A model generated the notes under the pieces. The model searched no databases. It was not told where the DNA came from and worked only from the letters and a program-made list of their open reading frames with translations. Both the position numbers and the translations under genes were made by a program. A DNA stretch of 49,674 nucleotides from a virus. Lineage: Duplodnaviria > Caudoviricetes. Below are positions 1 to 49,674 of this stretch, piece by piece; position 1 is the stretch's first letter; every line of letters begins with the position of its first letter. The DNA lies in IMG/VR virus record IMGVR_UViG_3300020045_001314, positions 1-49,674 of that record; one strand, given 5' to 3'.

Positions 1-121
1 GGTGTGATGTTGCGATAGATGTAACGAAGGAGTGGCTTCGCACTGCTGGCGCCTACTATGACGAGCTAATAATGCGCAAATCAGGAGACCATCGGCAAGA
101 CATCGAATTCAAAGAGGAGGA
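1..121. repeat. Terminal direct repeat (left copy); probable circular-assembly overlap
   Basis: 1-121 is identical to 49554-49674, and the repeat falls inside an ORF that reads continuously across the junction. Confidence 0.95.
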
Positions 122-257
122 GTTGCGCGAGATTGGTCTTGATAACATCCTGTGCTGCTTTGATGACCTTGAGCGCGTAGCAAAGCACATCCGCTCGCTT
201 GGTGTGACATGCCACCTAGTCACTCACTATGACGAGCCTGCACTGTCTGAAAAATAA
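1..257 (+). CDS. 3' part of HAD-family polynucleotide 3'-phosphatase (T4 PNK C-terminal-like), continued from 49337
   Basis: Same frame as the ORF starting at 49337; ...WLRTAGAYYDELIMRKSGDHRQDIEFK...CCFDD carries the late HAD motifs (LxMR, K, DD). Confidence 0.85.
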   Translation, partial: CDVAIDVTKEWLRTAGAYYDELIMRKSGDHRQDIEFKEEELREIGLDNILCCFDDLERVAKHIRSLGVTCHLVTHYDEPALSEK

Positions 258-258
258 T

Positions 259-287
259 TTGACACCGCCACGGATGGCTGTAATAGT
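259..287 (+). promoter_or_regulatory. Early-type sigma70-like promoter TTGACA-N17-AATAGT
   Basis: Consensus -35, the shared TGYAATAGT block, and a GGAGA RBS before ATG 316. Confidence 0.65.
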
Positions 288-315
288 TAGCGAAGGAAAA
301 CAACTGGAGATTAAT

Positions 316-582
316 ATGAAGCACCCGATGCAGCCGCTTTACTTTGATGATTATGGAACCATCAGGTTCAAAAAGAATGAAATTGTTGAGTTCCTTCTTG
401 ATAATGGCGAGTTCGACATGAATAAGCTGGCGCACATCGAATTTAGCGATGAAGACAGAGAGCAGTTCGCTCAGTTGATTGGTTACAGCGTTGGCGGATT
501 TGGCGAGTTAAGTTACGTATCTGATGATGCATACTATGCCGCAATGAATGCAGTGGATGGGATGGAGCGCGCAAATGGCTAA
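316..582 (+). CDS. Hypothetical phage protein (MKHPMQPLY...FAQLIGYSVGGFGELSYVSD)
   Basis: ORF with GGAGA RBS; start re-assigned to ATG 316. Confidence 0.75.
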   Translation: MKHPMQPLYFDDYGTIRFKKNEIVEFLLDNGEFDMNKLAHIEFSDEDREQFAQLIGYSVGGFGELSYVSDDAYYAAMNAVDGMERANG

Positions 583-793
583 ATACATTTTTAGGTGCAT
601 TGACAGCGACATTGTGGCGTGTCCTGTTGGGCATTACTGCGTCGGTCACGCCGACTTCTGTACGGATGAATACACCGCAGACATCAACAAAGCAACCATC
701 TATGACGACACAGTGAATGAGGATGTTATTGAGATTGAGAACATCATGGAGTGTTGCGCTGGCATGTTTCAGAAAATACAGGTTGGCGACTGA
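575..793 (+). CDS. Hypothetical protein
   Basis: Tightly packed ORF starting MAKYIFRC, overlapping the previous stop. Confidence 0.55.
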   Translation: MAKYIFRCIDSDIVACPVGHYCVGHADFCTDEYTADINKATIYDDTVNEDVIEIENIMECCAGMFQKIQVGD

Positions 794-985
794 ATGAGCG
801 CCATCACCGACCTTCTGCCATTCCGCACGCAACAAGGCGCTGAAGAATACCTGTCGGGACTTGGTTTTGTGTATGTAGAGTGCATGAATCAATGGATTGA
901 CGGAAACATTCATTGGGCAACAGTGCAGCAACTGCCATCTGGCAAGTGGCTTGTGAAAGTTGGCGTAACTACAGCACCATGTTAA
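794..985 (+). CDS. Hypothetical protein
   Basis: ATG immediately follows the previous stop. Confidence 0.55.
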   Translation: MSAITDLLPFRTQQGAEEYLSGLGFVYVECMNQWIDGNIHWATVQQLPSGKWLVKVGVTTAPC

Positions 986-1107
986 ACTGTGACCATCATC
1001 ACGCTTAACGAGGTGCAACATGGAAAATCAACGACAAAATGATGTCGCCGTAGCAATGTGGATGGCGATGCTGTTTAGGTAAATCACCAATAAGGATAAG
1101 CAAGCGA

Positions 1108-1392
1108 ATGAAAACAGAAACCGTAAAATCATTAATCAAGCAAGCTCTTGGATTGTTGTCTGTTTTGGCAAAAACTGGAGCTATAACCTACGCACTAAAC
1201 GTGCTTGTAGCGGCTGAATTTGGATTGAATCAGTTTAGCTTTCTTTATGTGTTCATTTTCCTGTTCGCCACAGACATGGTCACAGGCAGAGAGCATGATT
1301 ATCTGTATACCGATGACGATGAAAAGCGGAGTGAATACTTCGGCACCATCATATCTAGCGGACTGTTGTCGCTAGCGATTTACTTTTATTGA
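1108..1392 (+). CDS. Small membrane protein
   Basis: TAAGGA RBS; 2-3 hydrophobic segments. Confidence 0.65.
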   Translation: MKTETVKSLIKQALGLLSVLAKTGAITYALNVLVAAEFGLNQFSFLYVFIFLFATDMVTGREHDYLYTDDDEKRSEYFGTIISSGLLSLAIYFY

Positions 1393-1399
1393 GCAACAC

Positions 1400-1423
1400 A
1401 AGGCCGCATCAAGCGGCCTTTTT
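1400..1423. terminator. Intrinsic terminator between convergent genes
   Basis: AAGGCCGC-atcaa-GCGGCCTT followed by a T run. Confidence 0.7.
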
Positions 1424-2374
1424 CTTCTGCGTTGCCTCCCATCTTTCTTTTTGTGCCTCCATCTTGGTGAATATCTTTTTACTAAACGCCTCACCGCTAG
1501 CGTCAACGATAACAGGGGTCTGGGCGCAATGGCATCGGATCGCGTTCCCGTCCTTGCTGTAAAATTCAGCAACTTCCTCTCTCGTATATAATTTTCCGTG
1601 ACGTTCAGCGTGAGAAAATCTAGTCGTTGCGAGCAGCGCGCTAACCCACATCAGTTTGGTGACCAACCCAAGCGCTTGAGATGTGCGCATAGATTCATCC
1701 ATGACGGCAGACCGATACGCTACCCCTAATTCAGTTCGCGCAATTGTTGCTGCTCGGCTGGCGGCTTTCTTCTGTGTGCCTTCTGTGTCGACCAGGTAGC
1801 CTTTGAGTTTCCTAGCCGCCTCTCTCGGTGACTCCCCATTGGCTATCGTGTCGCCAAGTATGCGCCTTGTTGTTGCCGTCAGCTCATCCGTGAAGCCTTC
1901 CATGTCGTTAAACGTGCGGCTAGTAACAATGCCAATCCGGTTACGGTATTCTGGCGTCATCAGCACATAGGCGATGTCACTATAGGCGCGTGAGTAGATT
2001 TCAGACTGCACGCCAAGGCTTGCCCATGCGTATCCAGTGCCCTGCTGGTATGCCTGCGCAGTGTACTCCTCCATCCATACCTCATACTGGCCTTTTCGCT
2101 GCATCATGATGCGGTCTATTATTTCCGCGATGATGGCGTCCAGGTTATCAAGCCGCCCACGGTCTAGCTCGTAGTAGTAAAACGTGTCACGGTTGAGAAT
2201 GTATGACCGCGCACCATTGAGCGCAATCTCTCGCGGCTTCAGTTGCGATATAACGCGCTCGTTAATCTCGGTATAGATAGCCTTTAGCCTGCGCCGGAAG
2301 TCAGCATATGCGCGTTTTTCGCGGCCTGCTTGCTGCGTCGGGTCGATGATGCTTGGTACTGGGAATGCCGCCAT
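1409..2374 (-). CDS. Head morphogenesis / minor capsid protein (SPP1 gp7 / Mu gpF family)
   Basis: RAATIARTE, W-x-S...TTRFSHAERHG and NAIRCHCAQ motifs typical of the family. Confidence 0.85.
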   Translation of the reverse strand: MAAFPVPSIIDPTQQAGREKRAYADFRRRLKAIYTEINERVISQLKPREIALNGARSYILNRDTFYYYELDRGRLDNLDAIIAEIIDRIMMQRKGQYEVWMEEYTAQAYQQGTGYAWASLGVQSEIYSRAYSDIAYVLMTPEYRNRIGIVTSRTFNDMEGFTDELTATTRRILGDTIANGESPREAARKLKGYLVDTEGTQKKAASRAATIARTELGVAYRSAVMDESMRTSQALGLVTKLMWVSALLATTRFSHAERHGKLYTREEVAEFYSKDGNAIRCHCAQTPVIVDASGEAFSKKIFTKMEAQKERWEATQKKKAA

Positions 2375-2404
2375 GTGGTGCCTGCGAAATATTTTGCGAT
2401 TGAG

Positions 2405-2445
2405 TGATTATAGCACTTGACCAGAGCTTAGATGAGTGCAATAGT
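2405..2445. promoter_or_regulatory. Back-to-back promoter pair: minus GTGCTATAATCA (2405-2416) and plus TTGACC-N17-AATAGT (2417-2445)
   Basis: Located between divergent genes; both motifs recur elsewhere in the genome. Confidence 0.65.
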
Positions 2446-2470
2446 TTAACAACAAACAAGCAGTGAGGGT

Positions 2471-2701
2471 GTGAGGATGATTAGTAAAAATGTTCTATGC
2501 GTTGTGATTGATAAGGCGACAAAGAATGAGATCCACTCGTTTGAGTTCTCAATTGATGTAAACCCAGTAAGGATAAAATCAGGGTGGGGAATGGATGATG
2601 TAATGTTTCGCGCCGTTGATATGTTTAGAGAGCTGCAAAAATATCAGAAATCACTTCGCAATCAAAAAAATTGGTATGTTGACTGCTGCTTTCTTGATTG
2701 A
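2471..2701 (+). CDS. Hypothetical protein
   Basis: ORF after promoter with GAGG RBS. Confidence 0.6.
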   Translation: MRMISKNVLCVVIDKATKNEIHSFEFSIDVNPVRIKSGWGMDDVMFRAVDMFRELQKYQKSLRNQKNWYVDCCFLD

Positions 2702-2726
2702 CTGACAGTGGTTAATCTGCAATAGT
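2698..2726 (+). promoter_or_regulatory. Early-type promoter TTGACT-N17-AATAGT
   Basis: Matches the recurring motif; followed by a leader hairpin and GGAGA RBS. Confidence 0.65.
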
Positions 2727-2761
2727 TTAGCAAGTGGCGCATGGTGCGCAGATACGGAGAG

Positions 2762-2989
2762 ATGAAGATGGCAACACTAAACAAGCAGGCGACATACTTT
2801 AAGCAGGTTGCTGATGTTATTGGAGAAGAACAGGCCGAGATTGAGTTGCAGAAGGTAATTGATTATGGAATTGGGTTTGACGACGAAGAAGATGTGAGCA
2901 TTACATCTGCATTTATCTTTCACGAGTCACCGCAAGGGTTTACTTTCTGGTCTGAAATATCTGACGAAGTCGAGGGCCTTGATTGGTGA
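2762..2989 (+). CDS. Hypothetical acidic protein (AFIFHESPQGFTFW)
   Basis: GGAGA RBS; the F-x-F/W-x-x-S/T-PQG-x-x-F/YW motif is common in small phage proteins. Confidence 0.7.
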   Translation: MKMATLNKQATYFKQVADVIGEEQAEIELQKVIDYGIGFDDEEDVSITSAFIFHESPQGFTFWSEISDEVEGLDW

Positions 2990-3416
2990 CCGTAACCAAC
3001 CCCGTAATCACCGAAGTAGTCGCCAACACATGCCTATCATGGCCCGAGGCTGTTGCTTGGTGTGACGCTAATTTGCTCCCAGCATGGCGCACTGGATTGC
3101 CTGTTGTTGCTGGGATTGTTCAAGTTGAAGATGGAGAGAGTGAAGAATGAGCAATAAAACAATTGAAACGTTGTCAGCATCAAGCTATGACACCGACAAG
3201 CAAGATATTTATCGCCTGCATGAATATAATTCATGCCATGGCTGGTCGATGCGCCGTTGCAAATGTTGATGGCTGGAAGCTGGCAGAAACTTGCACAATG
3301 TCACACTATGTCAGAACGACATGGACAAATGGCATTGTTGACGTAACAGCAGAGAGCTGTCCGGATAACGGCGACCACTGGTACACAATGAAGCAATGCG
3401 CAAAGGAGAGTGAAGA

Positions 3417-3695
3417 ATGAAGATACAAATTGAGAAAATAAGCGAGATATGTAGGGATGCAGAATCTGAGCTTGATTCAAAAACAGGATTCAACAGCATT
3501 GCGAGCTTCGAATCAACCATTGGCATCGACAACAATGCGCTTATTTTAAATGGAAGATATGGAAAATTTGCCGTTCAGCGGATGCTAAATCTTAGGCTGC
3601 TAAAGTCGGCATATTTGCCATATGAGTGCATAAGCGATTGCGCATATACGATGGTTGAGCAGCTTTATGTCTATGTAATGGAGGAAAACAAATGA
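3417..3695 (+). CDS. Hypothetical protein
   Basis: ATGA overlap with upstream ORF; GGAG RBS. Confidence 0.6.
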   Translation: MKIQIEKISEICRDAESELDSKTGFNSIASFESTIGIDNNALILNGRYGKFAVQRMLNLRLLKSAYLPYECISDCAYTMVEQLYVYVMEENK

Positions 3696-3857
3696 CAGAA
3701 CAAAACATTCGCAATGCGTTTGAGTTATTCGCAAGGAATGAAATGGCATGCAAAGACCTTGCTCGCCGAGATGATGGATACATGTCGCCGTTTGTTGATG
3801 GGCTGTGGATTTCATTCAAAGCTGGCTACATCGCCGCATTTAAAGTGATTCTGGAGA

Positions 3858-4262
3858 GTGAAAATGACTAACGAAAAGATTCGAGATGGGTTTAAGGAGT
3901 GGTTCTTTGGTTTTTATGGGAGGTCAGTCTTTTTTGATGCAGATGGAGACCCATTTATTTCGGACTATGGTAGAAATGGATTTCACGATTGGCAATTAAG
4001 GGCTATGACAGCTTGGTTCTCATGGAAAGCCGCACACAAAGCAGCTGCACCGGTTGATGTTGAAGTTCCAGAATTCCCTGAGCTTGAAACAATTGCCGAC
4101 CTTGATTACGCACACAAAATGCCAAAAAATGGATGGGATGAAGACCAGTTTTCTATATGGCAAAAACTGCAAGTTGCACAGCGCAATAAAATGCAGTTAT
4201 TTACATACGCCAAGAAACTAAAATCAATCATTGAGTCAGTGAAGGTCGTGCAAATCAAATGA
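3858..4262 (+). CDS. Hypothetical protein
   Basis: GGAGA RBS; 134-aa ORF. Confidence 0.65.
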   Translation: MKMTNEKIRDGFKEWFFGFYGRSVFFDADGDPFISDYGRNGFHDWQLRAMTAWFSWKAAHKAAAPVDVEVPEFPELETIADLDYAHKMPKNGWDEDQFSIWQKLQVAQRNKMQLFTYAKKLKSIIESVKVVQIK

Positions 4263-4392
4263 CCACATTCCCATCCGCCAAAGCACGTCGCCGTGACGAT
4301 GCAGCACAAAGTAAAATCAAGAAGCGCGAAAACACTAGACGCGCACTGGAAACAATGAGAGAGTTTAATGAATTGATGCGGAGGATTGAGCT

Positions 4393-4776
4393 GTGAAGAA
4401 CTATGCAGAGATGAGTGATTTTGATGTTAATTGCGCCGTTGCTGTAGCTTCAGGTCTTGATGTTCAATATCAATCTATGAGAAATGATGGGCGCGTTCTA
4501 GTAGTTGTTAAGCTTGAGCGCGGAGTCGAGCACTACTACAGAATTCCGAACTACTGCAACAACTGGGCGGATGCTGGGCCTGTTATTTATAACAATGAGA
4601 TAAGTGTCATAAAATGCACAAACTACGCAGATGATTGGTGCGCAGAAAAGATCACAGACATTTCTGATGATGACTTTAATATGTTTCACTGCCAGTCTTC
4701 ATTCAGTTTCAACGACAAAAACCCACTACGCGCCGCAATGATTGTGTTTTTGATGATGAAGGATGCAGAGAAATGA
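4393..4776 (+). CDS. NinX-like (DUF2591) phage protein
   Basis: MSDFDVNCAVA, PNYCNNWADAGPVI and NPLRAAMIVFL motifs. Confidence 0.75.
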   Translation: MKNYAEMSDFDVNCAVAVASGLDVQYQSMRNDGRVLVVVKLERGVEHYYRIPNYCNNWADAGPVIYNNEISVIKCTNYADDWCAEKITDISDDDFNMFHCQSSFSFNDKNPLRAAMIVFLMMKDAEK

Positions 4777-4961
4777 GCAGACAGAGTGGGTATTACTGGG
4801 TTAAGCATGAAGGAGTTTGGGATATTGCATTTTATCTTTAGCTGTTTAAAGGTAGAATGTTTTGGATGTTTTGCGGGTCTGAAGATGATTATTCAGACTC
4901 AGACATGGACGAAATCAACGAAACGCGCATTCTTGCGCCTGATGAGGTGAGCGATGTTTGA
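4773..4961 (+). pseudogene. Small phage gene interrupted by an in-frame TAG at 4839-4841
   Basis: MSRQSGYYWVKHEGVWDIAFYL*LFKGRMFWMFCGSEDDYSDSDMDEINETRILAPDEVSDV; overlaps neighbouring genes at both ends. Confidence 0.55.
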
Positions 4962-5130
4962 ATACAAAAAGGCCGGAGACATGGTAATCGCCACAGGTGA
5001 AAACTTCGAGTTTCACAAGGCTGGCGACTTGTATAAATTCAAATTCAATGGCAAGGTTACATCAAGGCGACTTGTCAGATGCGCCATAAAGGAAATCGAC
5101 AAGGCCATTAACGGGAAGATAGGTGAGTAA
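4954..5130 (+). CDS. Hypothetical 58-aa protein
   Basis: GAGGTG RBS; translated manually (MFEYKKAGDMVIATGENFEF...). Confidence 0.55.
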   Translation: MFEYKKAGDMVIATGENFEFHKAGDLYKFKFNGKVTSRRLVRCAIKEIDKAINGKIGE

Positions 5131-5301
5131 TGATAAAATTATTAACTATGCTAACTGCCAGCTGCGCTGTATACGCGTTTACGCTTCTGTGCTTTGACGG
5201 TCATGCCTTTGCATGGTATCACGCCATGGCGTTCTACATGATAGGCTTGACAACTGCAATTGCACTGTGGCGGATAATGTTTCCATGGCCGCCTAAAAAA
5301 T

Positions 5302-5321
5302 AAGCCCCTTCGCGGGGCTTT
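5302..5321. terminator. Bidirectional intrinsic terminator
   Basis: AAGCCCC-ttcgc-GGGGCTT between convergent genes. Confidence 0.8.
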
Positions 5322-5323
5322 CT

Positions 5324-6724
5324 TCATTCTACCACTGGCTGAACTTCTGACTCAGGCGGAGGCAATGGTTCCAATCCTCCATCATCAGGCTCTGGCTCGC
5401 TACCGCCAGCTACGCGCACCTCTTGAGTGGTAAAGTAGTTTTCTCCGCGGGTTTCACTCAGCTTGTTAACCTCAGCCATCAGTTTGGCGTTTGCTAGTTT
5501 CTCGCCAAGTGACGGCTCTAGCAGGTCATCCCATACGGGCGTAATCTCGGCGCCCTTAAAGCAACCAAGCTCGCCAAGGTGAGCAAAGAAATCCTCAATG
5601 TCGTTGTTGATGACATTCACACGCCGACTGGTTGCCAGCTGCGCCATTACATCACCATTCTCTGAGCTTGCGCGTTCGCCGGTCATGTGGCCGACAAGCT
5701 CAGTGGCAGGGAATCCACCTAGCGACGCGCAAGCCTCTTGCAATGCGCAGTCGAAGAATTCCTTGGGGTTTGGCATGGAGACAGACAGCGGATTTACAGC
5801 CACATCTTGCGTGACCATGAATGCGTCAAACTGGCTATTTAGGTCTTTGCCGATAACTTGGAATGCCTCGCCAAGTTCCTCTACTTTCACGCCCATCATT
5901 TTTGCAACGTCAGATAGTTTTGCATCTTTGCTAAAGTTTGCTTGCAGTTGACGACTTGCATTCTTAAAGAAACCCTCGCCTCCAGATTGCACAATCTTCT
6001 CGATTGCCTGGAATGCGTTATAACCGCGAGCTAGCAGGTTATTCCCAAACTCTGAGCATGATCCATCGGCGAAGATGTCACCGAAGTAAACAACCCGAGT
6101 CCAGTGGATTGCGACTGGCTTGCTGGCTGCCTGGTTCTTGGTGTCGTCATAGTTTACCAACTCTTGATATGACCATGAATTAGGCTCGCCATAGCGCGGA
6201 CTGGTGCGGTCTTGCTCAATGTCAGCCGTAGTAAGCTGGTCCTCCCATGGTGTGTAGTATCCGACAACCTGGTCAGGCCGCAGGTGCTCCACTGGCTCGC
6301 TCCAGTCCTTTCCGTCTGCAATTTGCAGGATGATGGCAGAGTAATTGCCGACCATGCGCTTGGTGTCCATGGCTCGAAACGCTCGCCACAGCTTAGACCG
6401 CTTGGCAAACTTCTTTAGGTCTTTCTCGAGTTGGCTGGCGTCCTTGTTTTTGTCTTCTTCCTCGCCTTCAATCAAGTCAGGGTATGACTCCCAGGTTTTA
6501 GCTGCCAGCTTATCAATTGCCCCACCTGCTACGCCGTTGCGGTCATACAGGTTCTTCTTGTGCTGGAATTCCAGGTTGGTAGGCAGCCCAAAAACGCGAT
6601 ATAAGCTGCCGTGCTTACTATTCGAGCCCATCACCTGGCTAAGTGCCGTCATGCGCATGCGCTCAAGCGTTGACTGGCACTGGTTAACGAGCAGTTTCGC
6701 TCGTTCGTTCGTCATTAGTTCCAT
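5324..6724 (-). CDS. Portal protein (DUF1073-type)
   Basis: 466 aa; SPRYGEP..W and IHWTRVV motifs; next minus-strand gene after TerL. Confidence 0.85.
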   Translation of the reverse strand: MELMTNERAKLLVNQCQSTLERMRMTALSQVMGSNSKHGSLYRVFGLPTNLEFQHKKNLYDRNGVAGGAIDKLAAKTWESYPDLIEGEEEDKNKDASQLEKDLKKFAKRSKLWRAFRAMDTKRMVGNYSAIILQIADGKDWSEPVEHLRPDQVVGYYTPWEDQLTTADIEQDRTSPRYGEPNSWSYQELVNYDDTKNQAASKPVAIHWTRVVYFGDIFADGSCSEFGNNLLARGYNAFQAIEKIVQSGGEGFFKNASRQLQANFSKDAKLSDVAKMMGVKVEELGEAFQVIGKDLNSQFDAFMVTQDVAVNPLSVSMPNPKEFFDCALQEACASLGGFPATELVGHMTGERASSENGDVMAQLATSRRVNVINNDIEDFFAHLGELGCFKGAEITPVWDDLLEPSLGEKLANAKLMAEVNKLSETRGENYFTTQEVRVAGGSEPEPDDGGLEPLPPPESEVQPVVE

Positions 6725-6750
6725 GATTTAACCCTATGGTTACGATTTGC

Positions 6751-6799
6751 CGATTTTATCACGATTGGGCTTGCTGATGGGCGAGCGGTGTGCAATAGT
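6751..6799. promoter_or_regulatory. Back-to-back promoter pair: minus GTGATAAAATCG (6751-6762) and plus TTGCTG-N17-AATAGT (6771-6799)
   Basis: Divergent intergenic region; layout nearly identical to 34866-34923. Confidence 0.65.
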
Positions 6800-6812
6800 A
6801 ACGGCATGGTGA

Positions 6813-7001
6813 GTGATGGAGTTAAACGTGATTTATTGTCAGGGTGTTGAATGTGAATCCAAGCTTGGTAAGTTGATGCAGGCTTTCCGATGTGATAGAC
6901 CAAGCGAGTGGCAGATGGATGAGTTCATTGGCATGGCTGAAGACATGCACAAGGAAATCGCCAAGTTAAAGAAACAGATTGAAATTGGAGCGCAAGAATG
7001 A
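6813..7001 (+). CDS. Hypothetical protein
   Basis: First ORF of a plus-strand cassette; ATGA-coupled to the next gene. Confidence 0.55.
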   Translation: MMELNVIYCQGVECESKLGKLMQAFRCDRPSEWQMDEFIGMAEDMHKEIAKLKKQIEIGAQE

Positions 7002-7177
7002 ACGAAAACGAATTCGAGCTTGATGGTAAGGTTTATGTGGCGAATCACGAAGAAGGACTTTCATGCTCATCATGTGTATTTTTAGAGTATCCATGCTATT
7101 CATGGAAGGTTCCGCCGTGCTCAGGCGCTGATAGGTTTGACGGTAAAACAGTCATCTTCATGGAGAAACCCCAATGA
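6998..7177 (+). CDS. 59-aa Cys-rich protein, paralogue of 45448-45630
   Basis: MNENEFELDGKVYVA...CSSCVF...C...C...VIFMEKPQ; GGAG RBS; ATGA overlaps at both ends. Confidence 0.7.
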   Translation: MNENEFELDGKVYVANHEEGLSCSSCVFLEYPCYSWKVPPCSGADRFDGKTVIFMEKPQ

Positions 7178-7377
7178 CGCACTGCCATATTTCAACCCAA
7201 TGCGACAGGCACGCGGAAGATGAAGAGCGCAAGCGGGCGCTTGAGGATGAGATTGAGCGGGTGGCTGATGATTTAATGTGGAAGCTACCAAGCTGGGTAA
7301 TAACGGATGAAACATACATACTTGCTCGAAATGAAGCTGAACGAGTAGTTAAACTGAAAATGAGAGGAATAGAATGA
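7174..7377 (+). CDS. Hypothetical protein
   Basis: ATGA-coupled; GGAG RBS. Confidence 0.6.
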   Translation: MTHCHISTQCDRHAEDEERKRALEDEIERVADDLMWKLPSWVITDETYILARNEAERVVKLKMRGIE

Positions 7378-7474
7378 AACTATCATACGCTGGAAAGTTT
7401 TGGTTGTTTTTTGGGTTGCCTGGTTGTGTTGCGTTTTGGGCTGTTGTTGGGATGCTGATTGCGTGGTGCTTGGC

Positions 7475-7744
7475 ATGAGTATCATCATCGGCATGAGAAT
7501 ATCTAACCGCAAGGATGAGGCGATACACCGAGGGCATTCGAGATACATTGGCAATCAATGCGAAGTATGCGGCTCTCCAGTTAGATACACAAGCAACAGT
7601 AATTGCATAAATTGCACAAGAAACAGAGGAAGAAAGAAGGCTGGTACACTCAATACAAACCTCGACCCACTAAAAACAAAGCAACGCATAGAGGCTAGGC
7701 TGGAAGAGTTGGCGCTGATGCGTGAGATTGAGTGCTTATCGTAA
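7475..7744 (+). CDS. Small Zn-finger-like protein
   Basis: CEVC...RYTSNSNCINC; start assigned at the ATGA overlap. Confidence 0.6.
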   Translation: MSIIIGMRISNRKDEAIHRGHSRYIGNQCEVCGSPVRYTSNSNCINCTRNRGRKKAGTLNTNLDPLKTKQRIEARLEELALMREIECLS

Positions 7745-7771
7745 CGATTAAAAACATTCATCGATAAACCA

Positions 7772-7800
7772 TTGCACCATGCAGATATGTGTAATAGCAT
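7772..7800 (+). promoter_or_regulatory. Early-type promoter TTGCAC-N17-TAGCAT
   Basis: 17-bp spacing, TGTAATAG block, AGGAGA RBS downstream. Confidence 0.55.
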
Positions 7801-7844
7801 TATCTCAACTGTTACGCGCGGGGCGGCACAGCAGGAGAAACAAA

Positions 7845-8600
7845 ATGGCAACACCGAAAAAGAAACACCTCATCGAACTGATGATTGAAGCTGGCGTTAA
7901 GTGGCCTGATGGCGCGGAGTATGCGGCGCAGGATAAATTTAATTTCTGCGTTAATTTCTACGGCGCAGAAAGCAAGCCTAATTATCGCACTGGAGGAGAC
8001 TCGTGGTGCGATGATAATGAGTCTTGGCTTGGTAGTGCGTATGGAGTTATCTTGCCATCGCTCTGCCGCAACTGGCATCAAACAATCGTAACGCGTGAGC
8101 AGTACGAAGAGGCGCTTGCTGATGCCGAGACGTGGAATGCATGGATTGATACATCGCACCCTGAAGAAAAACCAAACCAAACGCGAGAAAGCGAGAGTTA
8201 TCCTGCTGTTGCTCATGCTGGATGCTTTTCTTGGAATGACGCTACATCAATCGAACAACCAACCTCCGAATATCACGCCAAAGCCGCAGAAGCACAGCGC
8301 CTACAAGCTGTCGCAGATGAGGCGCTAAATGAAGCCGATGACGCGCTGATTGCGCTTGAAAAGGCTGGTGAGGCGATTGGGTTGATTATTTCTGTTGGTG
8401 CGAAGGCTGAGAAGATAGCGCCTACAGCAGCGTGGAAAGTTGGAGATGAGTGCGTAGTAACTGAATCTCCAGATGATAGCGACTGGGTCGGCAGACAATG
8501 CAAGATATCAAAAATTGACGAGAGTGATGATCAGTTAAAGTATCGAGTCATTGACTATGACACGGCGGAGTTTTGGGTTAAAAGCATTAAGATGCCATAG
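7845..8600 (+). CDS. Hypothetical multi-domain phage protein (WPDGAEYAAQD N-terminus, coiled coil, SH3-like C-terminus)
   Basis: AGGAGA RBS; terminator directly after the stop. Confidence 0.75.
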   Translation: MATPKKKHLIELMIEAGVKWPDGAEYAAQDKFNFCVNFYGAESKPNYRTGGDSWCDDNESWLGSAYGVILPSLCRNWHQTIVTREQYEEALADAETWNAWIDTSHPEEKPNQTRESESYPAVAHAGCFSWNDATSIEQPTSEYHAKAAEAQRLQAVADEALNEADDALIALEKAGEAIGLIISVGAKAEKIAPTAAWKVGDECVVTESPDDSDWVGRQCKISKIDESDDQLKYRVIDYDTAEFWVKSIKMP

Positions 8601-8601
8601 C

Positions 8602-8624
8602 AAAAGGCCCATTACGGGCCTTTT
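8602..8624. terminator. Bidirectional intrinsic terminator
   Basis: AAAAGGCCC-attac-GGGCCTTTT. Confidence 0.85.
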
Positions 8625-8626
8625 CT

Positions 8627-9958
8627 CTATCTCCTATACCTTGCTGGCATGAAGACGGCGGATTGTGGTTGATTGATGCCAGCTAGTTCGCTGATTGCCC
8701 ACACAAGCGCATCCATGCGGTCTGGTGACTTCTTGCTGTTTACTGGGTCCCACTCTGTCATCTGTTGCTCTAGCTTGTCGATGCGGCCAACGTGCGAACA
8801 TTCGCGGCGCTCATAGATGGCAGCAACGGGCTCAGCTCTAACTTCTTTACCCTTCGTAGCTCGAACCTTAATTACCCGAAGTGCCTTTGACTTTTGCAGG
8901 ATAATGGTCTCCACCATGTCGCCGCCTTGGTTTACCTCAGCAACAACTGAATCAGCATCCCATCGCTGATATGCGTCAACAACAATGCCAGCCCACTGCT
9001 CCGGTGATGCGCCTGTTGCGCTGCAGTCCTCCAGAACATAGATGCGGTCATCATATCCAATACCGCAAACCACAATACCGGTTTCATCGGAATCTTCGTT
9101 ACTACTGACTGCAGGGTCAACGCCAACAACGATGCGCTTTAGCTCTGGAGCTTTGGCGACTCGGCAGGCGTCAATGTCAGTCATGCGCCACAGCGCATAA
9201 GGGTTGTCGTCCAGTATCTCAGCCAAGCACTCCTGCCGGAACATGCGGTCAGTCAGCTCACGACGCAAGGCTTCTGCATACTTTGGAGTCAGAAAGTAGT
9301 TATCCATTGTCGTGCCTTTAATGACCTCGACGTATGGATTGTTGCACAGTGATTTAATCACCTGAGTTGGGCGCGGTGTGGTTGCGATATACATCAACGG
9401 ATTTCGCCCAAGGCGGTTAATCAGTTTTGCAGCCTGTAACCCATCCTCTGCGTATTGCCATGCGGCCAGCTCATCGACCACTGAGTGATTTGACTGGTTT
9501 CCGCGTGACCTTTCGAGCGCCTCGCAGGAATATCCGGTAATTTGGCTGCCATTCTCAAACTTTAGCGTTAGGTCTGACTTGTTGAACTCATAATCAACGT
9601 TCGGGTTAATCTGGGTGATGATTCCAGATTCGCCAAGGAAGTTTACCTTCTTGAGTGACCCATAGTCAGCGGCCCATAGTGCCACCGTTGTTGACGGCTC
9701 ACATAGAGCAAGGTCGATGGCCTTATTGCTGACATACCACGTCTTGCCGAATCCACGTCCGCACAGCAGCAGCAGAGTGTCCTTTTCTTTTGGTATTTCA
9801 ACAATCTGCTCAGGCCTGGCCCACAACTTGAAGTCATGCAGCAGGTCATTCTTTGCCGATATGTCGTCAGCAAACATCCGTGCGATCGCCTCCCTAGCAA
9901 TCAACGGATTTGAGTGGATAAATTTACGGACTGACTCGACGCTATTCTGAAAGGTCAT
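8627..9958 (-). CDS. terL: Terminase large subunit
   Basis: Walker A CGRGFGKT, Walker B VVDELAAW, nuclease VGVDPA...DETGIVV and PDRMDALVWA. Confidence 0.95.
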   Translation of the reverse strand: MTFQNSVESVRKFIHSNPLIAREAIARMFADDISAKNDLLHDFKLWARPEQIVEIPKEKDTLLLLCGRGFGKTWYVSNKAIDLALCEPSTTVALWAADYGSLKKVNFLGESGIITQINPNVDYEFNKSDLTLKFENGSQITGYSCEALERSRGNQSNHSVVDELAAWQYAEDGLQAAKLINRLGRNPLMYIATTPRPTQVIKSLCNNPYVEVIKGTTMDNYFLTPKYAEALRRELTDRMFRQECLAEILDDNPYALWRMTDIDACRVAKAPELKRIVVGVDPAVSSNEDSDETGIVVCGIGYDDRIYVLEDCSATGASPEQWAGIVVDAYQRWDADSVVAEVNQGGDMVETIILQKSKALRVIKVRATKGKEVRAEPVAAIYERRECSHVGRIDKLEQQMTEWDPVNSKKSPDRMDALVWAISELAGINQPQSAVFMPARYRR

Positions 9959-10427
9959 TCAGGATTGCCGCGAACTTCTCGGTTGCCGTCTCTTTTATTT
10001 CGTGCTTGATGGCTCCGCCATCCTTTCCGGTGTGCTCATTAGATACCGAATCTTTCAGGCCTAGGTCGCGGGCAATAATGTTCGGGTTCAGCAGGTCAGC
10101 GGCTGCCCCTGCAAACTTCTGCTCTCGGATTGCCTTGTCGATTGACATTATGACGCCCGAAAACTCAGGCTTCTTTTTGTAGTCGTACCACGTTGAATCA
10201 GACAGCCCTGAGTGCAGCAGGAAGCCATCAAGCGTAAATGCTCGCATCTTTTCAAGCTTCTCGACGGTAACTGCACCTTGAAACGCAAACGCCTTTGCCT
10301 CGTAGAGTGGGTTTTCTTCTGCCCACTTGAAGTATGCCAGTGCATCAGCCCACAACTCTTCTGGACATGAATAAACGGGAGGGCGGCCCATCTTTCTATC
10401 TGCAATCTTCCATAGAGACTCAGCCAT
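9942..10427 (-). CDS. terS: Terminase small subunit (P22 gp3-like)
   Basis: GRPPVY, RAFTLDG, QKFAGAAADLLNPNIIARDLGL; directly upstream of terL. Confidence 0.9.
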   Translation of the reverse strand: MAESLWKIADRKMGRPPVYSCPEELWADALAYFKWAEENPLYEAKAFAFQGAVTVEKLEKMRAFTLDGFLLHSGLSDSTWYDYKKKPEFSGVIMSIDKAIREQKFAGAAADLLNPNIIARDLGLKDSVSNEHTGKDGGAIKHEIKETATEKFAAILNDLSE

Positions 10428-10474
10428 AAAACACCATAAAAACCACTAAAAACATTGGTCGAGTATACAACAAA

Positions 10475-10495
10475 AACCCGCTCTAATGGCGGGTT
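10475..10495 (-). terminator. Intrinsic terminator after the GNAT gene
   Basis: AACCCGC/GCGGGTT stem with a minus-strand U tract. Confidence 0.7.
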
Positions 10496-10525
10496 AGTTA
10501 TGATATGCGGTTGTGATATTGCGAC

Positions 10526-10837
10526 TTACATGCTCATTATTACGGCATGACCTTCGCAGTTTTCAACCTCAAAGCCTTCGCTTTCGTAGAATGCGACCAG
10601 GTCGGCCATTTCCATACCGTCGTCAAAAGGAAGCGCGGCAATATTGATTGTGTCATGCCCTGCCGCTTTGATTTCTTCGATTTCATTACGAAGAATCTTG
10701 CGGCCAATTCCGTTACCGCGGCCTGAGGCGGGAACCCAAACCTTTTCGATCAGCGCGTATTCTTCAGTTCCAACAACTTCACCTTCGCAGTCGTATACAT
10801 CATCTTCACTTACTGACCAGCTAACATATGCTTCCAT
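10526..10837 (-). CDS. GNAT-family acetyltransferase
   Basis: VWVPASGRGNGIGRKIL acetyl-CoA motif A and LVAFYESEGF motif B; GAGGAG RBS before ATG 10837. Confidence 0.8.
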   Translation of the reverse strand: MEAYVSWSVSEDDVYDCEGEVVGTEEYALIEKVWVPASGRGNGIGRKILRNEIEEIKAAGHDTINIAALPFDDGMEMADLVAFYESEGFEVENCEGHAVIMSM

Positions 10838-10883
10838 TTTATTTCTCCTCTTGCTCGGCACCGCGCCGCAGCTCATGTAAGTA

Positions 10884-10912
10884 ATACTATTGCATAACAT
10901 GGATGAGCGCAA
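10884..10912 (-). promoter_or_regulatory. Early-type promoter TTGCGC-N17-TAGTAT for the GNAT gene
   Basis: Contains the TGCAATAGT block. Confidence 0.6.
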
Positions 10913-10955
10913 GCCTGTGGAGTGAAAAAAGTGAAATATTTTTAGCATAAAGAAA

Positions 10956-10972
10956 AGCCGCACAATGCGGCT
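10956..10972 (-). terminator. Intrinsic terminator
   Basis: AGCCGCA/TGCGGCT stem with a minus-strand U tract. Confidence 0.7.
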
Positions 10973-11240
10973 ACTTGATTATCTCCACTGGTTGCCCAAA
11001 AACAGTAATTAGATCATTTCGCTTTAGTGATGACATCATGTTTTGCGAGTCAACGGCATCAACAACAAACCTCACGCCTCCATTTACAGCCATCACTGGC
11101 TTTCCTGTGTTAATTGATGCCAGCATATCCGCATCGTCTTGCGACACCTCAGCGAGCGATTCTGATAGCACGGTGAGGCTTCTGGCGGTTGCCACTGTGT
11201 ATGTGGCGTTCATTTGTGGTTCTGTTAAACTTAAAACCAT
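10971..11240 (-). CDS. Hypothetical protein
   Basis: GAGGTG RBS; ends at a terminator. Confidence 0.65.
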   Translation of the reverse strand: MVLSLTEPQMNATYTVATARSLTVLSESLAEVSQDDADMLASINTGKPVMAVNGGVRFVVDAVDSQNMMSSLKRNDLITVFGQPVEIIK

Positions 11241-11543
11241 TTGCGCACCTCATTTGCCAACATGATTGGCCAAAACGCCATTCCAATGATAATACCGAAA
11301 TCGTTTAACTTTGGGTTTTCTCTGTTATGGCAGTAGATAATGCAAGTTATCAATCCGCCAATCATCCACAGTAAAAAAATCACTTGCGCATGCATTTCTT
11401 AACCTCCACATAAAACACATAAGGCCAGCAGATGAGCGTTACCAGCGCCATGGCGTGCGTTACTTTCTTGTTGCCATCTGCTCGGTTCTTATCGTAAAAA
11501 TACGCTGCGGCGCAGTAGCCTAGCAGCCAGGTAATAGCGATAA

Positions 11544-11861
11544 TCATTTCTTATCTCCGCACAGTTGAGCGCCTGACTTGTCCATGCGTGGAGTTAATCC
11601 TCCATCTGTCGTTGTCAGGTATTGGCATCCTGTCATCGCGTCAACCTTGATGCTCAATCCGCTATGCCCGTCGATTGGATCTGTGGAGTCTTTTTCTGGT
11701 TGAAAGAAAAAGAACACCACTACGCCGATAACAATCATCGCTGCAAGATATGCGATTGATAGTTTAAACATCGCGTTGACAACGCCATCTTCAACTCCTT
11801 GCGCGATAACATCAGAGATTTCACAATCTACTGTAATCTGCATTTGCTGTTCTTTCATCAC
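11544..11861 (-). CDS. Membrane-anchored hypothetical protein (DAMTGCQYL...GGLTPR)
   Basis: One TM segment followed by a motif common in phage proteins. Confidence 0.7.
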   Translation of the reverse strand: MMKEQQMQITVDCEISDVIAQGVEDGVVNAMFKLSIAYLAAMIVIGVVVFFFFQPEKDSTDPIDGHSGLSIKVDAMTGCQYLTTTDGGLTPRMDKSGAQLCGDKK

Positions 11862-12166
11862 TGCACATCCTCATACCAAGTTTCCAGCATTTCACACCGG
11901 ACAACTTCGCATTCATCGCTTTCCATGAAGAAGCAGAATTTAAGGCGTGTGCCGGTATCGATAATCCCTACTTTGCCGTAGTTTGACCACTCTCCATAGC
12001 GCACGGAAATGTAAGTTGTCGCCATCTTCATTGACTCAAACCGAGCCACCCAGTCTGTGCCATAAATATCTTTCAGCTCAGGCGTGCATTTGATGGCGGT
12101 AAATGTGCCGCAAGGTTCACCGCGGCAGCGGATTTTTTCATTGTGTGACCGGTGGATTTTTAGCAT
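11858..12166 (-). CDS. Hypothetical protein
   Basis: Overlap-coupled within the minus-strand operon. Confidence 0.6.
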   Translation of the reverse strand: MLKIHRSHNEKIRCRGEPCGTFTAIKCTPELKDIYGTDWVARFESMKMATTYISVRYGEWSNYGKVGIIDTGTRLKFCFFMESDECEVVRCEMLETWYEDVQ

Positions 12167-12420
12167 GATGACGACTCCAGTTCTGCGCGCGTTACGAAAA
12201 CGATTCTATCGGTTCCATTAACCATAACGCTAAGCTTGCCTTTGTGTTTTCCAGATTTAGCAAGCCTGAATTCACATCCTGTGTACTTGATTGCGTCAGT
12301 ACCTTGAATGCTTTCAACCTCGTAAAATCTGAAATTCTCAGATACCGAATCCTTGATTTTGCTAAGCGCAAGCCGTCCAGATTTGTGCTCAAGAAAAATA
12401 TCAACAGTCATATCGCTCAT
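12160..12420 (-). CDS. Hypothetical protein
   Basis: ATGA-coupled; GAGG RBS. Confidence 0.65.
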   Translation of the reverse strand: MSDMTVDIFLEHKSGRLALSKIKDSVSENFRFYEVESIQGTDAIKYTGCEFRLAKSGKHKGKLSVMVNGTDRIVFVTRAELESSSC

Positions 12421-12629
12421 TGCAGTTCCTCAATCTTCTTAAGTGCGTCCATCAATACTTGCGCATTCAGCTTCAAGTTGTCAAGCTGAGATTGAATGGA
12501 TGGCCTTAAAACATTATCTGCGAATGTATCCGCCGCAATCAATGCAAGCGCCCGAGTTGCCGCCTCGTTTGCTTGCTGGGCTGCGATTTGGGCTGATACG
12601 AGTGAGTTGGTTTTTTGGTAGTGGTTCAT
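12417..12629 (-). CDS. Hypothetical helical protein
   Basis: GAGG RBS; operon packing. Confidence 0.6.
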   Translation of the reverse strand: MNHYQKTNSLVSAQIAAQQANEAATRALALIAADTFADNVLRPSIQSQLDNLKLNAQVLMDALKKIEELQ

Positions 12630-12631
12630 GG

Positions 12632-13150
12632 TTAGTCCTCGATTGCGCGTGATGCGATTTTCTTGATGTCATGAAGCATATCAGCGGCAGACAAGTATTG
12701 AGATGTTTCCGCGTTATTTATTTGCTCAAGAAGTTGCGCGTTGCGCTTGTGACGCCATGCAATGTTTGCGATCATCCCCAGACGACTCAATAGCGGGTGT
12801 TCATATGGCAATGCGCCGCGAATGGCGTTATCGATGGCAACTCCGGTATGATTACGCTCAATCTTAAGTTTTACAACCTCTTCTGACCAGTATTTTATTT
12901 CTTGCGTTGCCTTGTAAAGCTCAGCCGCCAAGAAATCACGGTCTTCGCGCATCTTCTGGAAAGCACCATCTTCGATTTGCTCGGTGGTTAAGCCTTCAAG
13001 TGCGTTAACACAAGCCGCTATGCGGCGAGCGTTGGAATCCGACAGCCAAGAGCAAATAACTGAGCATTCGCCAGTAGCGTCTTCGCTCATGCTAACAATC
13101 ATCCCGCGTGGGCAATTTGCAATCCACGGTCCATTCGTGTGCTCACTCAT
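12632..13150 (-). CDS. Hypothetical protein (HTNGPW...NARRIAACVNALEG)
   Basis: Common phage motif; GAGGA RBS before ATG 13150. Confidence 0.7.
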   Translation of the reverse strand: MSEHTNGPWIANCPRGMIVSMSEDATGECSVICSWLSDSNARRIAACVNALEGLTTEQIEDGAFQKMREDRDFLAAELYKATQEIKYWSEEVVKLKIERNHTGVAIDNAIRGALPYEHPLLSRLGMIANIAWRHKRNAQLLEQINNAETSQYLSAADMLHDIKKIASRAIED

Positions 13151-13205
13151 ATCTTTATCCTCTCTGCTAAACCGGTTTAAATCGCTGTATGCGCTCATCG
13201 CGCTG

Positions 13206-13415
13206 CTAGTTGGTGCCATCGTATGGCTTGGTAATCAAACCGCAGTCCATGGCTGCCTGCGTCCAGTGTTGCTTACGCCATTCTCGATATGCCGCAAGCA
13301 ACGCATCGCCATCCATATACTCACAGCACAACTTAATCACCGCCACATCGTCATGGATGATCACGCCTTCGATTTTACAGATGCGGCGCAGGCGGTCAAT
13401 TGTTTGTTCGGTCAT
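13206..13415 (-). CDS. Hypothetical protein
   Basis: AGGAG RBS. Confidence 0.6.
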   Translation of the reverse strand: MTEQTIDRLRRICKIEGVIIHDDVAVIKLCCEYMDGDALLAAYREWRKQHWTQAAMDCGLITKPYDGTN

Positions 13416-13426
13416 TGTTGTTGCTC

Positions 13427-13627
13427 CTATTTACGCATGTCAACGAATCGATCAACTGCGCTCAGTGTTTTTGCCTTTGCGCCGCCAGCGCTAAACACGC
13501 CATCAACTTCGCAGTAAATCATTCCGTCGGTGAAGCAGAAATCTGCATCGCCACATGTGAACTTAACAAACCCGTTTCCGATCAAACCGCTGTACTTTGC
13601 TGCGATTTCGTTGATAAGTGCTTGCAT
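13427..13627 (-). CDS. Hypothetical protein, first gene of the leftward operon
   Basis: GAGGAG RBS; promoter-like TTGCAC-N16-TATACT at 13674-13701. Confidence 0.6.
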   Translation of the reverse strand: MQALINEIAAKYSGLIGNGFVKFTCGDADFCFTDGMIYCEVDGVFSAGGAKAKTLSAVDRFVDMRK

Positions 13628-13764
13628 GATTCCATCTCCTCTCTGCCGCGCCATTCGCGACCTGATATGAAACAGTATAGCGGTTGTGGCGTGGAGTGCA
13701 ATAGTATTTAGCGGAAAAACATGTAATTTTTTCCAGTTGACAGTATAAGTTTTACATGTCATCA

Positions 13765-14100
13765 TGGTTGAGCTTATAACGCTCTTATAAGCTCTTTCTA
13801 AGTTATAAAAGATCTTATATCTTTATAGATAGAGATATAAAAAAGGATAGCTCTATGGCTATCCAAGGGATGGATTATTGAATTTTTTCTCGATTATTGA
13901 ATTAATAACGTGTAAGTAGTTGTTTTTGTTCTCGATTATTGAATTATTGAATTATTGACTACCATAACCTCAAAAAGTGCTGTTTTTACGTTTTTTCGAT
14001 TATCAAAAAGTTCATAATTCAATAATCGATAGTAAAATCAAACACTTACAGCTAAAAAGTTAATAATTGAACCAATAATCTAATAATCGATAGTGTTTTC
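13765..14100. repeat. Putative replication origin: AT-rich region with GATTATTGAATT iterons and palindromes
   Basis: Direct copies at 13873, 13892 and 13934, tandem ATTATTGA to 13958, inverted copies at 14016-14029 and 14073-14090; lies downstream of the primase gene. Confidence 0.7.
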
Positions 14101-14192
14101 AATGACTTACGTGCTTTTTACAAGAACACATGGAGTGCAACCCCAGATAACTAACAATGGTAGCACAACAGGAAGACAATGGTAAAAATAAA

Positions 14193-14208
14193 AGGCCCTT
14201 GCGGGCCT
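14193..14208 (-). terminator. Intrinsic terminator after primase
   Basis: AGGCCC-ttgc-GGGCCT with a minus-strand U tract. Confidence 0.7.
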
Positions 14209-16519
14209 AGTTGCTTGTGTACTTCGTTGTTTCGCGTCCACTCTTTGGGTGTTTGACAGTTTCGTGTGACAGCTCACCACTATCAACCATAACCTGCACC
14301 ATGCTCTCCACATCGTTGCGCGTGTACTTCTTCGAGCTTGCCCGCTGGCAGATGACGCTAATTGGCTCGCCATTGTCATTTTTGCATACGTCACGGATGC
14401 GCATTTTCAATACCTCGACAACTGAATCAGCGCGCTCGCTACCCTCAAGTTGGTTCCTGCGCGCTAACTCTATCTTGCCATCAATGTCGTTGCGTATGAG
14501 CGCATACGCCCACCGCACATGCTCTTCTGTGCGTAAGCCTGATGGACATGCCAAGATAACGCTAACCTTCGCGCACAGCTCATATCCGCGCCTCACAACA
14601 GCCTCTAGCCCTGACTTGCCTTTGTGGTGCTCTGCGTAGTCGTTGATCCACGCCTTGACCTGCTTAAGCATCTTCCACGCCGCGTCGGTTGTCTTGATTT
14701 CGATGCGCTCTCCGGTATGCTCAAGACGCATCGGCTTATCAGGAGAGCATTCGCCAGGGTAGTAAAGCTGTTTCAGCGTGGCGGCCATGTATGGATCAAG
14801 TTTCGCCTTTTTGAAGTCGTCCTTTTCTTTAGGGTTTGTCTCATGCTCACGGACAAGGATTGACCGCCCAATGAAACCATTGGTTGCCTGCTCGAAGTTC
14901 ACCAGCCCATCAAAACTGACAGGAGTGGTAAACCCAATCAGTGACAGTAGTGGATTTTTCAGTCCGTCATCAATGTTGCGCAGCGCCTCTTTTAAGTCAT
15001 CGCGGCGTTTTTCGTAAAACTCCTTGTTGTCGTCAACGTCGTTGTTGTTCAGCCTGTCGATGCACTGCGCATATTCCTGCTGCATGGTTTTGCGGATGTC
15101 CTCCTTAAGGTCTCCAGATATGAGTAGGTATCCAGCGGCTTTACCGTATGCTGACATCAGCAATGCGATCACACCTTCCAGATAGCTGGCCCCAGACTTT
15201 CCAGAGTTGGCAATCTTTTTCAGCAAGTATCCTATTTCGTCAATGACGAAGAATGCGCACTGATGGCGTATTAGGTTGCGCGTTATTTCCTGCTCTGACT
15301 TTATATTCCCATGCACGGCGGCAGTGATACCGGCGGCGCGATGTAGGTCAATCATTGCGGTCTGGATTGCTTCTTTACCCGTTGCGCTTCCTGAAACCCC
15401 AAAGGTGAACAGATTTGTTGTCACTCCGTCTCTGTCGTCCGTGTAACGCAATCCGCAGATGTTGCCAATGGTTTGCAGAGCCCCAGCTACCGCCAAGTGT
15501 TCACGCGGGAAACGGCATTGTGAGTTGATCCATTCAGTCACCTTGCCGACAAATCCAGGCGGGCGCAGCAGGTCAATGGTATCCACTGGAAAAGGATTGT
15601 CGCCTGCATTGTCTTCATCCTCCACGGCGTATGGCATGTCGAACGTTACTGGTCGCTTGTATCCGCCAGTTTCAGCGAAATGAAAAAGCGTCCCAATGGT
15701 AACTGGGTTAGATGATTTACCAAAGCTGTGCCAATGGCGATCTAGCTCCTCGCTGCCATTGTATTTACTGCCACGACTTGACCACGCATTCCACAAATGG
15801 AAAGCATCTCCATTTGTCGAGTGGTGAACGGACATACCAATCTTGATCCAATCATCATATGGCACATCTGCGTCAACACACGCGAGCATGTCGGAAATTT
15901 CTTGCTCTGTCACGTCCAAGCTCTCACCATTCAGCGATGCTCGGTAGTGATCTGGCTTTTTAAGCAAACACAACAACGGCGCAGGGATTTCCGTTAAGTC
16001 ACACGGGTTGCCTTTCTTTGTCTCGTATGTGCCACCAGATTTGTGCTGGCTGCCGCAAGCCACGACAAAAGTTTTAGAGCCTGATTTGAAGTCAATGCCA
16101 GGATATTCTTTCAGGTGCGCCTGTAACGCCACTGGCGGTTTTGGGCAGTCAAAATAGATGTGATACCCGCCACCGCCTGTTGACACCGTAAATCCTGACT
16201 CTTGCACAAGGTCAACGCCTAGCGCCTTGTTGAGTTTTTCGAGTGACGCAAACCCACCGTTTCGCGGGTCAACGTCTACAATCAGGCGGTCGTCTGCTAT
16301 TACGCCGAAACCAGTGTCAACCTGTCCAGTCTCAATCATCACATCAAGTTGTTCTTCGCTCCAATGCGGGACGTGCTGCCAGTTTGACATGCGGGGATGT
16401 TTGTAAATGTTTGCACAATCTGTATTCCCGCACTTGCATGATCCGTCAGCGTTTGCGCTCCACAGCGGGATTATTCTGAATCCAGCTTCGTCATAGTCAT
16501 ATATAAACTTATTTGCCAT
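14207..16519 (-). CDS. DNA primase: bifunctional primase-polymerase, PriCT-2 and C-terminal helicase-like domains
   Basis: CxC..C...KHP, VDVDPRNGG, STGGGGYHIYF, YDDWIKIGM, GVSGSATGKE, IDEIG. Confidence 0.9.
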   Translation of the reverse strand: MANKFIYDYDEAGFRIIPLWSANADGSCKCGNTDCANIYKHPRMSNWQHVPHWSEEQLDVMIETGQVDTGFGVIADDRLIVDVDPRNGGFASLEKLNKALGVDLVQESGFTVSTGGGGYHIYFDCPKPPVALQAHLKEYPGIDFKSGSKTFVVACGSQHKSGGTYETKKGNPCDLTEIPAPLLCLLKKPDHYRASLNGESLDVTEQEISDMLACVDADVPYDDWIKIGMSVHHSTNGDAFHLWNAWSSRGSKYNGSEELDRHWHSFGKSSNPVTIGTLFHFAETGGYKRPVTFDMPYAVEDEDNAGDNPFPVDTIDLLRPPGFVGKVTEWINSQCRFPREHLAVAGALQTIGNICGLRYTDDRDGVTTNLFTFGVSGSATGKEAIQTAMIDLHRAAGITAAVHGNIKSEQEITRNLIRHQCAFFVIDEIGYLLKKIANSGKSGASYLEGVIALLMSAYGKAAGYLLISGDLKEDIRKTMQQEYAQCIDRLNNNDVDDNKEFYEKRRDDLKEALRNIDDGLKNPLLSLIGFTTPVSFDGLVNFEQATNGFIGRSILVREHETNPKEKDDFKKAKLDPYMAATLKQLYYPGECSPDKPMRLEHTGERIEIKTTDAAWKMLKQVKAWINDYAEHHKGKSGLEAVVRRGYELCAKVSVILACPSGLRTEEHVRWAYALIRNDIDGKIELARRNQLEGSERADSVVEVLKMRIRDVCKNDNGEPISVICQRASSKKYTRNDVESMVQVMVDSGELSHETVKHPKSGRETTKYTSN

Positions 16520-17298
16520 TACATTACTTCCTTTAATGGATGTTTATCGCTTTTTCTGATGTTGTCAATAGCCCACATCGCCCTTAGGTTGCAAAGTGAG
16601 TTTATTGTCCTTTGACATGTAACTCCTTTCTTTAAAAAGTAAGAAATAGGGATGATGTGATCAACATGCCACTCTCCATAATTCTCCCAGCTCATGCCAT
16701 CCTTGAACGTATATTCGATCCTAGCTATGAATTTATCAACACCATATCCTGTTATTGACTCAGTTTTAGACTCCTTCTTCGATCCGCTTGCGTTTATTAC
16801 CCTTTTTATCACCTTTCTGTATGCGTCAGCAATGCCCCAAAATGACATTTTTCTGTTCCTCTTTTTGTAATTCCTCATGTATTCATTTATTTGCTCTCTT
16901 TTTGCCTTTCTCCTATCAGAGAAATATGCATACTTAAACTCCTTGTTTGACGCGAGCCTTTCCCTATCGTACTTCCTTATTCTTTCTATGTTTTCCTCTC
17001 TGTATCGACGATCTGAATCTCTCTTTTTCTCTCTGAACTCATCGTCCGTTCTCATGCGAAACCTTATCGTTTCGTTTATTTTTTCTTTGTTTTTATTGTA
17101 ATATTTTCTAGAGTATGCATTAGACCTGTCTATCTCTTCTTTGCTCATGTTTTCTTTTCTTTGCTTTTGCGCTTCACAGACTACGCAGCATCTGTTTGAC
17201 ACAAACCTATCTGCTACATGTCCGTTTTTGCATTCTTTTCCTGTGTAATAATGAGTAAGACCTGATGATAAAGCGTCTAATCTTGAAATTATTATCAT
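16519..17298 (-). CDS. HNH homing endonuclease
   Basis: GMSWENYGEWHVDHIIP...NLRAMWAIDNIRKS; AT-rich; inserted between the HTH gene and primase. Confidence 0.85.
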   Translation of the reverse strand: MIIISRLDALSSGLTHYYTGKECKNGHVADRFVSNRCCVVCEAQKQRKENMSKEEIDRSNAYSRKYYNKNKEKINETIRFRMRTDDEFREKKRDSDRRYREENIERIRKYDRERLASNKEFKYAYFSDRRKAKREQINEYMRNYKKRNRKMSFWGIADAYRKVIKRVINASGSKKESKTESITGYGVDKFIARIEYTFKDGMSWENYGEWHVDHIIPISYFLKKGVTCQRTINSLCNLRAMWAIDNIRKSDKHPLKEVM

Positions 17299-17477
17299 TT
17301 GCAGTATGAGTCCTCTAGCCACTTTACCAGTTTCTGCACCGTCTCATACTTTGGGCTTATTGATCCGTTAACAATTCTGCAAACAGAGTTGTAATGAACG
17401 CCACTCTCCTTAGCAACAATGGACAGATTCATCGGTTTTAGTTTCATTTTTAGTTGCTCAAGTGTCATCATTTTCAA
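17295..17477 (-). CDS. Cro/XRE-like HTH regulator
   Basis: NLSIVAKESGVHYNSVCRIVNG...PKYETVQKL. Confidence 0.8.
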   Translation of the reverse strand: MKMMTLEQLKMKLKPMNLSIVAKESGVHYNSVCRIVNGSISPKYETVQKLVKWLEDSYCK

Positions 17478-17505
17478 CTCCGTGTGTTAATTTTTGCATT
17501 TGATG

Positions 17506-17539
17506 TTGACACTATAGCACTTCATGTGCAATCATTCAA
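17506..17539. promoter_or_regulatory. Overlapping divergent promoters of the replication and recombination operons
   Basis: Plus-strand TTGACA at 17506 with TGTGCAATCAT; minus-strand TTGAAT-N17-TATAGT. Confidence 0.5.
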
Positions 17540-17579
17540 CACATCAAGGCAAAACAGCAACCACAGAGAGGAGTAAAAC

Positions 17580-18251
17580 ATGGGAACCGGAGTAATCATC
17601 ATGGGCAATAGCGGCACTGGCAAGTCATACAGTGGGCGCAACCTTGATCCAGAAAAGTGCCTTTGGATAAAGGTAATCAAGAAGCGCCTGCCGTTTCCTG
17701 AAAAGACATGGAAACCGTGGGACGGTAAGGAAAAGACAGGCTCAATTGCTTGCACCGATAACAGCCGCGCAATATGCCAAGCCATTGAGCGAGCAAAGTC
17801 TAACGGTAAGCAAATCGTGATTGTTGACGACTTTCAATATCTGATGGCCAACGAGTTTATGAACCGTAGCACAGAAAAGGGTTACGATAAGTTTACGGAA
17901 ATCGCTCGCCACGCATGGGACGTCATGCAGTCAACGCTTGCTGTTGATGATGATGTTCGGGTATACATTTTGACGCACACCCAGACCGATGATTATGGTC
18001 AAAACGCCAAAATGAAAACCATTGGCAAGATGTTGGATGAAAAGGTTGTACTTGAGGGTATGTTTACCATTGTCCTAAAGTCACTGAGAGTTGATGACAG
18101 TTATTTTTTCTCAACTCAAAATGACGGAACCGACACGGTAAAATCACCAGTTGGCATGTTTCCTGCCGAGCTGGTTGATAACGACATAGCAGCAGTCGAT
18201 GCCAAAATCTGCGAATATTACGGAATTGGAGAGACCAATGAAACTATATGA
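17580..18251 (+). CDS. Sak4-like AAA ATPase / recombinase
   Basis: GNSGTGKS Walker A, IVVDDFQY, KTIGKMLDEK, TVKSPVGMF. Confidence 0.85.
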   Translation: MGTGVIIMGNSGTGKSYSGRNLDPEKCLWIKVIKKRLPFPEKTWKPWDGKEKTGSIACTDNSRAICQAIERAKSNGKQIVIVDDFQYLMANEFMNRSTEKGYDKFTEIARHAWDVMQSTLAVDDDVRVYILTHTQTDDYGQNAKMKTIGKMLDEKVVLEGMFTIVLKSLRVDDSYFFSTQNDGTDTVKSPVGMFPAELVDNDIAAVDAKICEYYGIGETNETI

Positions 18252-18717
18252 AATAAGCGAGCAGCTTCGCCAACTGTCTGAAATGGACGAGATTCCACCC
18301 GAGCAGTTGCAAGACACTCTCGACATGATCAGCGACGATTTCCGCGTAAAGGCTGAAAATGTTGCAATCGTCATTCGAGAAATTGAAGCGCAATCTGCTG
18401 CACTGAAAGCAGAAGCTGACCGCATGACAGAGCGCAAAAAATCTCTTGACAACAAGGTTGAATCGCTAAAGGATTACTTGCGCTTCAACATGGAAGCAAC
18501 AGGAATCGTAAAAGTTAACGGTAATCTATTATCCGTTACGCTTGGAGCGCCATCTGAAATTGTTGTCGTTCCAGAAGATGCGCTTGATCTTCCAACCAAA
18601 TACCGTAATCATGTTATCACAGCAAATAAAACACTCATCAAGCTCGTTTTAAAAGCTGGGAAAAAAGTAAAAGGTTGCGCCATTATGAATGGCAAGGCAA
18701 AATTAACTATCAAATAA
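18238..18717 (+). CDS. Siphovirus Gp157-family protein
   Basis: MKLYEI..., KAENVA, LKDYL..NM; coiled coil; usual neighbour of Sak4. Confidence 0.8.
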   Translation: MKLYEISEQLRQLSEMDEIPPEQLQDTLDMISDDFRVKAENVAIVIREIEAQSAALKAEADRMTERKKSLDNKVESLKDYLRFNMEATGIVKVNGNLLSVTLGAPSEIVVVPEDALDLPTKYRNHVITANKTLIKLVLKAGKKVKGCAIMNGKAKLTIK

Positions 18718-18760
18718 CGCCGCAAGGCAGCAACGTATGCCGGAAGGCAGGAGAATACAA

Positions 18761-19330
18761 ATGAGCTTTTTTACTAAATCAACTGGCGAAACCCTGAATA
18801 AAACCAACGTAACTGGTAGCTTCGAACCGTCAACTGACATGCCGCCAATCCCTGACAAGACAGTAACCAAAGCTGTCTGCACTGAGGCGAAGTGGGGCAT
18901 GATCGACAAGTTGCCAGAAGGTGACAGCAAGCGCTATGTAGGCGAGCGCTACATTAACATCCGATGGGATGTTGTAGATGGCGAGCACAAAGGGCGCGTC
19001 ACGTTTCAGAAGCTGTGGGTCACATCAAACGATGATGCAGCGCGAGACAAGGCAATCGACATGCTGGCTGCCATTGACATGAACGCCACTGGCGGGAAGC
19101 TGATTGCGGCTGGAAAGGAGCCAAGCGACATGGACTTGATGAGCAATCTGTCACAGAAAATCATGTTTGTGCGTCAGCGTGTATGGGGTAAGACTGGCGA
19201 GAAGCAAGGAAACTGGATCGACGCCGTTAACTCCGCGAAGAAACAACAACGCCCAAGCGCGTCGACAGCTGCAATTACTGTTCCAGCAGAGCCAGTTGTC
19301 AGCGATGATGATGACGAGTTGGGATTCTAA
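18761..19330 (+). CDS. DUF669-like single-stranded DNA-binding protein
   Basis: Acidic C-terminus DDDDELGF; GEHKGRVTFQKLW; position in the recombination module. Confidence 0.75.
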   Translation: MSFFTKSTGETLNKTNVTGSFEPSTDMPPIPDKTVTKAVCTEAKWGMIDKLPEGDSKRYVGERYINIRWDVVDGEHKGRVTFQKLWVTSNDDAARDKAIDMLAAIDMNATGGKLIAAGKEPSDMDLMSNLSQKIMFVRQRVWGKTGEKQGNWIDAVNSAKKQQRPSASTAAITVPAEPVVSDDDDELGF

Positions 19331-19342
19331 TAAGTAGTAATC

Positions 19343-19366
19343 AAGGCCGCCAACTGGCGGCCTTTT
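19343..19366 (+). terminator. Intrinsic terminator
   Basis: AAGGCCGCCA/TGGCGGCCTT followed by TT. Confidence 0.75.
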
Positions 19367-19380
19367 AGTCTGGGGGTTTT

Positions 19381-20193
19381 ATGTGCCAGCGTAAAAGATG
19401 GATAGCGTCACGCCGCATCACTGACAGCGCAGCAGTGCGCCAGATTGATGCGCTGAGCGACAAGATAAAGGCTTGCATGCTCGAATATGTGAAGCGTCAA
19501 GGCGTGAAGATTTTTCACGAAGGCGCAGAGCTTCGCGGATGCTCGTCAATTGACGGGATAGTGAAGATTGATGGACAGCCAATGCTACTGGCTATCTTTC
19601 CAGAAGAAAATCCGGATATGAGCATTCACGCGCAGATGTGGCTATCTGTGCAGCTATCAAAGACCGGATCGCAACTGACTAGCGCAAAAGTCTACACGCT
19701 GGAAAAAAACGAGATCGTTTCGTCCGTTGTTGAGTTTGACGAATATGCGGCACATATCGAGCTGGATGAATACGAGGAAATCACAGCAGACGATATGCCG
19801 ACTATTGTTGAATCAGCAGAGTGCGACACTTGCAAGCATAAAAACTTGTGCCGTGGTGATGACTTGCCGCTGATAAACTGCAACACATGCGCCGCAAAAG
19901 GTTTGCCAATTTGCCATCGCTGCACAAAGTACGATCTGCATATTTTTCATCCCCAGTGGTTACAGAATGCTGGATATGAGATAGAGTCGGTTGATAGCGA
20001 TAACCTGGTTATCGAGTATGATGGATTCTACTCTTGCAACAACAAGTCGCTCAGGATGAAGGACAAAACAAAGCATGTGCTGTTGTCTAGTGAGATAAAG
20101 ACGCTATGGAAAAACAAGCTAATGGCAGACGATGCTCTGAATGGAATGATTGCCAGATTTAGCGCAGAGCTGATAGACGTAAAAGTGGAGTAA
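19381..20193 (+). CDS. Cas4-like / PD-(D/E)xK exonuclease homologue, apparently degenerate
   Basis: SIDGIV, HAQMW, CDTCKHKNLC and INCNTC motifs; sits between SSB and helicase. Confidence 0.55.
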   Translation: MCQRKRWIASRRITDSAAVRQIDALSDKIKACMLEYVKRQGVKIFHEGAELRGCSSIDGIVKIDGQPMLLAIFPEENPDMSIHAQMWLSVQLSKTGSQLTSAKVYTLEKNEIVSSVVEFDEYAAHIELDEYEEITADDMPTIVESAECDTCKHKNLCRGDDLPLINCNTCAAKGLPICHRCTKYDLHIFHPQWLQNAGYEIESVDSDNLVIEYDGFYSCNNKSLRMKDKTKHVLLSSEIKTLWKNKLMADDALNGMIARFSAELIDVKVE

Positions 20194-20196
20194 GGC

Positions 20197-22062
20197 GTGA
20201 AACTAACACCACGATGGTATCAACAGGAAGCGCACGACATGGCGATGTCGTGGGTTAAAAAATGCTTCGATCCATGTCTTATAGAGGCACCTACAGGCGC
20301 AGGCAAATCAATAATCGTCGCGATGCTGGCTCACACCATTCACAAGACAAGCGGAAAAAAAATACTTTGCCTGGCGCCCTCGCGGGAATTGGTGCAACAA
20401 AATAGGGAAAAATATTTGCTCACTGGTGAGCCTGCATCCATGTTTTCAGCCAGTGCAGGCGCAAAGGAGACAAAGCACGCCGTTGTGTTTGGGTCGCCAT
20501 TGACGGTTGCAAAAAGCATCGAGCGTTTCGGCAGTCAGTATGCGGCGGTGATCATTGACGAGGCGCACGGAATCACGCCAACGATTATCGAGATAGTAAA
20601 CAAGATGCGCGAGAAGAATCCAAAGCTGCGCATCATTGGCCTATCTGCTACGCCATACCGACTCGGCACTGGCTACATATATGCAAACCACTACGCGCAC
20701 GGCGCTGTTAGTGAGGAGCAAGCAATCGACCCGTTTTTCTCGATGCTTGTTTATAGTATTGATGCGCGAATGTTGATTGCCGAAGGATTTTTGAGTCAGC
20801 CAGTTTTCAAGACTACCGAAGAGTGTTACGACACATCTGGATTGACACTTAACCGGATGGGCCAGTTTGACGCGGCAACCGTTGACAAGGCTTTCGTAGG
20901 GCAAGGACGCAAAACAAGCGTTATCGTCAATGACATCATCGAGCGGTCACGCGACAAGCAAGGAGTGATGATTTTTGCGGCTACCATCCAGCACGCAAAC
21001 GAGATCATGGATTCTCTGCCGAAAGAGTTATCCGCCATTGTAACCGGAAAGAACACCAAGCAAGAGCGCGAGCAGGCGATAGGTGATTTCAAGGCAAAGC
21101 GCATAAAGTACCTGGTAAACGTTGCTGTTTTAACAACCGGATTTGATGCAAGCCATGTCGATCACGTTGCCATCATGCGGGCCACTGAGTCTGTCGGCCT
21201 ACTCCAGCAGATTATCGGACGCGGGTTGCGAGTTGAGCAAGGTAAGACGGAATGCCTCATTAGCGACTATGCAGAAAACATCGAGCGGCACTGCCCAGAT
21301 GGTGATGTCTTTTCGCCGGAGATAAAGGCGCGGCGTAAACTTGAATCAACTCCAATCTCTGTTTGCTGCCCATCATGCGGATATGAGAATGAATTTGCGC
21401 GTCGGCCTAATCCTGATGAATTCGAGATTGACAGCGAAGGTTATTTTATCGACCTAGCTGGTTCCCGCATTCTTGCAGATGAAGATAAACCGCTGCCAGC
21501 GCACTATGGTCGTAGATGCAAAGGCTGGTCTATAGCTGCTGGCAGGATGGAGCAATGCGCACACAAGTGGAGTTTCAAGCTGTGCGAGTGCGGAGCGGAG
21601 AATGACATTGCAGCCAGGTATTGCACCACATGCCGTGGTGAGATAATTGACCCGAACGAGCGTTTAAAGATTGAAGCAATCAAGATTGCCAATGACCCAT
21701 ATCGGATCCGAACCGCTGATGTGCAAATGTGGAATATCAGCAGACACAAAGGGAAAGACGGTAAGCCAGACAGCGTAATGGTCGAATACATGATTGAATG
21801 TGCGCCCTCCAGCTTGCGCGACTGGTATCACCCGCAGTCTGATTCAGCATGGTTGTTGAGCAAGTGGAACAAGTTTTGTATTGCGGTTTTCGGTGAGCAA
21901 GGATTAACACTAGATCAGGCAATCGAGCGCAGATATGATGCCATGCAGCCATCTAGCGTTATGTATCAGAAGCGCAAGAGCAGCAAATATTTTGAGGTTG
22001 TTGGTTTTGAGTTTTTGCCAGCAGCGGCAGAAACAACAATTGCAGAAGAGGCTACAGCATGA
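20197..22062 (+). CDS. SF2 DNA helicase (RadD/YejH-like) with Zn fingers
   Basis: APTGAGKS, IIDEAH, SATPYR, QIIGRGLR, CPSCG, CTTC. Confidence 0.93.
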   Translation: MKLTPRWYQQEAHDMAMSWVKKCFDPCLIEAPTGAGKSIIVAMLAHTIHKTSGKKILCLAPSRELVQQNREKYLLTGEPASMFSASAGAKETKHAVVFGSPLTVAKSIERFGSQYAAVIIDEAHGITPTIIEIVNKMREKNPKLRIIGLSATPYRLGTGYIYANHYAHGAVSEEQAIDPFFSMLVYSIDARMLIAEGFLSQPVFKTTEECYDTSGLTLNRMGQFDAATVDKAFVGQGRKTSVIVNDIIERSRDKQGVMIFAATIQHANEIMDSLPKELSAIVTGKNTKQEREQAIGDFKAKRIKYLVNVAVLTTGFDASHVDHVAIMRATESVGLLQQIIGRGLRVEQGKTECLISDYAENIERHCPDGDVFSPEIKARRKLESTPISVCCPSCGYENEFARRPNPDEFEIDSEGYFIDLAGSRILADEDKPLPAHYGRRCKGWSIAAGRMEQCAHKWSFKLCECGAENDIAARYCTTCRGEIIDPNERLKIEAIKIANDPYRIRTADVQMWNISRHKGKDGKPDSVMVEYMIECAPSSLRDWYHPQSDSAWLLSKWNKFCIAVFGEQGLTLDQAIERRYDAMQPSSVMYQKRKSSKYFEVVGFEFLPAAAETTIAEEATA

Positions 22063-22475
22063 AATTTCCAGAATGGTTACACGTTGAGGGAGACATTACT
22101 TTTCGCGGGAAATGCCCACTAGAGGACGCTGAGCACCTGACATTTTTCAACCAGTTGAAAGTCAAATTTCCAGACCTGCACAAGATAGCAATCCACCCGA
22201 AAAATGAGGCGAAGCGCACAGGGAGAGACTTTTACACAATGGCGCATGACAAGTTGCGCGGCGCTCTGAATAAAGGAGCCAGCGATATTGTGATCCCATG
22301 CTCGCCAGCGATCGTTATCGAGCTAAAACGACAAGACCACACGTTAAGTCATTGGCAGGACGGGCAAGCTGAATACCTAGAGACATGTCACAGGATGGGG
22401 TCTGATGTTTGTGTTGCCCTAGGCTGGGAAGCGGCAATAAAATTTATCACAAAAACCTTGCAATCACGCGCATGA
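22059..22475 (+). CDS. VRR-NUC family nuclease (resolvase-like)
   Basis: HPKNE, GASDIVI, IELKR, Q..YL motifs. Confidence 0.85.
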   Translation: MKFPEWLHVEGDITFRGKCPLEDAEHLTFFNQLKVKFPDLHKIAIHPKNEAKRTGRDFYTMAHDKLRGALNKGASDIVIPCSPAIVIELKRQDHTLSHWQDGQAEYLETCHRMGSDVCVALGWEAAIKFITKTLQSRA

Positions 22476-22486
22476 TGTAATAGCTT
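22458..22486 (+). promoter_or_regulatory. Early-type promoter TTGCAA-N17-TAGCTT
   Basis: Contains the TGTAATAG block; GAGG RBS downstream. Confidence 0.5.
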
Positions 22487-22515
22487 TGACTGATCTAGTT
22501 TTGAGTGAGGTTTTT

Positions 22516-22815
22516 ATGGGTATAGACGGTGATTTTCTAAAGGATTTGCGGGTGTACGATGCTCTGGAAAAGAAACCAGAGTGTGCAGATAAGCAAGACA
22601 TGGTAAACCACCCGCCACACTACCAATCGGAAAGCGGCATTGAATGCATTGATGCAATTCGTGCGGCGCTTGGTGATGAAGGATTTATCGCATACTGTCG
22701 CGGTAACGCCATGAAGTACACTTGGCGACAAAAGATTAATCCTGCCGAAGACTTGCGTAAGGCGGCGTGGTATTTAAAGAAGGCGGCAGAAGTTATCGAG
22801 GCAAACCATGACTAA
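22516..22815 (+). CDS. DUF3310-family protein
   Basis: DMVNHPPHY, IECIDAI, GNAMKY, EDLRKAAWYL. Confidence 0.85.
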   Translation: MGIDGDFLKDLRVYDALEKKPECADKQDMVNHPPHYQSESGIECIDAIRAALGDEGFIAYCRGNAMKYTWRQKINPAEDLRKAAWYLKKAAEVIEANHD

Positions 22816-23020
22816 ATTCGAAGAGTTACTCACCAAGGCGCGCACCCATGAAGATGTGCGAAACTATGGTGCGGCCAAGGAGCTTTACATCCAAGCGCAC
22901 ACTGTTGCCACCACCGGCAAGCGCCGCCATTTTTGCGAGCAGCGAATCCGGTTTTGCCGCCTAACCATACTCCGCGAAGAGGCTGTGGACGAAAAACTTG
23001 ACGAGAGACGCGCACAATGA
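22808..23020 (+). CDS. Hypothetical protein
   Basis: GAGG RBS; overlap-coupled. Confidence 0.55.
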   Translation: MTKFEELLTKARTHEDVRNYGAAKELYIQAHTVATTGKRRHFCEQRIRFCRLTILREEAVDEKLDERRAQ

Positions 23021-23431
23021 GCTATCGCAACGTAACGCGTAGCCTGCTGGCTGATGTGCTAAAATCCGAGATGGAGCGCCACAACGATGCAGAGTTGGCG
23101 CTTGAGAAAGAGCTTGAGCATGTGCGCGAGTCGCGGCGTGAATTGATTAATCGGACGAATGCAAACAAATGCAAATGCAATGCTTAACACACGCAATTCA
23201 GGTCTATGCTGACCTGTTTTGCGGAGGTGATTACGAGTTGGCGCTGGAGTTCCTAGAGATGCAGCATGGATAAAACAGAGTTCATTGAGACGCTGATAGG
23301 CGAGGAAATCGTGTTTACGATACCTGGATTTTTCGGCATTCCAGAAGTTGGCGTTGTTGAGCGCGTAGAGTGCGGACTTGTAATTATCAGTGGCGAGCTG
23401 TACCGGATTGATGATGTGGAGGTTGAATAGC

Positions 23432-23788
23432 ATGAGCCGCACACATAAAGCGCCATACACTGGCAGCAAGCGATTTGACAAAACATGCCGCAATCATGGC
23501 TCATGTTCGTATTGCCGCAATAACCGGACTTTTGAGCGAGCGGAGGTATTGCCTGAAAGCGCGCTGCAATATGCCGATGACGAGGTTGACGCACATGGCG
23601 GTATAATCGACACGGTAACTGATGACGAGATAGAGATTGCTGCGAATCCTGATGTCATTCTAGACCGCGCAAAAAGCGTAGAGTCAATTTATCCCGTGTT
23701 GTTCGCCAGCATGACTCGGCAGGAAATTAGCGACCTGCTACACGACATTCAGCGCAAGGTTCGCCGTGAGCAAGGATTTGAATCATGA
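23432..23788 (+). CDS. Hypothetical protein with N-terminal KPYTGSKRFDxTCRNHGSCxYC-type motif
   Basis: GGAGG RBS; ATGA overlap with the endolysin. Confidence 0.7.
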   Translation: MSRTHKAPYTGSKRFDKTCRNHGSCSYCRNNRTFERAEVLPESALQYADDEVDAHGGIIDTVTDDEIEIAANPDVILDRAKSVESIYPVLFASMTRQEISDLLHDIQRKVRREQGFES

Positions 23789-24330
23789 ACCTCCGCAACC
23801 TAGTCATATCCGGCACCACGGCCATGCTGCTAACAACCTCCATGGTGCTGCACTTCGAGTCATCCAATAAAGTCATAACCGAAGCCTATCTTGACCCTGT
23901 TGGCATTCCGACAATCTGCGACGGCATCACGAAAGATGTTTATATCGGAATGAAAGTTACGCCTGAGTGGTGCGCTAAAGCCCGTGAAAACGAAATTACT
24001 AACCACTCTAGGCCGTTAACTTCCGTTGAATGGGATTTACCTGCGCATATCAAAGCAGCATTCACTGACCTTGCGTTTAACATCGGCGAACGTGGATTAG
24101 CTAAATCAACGCCACTGCGCAAGCTGAAAGCGCATGACATTGATGGCGCGTGTGACGGCATCCTGCTTTACAAATATGCCGTAGGTAAGGATTGCTCAAT
24201 TCGTGCAAATGACTGCTATGGGATATGGGAGCGCCGCCAAACCGAGCGCAGGCTGTGCCGTGGTGAAATCTCAAGCCGTGACGCGCATATGATTTTTCAT
24301 GGTTTGCCTGTTGGTGGGGAGTTGGAATGA
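23785..24330 (+). CDS. Endolysin, GH24 lysozyme, probably SAR type
   Basis: Weakly hydrophobic N-terminus followed by FE...AYLDPVGIPTICDGIT catalytic E/D/T; AFNIG; RRQTERRLC. Confidence 0.9.
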   Translation: MNLRNLVISGTTAMLLTTSMVLHFESSNKVITEAYLDPVGIPTICDGITKDVYIGMKVTPEWCAKARENEITNHSRPLTSVEWDLPAHIKAAFTDLAFNIGERGLAKSTPLRKLKAHDIDGACDGILLYKYAVGKDCSIRANDCYGIWERRQTERRLCRGEISSRDAHMIFHGLPVGGELE

Positions 24331-24593
24331 GTGAATTACAGCGCCGAGTAGTGTGCGCAGCAAATCGCTTCCACGATGGCGTGATTATCCTTGGTGCTAG
24401 GCATTGGGACCCGTTGATGCGTGAGCACGCTATGCAGCTTGGTAGAATGCAGTGCGGAGCAGAGCAAGGATTCATCGACCAATGGCGCGTGTTTATGACA
24501 CGCGAAGAGGCGTGGAATGTTGCTTTCGCGGCTGGTCAGATAATACGTGACGTCGGATGCCATGGCGAACTCTACTCGGAGAACCTTTACTAA
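24327..24593 (+). CDS. Hypothetical protein within the lysis cassette
   Basis: VVCAANR...GARHWD...QGFIDQ...LYSENLY; overlap-coupled on both sides. Confidence 0.75.
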   Translation: MSELQRRVVCAANRFHDGVIILGARHWDPLMREHAMQLGRMQCGAEQGFIDQWRVFMTREEAWNVAFAAGQIIRDVGCHGELYSENLY

Positions 24594-25078
24594 TGACAAT
24601 CCCAACAAAACCGCTCATCTACCTGCTAGCAGTTGGCATATACACCGCTGCTGTCTGGTATCACGGCTACCACACGCGAGACCTGTCGGCCATTGCGGAC
24701 GCCAATGAACTAAAACAGCAACAAACAACAGCACAGTTGCAATCCAGCGAGCGGTTGCGCATCAAAGAGAAATACTATCAGCGATTGGCATCCGTTGCCG
24801 ATGCTGAATATCAGGAGAAATTAGAGAATGAACGTAAAACTTCCAATGACATTATTGCTGGCCTTGAGTCTAACAGCGTGCGCATCAAGTCCAGATTTAA
24901 GTGTCCAGTGCCCAGCGCTTCCGGAAGTTCCAGCGGCAGTAATGACGAAGAGGGAGCCGGACTTCAAACAGAAGATGCAAAAGTTCTTGTTCGAGAAGCA
25001 GCCAGAGCAGACGAAATAGTCTTGCAGCTACAGGCGTGCCAAGCGTACATAACGGCAATCAATAAAAAAGCCCCGTGA
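24593..25078 (+). CDS. Rz-like inner-membrane spanin
   Basis: N-terminal TM, coiled coil, C-terminal LQACQAYI. Confidence 0.85.
   Translation: MTIPTKPLIYLLAVGIYTAAVWYHGYHTRDLSAIADANELKQQQTTAQLQSSERLRIKEKYYQRLASVADAEYQEKLENERKTSNDIIAGLESNSVRIKSRFKCPVPSASGSSSGSNDEEGAGLQTEDAKVLVREAARADEIVLQLQACQAYITAINKKAP
24828..25019 (+). CDS. Rz1-like outer-membrane spanin lipoprotein nested in Rz
   Basis: Lipobox LTAC, Pro-rich CPALPEVPA, +1 frame inside Rz. Confidence 0.85.
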   Translation: MNVKLPMTLLLALSLTACASSPDLSVQCPALPEVPAAVMTKREPDFKQKMQKFLFEKQPEQTK

Positions 25079-25088
25079 TGGGGCTTTT
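25066..25088. terminator. Bidirectional intrinsic terminator
   Basis: AAAAGCCCC-gtgat-GGGGCTTTT between convergent genes. Confidence 0.85.
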
Positions 25089-25093
25089 GTTTA

Positions 25094-27523
25094 TTAATTT
25101 ACCCTACCGTATGTCACGCAAAGCCCGTATTGCCCATCTGTTGCAAGCATCTCTCCCATCACAGTAACATCGCCGTTTGTTGCAATTACTACAGCAACGG
25201 CTTTGTAGGTTGTTGATGTAAGAACCATGTGCGTTGTTATTTGCTCAGCGGGCCATAATTTAGCATCGAGAGTGCAGATACGAGTTCCTGCCGTTACGTC
25301 ACCCTGCATTTTAGAACCAGTTAGACTTATTACGTCGCCATTTCTTCGGCAAGACAACAAGCTATCGTGAGCGGTAAGTGTAGCGAGTAATGTTGGAAAA
25401 TCCTCTGCTTTCACTGATGAGTTTTTTGACAAAGCTCGAAACAGTTTCAGCTTGAAATCTTCTACTGGTTTTGAATAAATGTACTCAATACCGTTAGGGT
25501 TCGGATGATTTAGATAGTTGCCACCTTCCCCATATTTTGGATCGAAAATCTCATCAGTTGTCAGTAACTTAATATTTGATTTGTGATTTGCACTAAGGAA
25601 CCGCAAATCGGTTATTGACGCAGTGCCAGTTGTTGGGAAAATCCCAGCTCTGTTGCTAAAATTAGCGCCGAAAGTTTCATACTCGACAACATATATATTA
25701 TCAACGGCAACAAACACTGAAGAGCCAGACACCTGAACTCGAATTCTTTTCCCTGATGTGCTTCCTGAGTATGTACCTACGACGCCCATTTCTCCAGTTG
25801 ATGTAAGTGGCGCTGACACTGAAATTCCAGATGAGGTTATGTCTGCGTAAATTGATGCCGCAGTCAGTGGGTCTTGCCTCAGTATTACTCGCAACGCGCT
25901 GCTTATAGCTGTTACTACAAATTCGACTGCGCAGTCACGACTGTATTCCATGGAGCGAATTTCACCGCCTGAAGAAAAAGCAACAGTTAATGCCGACCCC
26001 TCCGTGACAGTAGCAGATGTAGCAACATAGCGAGAAACGGGTTCAATATTCATAGCGCCGGAGCGCACATCAATACCGTTCATAACTACATTGCTTGCTG
26101 CGTTCACATCAATAACGCTATCGCCAACCCATACGGAATATTTTCCGTAACCAATACCGGCCGCGTTCGAATACTCGTTACCTGGCCATGTTCCTAGTGA
26201 CTTTGAAGGGTCAGTTGTGCGCATTGGTGTTGTGACCCAAACAATGCTTGGGCTAGAGATTGCCTTCAATGCAGCTCGCACTTGAATAGCGTATTTCAAG
26301 TCATTAGCATCCATAGCGTTCATGCCGAAGGCAATAACCACTACATCCGGCTTGATATCATTAATATACGATAACCACGTGCGTCCAGTGTCGGTTATCC
26401 AAGCAGGCTCGCCAGGGGCGTGTGATGTTGCTGGGTCTGCGTACGCCGGAATGGTTCCGAGTAATTCTTGAATTGCAGAGCCAGCAATTGCGCGATTGTA
26501 GAAATCGCACGTAACATCAACAGCCGACTGAATTGCATCCTGAATGCGCTTGGCGGGCCATGAGTAGTCACGATAGTTGTGACCACCCATCACTATAGAG
26601 TCACCGACGATCACGACCTTCAGAGCCTCGCCTTTGTACTTTTTATCGAGCACGGAGTTTGCCAGCACTGAGACATCTCCAACAGCCGCGAGATTGTCAG
26701 GTACTGCCAGTGCGTTGTTTGAGCATTTCAAATAACGGTTGTCTTGGTGAGCAGTTAAAATCTCTGCATTCCCAGACAACACAATCCCGCCCATATTTTC
26801 GATGCGCGTGTTTAGATTGAATTTCGCCCACTTTTTAAAATGGATATTTCTTACGCCTACGCTTATCGCGTAATCGAGCATTTCAGAAAATGTTGATGAT
26901 AAGTCTCCGTCAGGAGTCAGGTCTCCAACAAATCCAAACATGGATGCAATGTCGCTAATTGACGACGCTCTTGATGTATATGTGCTGCCTGATGTTGGAT
27001 TTGTTCCAGCTGGTACTGAGCCTATTGGCCCTGAATATGCCTCTCCATTTGACTTGTACAGGAGAACATCTGCCGAGCCTGTAATCTCGCCTCCATCCTC
27101 AAATGATCCATCTACCAGGGTATACCCGGCTTCGGCGTAAGTTCTGCGCAACGCCTCAATTACCGATGGAGTAATTTCCGCTCTAAAAGTAACATCACTC
27201 CGATCAATCCAGCCGCCAGAACCGATAGGCGTTGGTGTTGAACCGGAGGAAACAACTTTCGGAAACACTCCAGACCAGCCATACTCATGCCCATCATATG
27301 TCAGTGTCTGGCGTGAGTTTGTAAGCGTGAAGCCAACTGCGAATGTGCCTACATTCACGAATCCATTACCTTGAACGATGCCTTCCCATGATGTGCGAGT
27401 AACGCCCAGGCGGTCAGTCCATGCTGCCTCTAGGGTGTTCATCGCCTCATCAATGTTGCCGCTATTGTCAACAAAATCCCTTGCGTCAGTAGACGGAACC
27501 GGATTTCCAGTGTTATAAGCCAT
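25094..27523 (-). CDS. Tail spike/fibre with SGNH/GDSL esterase domain
   Basis: N-terminal anchor MAYNTGNPVPSTDARDFVDN; SGNH blocks VGDSI, NRAIAGS, FGMN, NHPN. Confidence 0.85.
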   Translation of the reverse strand: MAYNTGNPVPSTDARDFVDNSGNIDEAMNTLEAAWTDRLGVTRTSWEGIVQGNGFVNVGTFAVGFTLTNSRQTLTYDGHEYGWSGVFPKVVSSGSTPTPIGSGGWIDRSDVTFRAEITPSVIEALRRTYAEAGYTLVDGSFEDGGEITGSADVLLYKSNGEAYSGPIGSVPAGTNPTSGSTYTSRASSISDIASMFGFVGDLTPDGDLSSTFSEMLDYAISVGVRNIHFKKWAKFNLNTRIENMGGIVLSGNAEILTAHQDNRYLKCSNNALAVPDNLAAVGDVSVLANSVLDKKYKGEALKVVIVGDSIVMGGHNYRDYSWPAKRIQDAIQSAVDVTCDFYNRAIAGSAIQELLGTIPAYADPATSHAPGEPAWITDTGRTWLSYINDIKPDVVVIAFGMNAMDANDLKYAIQVRAALKAISSPSIVWVTTPMRTTDPSKSLGTWPGNEYSNAAGIGYGKYSVWVGDSVIDVNAASNVVMNGIDVRSGAMNIEPVSRYVATSATVTEGSALTVAFSSGGEIRSMEYSRDCAVEFVVTAISSALRVILRQDPLTAASIYADITSSGISVSAPLTSTGEMGVVGTYSGSTSGKRIRVQVSGSSVFVAVDNIYVVEYETFGANFSNRAGIFPTTGTASITDLRFLSANHKSNIKLLTTDEIFDPKYGEGGNYLNHPNPNGIEYIYSKPVEDFKLKLFRALSKNSSVKAEDFPTLLATLTAHDSLLSCRRNGDVISLTGSKMQGDVTAGTRICTLDAKLWPAEQITTHMVLTSTTYKAVAVVIATNGDVTVMGEMLATDGQYGLCVTYGRVN

Positions 27524-27525
27524 TG

Positions 27526-27726
27526 TTAAGCCTCAGTGGTTGATTTGACTTGATTATACCATTCGCGCCATTGGTGCGCCTTTGCTTTCCAGTCGCCTGA
27601 GCTGCTTATGCGCTCCCAGCTTCCGTTGCAACCTGGCCTTCCGTATGCAACGATAAACGCGTAAAGCCCTTCGTCGTCGTAATCGAAGTTAATGCTTGCA
27701 CCTGTATCCAGCGCAAGTTTGTGCAT
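27526..27726 (-). CDS. Hypothetical 66-aa protein
   Basis: GGAGA RBS; fills the gap between the tail hub and spike genes. Confidence 0.5.
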   Translation of the reverse strand: MHKLALDTGASINFDYDDEGLYAFIVAYGRPGCNGSWERISSSGDWKAKAHQWREWYNQVKSTTEA

Positions 27727-27739
27727 TAAGTCTCCAAAT

Positions 27740-30268
27740 TCACACATAAATCCTCTCGTCATAGTTAACGCAGTCGATTTGCACGGTGCCGTCGCTTGAC
27801 GGTGTTTTCTGCGCCACAACAAACAGATCGCTGTCGCGCTCTTCTGTCGTGCGGATAACGTACCGGCTGCCAACTTGAATACTGTTGCCATCTGCCACAT
27901 ACGCGCCTGTAAGCGGAACATCAGTGGTGAATGAGTAATTATCCCATTCGATTATCAAAACCCAGCCAGAACCGCGCCCAGTTGAGTTGTTGCACGTTAC
28001 GAAGTATTCATTGCCATCAACCAGCTGCTCAAGCGTTGACGATGTTTCGTAAGTGTTTCCAGTGATGCTCAGTATCTCGCCGGTATGCGCATATACATCA
28101 GCATAGTCTACAAACCGCACAAGTTCACCATGGCGCGGTATAAATCCGTCATCAAATACCGTAAAGGATGCCGACTGATTCTGGTAAATCAGCTTTTTGA
28201 ACTCCAACATGGCGCGGTGCTCTGCCTGCTCTTGATTCCCGCACCCGAGAAAAGTGATCTCTTTTGGGTGAAATGATGTGCCGGTGACGATGTTTCCGCT
28301 TCCGTCAAGCTTCAGATTTACATAGCGTTTTTTGTTTTTATTGGCTACGTCTACCCACTCCAGTTTCGCGCCCGTGTATTGGTCTTGCAGCAGGAATGAG
28401 TAGGTTGTGCTGAATCCATCATCTGCCATCGTATGCGCATCGAATTGCGCCACGACAAGACTGCGAGCTTCATCACGCACAAAGAATTCACTGATGCCAT
28501 CATAGCTTGTCTCGACATCCATCAACAGTGCCAATGCTTTGACGCGATCTCCTAATGATTGATCGGCATCATCAAAAGTTATTGAACATTTCACGAAGTT
28601 TGGATTGATGGCATAAACCTTGTCATGGATTGCGCATAGGCCAGTAATGTCTATTTCCGATGGGTTTCCATATCCCATCACAACGTAATTATGCAAGATG
28701 GCATCCGCCACAAACTCACTAGACCGCAAATCAGCAGGTATCTCGACTCCGTTAATCGCATCCCAGCCCTTTATCTCTGTGCTATTCCACCAGATCATCT
28801 TCCGTGATGCCATCACATTGAATTTCATCTCTGTACCGGTAGTGTATGCGGCAGCAGTTGATGTAATGGTTAGTGTCGTATCTTCAGGATGCACAACATC
28901 AGTTTTAACGCGGATTGCCGCAACAGATTCTAGCTTTGCTGTGTCAGCTCCGCTCTCTAGACTGTTATCAATACGACGCACTCGATACTTATAAAATGAG
29001 TCAGCAAGCCCTTGTATTTTTTTGGTGAAAGACCAGTCGTCGTATGTGTTTTTCTTGTAGAAAAACGACTCAATAACAACTGAACCGGTTTCGTTGCCGT
29101 CAGCATCGCACGGCACATAGCTAATTTCGAGATCGACTTGCGCCTTTAACCCACGCTGGAAAACAAAGTTAGACCACAGCTCTGTGCATGAAACATTGGA
29201 CAGATACCACCCAGCATATGCGGTATCAATTTGATAAAGCCCTGCCTGACCTGTGTAATTTCGCTCTGTATGAGTACCTTCAAAATCAATTGACGTTACA
29301 GTAAAGCGATCGTTTATGGAGTCATATGTGATTGTGTTTGTTTTGCTTGCGTATGTCGCAGCTTGCGAAACCCACACGCCCGGCGTGCCAACAAATATCT
29401 CATAGTTGTACCTAATCTCTATTGAGAACCCATCAATCAAGTCACCTGCAATTCTGTTTCTCCACCATTCGCCAAGCTGACCACCGCCACCTGAATCTGG
29501 CGGTGTGCCTGCTGTTGGGTTTGCGTAAGTAATTGTCATAGTCTTGGCGATTGGGTCTGACAAGTGCTCGTATGGCGCAGCTGTATAAAACGGATCGCCA
29601 TCTTGGTATTCGATGTCATTAGGCCCTGGCAGCTCTACGCCGCTTGAGTCAACCTCGCTAAAGGTGAATTGCTCACGAACAATCGGATTCACTTCCCCGG
29701 GCTGGAAAACGGTGTACGTCGAATTCAGGAATGATGACAGCGCGGAATCTGAATAACGGAAATCAGACAGCTCGTAATAACCCAACCCGATGTTGAATTG
29801 GTGTGTGATTACCTTGCGGTTGTTGATGTACTCAACAAGAGCCTCACTGGTAATGTCTGGATATGCGCGTACTTTACCGTATATGTCGGGCTTCTGTGCA
29901 TACAAGCGGGCTTGATTCGTCTGCCCTTGGAATTGGCTGTTTGGTGACTGCTTTCCGTTTGTGTCACCAAGATTTCCGAGGCGTCTTGCGGCTATAACAC
30001 TGTACACTGCAAGCGCTGCGATGGCTGCATATGCCCAGTAAATTAAGTTTGCGTATTGCGGCCTTACAATAATGATCAGAATGTCATCTTTTTGCGGATA
30101 AGCGTTAAAAACAAAAGCATCATTGTCAATCAGCTTACCGTTAAGCATCAACTTTGTGAACTTTGGATCGAGTAATGACCCATAAACGGCGGGAATTTGC
30201 TGCGCCCACGTCTTGCTAGTGTCGATCTCTGCTCGGCGTTGATTGAGTGGTGAGTCGATGATAATCAT
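27740..30268 (-). CDS. Tail tip / central hub protein (lambda J-like, with I-like N-terminus)
   Basis: QTNQARLY..PDIYGKVRAYPD; C-terminal VNYDERIY; follows NlpC. Confidence 0.85.
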   Translation of the reverse strand: MIIIDSPLNQRRAEIDTSKTWAQQIPAVYGSLLDPKFTKLMLNGKLIDNDAFVFNAYPQKDDILIIIVRPQYANLIYWAYAAIAALAVYSVIAARRLGNLGDTNGKQSPNSQFQGQTNQARLYAQKPDIYGKVRAYPDITSEALVEYINNRKVITHQFNIGLGYYELSDFRYSDSALSSFLNSTYTVFQPGEVNPIVREQFTFSEVDSSGVELPGPNDIEYQDGDPFYTAAPYEHLSDPIAKTMTITYANPTAGTPPDSGGGGQLGEWWRNRIAGDLIDGFSIEIRYNYEIFVGTPGVWVSQAATYASKTNTITYDSINDRFTVTSIDFEGTHTERNYTGQAGLYQIDTAYAGWYLSNVSCTELWSNFVFQRGLKAQVDLEISYVPCDADGNETGSVVIESFFYKKNTYDDWSFTKKIQGLADSFYKYRVRRIDNSLESGADTAKLESVAAIRVKTDVVHPEDTTLTITSTAAAYTTGTEMKFNVMASRKMIWWNSTEIKGWDAINGVEIPADLRSSEFVADAILHNYVVMGYGNPSEIDITGLCAIHDKVYAINPNFVKCSITFDDADQSLGDRVKALALLMDVETSYDGISEFFVRDEARSLVVAQFDAHTMADDGFSTTYSFLLQDQYTGAKLEWVDVANKNKKRYVNLKLDGSGNIVTGTSFHPKEITFLGCGNQEQAEHRAMLEFKKLIYQNQSASFTVFDDGFIPRHGELVRFVDYADVYAHTGEILSITGNTYETSSTLEQLVDGNEYFVTCNNSTGRGSGWVLIIEWDNYSFTTDVPLTGAYVADGNSIQVGSRYVIRTTEERDSDLFVVAQKTPSSDGTVQIDCVNYDERIYV

Positions 30269-30642
30269 TGGTCGCCCTTGTAAGTGTAATACTTGATTTT
30301 GTAATGGCGCATTGCTTCTATGCGGTTGCAGCTTACCGATGGCAATCTGGCATGAAGAATCATGCGTCCGTCACCAACGACAACGCCGACATGCTTTGGC
30401 TCTCCGGCTTGGTCAAAGCACATGAAGGCGACTCCACCTTGCTTATCGCATGGCACCCATTTGCTTTCCTCTGCCGTGAACCCTGAGGCAATATCAGGCG
30501 CGTAGTCGTCGCGCAGCTGAATACCCAGCACATCCGCATAGTAACGCACGACAAGCGCCCAGCAGTCGATTCCATGCTTTGTATGGCCACGCTCGACCCA
30601 CGGTGTGCCGACCCACTCGCTAATAAATTCGGTTTCTGTCAT
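30265..30642 (-). CDS. NlpC/P60 tail assembly protein (lambda K-like)
   Basis: GTPW..RG...GIDCWALV, HVG, ILHA. Confidence 0.88.
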   Translation of the reverse strand: MTETEFISEWVGTPWVERGHTKHGIDCWALVVRYYADVLGIQLRDDYAPDIASGFTAEESKWVPCDKQGGVAFMCFDQAGEPKHVGVVVGDGRMILHARLPSVSCNRIEAMRHYKIKYYTYKGDQ

Positions 30643-31130
30643 GACAACTCCAGCCCAGTCCACTCATCAATTTCATATGTCCGCGCCACGCTGCGAGTCA
30701 TAATGTTGGTCTTTTCACACTTAACTGTCACGGTATCAACGCTCATCGTGACGCCATCATTTGCCACATCAAGCGTGAACGTGAACATTGGCTCGCTTGT
30801 GTCCGTAGATGACCATCTAGCTAGTGTGCATTTTACTGGCTCGGTAATGCGCTTATATGGCGGAATTGATTTGATAAGGCGCAGCACCTCATCACCAACT
30901 ACAGCCCTTTCCATTGAAAATCCACCGGACGGAGCTGATTCGCCGTCAACTGATGGATACTCAACGACAAGATAAACCGGCCTATATTCATCACCGCCAA
31001 GCGTCACAACTTCTTCACTGCCTTGGCTTGCGTAGATTAGTACAGGATCAATGCTCGAGTGAGAAATGGCAATGGTGTCATATTCAGGAGATGGGTCTTT
31101 AGTTGTCCATATCGTTAAATTGTCGGGCAT
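30639..31130 (-). CDS. Minor tail protein (DUF1833 / L-like)
   Basis: Position between distal tail and NlpC; TIAISH, Y....WTGL C-terminus. Confidence 0.7.
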   Translation of the reverse strand: MPDNLTIWTTKDPSPEYDTIAISHSSIDPVLIYASQGSEEVVTLGGDEYRPVYLVVEYPSVDGESAPSGGFSMERAVVGDEVLRLIKSIPPYKRITEPVKCTLARWSSTDTSEPMFTFTLDVANDGVTMSVDTVTVKCEKTNIMTRSVARTYEIDEWTGLELS

Positions 31131-31609
31131 TACAGCGCCTCCGGCCATGTTTGATTCATGGCAATGTCAATCTCTGCGCGATAGTTGTACGCGTCCAGCA
31201 CAATCAAATCAGCGTGATCAGTGTAAACGGCTGGGATTGGAGCCTTGCGGCAGATGGCTGTTGCTGTGTACGAAAATACATTGCCAGCCTCTTGATTAGA
31301 CGGCAGAAGATTATCTGGAGTTAGCTGAAATGTGTGATCTTGCGGCCCAAACTCAGTATCCAGCGAGATTGTGAACTTGTTTGCGCCTTCATTCAGCATC
31401 ACCGGGGAGCGAAACCAAGAGATAAACTGCACGGCCTTGGCACGGCTCATGCGCCATGAAAGCTCGTATGTTGCCGGTGAATCGCTTGTCATCTGCTTTA
31501 CATAGCCAGGGCCAGCAAGTGGTTGCTTTAGCTGAAACCCAGGCGACTGACTGCGCGTGACGTTTATTAGCGGCTTTGGTAGCGCCGCAGGGTATGTGAC
31601 TATTGCCAT
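31130..31609 (-). CDS. Distal tail protein (M-like)
   Basis: YPAALPKPL start; directly follows the tape measure gene; start re-assigned with AAGGA RBS. Confidence 0.75.
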   Translation of the reverse strand: MAIVTYPAALPKPLINVTRSQSPGFQLKQPLAGPGYVKQMTSDSPATYELSWRMSRAKAVQFISWFRSPVMLNEGANKFTISLDTEFGPQDHTFQLTPDNLLPSNQEAGNVFSYTATAICRKAPIPAVYTDHADLIVLDAYNYRAEIDIAMNQTWPEAL

Positions 31610-31682
31610 GATGGTGTCCTTTAGGCTGATAATGGATTTTACCACACGGAGCACATAGAGACATTTTGCAGCGCACAAAACA

Positions 31683-31702
31683 AAGCCCCATCCGTGGGGC
31701 TT
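31683..31702 (-). terminator. Intrinsic terminator after tape measure
   Basis: AAGCCCCA-tccg-TGGGGCTT. Confidence 0.75.
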
Positions 31703-31706
31703 GTTA

Positions 31707-34187
31707 TTATCTTGCTTTGAACTTCGTATTTGTCCCGCTAGACATGGCTCGGCTAAACCTTCCTCGGCGGTTCTCCAGCTGGCTCGAAATCTCATTTATG
31801 ATCACATCCATTTGTTTGCCGTCCGGTGATGTGCGCGTCTGCACGTTTGCTCCGGCATTGTTATGCACGTTAACAGTTTGCTGGAATCCACTCGCTCCGC
31901 CAACTTCGCTCATGGGTGTAACGCGCCCACGGTCTCCGCTGATTAAATATGACGCTCCGCCACTTTGGTATATTTCAGGCTGGTTGTTTTCCCCGACTCG
32001 ATACATGCCAGCATCTGTTGGGCCACCGAATTGGCGAGCGCCAGCAACAGCCATAAGTGTGCCAGCTGATAATGCGGCCTGATACCCAGCCAAGCCAGCA
32101 GTGCCAGCTGCGCCAAAAGTTGCGATATTGGCGCTAATTGCCGCTGGGGTATATGCTGCGGCCATTGCTGTACCCTGCGCGGATGCAGCTGCAACACTAG
32201 CGGCGGCTGCCGTTTGACCAAGTATCTGGTTTTTAAGCTGCTGGATTCCAATTTCAACCAGCGCGCCAACCGCCTGGTTCAGAATGACATTGGCAAATGA
32301 CTGCATAGCCTCAGTGACCGACATGGTGCCAGACAGTAGACCAGATATAGCATTGGTTGACGCATTACCAAGCGCGTCGAGGCTATCCATAACAAATGCA
32401 TTGCCTTCTGACTGAGCCTTGAAATCATCTTCAAGCGCCTGCATTTTGTCTTTTTCGTATTGCTTTTCAAGTCTCGCCTTGGCCTTCTCGTAGCGAGATG
32501 TTTCAGCGCCAGCAAGCTTGTGATAGTCCTTGAGTGCCTTTAAATCAGCCTGATATTTTGCATCTACTGACTCGCCAGCGGAGAGCGTCGTTTTTTCTAC
32601 CGTTTCGAATTCGGTCTTTATTTTTTTGTTTTTTTCTTGTTCTTTTTTGAGCGCCGAAATTGCTTCTCGCTGCTGATGAGTTAGCAGGATTTGCTTTGCC
32701 ATCTGATCAAGCTGCACCGTAGTGGCTGATGAGTTTAGCTTTTGCTGCGCCTCTAATCTTGCTGACTCTATCGTGTAGCGGCTTGTTGCTTCACTGTCGC
32801 TGTCTATGCCTTTCTTGAGGTTGTTGTATTCAACCTGCAGTTGCTTATAGGAAAGCGACTGCTCAAGTATTTTTGCGTTATTATCTGCCCTCGCTTTTGC
32901 CTCTTTCTTTGCTTGCTGCTCTGCGTCTTTATCAGTTGTCGCTGGCTTATTTACAGATGTACTAACACCAACGCCAATATCTCCTGCGGCATCTTTCCTT
33001 GCTTGTCTTTCTCTGAATATTGCCGTTGCAGCATCGTCAGACGCTTTAATCTTTGCTTGCCTATTTTGCTCAACCGCATCAATTTCCTGATTGATACCGG
33101 TGATTGACGCCTTTCTAGCATCGGCCTGCTGCTGTACTATCTCACCAATAAAACCGCTTGTATCAAGCTCTTGACCTGCCAGCGCCGCAAGTGAATCAAG
33201 CTGTCGAGCTACGGTTTCGATTGCTCCGCCGATTGTCGTGATAATGGATAGTGCGAACTGCTGCGGGAATGCCTGCATGGCAAGGAAAGACTTTTGCGCC
33301 GTAGCTGACATATTGATAAAAAACTGGTCAACAACGGCAATCGCCGCAGTGAAGATATATTTCAGCTCAAGCGGAAACTCTGACGCGTCAGCAATCCAAT
33401 CAGCAAGCGCAGACCGTCCGTTAGTGATTTCACCAACAAACGCTTTCATGTTGTTGCCAGCAATGGTAAATGCCTGCTCGAATGTCGGGCCTACCTTGCT
33501 AAATTCATTGTTTATATCGGAACCGGCCTTCAACAGTGCGGATGCAACTATGTCTGATGTTATCTTCCCTTGCTCTGCTATCGATTTTATGTTTCCAACC
33601 GATACGCCAAGCTCTGCAGCAATGGCCTGCGCAAGCCGTGGAGCCTGCTCAAGCACAGAATTAAGCTCATCACCTCGCAACGCTCCGGCTCCAAGTGATT
33701 GCGCTAGTTGCGTTATGGATCCTGATGCCTCTTCTGTTGTCGCTCCAGAAACGGCAAACGCTTGGTTCACTGTCTTTGTTATGGCAAGAAGCTGGTCTTG
33801 ACTTAACGCCATATCCTTGGTTGCCATTGACAGCTTGCTATAAAGTCTTGCTGTTGTTTCTACGCTAGATCTAGTGCTATTTGATAGCGCCAAAATCTTC
33901 TGCGTTGTGTCGATAAACTCTTCGTTGCTTTTCGTGACAAGGCGAATTTTCGACTCAACGTTAGTCCATGCATCAGCGTATGCGATGACCTGGCGCACGA
34001 TTAAGGCGCTGGCCACTGCTGATGCCAGTTTTGTTAGGCTTGAGCCAAGGCGATCGACTTTGCCGCCAGCTGATTGAGCTGCATCACCCATCCTGTTTAG
34101 TGACGTTTTTGTCTGCTGCTCGCCAGTCAGCAAACCCTTTGTGTCCATCCCAACTGTGTAAATCAGCTCACCGGCGCTAGTTGCCAT
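31707..34187 (-). CDS. Tape measure protein
   Basis: TMP domain QLAQSLGAGALRGDELNSVLEQAP; Ala-rich; C-terminal ARQFGG...VGENNQPE. Confidence 0.93.
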   Translation of the reverse strand: MATSAGELIYTVGMDTKGLLTGEQQTKTSLNRMGDAAQSAGGKVDRLGSSLTKLASAVASALIVRQVIAYADAWTNVESKIRLVTKSNEEFIDTTQKILALSNSTRSSVETTARLYSKLSMATKDMALSQDQLLAITKTVNQAFAVSGATTEEASGSITQLAQSLGAGALRGDELNSVLEQAPRLAQAIAAELGVSVGNIKSIAEQGKITSDIVASALLKAGSDINNEFSKVGPTFEQAFTIAGNNMKAFVGEITNGRSALADWIADASEFPLELKYIFTAAIAVVDQFFINMSATAQKSFLAMQAFPQQFALSIITTIGGAIETVARQLDSLAALAGQELDTSGFIGEIVQQQADARKASITGINQEIDAVEQNRQAKIKASDDAATAIFRERQARKDAAGDIGVGVSTSVNKPATTDKDAEQQAKKEAKARADNNAKILEQSLSYKQLQVEYNNLKKGIDSDSEATSRYTIESARLEAQQKLNSSATTVQLDQMAKQILLTHQQREAISALKKEQEKNKKIKTEFETVEKTTLSAGESVDAKYQADLKALKDYHKLAGAETSRYEKAKARLEKQYEKDKMQALEDDFKAQSEGNAFVMDSLDALGNASTNAISGLLSGTMSVTEAMQSFANVILNQAVGALVEIGIQQLKNQILGQTAAAASVAAASAQGTAMAAAYTPAAISANIATFGAAGTAGLAGYQAALSAGTLMAVAGARQFGGPTDAGMYRVGENNQPEIYQSGGASYLISGDRGRVTPMSEVGGASGFQQTVNVHNNAGANVQTRTSPDGKQMDVIINEISSQLENRRGRFSRAMSSGTNTKFKAR

Positions 34188-34839
34188 GTTTGTCACCCTT
34201 GTTTAATGCTGCTTTGAGTTGTTCATATTCTTCGCGGCTAATGCGCTCAGCTTTCTCTTTCTTCTTCTCTGGATACATTTGCTCGAATCGGCGCTGAAAT
34301 CGCGTCATGGTCATTTCTTCGGCTTCTGACTGGCTTACCTTTAGCAGGGTGCAAACAAGGTCAACGAACTCGGCAGGATTGAATTCAGATGAGTATTCAC
34401 CGCCATCACGTTTAGGCGCCTCGCCAATCATGCCGTGCTTGAGTAGCGAGCGAGCAATGGTGATAACGTCAGCGATTGGCATTTTGCCCATTTGATACAC
34501 AAGTCTGTCTTTTGCCCACGATGGAGCGTATCCGCCAACCAGTTGCACGAATTGCTCGCAGTCCTGCTCATCGTAACAGGCATAAAGCACAGACACGGCG
34601 GCTGGCAGAATGTCTCGCATGTATGAATGCTCAAGCTGTGGCAGCAAGTTAACTGGAGTCTTTTCCAGCCACTCATGCAGCCCAACGCAAAACAGCTTAC
34701 CGAAGATGTCAACAATCTCGGAAGGCGATCCAAGGCGCATCAGATTTTTAAAGCACGGGCGGAATGTGCATGTGATAATCTCGCCAGTCGATGCATCTAC
34801 GCACTCTATCCGGCAGTCGCCGCTTGATGGGTCTAGCAT
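34177..34839 (-). CDS. Tail assembly chaperone
   Basis: Immediately upstream of TMP; TFRPCFKNLMRLG and AEEMTMTRF motifs. Confidence 0.7.
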   Translation of the reverse strand: MLDPSSGDCRIECVDASTGEIITCTFRPCFKNLMRLGSPSEIVDIFGKLFCVGLHEWLEKTPVNLLPQLEHSYMRDILPAAVSVLYACYDEQDCEQFVQLVGGYAPSWAKDRLVYQMGKMPIADVITIARSLLKHGMIGEAPKRDGGEYSSEFNPAEFVDLVCTLLKVSQSEAEEMTMTRFQRRFEQMYPEKKKEKAERISREEYEQLKAALNKGDKHGN

Positions 34840-34865
34840 GTGCAATCCTAATCGTAACCATGCAC

Positions 34866-34923
34866 CGATTTTATCACATGGGCGATGATTGGGCTTGACT
34901 GTATTGTGGATGAGTGTAATAGT
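34866..34923. promoter_or_regulatory. Back-to-back promoter pair: minus GTGATAAAATCG (34866-34877) and plus TTGACT-N17-AATAGT (34895-34923)
   Basis: Same motifs as 6751-6799, including the shared GATTGGGCTTG. Confidence 0.7.
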
Positions 34924-34951
34924 TTGGTTGTCTAAACAGGAGGGCGCATCA

Positions 34952-35377
34952 GTGAAATGCATAGATAACATTTTAAAGCGAAAGGTTTACGAGTACGTTA
35001 TTGAAAACTTTAAAGAAAAGATTGATGTATACACAAGCAAAACAAGCATGCCCCTATACAATAAGTCATGCCACTACAACGCAGACGCAATAGTGGAAGC
35101 CGGTAACGCCTTCGCTGTGGTTGAGTGCTTTGTTGTTGATGGCAATAGTAAATCTGTGTTTTTGCACTACATAAACATGGATCACCAGATGAAATTCTTT
35201 GATGCGACACTTGGATATCGATGGAGTGGCTGCGACTACAGATTTTCTAAATTGATAACAAGAAGCACAAGCGCTGACCCGTACGACATCCTTCTCGCAA
35301 GAAAGAAAGAAGTGTGCGGCAAGGCTGGTTTAATTGGATTTGTTGTTAATCGCGTTGGTGTACATAACATTCTATAG
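34952..35377 (+). CDS. Hypothetical protein with a possible Cys-His-Asp triad (SCHYNA, LHYIN, FDATLG)
   Basis: AGGAGG RBS before GTG 34952; antisense insert in the tail module. Confidence 0.7.
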   Translation: MKCIDNILKRKVYEYVIENFKEKIDVYTSKTSMPLYNKSCHYNADAIVEAGNAFAVVECFVVDGNSKSVFLHYINMDHQMKFFDATLGYRWSGCDYRFSKLITRSTSADPYDILLARKKEVCGKAGLIGFVVNRVGVHNIL

Positions 35378-35388
35378 GGAATAAATAA

Positions 35389-35694
35389 ATGGCACAGAAA
35401 GAATACTTGAAGATGGCGGATGTGTTTGATGAATCCGTAGATGCCATCACTACGCATTACGGAATCACAAATGCAATCGTTGAGCTTTCTTCGGCGACAC
35501 TCGGTGATTTTGTGACGCTCACGCACGCGCAATACGCCGCCCACGCCATAAACTCACACGATGAGCTTGTGGCAGATGTTGAGCGGTTGCGTGGCTTGTT
35601 AGGCGAGGTATTCCCATACGTTAAGGATGTCAAGACCTGGGGAAGGCAATACGAGTCGGACTTAGTGAAAAAGGTGCAGCTAGAGATTAAATAA
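35389..35694 (+). CDS. Hypothetical protein (AAHAINSHDELV)
   Basis: Common phage motif; ends at a terminator. Confidence 0.7.
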   Translation: MAQKEYLKMADVFDESVDAITTHYGITNAIVELSSATLGDFVTLTHAQYAAHAINSHDELVADVERLRGLLGEVFPYVKDVKTWGRQYESDLVKKVQLEIK

Positions 35695-35696
35695 AA

Positions 35697-35714
35697 AAGG
35701 GGCTCACGCCCCTT
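35697..35714. terminator. Bidirectional terminator
   Basis: AAGGGGC-tcac-GCCCCTT between convergent genes. Confidence 0.75.
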
Positions 35715-35731
35715 CTTCTTTTCTCTTTACA

Positions 35732-36070
35732 TTACGCAGTAACAACAGCGCATTTCAGTCCATCCGCGCCGGTAATTGTGATTACGCCCTGCAAAAATGC
35801 TTTGCGGCTGTTGCAGTTGAGCACCTTGCTTGCGCCAGCCGCAACTACTACAGATACACCTGCTGACACGTCAACAGCGCCAACGCCATCCACGGTCTTG
35901 GTTGTTGACCCTGCGCCATCCACAACAGCAGTCAGGGATCCAGCAGTGTCATTCCAGAACAGCAGGTACTGGTTTGATGCCAGCGTGAAAGTATCAGAGG
36001 CGGTCAGCGTTGACCACGTCAGAGTGAATACGCCATCTTGTGCTAGTGATTGAGTGCTGATAGTCGCCAT
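35732..36070 (-). CDS. Probable virion (tail-associated) protein
   Basis: Thr/Ala/Val-rich beta-type protein directly after the tail tube gene. Confidence 0.65.
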   Translation of the reverse strand: MATISTQSLAQDGVFTLTWSTLTASDTFTLASNQYLLFWNDTAGSLTAVVDGAGSTTKTVDGVGAVDVSAGVSVVVAAGASKVLNCNSRKAFLQGVITITGADGLKCAVVTA

Positions 36071-36073
36071 GTC

Positions 36074-36541
36074 TTATGCCGCCTTAAGTTCGTTTTGAAT
36101 TTCAAACTCGAAAGAGTATGTGGTGCCGCCATCATACGGATCGCCGCGCTCCCAGCTCTTGCCGATGCCAAACAGGTAGCGAGTGCCCTCTAGAGGTGTG
36201 GAATACTTGATCCACATGTACGGCTCACCATTCTGGGCAGTCGGATCTGGAAACTCGATAGCGTCACCAAGCGCGGCAAGGTTGAATGTCGCGTCATCAT
36301 AAACAATGCCGTCAACCTTCAATGATTTTTCCTTGAAGGTGACTAGCGATTGCTTGTTGTATTGTGGAGAGCTGGCGGTGGTAACGTCAGCGGTTGACCA
36401 TGTTGAGGTCTTGGTTTTGCCGCGAGTTGCACCAATGAACTTGTATGCCTTGGCGGAAACGGTAGCCAGTGAATCGTTAATGTCATCCGCTTTAGCTGGC
36501 ACGAAATGTACCAACGATGCGCGGCCAGTATATGCAGCCAT
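36074..36541 (-). CDS. Major tail tube protein
   Basis: GATRGKT...ADVT...SLVTFK..S...DG and TYSFEF; follows the tail terminator. Confidence 0.8.
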   Translation of the reverse strand: MAAYTGRASLVHFVPAKADDINDSLATVSAKAYKFIGATRGKTKTSTWSTADVTTASSPQYNKQSLVTFKEKSLKVDGIVYDDATFNLAALGDAIEFPDPTAQNGEPYMWIKYSTPLEGTRYLFGIGKSWERGDPYDGGTTYSFEFEIQNELKAA

Positions 36542-36544
36542 TTT

Positions 36545-36928
36545 TTAGCCCTCGTAGTTTGCGAGAATTCGCAGATTTATTTGACAGTACGGACGACCAT
36601 CGGTTGTGCGTGCCGTCACTGAAATGTCACTTACAGCTTCAATCAAGAAACTTTCATCTTGATGATAAGAATTTCTCAACGTGTTGATTATATCATTAGC
36701 GCGTGACACAACGCTTGGCGAGAAAGCTTCTGCCTTTCTCCCAATGACAAGCAGGCGCACATATGGCTGCCGGTATTCTCCGTTAGCCTCTTGGCCGCCA
36801 TCTGGCACTACAGCAATGAACCGGTCGGTGGTGATTCCTGTATCAGCCCACTCATACGGCTGCACCTTGTAATCATCATCAAGATTATTGGCTATCAGCC
36901 AGTCGCGAATGTTTTCAATGTGGCTCAT
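36545..36928 (-). CDS. Tail terminator / completion protein
   Basis: Size and synteny; TTDGRP motif. Confidence 0.65.
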   Translation of the reverse strand: MSHIENIRDWLIANNLDDDYKVQPYEWADTGITTDRFIAVVPDGGQEANGEYRQPYVRLLVIGRKAEAFSPSVVSRANDIINTLRNSYHQDESFLIEAVSDISVTARTTDGRPYCQINLRILANYEG

Positions 36929-37281
36929 AGCTTCATCACTCCAGCGATAGTCAGCAGCATGTCATCTTTTGACTCTTGAGCGGAGACGGTCAGCCAGTGG
37001 TCGATGGCGTCTGCGCGCTTCCAGTTAACGCCAACTTTTGCATTCACAGCTGCGGCATAATTCTGATGGAATTTCAGGATGCACTTGACCATGAGCTTGC
37101 TTTTCTGTGTAGTGATTGATCGGTTATTCGCCAGCGCAGATGTATCAATTGGCACATTTGTGGCTTGATACTGGTCTAGCGTAGTGGTTGCCGCATACGC
37201 AGCGCGGGCCGCTTTTATCTCGATGCCTGCTAGTATCTGCGGCATTTTGTCGATCACGCGCAAGCTGAATGCGGTAGCCAT
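36925..37281 (-). CDS. Neck / tail completion protein (HK97 gp10-like)
   Basis: VPIDTSALAN...NYAAAV motif. Confidence 0.7.
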   Translation of the reverse strand: MATAFSLRVIDKMPQILAGIEIKAARAAYAATTTLDQYQATNVPIDTSALANNRSITTQKSKLMVKCILKFHQNYAAAVNAKVGVNWKRADAIDHWLTVSAQESKDDMLLTIAGVMKL

Positions 37282-37625
37282 TACACGAACACCTTAAACA
37301 AGTCAGTTGAATCCAGCGGCGCGCCAGGGATTTGCCCCGTGGCGATCACATCTATTGCGCCTGCGTCGATGGGATTAATCTCCGTGTGGATACCGGATTT
37401 GATGTAATCTCCTACGCCAACAGGACTAATCGCGTCACTGAAAAACGTGCCAGCTGAAACAACTTCCTGCCCCATGGCGTTACGGACAAGTTTCATGTCG
37501 CGCTTATACCAGCACTTCACACTGACAGGGTTTGCATATGTGGTTACGCCTGACCAGTCGTCATGGCCAATCTTGAGCCAGTAAGTGCAATCCTCTGTCA
37601 TGAAGTCAGCGCCGAGGAAGTCCAT
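37281..37625 (-). CDS. Head closure / head-tail joining protein
   Basis: CTYW..., LVRNAMGQEVVS; synteny. Confidence 0.7.
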   Translation of the reverse strand: MDFLGADFMTEDCTYWLKIGHDDWSGVTTYANPVSVKCWYKRDMKLVRNAMGQEVVSAGTFFSDAISPVGVGDYIKSGIHTEINPIDAGAIDVIATGQIPGAPLDSTDLFKVFV

Positions 37626-37706
37626 TATTTGCCGCCCCAAATGTGACCACGGTAAAGCATCCATGGGGAAACGCCGCCGGATGCCATTTTTAAAATCTTG
37701 ATGGCA

Positions 37707-38090
37707 TTATTCATAACACCCACCTACGGTCATCATAAACGCGCCAGTAGCGCCGGATGGCAGAATGTCATCAACCACGCCTGCCGTGTCTGCGTCGGTA
37801 ATCATTCCAAGCAGGCGATCGAATGTTTCTTGAAGCGTGCCGTATTTGTAGGATTTACTCATCACATCAAGGCCGACAGAAGCAGTTTGCCGGACGCCGT
37901 TAATGGATTGCAGCGCCACCAAATACAGCTTGATTAGCCGAATCTTGGCGTCAGTGTATGCTGCCGTTGCAAAGTCGGCATCTTTGCTGTCAGCGGTCTC
38001 GATAAACGCTTCGACCTCAATATCAGTCAGCGGCTCGAAACCTAGCTTCTTGATAAACGCCGCGCATTCACTCTGCGTAACTGTCGCCAT
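37707..38090 (-). CDS. Head-tail adaptor protein
   Basis: Size and synteny; LIKLYLVAL, DTAG motifs. Confidence 0.6.
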   Translation of the reverse strand: MATVTQSECAAFIKKLGFEPLTDIEVEAFIETADSKDADFATAAYTDAKIRLIKLYLVALQSINGVRQTASVGLDVMSKSYKYGTLQETFDRLLGMITDADTAGVVDDILPSGATGAFMMTVGGCYE

Positions 38091-38310
38091 TTTTTACCTT
38101 CTTTAGATACATGACGCAATGCACCGCTCTCTCGATGGCAAAAAATACTGCACCAACGCATGACACAATCAGGGTGATTTCTGACCACGGGATCGCCATT
38201 ACATAACTACTCACACCAACAGTCCCCGATGCCGCGCCAGCCACTTTGCTAGCTGTTGAAATTGCGTCACCAGCCGGCGACTCCATCACCTTAGAAATTT
38301 TATCAAACAT
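38068..38310 (-). CDS. Putative holin (small membrane protein)
   Basis: Hydrophobic segments and a basic C-terminus; no holin beside the endolysin. Confidence 0.5.
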   Translation of the reverse strand: MFDKISKVMESPAGDAISTASKVAGAASGTVGVSSYVMAIPWSEITLIVSCVGAVFFAIERAVHCVMYLKKVKNGDSYAE

Positions 38311-38341
38311 GTTTAAAAGTCTGTTGGTTTGTGGTATTGGT

Positions 38342-38382
38342 CGATTTTATCACAGATGGAAAAAAGCCGCTTGAAGGCGGCT
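38342..38382 (-). promoter_or_regulatory. Terminator (38365-38382) followed by late-type extended -10 GTGATAAAATCG (38342-38353)
   Basis: Third exact copy of the 12-mer. Confidence 0.65.
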
Positions 38383-39229
38383 ATGAGGCAATCGAGGCGG
38401 GTATTTCGGCGAATACAATTACCAGATCAATGTCTTGTGTTGCTGTGCTTGTGTTTTTAATCTCAGCAAAGAAACCAGCGCCGCCAGCTTGATAAATCGT
38501 GAATCCCTGCTCAGGCGATAATGTTCCTGCAGGCCTACCGCTTTGCCCGGCAACCGTGCCAGCGCCAGAGCGGATTATTATGCGCTTATCTGTTCCAAGC
38601 GTGGTTGGCGCTGTCGAGTTGTATTGGATTGTTGATAGCGCCGTTTGCTGTGGTGCTCTGTCACTCTGGTTGTATGCTGTAAGCGAGTCAGTTGGAGTCC
38701 ACCCACTTGATCCGGTGTATAGGCGGTAAGTTGCACCAGCAACGTCAGGAGACAGAGTTCTGCTGATAATCGCAATCTCTCTATCGGCTGGCGGAGTGAA
38801 CTTTAACCACCTAACTCCGCCAGCGGTGACGCCAGCAAACGTAAACGCTAGCCTGTACTCGATGCCAAGCAATGCAAACGACTCTGCGTTTGTTATCGCT
38901 GCGGTCTGCAACTTCGGCTGCGTCAGGTTAGGATACGACCTAAGCGCCGACTCTAGCGCAAAATTTTCAGCGTACTGCACAGAAACCCTGCTTCCAGATA
39001 CGCAAGCCATCCATACGGTAGTATTTGGCGGAATAACCAAGTCTCCGCCAATATCTAGCCAGTTACCGTCTTTTTCATCGATAGTTGGTGATGATGCAGA
39101 AGCAGCCCATCGGATTTGCTCAATGCCAAGATTGAACACGCGCAGCGGCTTGTTTACATCCAGGCCACTATTCGCCGTGATGTTAGTCCATTGCGCGCCT
39201 ACTGGTATTGCAGCTATGAAATCAGGCAT
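38381..39229 (-). CDS. Probable virion accessory protein
   Basis: Thr/Gly/Ala-rich; in the structural module; coupled to the SGNH gene. Confidence 0.65.
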   Translation of the reverse strand: MPDFIAAIPVGAQWTNITANSGLDVNKPLRVFNLGIEQIRWAASASSPTIDEKDGNWLDIGGDLVIPPNTTVWMACVSGSRVSVQYAENFALESALRSYPNLTQPKLQTAAITNAESFALLGIEYRLAFTFAGVTAGGVRWLKFTPPADREIAIISRTLSPDVAGATYRLYTGSSGWTPTDSLTAYNQSDRAPQQTALSTIQYNSTAPTTLGTDKRIIIRSGAGTVAGQSGRPAGTLSPEQGFTIYQAGGAGFFAEIKNTSTATQDIDLVIVFAEIPASIAS

Positions 39230-40601
39230 ATCTAATTCCAAGTGATTTTACGATTACCGTTCCGGTTGATGCCGCTGAACCAACGCCGAATGCGCGAACT
39301 AGCAAGCTTACCGCTGTAGCGCCTTCTGGCACGGTGATGGGCTGAGTCATCCACACCCCGCTGATGGCATCAGCTGGCATCAAGCTGTTATTGTCATACC
39401 GCTCACCATCCCACACATAAACACTTGTGGTATCGGCTAGTGTCACTTGAATGCCTAGTTGCAAGGATGTGATATTGCTAGACGATGCATTCATTTCCAT
39501 ATCTGCGACAACGTAAACGCTACGACCTGCGGTGATTGACGATACAAGTCCGGTAACTCGCATCAAGTCAAGAGTTGGGTTTGTGCCGCTTGCCGCCGTT
39601 CCGCCAATGACGACTTGTTGATAGCCTTCTGCTGTCTTGCTATAGACGCGAGTGATGCCACCAACTGTTGATCCTGCTGATGCATTATAGCTAGTTGCGA
39701 GCGAGCCAGAGCCGCCGGTGCCAAGCGTGCCGCCTGCTGTTCCGTCAAGCATAGGATTGGCATTCAGCCATAAATCCGGCATGGAGTTGCTAGTTGGCAG
39801 CACAGATGGAGCGGCTGGGTAGTTTGCGATTATTTGGTCAGCTAATGCCTTGTAGCCAATAAGATATGCGCACTTAGTTGCCGGATGCAGCCCGTCAATA
39901 GTGATACCTGGCAGCACATCGCCCGTGGTGCTTGTCTTGACTGCGATATTAGGCCATGAGTCAACTGGATAAACTTGGCGCTCACCGCGCAAACTCAATA
40001 TCCAGTCATGCACTTCAATGTGCGCTTTCAACTGCGCAGTATTCAGGCGGTAGTTGGTAAATGTCGTGTCACCGCGTGGCAATTCAGCATCTAAGTACAC
40101 GTCCTTGCCAGCAGCAACAAGGCGATCGACAATGTATCGCAGATTGATGATCGTTTGCGCCGATGACAGCGTTGCGCGGTCATTGGTGCCAGCCAGCACA
40201 TAGAAGCTGTCAGGATAGCTAGCGCATGCCTGTTCGAGCAAGTTATCTATGATGTCTTGCGTGTTGTATCCGCCAACTGAAAAGTTGTAGGATGAATGAA
40301 ACGCCAGGCGCTGGCGTGACTTCATACATGCCCAGTGTAATGGCCCGATGTTTTCGCTGATACCATTCTTGCCTGAGTTGTTTGACCTGCTGTCACCCAG
40401 CATGCCAATGATTGAGTTTTTTACCGTCTTTGCTTCCTGTAGGGACTTCCCGCTGGTTGTTTCATACCGCACGGCATTCCGGTAATCAACGCCGTCCCAA
40501 ATCATATAGACCACGGACGGGTCTGGTTTAACTGGAATATCTTTTGCGCTGCGGACGTACTTCACGCCGCTTGTATCGAATGGAACAAAACCTGTAGGCA
40601 T
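39222..40601 (-). CDS. SGNH/GDSL hydrolase with C-terminal carbohydrate-binding-like domain
   Basis: Complete SGNH blocks: LGDSR, NFSVGG, AGTND, DGLHP. Confidence 0.85.
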   Translation of the reverse strand: MPTGFVPFDTSGVKYVRSAKDIPVKPDPSVVYMIWDGVDYRNAVRYETTSGKSLQEAKTVKNSIIGMLGDSRSNNSGKNGISENIGPLHWACMKSRQRLAFHSSYNFSVGGYNTQDIIDNLLEQACASYPDSFYVLAGTNDRATLSSAQTIINLRYIVDRLVAAGKDVYLDAELPRGDTTFTNYRLNTAQLKAHIEVHDWILSLRGERQVYPVDSWPNIAVKTSTTGDVLPGITIDGLHPATKCAYLIGYKALADQIIANYPAAPSVLPTSNSMPDLWLNANPMLDGTAGGTLGTGGSGSLATSYNASAGSTVGGITRVYSKTAEGYQQVVIGGTAASGTNPTLDLMRVTGLVSSITAGRSVYVVADMEMNASSSNITSLQLGIQVTLADTTSVYVWDGERYDNNSLMPADAISGVWMTQPITVPEGATAVSLLVRAFGVGSAASTGTVIVKSLGIRYA

Positions 40602-40632
40602 GATATGCGTCTCGCAGTTGATTACTATCTGC

Positions 40633-40672
40633 GCATTATATCACATAAGAAAAAGCCCTCACTCGGAGGGCT
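40633..40672 (-). promoter_or_regulatory. Terminator (40654-40672) followed by extended -10 GTGATATAATGC (40633-40644)
   Basis: AGCCCTC/GAGGGCT stem with U tract; perfect TGnTATAAT. Confidence 0.65.
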
Positions 40673-40678
40673 GTTGTT

Positions 40679-40978
40679 TCATTCTGCCGTTTTCGCTGGG
40701 CGGCCGCGCTTTGGCTTTAGTTGCTCAGTAGTTCCGCGCTCATTTACGGGCATGTAATGCGAAGGAATTGGACCGCCGTGTAGATTTTCGGTGTGCGGCG
40801 CGTCATCGTCTTCATCACTTTCTTCGTTATCGTCACCTGGCGTTGCCACTTCAAGCCCTGCCTCTTCAATCAACTCAAACGAACCAGCCGGAAACACATC
40901 ACCAAGTTCGCCATCTGTCTCGATAACATCACCGGATTTCATGCCGCCAAAGTCTTCATTCAACTTGTACTTTTTCAT
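40679..40978 (-). CDS. Small acidic head-associated protein with C-terminal KRGRP motif
   Basis: GGAG RBS; directly follows the major capsid gene. Confidence 0.7.
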   Translation of the reverse strand: MKKYKLNEDFGGMKSGDVIETDGELGDVFPAGSFELIEEAGLEVATPGDDNEESDEDDDAPHTENLHGGPIPSHYMPVNERGTTEQLKPKRGRPAKTAE

Positions 40979-40996
40979 TTTTCACTCCAAAAAATT

Positions 40997-41017
40997 AGGG
41001 CTCCATTGCGGAGCCCT
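40997..41017 (-). terminator. Terminator after major capsid gene
   Basis: AGGGCTCC/GGAGCCCT stem followed by AATTTTTT on the minus strand. Confidence 0.75.
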
Positions 41018-41038
41018 TAAACTATAAGCGATTACGGA

Positions 41039-42151
41039 TTAGGCGACAACAGAGAAGTTGAACACGCCAGCCTTGCCGTTGATGTCTGCGCGAACCTGCA
41101 GACCCATGGCGCCGTAAATCATGAAGTTATAGTTGTCCATCGGGTTTGCGCGCATCATAGGAACAACTGCAACTGAAGCGCCAACCAGGGGGCGCACGAA
41201 GTCTTGGCTGCGCACATAACCGAACATCGCTTGGCCGCCAGACAGCTTGAAGGTTGTCTTGATAGCGCCGATGCGGCCAAAGGTCAGCAAGTAGCTTTCC
41301 AGTGTGCCTTCCTTGAAGCCAGCAGACCCGCTATACGGGCGAGACAGCACGCGGCGAATTTCAGGGGAAATCCACAGCACGTCAATTCGGTCTACGAAGT
41401 TGTTGTCCAGCGCTGCGGCAACGTACTGATTGAAGAACGCGATGATCTCATCGTTGGTAGCGGTGGTAAGGTTGATGTTTGCGCCAGCCAAACCGCCAAC
41501 GGTGCCAGAGCCCATGTTGACTTGGTAGGTGTTGCGGTGGTTGCGGATACCTTGACCAACCGCGCCATCAACCTTGATCTTGGTGTCACCGGTCAGCATG
41601 TAGTCGGCGATGTTAGACAGAACCCACTTCATTTTCAGCGCTTGCGCATCAGTGGCAAAGTCGATTGCCTCGGTAAGACCGCCAACAGCCTTGCGGTAGT
41701 TAACGCCATAGCCAGCGGTGAAGGTCGGGATTGGGTCAGAGTCGTACACGTTTTCGTTGTGATCGAAATCGGTGGGAGTCTTGAAATCCATGCTGCGGTT
41801 AACGCCAGTGGAAACATCAGTGCCCTTGGCGTATGCGTTGGAAGTCTTGCCGATTGACAATGGCTTGGCCAGACCCATCAGGTCGGTAAGGAACTCGCGA
41901 CCCTGGTCGTTGTCCTTAACCTGAATGCTGGTGCGGTCGGTTTCGCGCCAGAAGTCCAGCGCAGGCTTGCCAGCGTTAGCCTCCAAACCAGAGCGTTGCT
42001 CAGTGGTCAGCTGGTTGCCATACATATCGACAAACATCTGATTCTGACGGGTGAAAACTTTACGCTGAGACATCATCTCGGCGTGCTGTGATTGGCTTGC
42101 TCGCACATTGGCGCTGTTGCCAGTCAGGATTTTGTCATCAAAAACTAACAT
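41039..42151 (-). CDS. Major capsid protein
   Basis: 370 aa; strong codon bias (long antisense ORF shadow); protease-decoration-capsid-terminator order; NYNFMIYGAMGLQVRAD C-terminus. Confidence 0.88.
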   Translation of the reverse strand: MLVFDDKILTGNSANVRASQSQHAEMMSQRKVFTRQNQMFVDMYGNQLTTEQRSGLEANAGKPALDFWRETDRTSIQVKDNDQGREFLTDLMGLAKPLSIGKTSNAYAKGTDVSTGVNRSMDFKTPTDFDHNENVYDSDPIPTFTAGYGVNYRKAVGGLTEAIDFATDAQALKMKWVLSNIADYMLTGDTKIKVDGAVGQGIRNHRNTYQVNMGSGTVGGLAGANINLTTATNDEIIAFFNQYVAAALDNNFVDRIDVLWISPEIRRVLSRPYSGSAGFKEGTLESYLLTFGRIGAIKTTFKLSGGQAMFGYVRSQDFVRPLVGASVAVVPMMRANPMDNYNFMIYGAMGLQVRADINGKAGVFNFSVVA

Positions 42152-42161
42152 TCTTAGCCCC

Positions 42162-42593
42162 TTATGCGAAACGAACTTTCACCAGTTGAGCGGCGGCGCC
42201 CACGGTGATAATTTCTTGAGAGTAGGCGATTACCTCATCGGTGCCCAACACGGCAACGCGCAAAGTGCCATCACCTGCTGAGGTCAGCGGAGTATCTTCT
42301 ACCAGCACAGCCAAAGCCTTAACCAGCACCGCCAACATGCGCCCAGTCTCTGCAATCTCGCCAACAATGGTTGATGCAGCAGCGATAGTGTCGGCCGATT
42401 GCTGGCCTTCGCACTCGTTGGTGTTTACGATGTAGATTGCGTCTTGCTTCTTGCCGTCAGTTGAATGCTTGACGAAGGTCTGACCGGACATCTTTACGAC
42501 GTTACCGGCCAGCAGCGTAATAGCGCCGGAAAGTTTGGTTTTGGTGATGCTCAACCCATCAAGGTTGATTCGAGCGAAACGACCGATAGCCAT
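42162..42593 (-). CDS. Head decoration protein
   Basis: 143 aa between protease and capsid genes; LTSAGDGTL motif. Confidence 0.75.
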   Translation of the reverse strand: MAIGRFARINLDGLSITKTKLSGAITLLAGNVVKMSGQTFVKHSTDGKKQDAIYIVNTNECEGQQSADTIAAASTIVGEIAETGRMLAVLVKALAVLVEDTPLTSAGDGTLRVAVLGTDEVIAYSQEIITVGAAAQLVKVRFA

Positions 42594-42596
42594 GTC

Positions 42597-43814
42597 TTAG
42601 TCCTCGATCTTGTAGTTGGCGAAAATGTCAGATTCTTGGTCAGATGAACGACCAGGCAGCAGACCAGCGGCAGGCAACTTTTGATTGGCGACCATTTCTT
42701 GCAGCGCAACCACGCCACATTCCTTGGCGGCAGCTTCGGTCATCAACTTTGCGTTTACTACCTGTTCAACCAGCTTTGCCTTTTCGGCATCGGCTTGTGC
42801 TTTGGCGTTTGCTGCCAAACCTGCGGCGATACCGTCAGCGACAGCCTTTGCGATTGCATCAGAATTTACCGCGAGAGGCGCAGTGGCATCCTGAATCATT
42901 TTTAACACTTCTTCTTTTTCCACAATATTACCCTCGCGGTCGTGGTTTTGGATGGATTCTTGTTCCGGTGTTGATTTTACCATATTTTTTATCGCGTCGA
43001 GCAAAGCCGCTAATCGACCACCTTTCAGTTCAAGGATAACTTTTCCTTCTACGCCTTCTTCTTCACCGTTTGGCATATTGACGTACATAACCTCGACTTC
43101 TTCCGGTGCTCCGTCAGCATTAACGAAGATACCAACGCCTTGTGATGGAGTGGCTGCCCCTTCTTCATTCAGCAAAATGGCATCATGGTTGAATCCGTCA
43201 ATTTCAGCTCGGTACTTGTAGTCCTGACCAGACTCATTAGTGCCAAGCTCAGGAATGCGCTTGAGGTATACGCCAGTTGAGGTGTGAATTGGCTGCTTGT
43301 GCTTGATAGCTTCTGCTAAGTTCTTTCCGCGCTTGGTGTTTTGCAGCTGCTCAGTTGGGATGTACTTATCAACCAGCCATGACCCGTCTTCCGCCTGCCC
43401 TCGCAGCTTGTTGAACGCTCCGCCTAGTCCGTGCTTTGCCTGACTCATCATGTCATAGGCGTCTGCAAACTTTCCATTTACAACTGGATGGCCAAGCGTG
43501 ACAGGTGAGCCGTCCAGCGTCTTGATGGTCTTGGCGACATCATCGGTAGGATACAGAATGCCATTCATGACGATATTCGGCGGCAGCGTCTTACTTGGCA
43601 GCACGGTAAAATCAACGCCTTCAATTGTCTCGGTGCGGATTTCTGAGTTGTTGACGAGTGAGGATATGTTTACCAGCAGTTGATTGTTGGCGTACTTCGC
43701 TTTGCGGATTTCGTCTTCGCGGTCTTTGGCTGCTTGCTCGCTGTCAAACTCGCCAAGCTTCTTGCTGCCATCTTTTGAGTAGAGGCACCATTTCTTGCCT
43801 TCTTGCTTAATCAT
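42597..43814 (-). CDS. Prohead protease/scaffold (DUF2213-like)
   Basis: VMNGILY, PVTLGHP, IHTSTG, NHDAILLNEEGAA; Ala-rich scaffold-like C-terminus. Confidence 0.85.
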   Translation of the reverse strand: MIKQEGKKWCLYSKDGSKKLGEFDSEQAAKDREDEIRKAKYANNQLLVNISSLVNNSEIRTETIEGVDFTVLPSKTLPPNIVMNGILYPTDDVAKTIKTLDGSPVTLGHPVVNGKFADAYDMMSQAKHGLGGAFNKLRGQAEDGSWLVDKYIPTEQLQNTKRGKNLAEAIKHKQPIHTSTGVYLKRIPELGTNESGQDYKYRAEIDGFNHDAILLNEEGAATPSQGVGIFVNADGAPEEVEVMYVNMPNGEEEGVEGKVILELKGGRLAALLDAIKNMVKSTPEQESIQNHDREGNIVEKEEVLKMIQDATAPLAVNSDAIAKAVADGIAAGLAANAKAQADAEKAKLVEQVVNAKLMTEAAAKECGVVALQEMVANQKLPAAGLLPGRSSDQESDIFANYKIED

Positions 43815-43841
43815 GTTTGCGCCCTGTTGGATACAATGACG

Positions 43842-43853
43842 CGATTATATCAT
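43842..43853 (-). promoter_or_regulatory. Late-type extended -10 ATGATATAATCG
   Basis: Perfect TGnTATAAT 28 bp upstream of the protease ATG. Confidence 0.65.
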
Positions 43854-43906
43854 GGGTAACGGCTATGGCGGGTAAAGTGAGGTTTAACTGGTGGAGCGGG
43901 TAAAAC

Positions 43907-43944
43907 AAAAAACCACCTAGCCGCAATGGATTGCGGAAGGCGGC
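43907..43944 (-). terminator. Intrinsic terminator closing the candidate ncRNA
   Basis: GCCGCCU-u-CCGCAAUCCAUUGCGG-cu-AGGUGGU followed by UUUUU on the minus strand. Confidence 0.65.
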
Positions 43945-44489
43945 CGAATTAGGTTGCCCCGTTGCAAGTGTGACAAGACATACGATTTACTGCATGAAAT
44001 GTGAGTGAATACATCCGAGGGCTTTAGCTATGCGCGGTAGCCTTCTTTAATATACATCGCCAGCATCCATCTGGCGTCCTATTTCTAGGTCTTGAGCGTT
44101 GCGCGATAACACTCAGGATTATCCTATAATCGTTATCCGCATACCATAATGCGGCGACGGAGTCCGAGGTTATCAAACACAACTGTGGATTGCACTGGTG
44201 CCCATACTCGCCGACATCGTAGAGCTTGCAGCTCGAATCTTGTGATGGACAAATCGGTGCCTTACTTCCAATGCAATCCCAGTTATGCCTTGTCTCTCCA
44301 AGTGTCGGGCTCTTTCGCCTTGTCTGTGCAATCACCAACCAAAGGAGGAGGCTGGCTTGCACTGCAAGCGGATATTGCTATTCTCAACGTCAATCTAGAC
44401 CCTATGAGCTAGATTGCTTTCACTTCCTATTGCTAGGCGATGATGGCGTCCGACTTGCCCCGCTTCATCCTTTATGCCCCTAAGCAATG
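43907..44489 (-). ncRNA. Candidate large (~580 nt) structured non-coding RNA
   Basis: Own promoter and terminator, no credible ORF, four GNRA hairpins, a long helix with minus-strand-specific G-U pairs. Confidence 0.65.
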
Positions 44490-44495
44490 AATCAA

Positions 44496-44524
44496 ACTCT
44501 ATACGCACTTTTACCGCATGTCAA
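44496..44524 (-). promoter_or_regulatory. Sigma70-like promoter TTGACA-N17-TAGAGT
   Basis: Consensus -35 overlapping the HD gene stop codon; points into the ORF-free region. Confidence 0.7.
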
Positions 44525-45066
44525 CAGCCATAATACGAATTAACAATATTTTTGCATTCAGCCATCAATTTTTCGTCTCCACCAACAAGCACACCAAGCA
44601 AAAGTTTCTTTTCTTCCATGTAAATTCCAGCGAACTTCCCGCCATGCTCAATGATTGATTTCGAGTTGCTTATCAAGTCCGCCAGCTTTACTGTTTTTGC
44701 TCTGTTGCTCGCTTTCGCCGTATGATATCTGTCGATTGCCTTTCTTGTTGCCCTGTTTCCGTCAGTCAAAACTGAAACATCTGACAACTCAGCAACCATC
44801 TGAGCAATGCCGAAACCAAGCCCGGCGTCAATCAATTTCCGCTTGGTTACTCCACAATCCTCGATAACATCATGCAGGAATGCGGCGCATATTGTTTCGC
44901 AATCATCGGTAACCGAGGCGACAATCTGCGCCACTTCTACAGGATGATTGATGTACGGCTCGCCAGTATATTTTCGCTTCTGCCCCTCATGCGCCTTCTC
45001 CGCAAAAGAGCAAGCAAAATCAATAAGCGCTTGGCTTCTGTCGTGCTTTATGCCGTGATTAATCAT
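44521..45066 (-). CDS. Stand-alone RelA/SpoT-type HD hydrolase (small alarmone hydrolase / Mesh1-like)
   Basis: AHEGQKRKYTGEPYINHP, AAFLHDVIED, VKLADLISN; start at the ATGA overlap. Confidence 0.88.
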   Translation of the reverse strand: MINHGIKHDRSQALIDFACSFAEKAHEGQKRKYTGEPYINHPVEVAQIVASVTDDCETICAAFLHDVIEDCGVTKRKLIDAGLGFGIAQMVAELSDVSVLTDGNRATRKAIDRYHTAKASNRAKTVKLADLISNSKSIIEHGGKFAGIYMEEKKLLLGVLVGGDEKLMAECKNIVNSYYGC

Positions 45067-45320
45067 GACAAACTTTCCTCCAGCTCCCTGCGCAACATCT
45101 CCAAGCATCCAACCGGATAAGCCTGGCGAGTAAGTCCGATAAATATCGAGCGCACTCTGTCAAATGTTATTGATGGCAACTGGCGAGCGACTGCTTTGCG
45201 GATTGCACGATTAGGCGCATCACGGTGCATCTCCGCTGCCAGCTCGACACTTACAAGCACGCGCAGGTATTCTAGAGCCTCGGCGTCTGTGCTGGTTATT
45301 TGGGAGATTTTGGTGGTCAC
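45063..45320 (-). CDS. Hypothetical protein
   Basis: GTGA/ATGA overlap coupling. Confidence 0.6.
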   Translation of the reverse strand: MTTKISQITSTDAEALEYLRVLVSVELAAEMHRDAPNRAIRKAVARQLPSITFDRVRSIFIGLTRQAYPVGCLEMLRRELEESLS

Positions 45321-45447
45321 ATCATCCACCCATCAATTCCGCCACATAAAATAATCAGCGCCAGCAGCAGTGCAGCTTTGATGCCTTGACGATTCCGTCG
45401 CATCCACATTTCAGCTTTGCCGTGTGGTTTTACGTTTATGTAGTCGA

Positions 45448-45630
45448 TCATGGTTGTTTCTCCATGAATATTACCTCTTGCTTGTCAGTTCTTTCTTGAG
45501 CGAAACATGCCACACCGGGGCACAGAGTGTCATCGAATGCGCAACCATCGCATGTTGGACCAAAATCATTAACAGCAGATTGCACTGCTATGTATATTTT
45601 TCCATAATAGCAAAACTCATTCTCATTCAT
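45448..45630 (-). CDS. 60-aa Cys-rich protein, paralogue of 6998-7177
   Basis: MNENEFCYYGKIYIA...CDGCAF...C...C...VIFMEKQP. Confidence 0.7.
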   Translation of the reverse strand: MNENEFCYYGKIYIAVQSAVNDFGPTCDGCAFDDTLCPGVACFAQERTDKQEVIFMEKQP

Positions 45631-45877
45631 TTGCATCTCTCCAATAACTTCCGCTCATTGAGCTTATAAGCTGCCACTTGCAATACTAAAGCGTCAAGCT
45701 CTTTAGATAGAAATTCAGCTCGTTTTTCTGCTGCTATCGCACGGGTTAGCGCGTCAGAGGCATGCTGCCTAGCTAACTGAATGTCACCGCTGTGTATTGC
45801 AGCGGACACCATCACCACCTCTTGAAGATTGGCGCACTTGTTGTATTTGCGCTTGTATTGTCTGCTGAGTAAATCCA

Positions 45878-46252
45878 TTATGCTTTCTTCCAGTAATGAC
45901 CAGCATAGCTTGACTGCTCACCGCGAAGGCATTTGCGGATTGATCCTTGGCAGAATCCTCCGCGCAGGTCGGCGTCTGTTAATGACTCAAACTTATGCTC
46001 TGTGCTAGTTGCGATGTCTTTAGCAACAACTGGCGTCCGGTGATAAAACGCCTTCTTTATCTCAGTTACGCGAATGCGCACTCGATGACCATCCATGCAC
46101 TCTGTTGACTCGTATCTATCTGCTTTGCGAATGGTTCGCACTGTGTATTTTGCCTCTTCTGCTGAGATTCCAAAATGCTCGGCAATCTCCGCGCCTGTAG
46201 CGCCATTTGGTCGGCGGCAAAACTCCGCGACTTGCTGTGTTAGTGATTTCAT
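45878..46252 (-). CDS. DNA-binding protein: N-terminal HTH plus NUMOD1-like domain
   Basis: ATGAEIAEHFGIS; FESLTDA...GSIRKCLRG....AGHYWK. Confidence 0.7.
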   Translation of the reverse strand: MKSLTQQVAEFCRRPNGATGAEIAEHFGISAEEAKYTVRTIRKADRYESTECMDGHRVRIRVTEIKKAFYHRTPVVAKDIATSTEHKFESLTDADLRGGFCQGSIRKCLRGEQSSYAGHYWKKA

Positions 46253-46282
46253 TTGCTATCCTCTCTTGTTGTTGATGTGCTG

Positions 46283-46333
46283 ACTATAGCCGCACGAAAA
46301 AAGACTTGCAATAGTTTTGTGATGTAGTAGATT
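46283..46333. promoter_or_regulatory. Divergent promoters sharing a palindromic TTGCAA -35 (46306-46311)
   Basis: Minus TTGCAA-N17-TATAGT; plus TTGCAA-N16-TAGATT. Confidence 0.55.
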
Positions 46334-46370
46334 TACTGGGTGCCGCATGGTGTGGCGAAGGAGCGATGAT

Positions 46371-46592
46371 ATGAGCGAATTGGTTAAGGTTAGATTGCTG
46401 AATAATGGCGGATTTGGCACCAAAAAAGGAGCCAAGTTTCCAGTTGTTGTAAATGGCGAGAAGAAGTGCGGCGGAAAAGGCGTGGTTATCTTACACAAGG
46501 AAATAAAGCATCTTATTTCAGCCGGAGGAGTTGATGATGATTATGGTTGGAATTTCTTTATCGGGTTAGAATGCGAGATTATCAATGACTAA
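46371..46592 (+). CDS. Hypothetical protein (VKVRLLNNGG)
   Basis: AAGGAG RBS before ATG 46371. Confidence 0.7.
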   Translation: MSELVKVRLLNNGGFGTKKGAKFPVVVNGEKKCGGKGVVILHKEIKHLISAGGVDDDYGWNFFIGLECEIIND

Positions 46593-46733
46593 AAAACAAT
46601 GCGATTACTGCGGCGAGTGGTTCGAATACGACGAAACAAAGCGGAGAGGGCCTGAGCGCCGTTACTGTAACAAAGACGGGAAACACAATTGCGCCGTGAA
46701 GGCGTGTAGAGCGAAGAAGAAGGAGCAAGTGAA

Positions 46734-47264
46734 ATGACTAGACAGGAAAAACTGGAATGGCTGGCGAGGAATGTTCATGAGTGGCCGAGTGGTATTGACA
46801 CTGTCGCGCCAAATCTTGGTGAAACCGGAAAGTCAGACAAGTTTACAAGACTGGAATGGCTATCCATGCGCGAGAAGCTGCAGAATAAGCCAGAACTTGA
46901 CAACTCATGGCATGAACGCGGTGAGTTTCCAGGTATCGGCTCAACCGTTACGGTTGACAACAGTTACGACACGCACGACATCGGCGGAGACCCAGCCGAC
47001 TGCATTGGTGCAGAATGCGTTGTTATGGCAACATTCGAGCGAGACAACGGAAATAGCAAAGAAAAAATTGTTTGCGTAATGGAGCCTCGAGGAGGCTGCT
47101 ACTGCTTCAAGCTTCACATGATCCGCCCACTCCGCACCGAGCGAGAAAAGGCGATTGATGAGATGAAGCAATATTGCGCGTATCCAGGAAGCTGGTTTAA
47201 CACATACAAGCCATTTGCCGAGGCGCTGTATGATGCCGGACTTATCAAGGAGCAAGCCAAATGA
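46734..47264 (+). CDS. Hypothetical protein
   Basis: AAGGAG RBS; WHERGEFP..G and IRPLRTEREKAI motifs common in phage proteins. Confidence 0.7.
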   Translation: MTRQEKLEWLARNVHEWPSGIDTVAPNLGETGKSDKFTRLEWLSMREKLQNKPELDNSWHERGEFPGIGSTVTVDNSYDTHDIGGDPADCIGAECVVMATFERDNGNSKEKIVCVMEPRGGCYCFKLHMIRPLRTEREKAIDEMKQYCAYPGSWFNTYKPFAEALYDAGLIKEQAK

Positions 47265-47689
47265 TCCAACTAAAAACAAAGCGCCTTACACCAACCGCCA
47301 AGCTGCCAACGTATGCCCATGATGGAGATGCGTGTTTTGACATTTACGCAGATGAAGTGCAACCGAAAGCACATGGAGCTGTGCGCATCTCTACTGGTCT
47401 GTCATTCGACATTCCAGAAGGATACGCGCTGATGGTATACAGCAGAAGCGGTCACGGATTCAATCATCATGTACGCCTGTCTAATTGCGTTGGTGTGATT
47501 GACTCAGGATACAAAGGCGAGTTGATAGTTAGCTTGCGATTTGATTCCTCGCAAACATACCATCCGCAGCGCGGAGACCGAATCGCCCAAGCAATGCTGA
47601 TTCCAGTGCCTAAAGTTGAGATTGTAGAAGTGGATGATATTGGCGACAGCAAGCGTGGTGAAGGCGGATTTGGGAGCTCTGGCGTATGA
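47261..47689 (+). CDS. dut: Trimeric dUTPase
   Basis: ACFDI, SRSG, GVIDSGYKGE, RIAQ, RGEGGFGSSG. Confidence 0.96.
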   Translation: MIQLKTKRLTPTAKLPTYAHDGDACFDIYADEVQPKAHGAVRISTGLSFDIPEGYALMVYSRSGHGFNHHVRLSNCVGVIDSGYKGELIVSLRFDSSQTYHPQRGDRIAQAMLIPVPKVEIVEVDDIGDSKRGEGGFGSSGV

Positions 47690-48873
47690 CCACAAAAAAC
47701 TGGCAAACCGAAATCACCGGCGAGCTGTTATCGTTCGCAAACGAATCACAGGCGGCCAAGCTGGTCGCCATTCGTGAATGCGGAACTATGAAGCTTGCAG
47801 CGTCAAAACTTGGCGTTAGCGAGCGCATCATTGGGCGCACGTTAAAGCATGTTAGGGACAATGCGGCGCGGCAAGGCTACTCACCATCTCACGACATGCA
47901 CGTAACCGTTCCAGATGGCTTCCACCTTCGCGGCACGTCAACGCTGTATAAGGACGGCCATCAGGCTTTGCAATGGGTTAAAACCAGTATTGACCATGAG
48001 CGCCAGGCTGAGATGATGCGCGAAATGATCGAGGCTATGGCGGAGGATTTGCCGCGCCTGCCAGTGTCATCATTTCACGGCACCGTGCATTCTGACCTGC
48101 TGGCTGTTTACCCAATCGGTGATGCGCATATCGGGATGCTGGCATGGGGTGAAGAATCAGGCGATGACTGGGATTTGAAGATTGCAGAGGAAACATTGTG
48201 CGGCGCATTCCGGCGCTGTGTTGATGCAGCTCCACACTGTGAGAATGCGCTAATCGTCAACCTTGGCGACTGGTATCACACGGAGACGATGGACGGGGTT
48301 ACAGCTCGAAGTGGGCACCACCTGGATACTGATGGTCGCTATGCAAAGATGGTGTGGGTTGGCGTGAAAATTATCCGCTCAATGATTGATTCGGCATTGA
48401 TGCGTCACGCATCAGTGCGAGTTATCAACGTGCAAGGTAATCACGACCAAACTGCGGCGCTGCTTCTTGCTGTTGGGCTGGCAAACACTTATGAAAACGA
48501 ACCTCGAGTATCCATCGATAGAAGCCCGTCATTCTTCAACTACTTTGAGTTTGGGCGCGTGCTAATTGGCGCACACCACGGACACACCTGCAAGGCTGAT
48601 AAGTTAGGCGGCGTCATGGCCGCTGATATGCCGGAAGCATGGGGTCGCACAAAGCATCGCTACTGGCTGACTGGTCACATCCATCACGACAGCATGAAGG
48701 AGTATCCAGGTTGCACGGTTGAATCGTTTTGCACGCTAGCAGCTAAAGACGCTTATGCATCAGCAGGCGGATGGCGGTCACGGCGCAACACCAAGTGTAT
48801 CGTCATGCACCGCGATCACGGCGAGATTGAGCGGCACACGATTGATATTTCGCAACTCGGAGCAATCAAATGA
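47686..48873 (+). CDS. Calcineurin-like metallophosphoesterase with N-terminal HTH
   Basis: GDAHIG, NLGD, GNHD, HHGH, TGHIHH; AASKLGVSERII HTH. Confidence 0.88.
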   Translation: MTTKNWQTEITGELLSFANESQAAKLVAIRECGTMKLAASKLGVSERIIGRTLKHVRDNAARQGYSPSHDMHVTVPDGFHLRGTSTLYKDGHQALQWVKTSIDHERQAEMMREMIEAMAEDLPRLPVSSFHGTVHSDLLAVYPIGDAHIGMLAWGEESGDDWDLKIAEETLCGAFRRCVDAAPHCENALIVNLGDWYHTETMDGVTARSGHHLDTDGRYAKMVWVGVKIIRSMIDSALMRHASVRVINVQGNHDQTAALLLAVGLANTYENEPRVSIDRSPSFFNYFEFGRVLIGAHHGHTCKADKLGGVMAADMPEAWGRTKHRYWLTGHIHHDSMKEYPGCTVESFCTLAAKDAYASAGGWRSRRNTKCIVMHRDHGEIERHTIDISQLGAIK

Positions 48874-49352
48874 AACTACTGGTAATCGGCAGCGCTAGAC
48901 ACGGAAAGGATACGGTTTGCGAAATCATGCGCGACAAGTACGGATTGAGCTTTGCGTCTAGCTCGGAATTTGTCGCGGAGCGAGCGGTATATCCGCACAT
49001 CATGGACAAGTATGGATATACAAGCCATGCAGAGGCATATGCAGACAGGGTTAACCATCGCGAAGAGTGGCGCGATCTGATTGGCGCGTACAACTCAGAG
49101 CCGTCAACTCTTGCGCGTGAGCTGCTTGAGCATCACGACATTTATTGCGGCATGCGATCAATGCGCGAATTCGATGCAGCTCGCCATATGTTTGATGCTG
49201 TCATTTATGTTGACGCATCAGAGCGCGTAAAAATTCACGATCCAACCCTTGACATACCATCACCTGTTGCTGATTATGTAATCGACAACAACGGAACACT
49301 TGAGCAACTTGAAATCAATATTGATGAGGTAATGCAATGTCTAAAAATGTAG
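48870..49352 (+). CDS. Deoxynucleoside monophosphate kinase-like P-loop protein
   Basis: IGSARHGKDT; GMRSMREF; ADYVIDNNGTLEQL. Confidence 0.8.
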   Translation: MKLLVIGSARHGKDTVCEIMRDKYGLSFASSSEFVAERAVYPHIMDKYGYTSHAEAYADRVNHREEWRDLIGAYNSEPSTLARELLEHHDIYCGMRSMREFDAARHMFDAVIYVDASERVKIHDPTLDIPSPVADYVIDNNGTLEQLEINIDEVMQCLKM

Positions 49353-49674
49353 TGGTTTTTGATTTGGATGGAACCCTGTCAGATGGGCGTCACAGATTGC
49401 ACCTTCTACCAAAGAAAGATGATGCTGGACGAACAGAGGCATGGGATGCGTTTAATCTGGCGGCTGGTGATGATGATGTTTTCGCTGATAACATGGAGTT
49501 GATGAACGAGTTAGCGTCAAGCTGTGTATATCGTATCGTGATATTGACAGGAAGGTGTGATGTTGCGATAGATGTAACGAAGGAGTGGCTTCGCACTGCT
49601 GGCGCCTACTATGACGAGCTAATAATGCGCAAATCAGGAGACCATCGGCAAGACATCGAATTCAAAGAGGAGGA
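49337..49674 (+). CDS. HAD-family polynucleotide 3'-phosphatase, 5' part (wraps through the contig end to 257)
   Basis: MSKNVVVFDLDGTLSDGRHRLHLLP...ILTGR; missing from the ORF track because it runs off the end. Confidence 0.88.
   Translation, partial: MSKNVVVFDLDGTLSDGRHRLHLLPKKDDAGRTEAWDAFNLAAGDDDVFADNMELMNELASSCVYRIVILTGRCDVAIDVTKEWLRTAGAYYDELIMRKSGDHRQDIEFKEE
49554..49674. repeat. Terminal direct repeat (right copy)
   Basis: Identical to 1-121. Confidence 0.95.

Follow-up and report, generated by a model that had tools for sequence, protein, structure and literature searches.

A mosaic noncoding unit built around a putative RNase III stem, upstream of the capsid operon of a phage related to Aeromonas phages

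The locus and its noncoding unit

The window, i.e. the whole stretch of 49,674 nt that was analysed, is a complete virus record (49.7 kb) with terminal repeats. Its capsid protein showed 86% identity to those of the Aeromonas phages phiA005 and 4_L372X, and less than 45% to those of the other records listed. On the minus strand, a noncoding unit is flanked by a stand-alone HD hydrolase gene of the RelA/SpoT type (44521..45066; Pfam HD_4, E 3e-19, with PDB matches to Rel/SpoT and MESH1) and a putative prohead protease/scaffold gene (42597..43814), which is the first of the capsid operon and has its own -10-like site. The latter and a DUF7740 gene (45063..45329, minus strand) are the downstream and upstream anchors of a slot which, in sister phages, holds noncoding arrays and then tRNAs. 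Neither tRNAs (ARAGORN, Rfam) nor a tmRNA were detected in the window. The HD hydrolase gene had no tblastn match in the slot of the fetched relatives; it seems to have been inserted into this variable slot, where it could perhaps counter alarmone-making toxins. At the start of the protease gene, 156 nt of the window (43674-43829) correspond to only 31 nt in relatives from three runs. Past the capsid gene and behind a terminator, a GDSL-like lipase gene (39222-40601, minus strand) is inserted. The remaining gaps that were read contain either small ORFs or an AT-rich tract that looks origin-like; this tract (13765-14207) has short repeats, lies upstream of small genes and adjoins the primase gene.

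The original prediction had placed a large structured RNA with its own promoter and terminator between the two flanking genes, and all 18 sequence stretches on which it drew are present with the letters and coordinates given. The sigma-70-type promoter-like site (44496..44524, minus strand), with a predicted start near 44489, overlaps the stop codon of the HD gene and matches at 10 of 12 positions, but such sites are about as frequent as expected in this part of the genome (11 versus 9.5 expected in 40000-49674). The region 44409-44526, including this site, recurs in a contig from run X6. At the other end (43905..43945, minus strand), folding recovered an intrinsic-terminator-like hairpin before a U run with pair probabilities of 0.92-0.94, although it was not among the 16 sites reported by the terminator scanner.

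When folding was compared with shuffled sequences on both strands, the z score was -3.79 on the minus strand and -2.95 on the plus strand. Since z went as low as -3.9 among 62 control windows (300 nt each) from the same genome and was only -0.9 in the 5′ half of the RNA (its middle scored -4.4), folding energy alone is supportive but not exceptional. Four GNRA hairpins with at least 3 bp were present on the minus strand, as predicted, and none on the plus strand (1.1 expected, P 0.03), but one of them lacks support from homologues. The 112-aa ORF, proposed as a possible coding alternative, belongs to no Pfam or PHROG family and is unconserved: of 13 variants, 2 create stop codons and another 8 alter the amino acid. 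Compensatory changes among relatives were found within the modules and within the stem family described below. Because of the promoter-like site, the terminator hairpin, the folding z of -3.8, the compensatory changes and the ORF being broken in relatives, the existence of a stand-alone, structured noncoding unit on the minus strand is supported at the sequence level.

Modules of the unit and their recurrence

Judged from sequence comparison, the unit is a mosaic, in which the 5′ domain, the central cargo and the 3′ domain each recur beside different partners in other phage DNA. The related pieces came from contigs of four public runs belonging to four studies, contigs which say nothing on expression or habitat; the shares of the matching runs were all 0.05-0.06, and no RNA run was among those listed. 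Contigs of the four runs covered the unit piecemeal, with the full set of modules in none of them, and among the sister arrays blocks are common, lost or reordered. A contig that looked chimeric (L006) was left out. No full-length homologue was found in phages (blastn, 18 chance-level records), in E. coli genomes, in plasmids (one chance match) or in 103 Aeromonadaceae genomes, where the only match was to a stem arm. Thus, a whole-length fold with stems covarying in homologues was not found; the modules assort independently.

The 5′ structured module (44291..44466, minus strand) is about 175 nt long, has several stems and a GNRA loop, and belongs to no known family. Parts of it were found in runs X3 and X6, while its search pattern had no match in viral or metagenome contigs. 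Matches of Aeromonas genomes to 44461-44434 were dropped as protein-like sequence. In run X4, the 5′ part (44270-44466) stands with another cargo and other upstream DNA and carries 20 changes. Thirteen of these were listed: four make up two compensatory pairs (U-A to C-G and C-G to U-A), another three leave pairs intact, two fall at unpaired positions, one of them converting GCAA to GAAA, and the last four disrupt predicted pairs. Relatives bear out the predicted CCUA-GNRA-UAGG hairpin at 44426-44437, whose loop changes from GCAA to GAAA in two runs, and of the hairpin drawn at 44391-44416 they support the lower stem. The hairpin proposed at 44355-44369, on the other hand, is disrupted by a change in two runs, and covariation favours a competing helix (44362-44350/44340-44326) with two compensatory pairs.

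Downstream of the central stem, a long irregular hairpin (44098..44183, minus strand) is predicted from folding to close on the foot strand of the stem once this is freed by cutting. No homologue of it was found, the contigs of the four runs leaving 44092-44173 uncovered. It is followed by two short hairpins (44058..44089, minus strand), CCUA-GAAA-UAGG and 44058-44076, with pair probabilities of 0.96-0.97; the segment 44040-44082 recurs in run X3. The 3′ module (43946..44050, minus strand) consists of a hairpin followed by a conserved helix whose tip varies, and was identified in six homologues in the same slot. In these sister phages it is always the final module ahead of tRNAs or a terminator. 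A profile built without the window ranked the window copy top in its genome with a weak E value (0.089), and the module was absent from the 103 Aeromonadaceae genomes and from 99 other loci. The GGG-GCAA-CCU hairpin that had been drawn here is not supported, as all six homologues miss that loop.

The central stem, its cargo and RNase III

The long helix predicted between 44268-44290 and 44175-44198 is upheld by relatives. In the family alignment, it corresponds to a putative processing stem with a 5′ arm at 44268..44287 and a 3′ arm at 44178..44198 with a bulged A at 44186, both on the minus strand; RNase III is predicted to cut at 44280/44279 and at 44185/44184. The subtype of the window's stem is common to 14 of 87 arm pairs. 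Between the arms lies a swappable cargo of 69 nt (44199..44267, minus strand) with the helix 44251-44245/44205-44199. The same cargo recurs in one contig of run X1 inside another stem variant, where all seven pairs of this helix are retained despite three double changes and one change from G-U to A-U. Conversely, the window-type stem holds other cargos in runs X3 (93 nt) and X6 (34 nt). A pseudoknot had been suggested between 44303-44308 and 44211-44216, but the first segment and its partner cargo assort independently. It is possible that a modelled helix, 44257-44253/44215-44211, crosses the cargo helix instead; both its strands are in the cargo and therefore this pseudoknot, if real, lies inside the cargo. 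Across cargos, no excess of pseudoknots was found (5 of 69, some of which were read on the wrong strand).

Pattern scans for the stem returned 13 and 14 viral stretches, and the pattern was also present in 3 Aeromonas genomes and 7 metagenome stretches; 7 of 14 matches to the 3′-arm pattern, which had no partner arm, were dropped as chance. A looser pattern yielded 120 viral stretches out of an estimated 350. A generic stem finder gave 344 matches when both strands were counted, spread over 144 of 173 sequences, versus 9 in shuffled sequence. Orientation and filtering of 138 stem intervals left 129, of which 115 were distinct, a few perhaps still misoriented. These 115 modules of the fetched loci hold 58 unrelated clusters of cargos of 35-169 nt, and a single identical arm pair holds up to 14 unrelated cargos. 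Some cargo families recur, with compensatory changes, in several stem subtypes and host groups. As a class, however, cargos fold barely better than shuffles (mean z -0.5). One stem locus matches 88 GenBank records of phages of Escherichia, Klebsiella, Salmonella and others, and 14 of the 20 records shown are either unannotated or lack a feature at the matching position. Four Rfam scans (14, 15, 20 and 20 loci) found no model for the stem.

In 16 hand-picked sequences, 98.8% of the cells of the arm alignment were paired and double changes occurred at 8 of 16 pairs, a result reached by none of 500 shuffles. Among 69 arm pairs, 16.5 of 19 pairs were Watson-Crick, against 13.0 +/- 0.2 with shuffled partners. 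The sense strand pairs more than the opposite strand in 60 cases, equally in 21 and less in 8, as expected if the stem acts as RNA. Letters of the upper arm were part of the search patterns, and its conservation is partly circular; the second stems beside matches and the Qin copy described below are free of this circularity.

Among the loci fetched, one cargo (L065 385-430, plus strand) contains a complete hammerhead ribozyme core with three paired stems. Aeromonas prophages also have leaders of 0.5-1 kb beside the repressor that consist of shuffled RNA modules (L011, L014, L017, L028, L032, L033, L035 and L036), including C4-like scaffolds with long variable inserts missed by the Rfam C4 model. 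A C4-like start follows most enterobacterial stems, partly by search design.

A copy of the stem is located upstream of dicF in the E. coli K-12 prophage Qin (locus L164, 874-957), where the conserved foot and upper arm flank a variable insert of 44 nt. In vivo RNase III cuts are listed there at 1649182 and 1649251 in the supplement of Altuvia 2018 (PMC6212723), and these map to L164 883 and 952; each arm is cut once, and the two cuts are staggered by 2 nt. According to a preprint (bioRxiv 10.1101/2023.04.14.536235), the 190-nt form of DicF requires RNase III, and the RNase III-dependent end is at transcript position 813/814. This end fits L164 952 if the transcript starts at 139, behind a promoter-like site read from the sequence. 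Qin has another RNase III double cut (L164 1155 and 1285), which flanks a STnc100-like module past dicF. A second copy of the stem was not established in E. coli K-12, where the pattern had four matches versus two in the control.

In the window, the helix above the predicted cut has 12 bp (44279-44268/44198-44187) with a pair probability of 1.0, in agreement with the E. coli RNase III rule of at least 11 bp. The distal box has the preferred U-A and then U-G (44270/44196 and 44271/44195), with the spacing taken from the Qin cut sites rather than from the figure of the paper. The proximal box, however, reads U-A, A-U, G-C, G-C and has one of the four optima, which for the E. coli enzyme are given as G-C, A-U/U-A, A-U and A-U/U-A (PMC1540722); the enzyme of the host differs from that of E. 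coli. The same source reports that G-C beside the cut suppresses cleavage in vitro, and this weak proximal box is the main weakness of the cut prediction in the window. Taking both sides together, we consider it likely that the transcript of the window is cut by RNase III. Given the match of the central helix to an RNase III double-cut site already documented, a discrete product of 580 nt would probably be a precursor only.

Possible roles and relation to known systems

We lean towards a reading in which exchanged RNA modules are carried on one precursor that RNase III cuts on both arms of the stem, freeing RNAs that are perhaps decoys. A single minus-strand precursor of about 585 nt would be transcribed, and cutting by host RNase III at the two sites predicted from the Qin copy would leave three pieces, roughly 210, 95 and 280 nt long. 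The 95-nt cargo piece would be protected by its own 12-bp closing stem, while recombination at the conserved arms would allow cargos to be swapped. The freed pieces might act by shape, binding or saturating host toxins controlled by RNA and nucleases that cut tRNAs.

The decoy action against host defence is proposed tentatively, because an orphan abiF-like RNA is present in two sister arrays and tRNA-like arms are present in six cargo groups. The abiF antitoxin-like RNA ends the array in two sister contigs (L040 964-1000 and L165 754-790, both on the minus strand; 36.8 bits, E 3e-5, and 32 bits, E 0.018), and no Abi_2 gene was found in the complete sister phage G004. Motifs of this kind are reported to neutralise the AbiF toxin in trans (bioRxiv 10.1101/2025.04.15.648962), and pseudo-ToxI of phage TE is a phage RNA mimic that neutralises defence (PMC3475682). 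T-arms were found in 6 of the 58 cargo clusters (0.03 expected). The T-arm cargos not called as tRNA by ARAGORN or by annotation are at L008 3178-3273 and L009 810-960 and in L079, L053, L083 and L103. Both the cargo and the 5′ module of the window keep structure while the sequence changes. No known antitoxin or abiF motif was found among the modules of the window itself, and DicF and C4 (PMC5069750, PMC12197685), like IsrK, are described as base-pairing RNAs; that the characterised RNAs of such arrays act by base pairing counts against decoys.

The main rival to decoys is an antisense action of the DicF type, in which the processing is the same but the freed RNAs regulate host or phage mRNAs as DicF, IsrK and C4 do. 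DicF sits in the same kind of array and behind the same stem, C4, IsrK, IsrJ and STnc100 were matched within the fetched loci, and prophage sRNAs are reported to bind Hfq and mRNAs (PMC8550237). We nevertheless regard this as rather unlikely for the window, since its cargo and 5′ module change sequence yet keep structure, the rest of the genome contains no significant match to the RNA (the best being 15 nt, E 0.41), and no Rfam antisense family, C4 and c4-a1b1 included, was detected in the window. Alternatively, the cargos might be neutral filler, and the modules might serve for the most part to punctuate or adjust transcription and the maturation of tRNAs where the late region starts. The constant place of the 3′ module directly ahead of tRNAs or a terminator and the many cargos that fold no better than shuffles fit this; but the phage has no tRNA and yet retains the unit, compensatory changes occur in cargo families that recur across stem subtypes and host groups, and one would hardly expect filler to contain abiF motifs or a hammerhead core that is intact, which makes this explanation improbable.

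The original prediction favoured a divergent ROOL or GOLLD, or another single large ornate RNA, and this is not supported: the Rfam search gave nothing at gathering score and one chance match up to E 10, and the parts recur with different neighbours. Pistol, twister and HDV-type ribozymes were also considered and dropped, with no Rfam match and, judged by eye, a helix order that misfits their consensus. One could still picture an RNA that resembles GOLLD or ROOL and stays uncut at about 580 nt, with exchangeable domains and a stem that binds RNase III weakly or not at all. This would suit the promoter-like and terminator-like ends, the GNRA loops, the poor proximal box and a slot that is common with tRNAs, as described for ROOL and GOLLD (PMC12286853). 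It is, however, very improbable, given that there is no Rfam match, that no relative was found with its domains in this set or this order, and that the stem family is itself a mapped RNase III site.

With the processed, exchangeable modules that we prefer, an apparent orphan giant RNA becomes a testable system with a mapped processing site and predicted product ends. The 58 cargo families, found in phages of Aeromonas, Escherichia, Salmonella and Klebsiella, have no Rfam models. Should the cargos be decoys, the arrays amount to a collection of RNA counter-defences, one that points to the host systems targeted; should they be antisense RNAs, they make up a large pool of regulators resembling DicF. 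In both cases, the stem offers a compact socket of natural origin for the production of small stable RNAs in bacteria. More speculatively still than the decoy action, gammaproteobacterial phages may have a general RNA chassis, in which a socket for host RNase III carries dozens of swapped structured RNAs as hypervariable anti-immunity decoy arrays. Such a chassis, if true, would be the RNA counterpart of anti-defence gene clusters with antitoxin mimics and tRNA-arm mimics. Conserved sequence around dicF may already have been described by Faubladier and Bouche in 1994. No description of the stem family with swappable cargos was found in a literature search that left out most subscription papers and bioRxiv supplements as well as the supplementary catalogues of candidate RNAs (Weinberg 2010, 2017; phage RNA screens). 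What appears new is the link to the mapped double cut, the Aeromonas subtype, the two modules without a known family and the orphan abiF RNA.

Among known systems, the unit resembles ROOL and GOLLD in size, phage origin, GNRA loops and a slot of the tRNA-island type (with tRNAs in relatives and none in the window), but it differs from them in having no model match, no conserved whole-length fold, swapped parts and a likely cut. Small phage-borne RNAs that mimic host or defence RNAs, such as pseudo-ToxI, RNA anti-CRISPRs and the abiF RNA, neutralise defence by shape (PMC3475682; PMC10651486), and the abiF-like RNA of the two sister arrays recalls them. No mimic was identified in the window, however, and each cargo is present as a single copy that a host nuclease would release, unlike repeats cut by a toxin or Cas6. 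C4, IsrK, IsrJ and STnc100 match modules in the same kind of array, none of them in the window; PasD is a further prophage sRNA of this group. The closest likeness is to the RNase III site of the Qin dicBF operon, which has the same foot and upper arm, a 44-nt insert, a noncoding array and cuts on both arms in vivo. The window's stem differs from it in the middle (Aeromonas subtype, with the bulged A on the 3′ arm) and has an unrelated cargo, and the unit stands alone without DicF rather than in a repressor-controlled operon. The unit would belong with the RNase III-processed small-RNA polycistrons of phages, of which dicBF is the one studied case.
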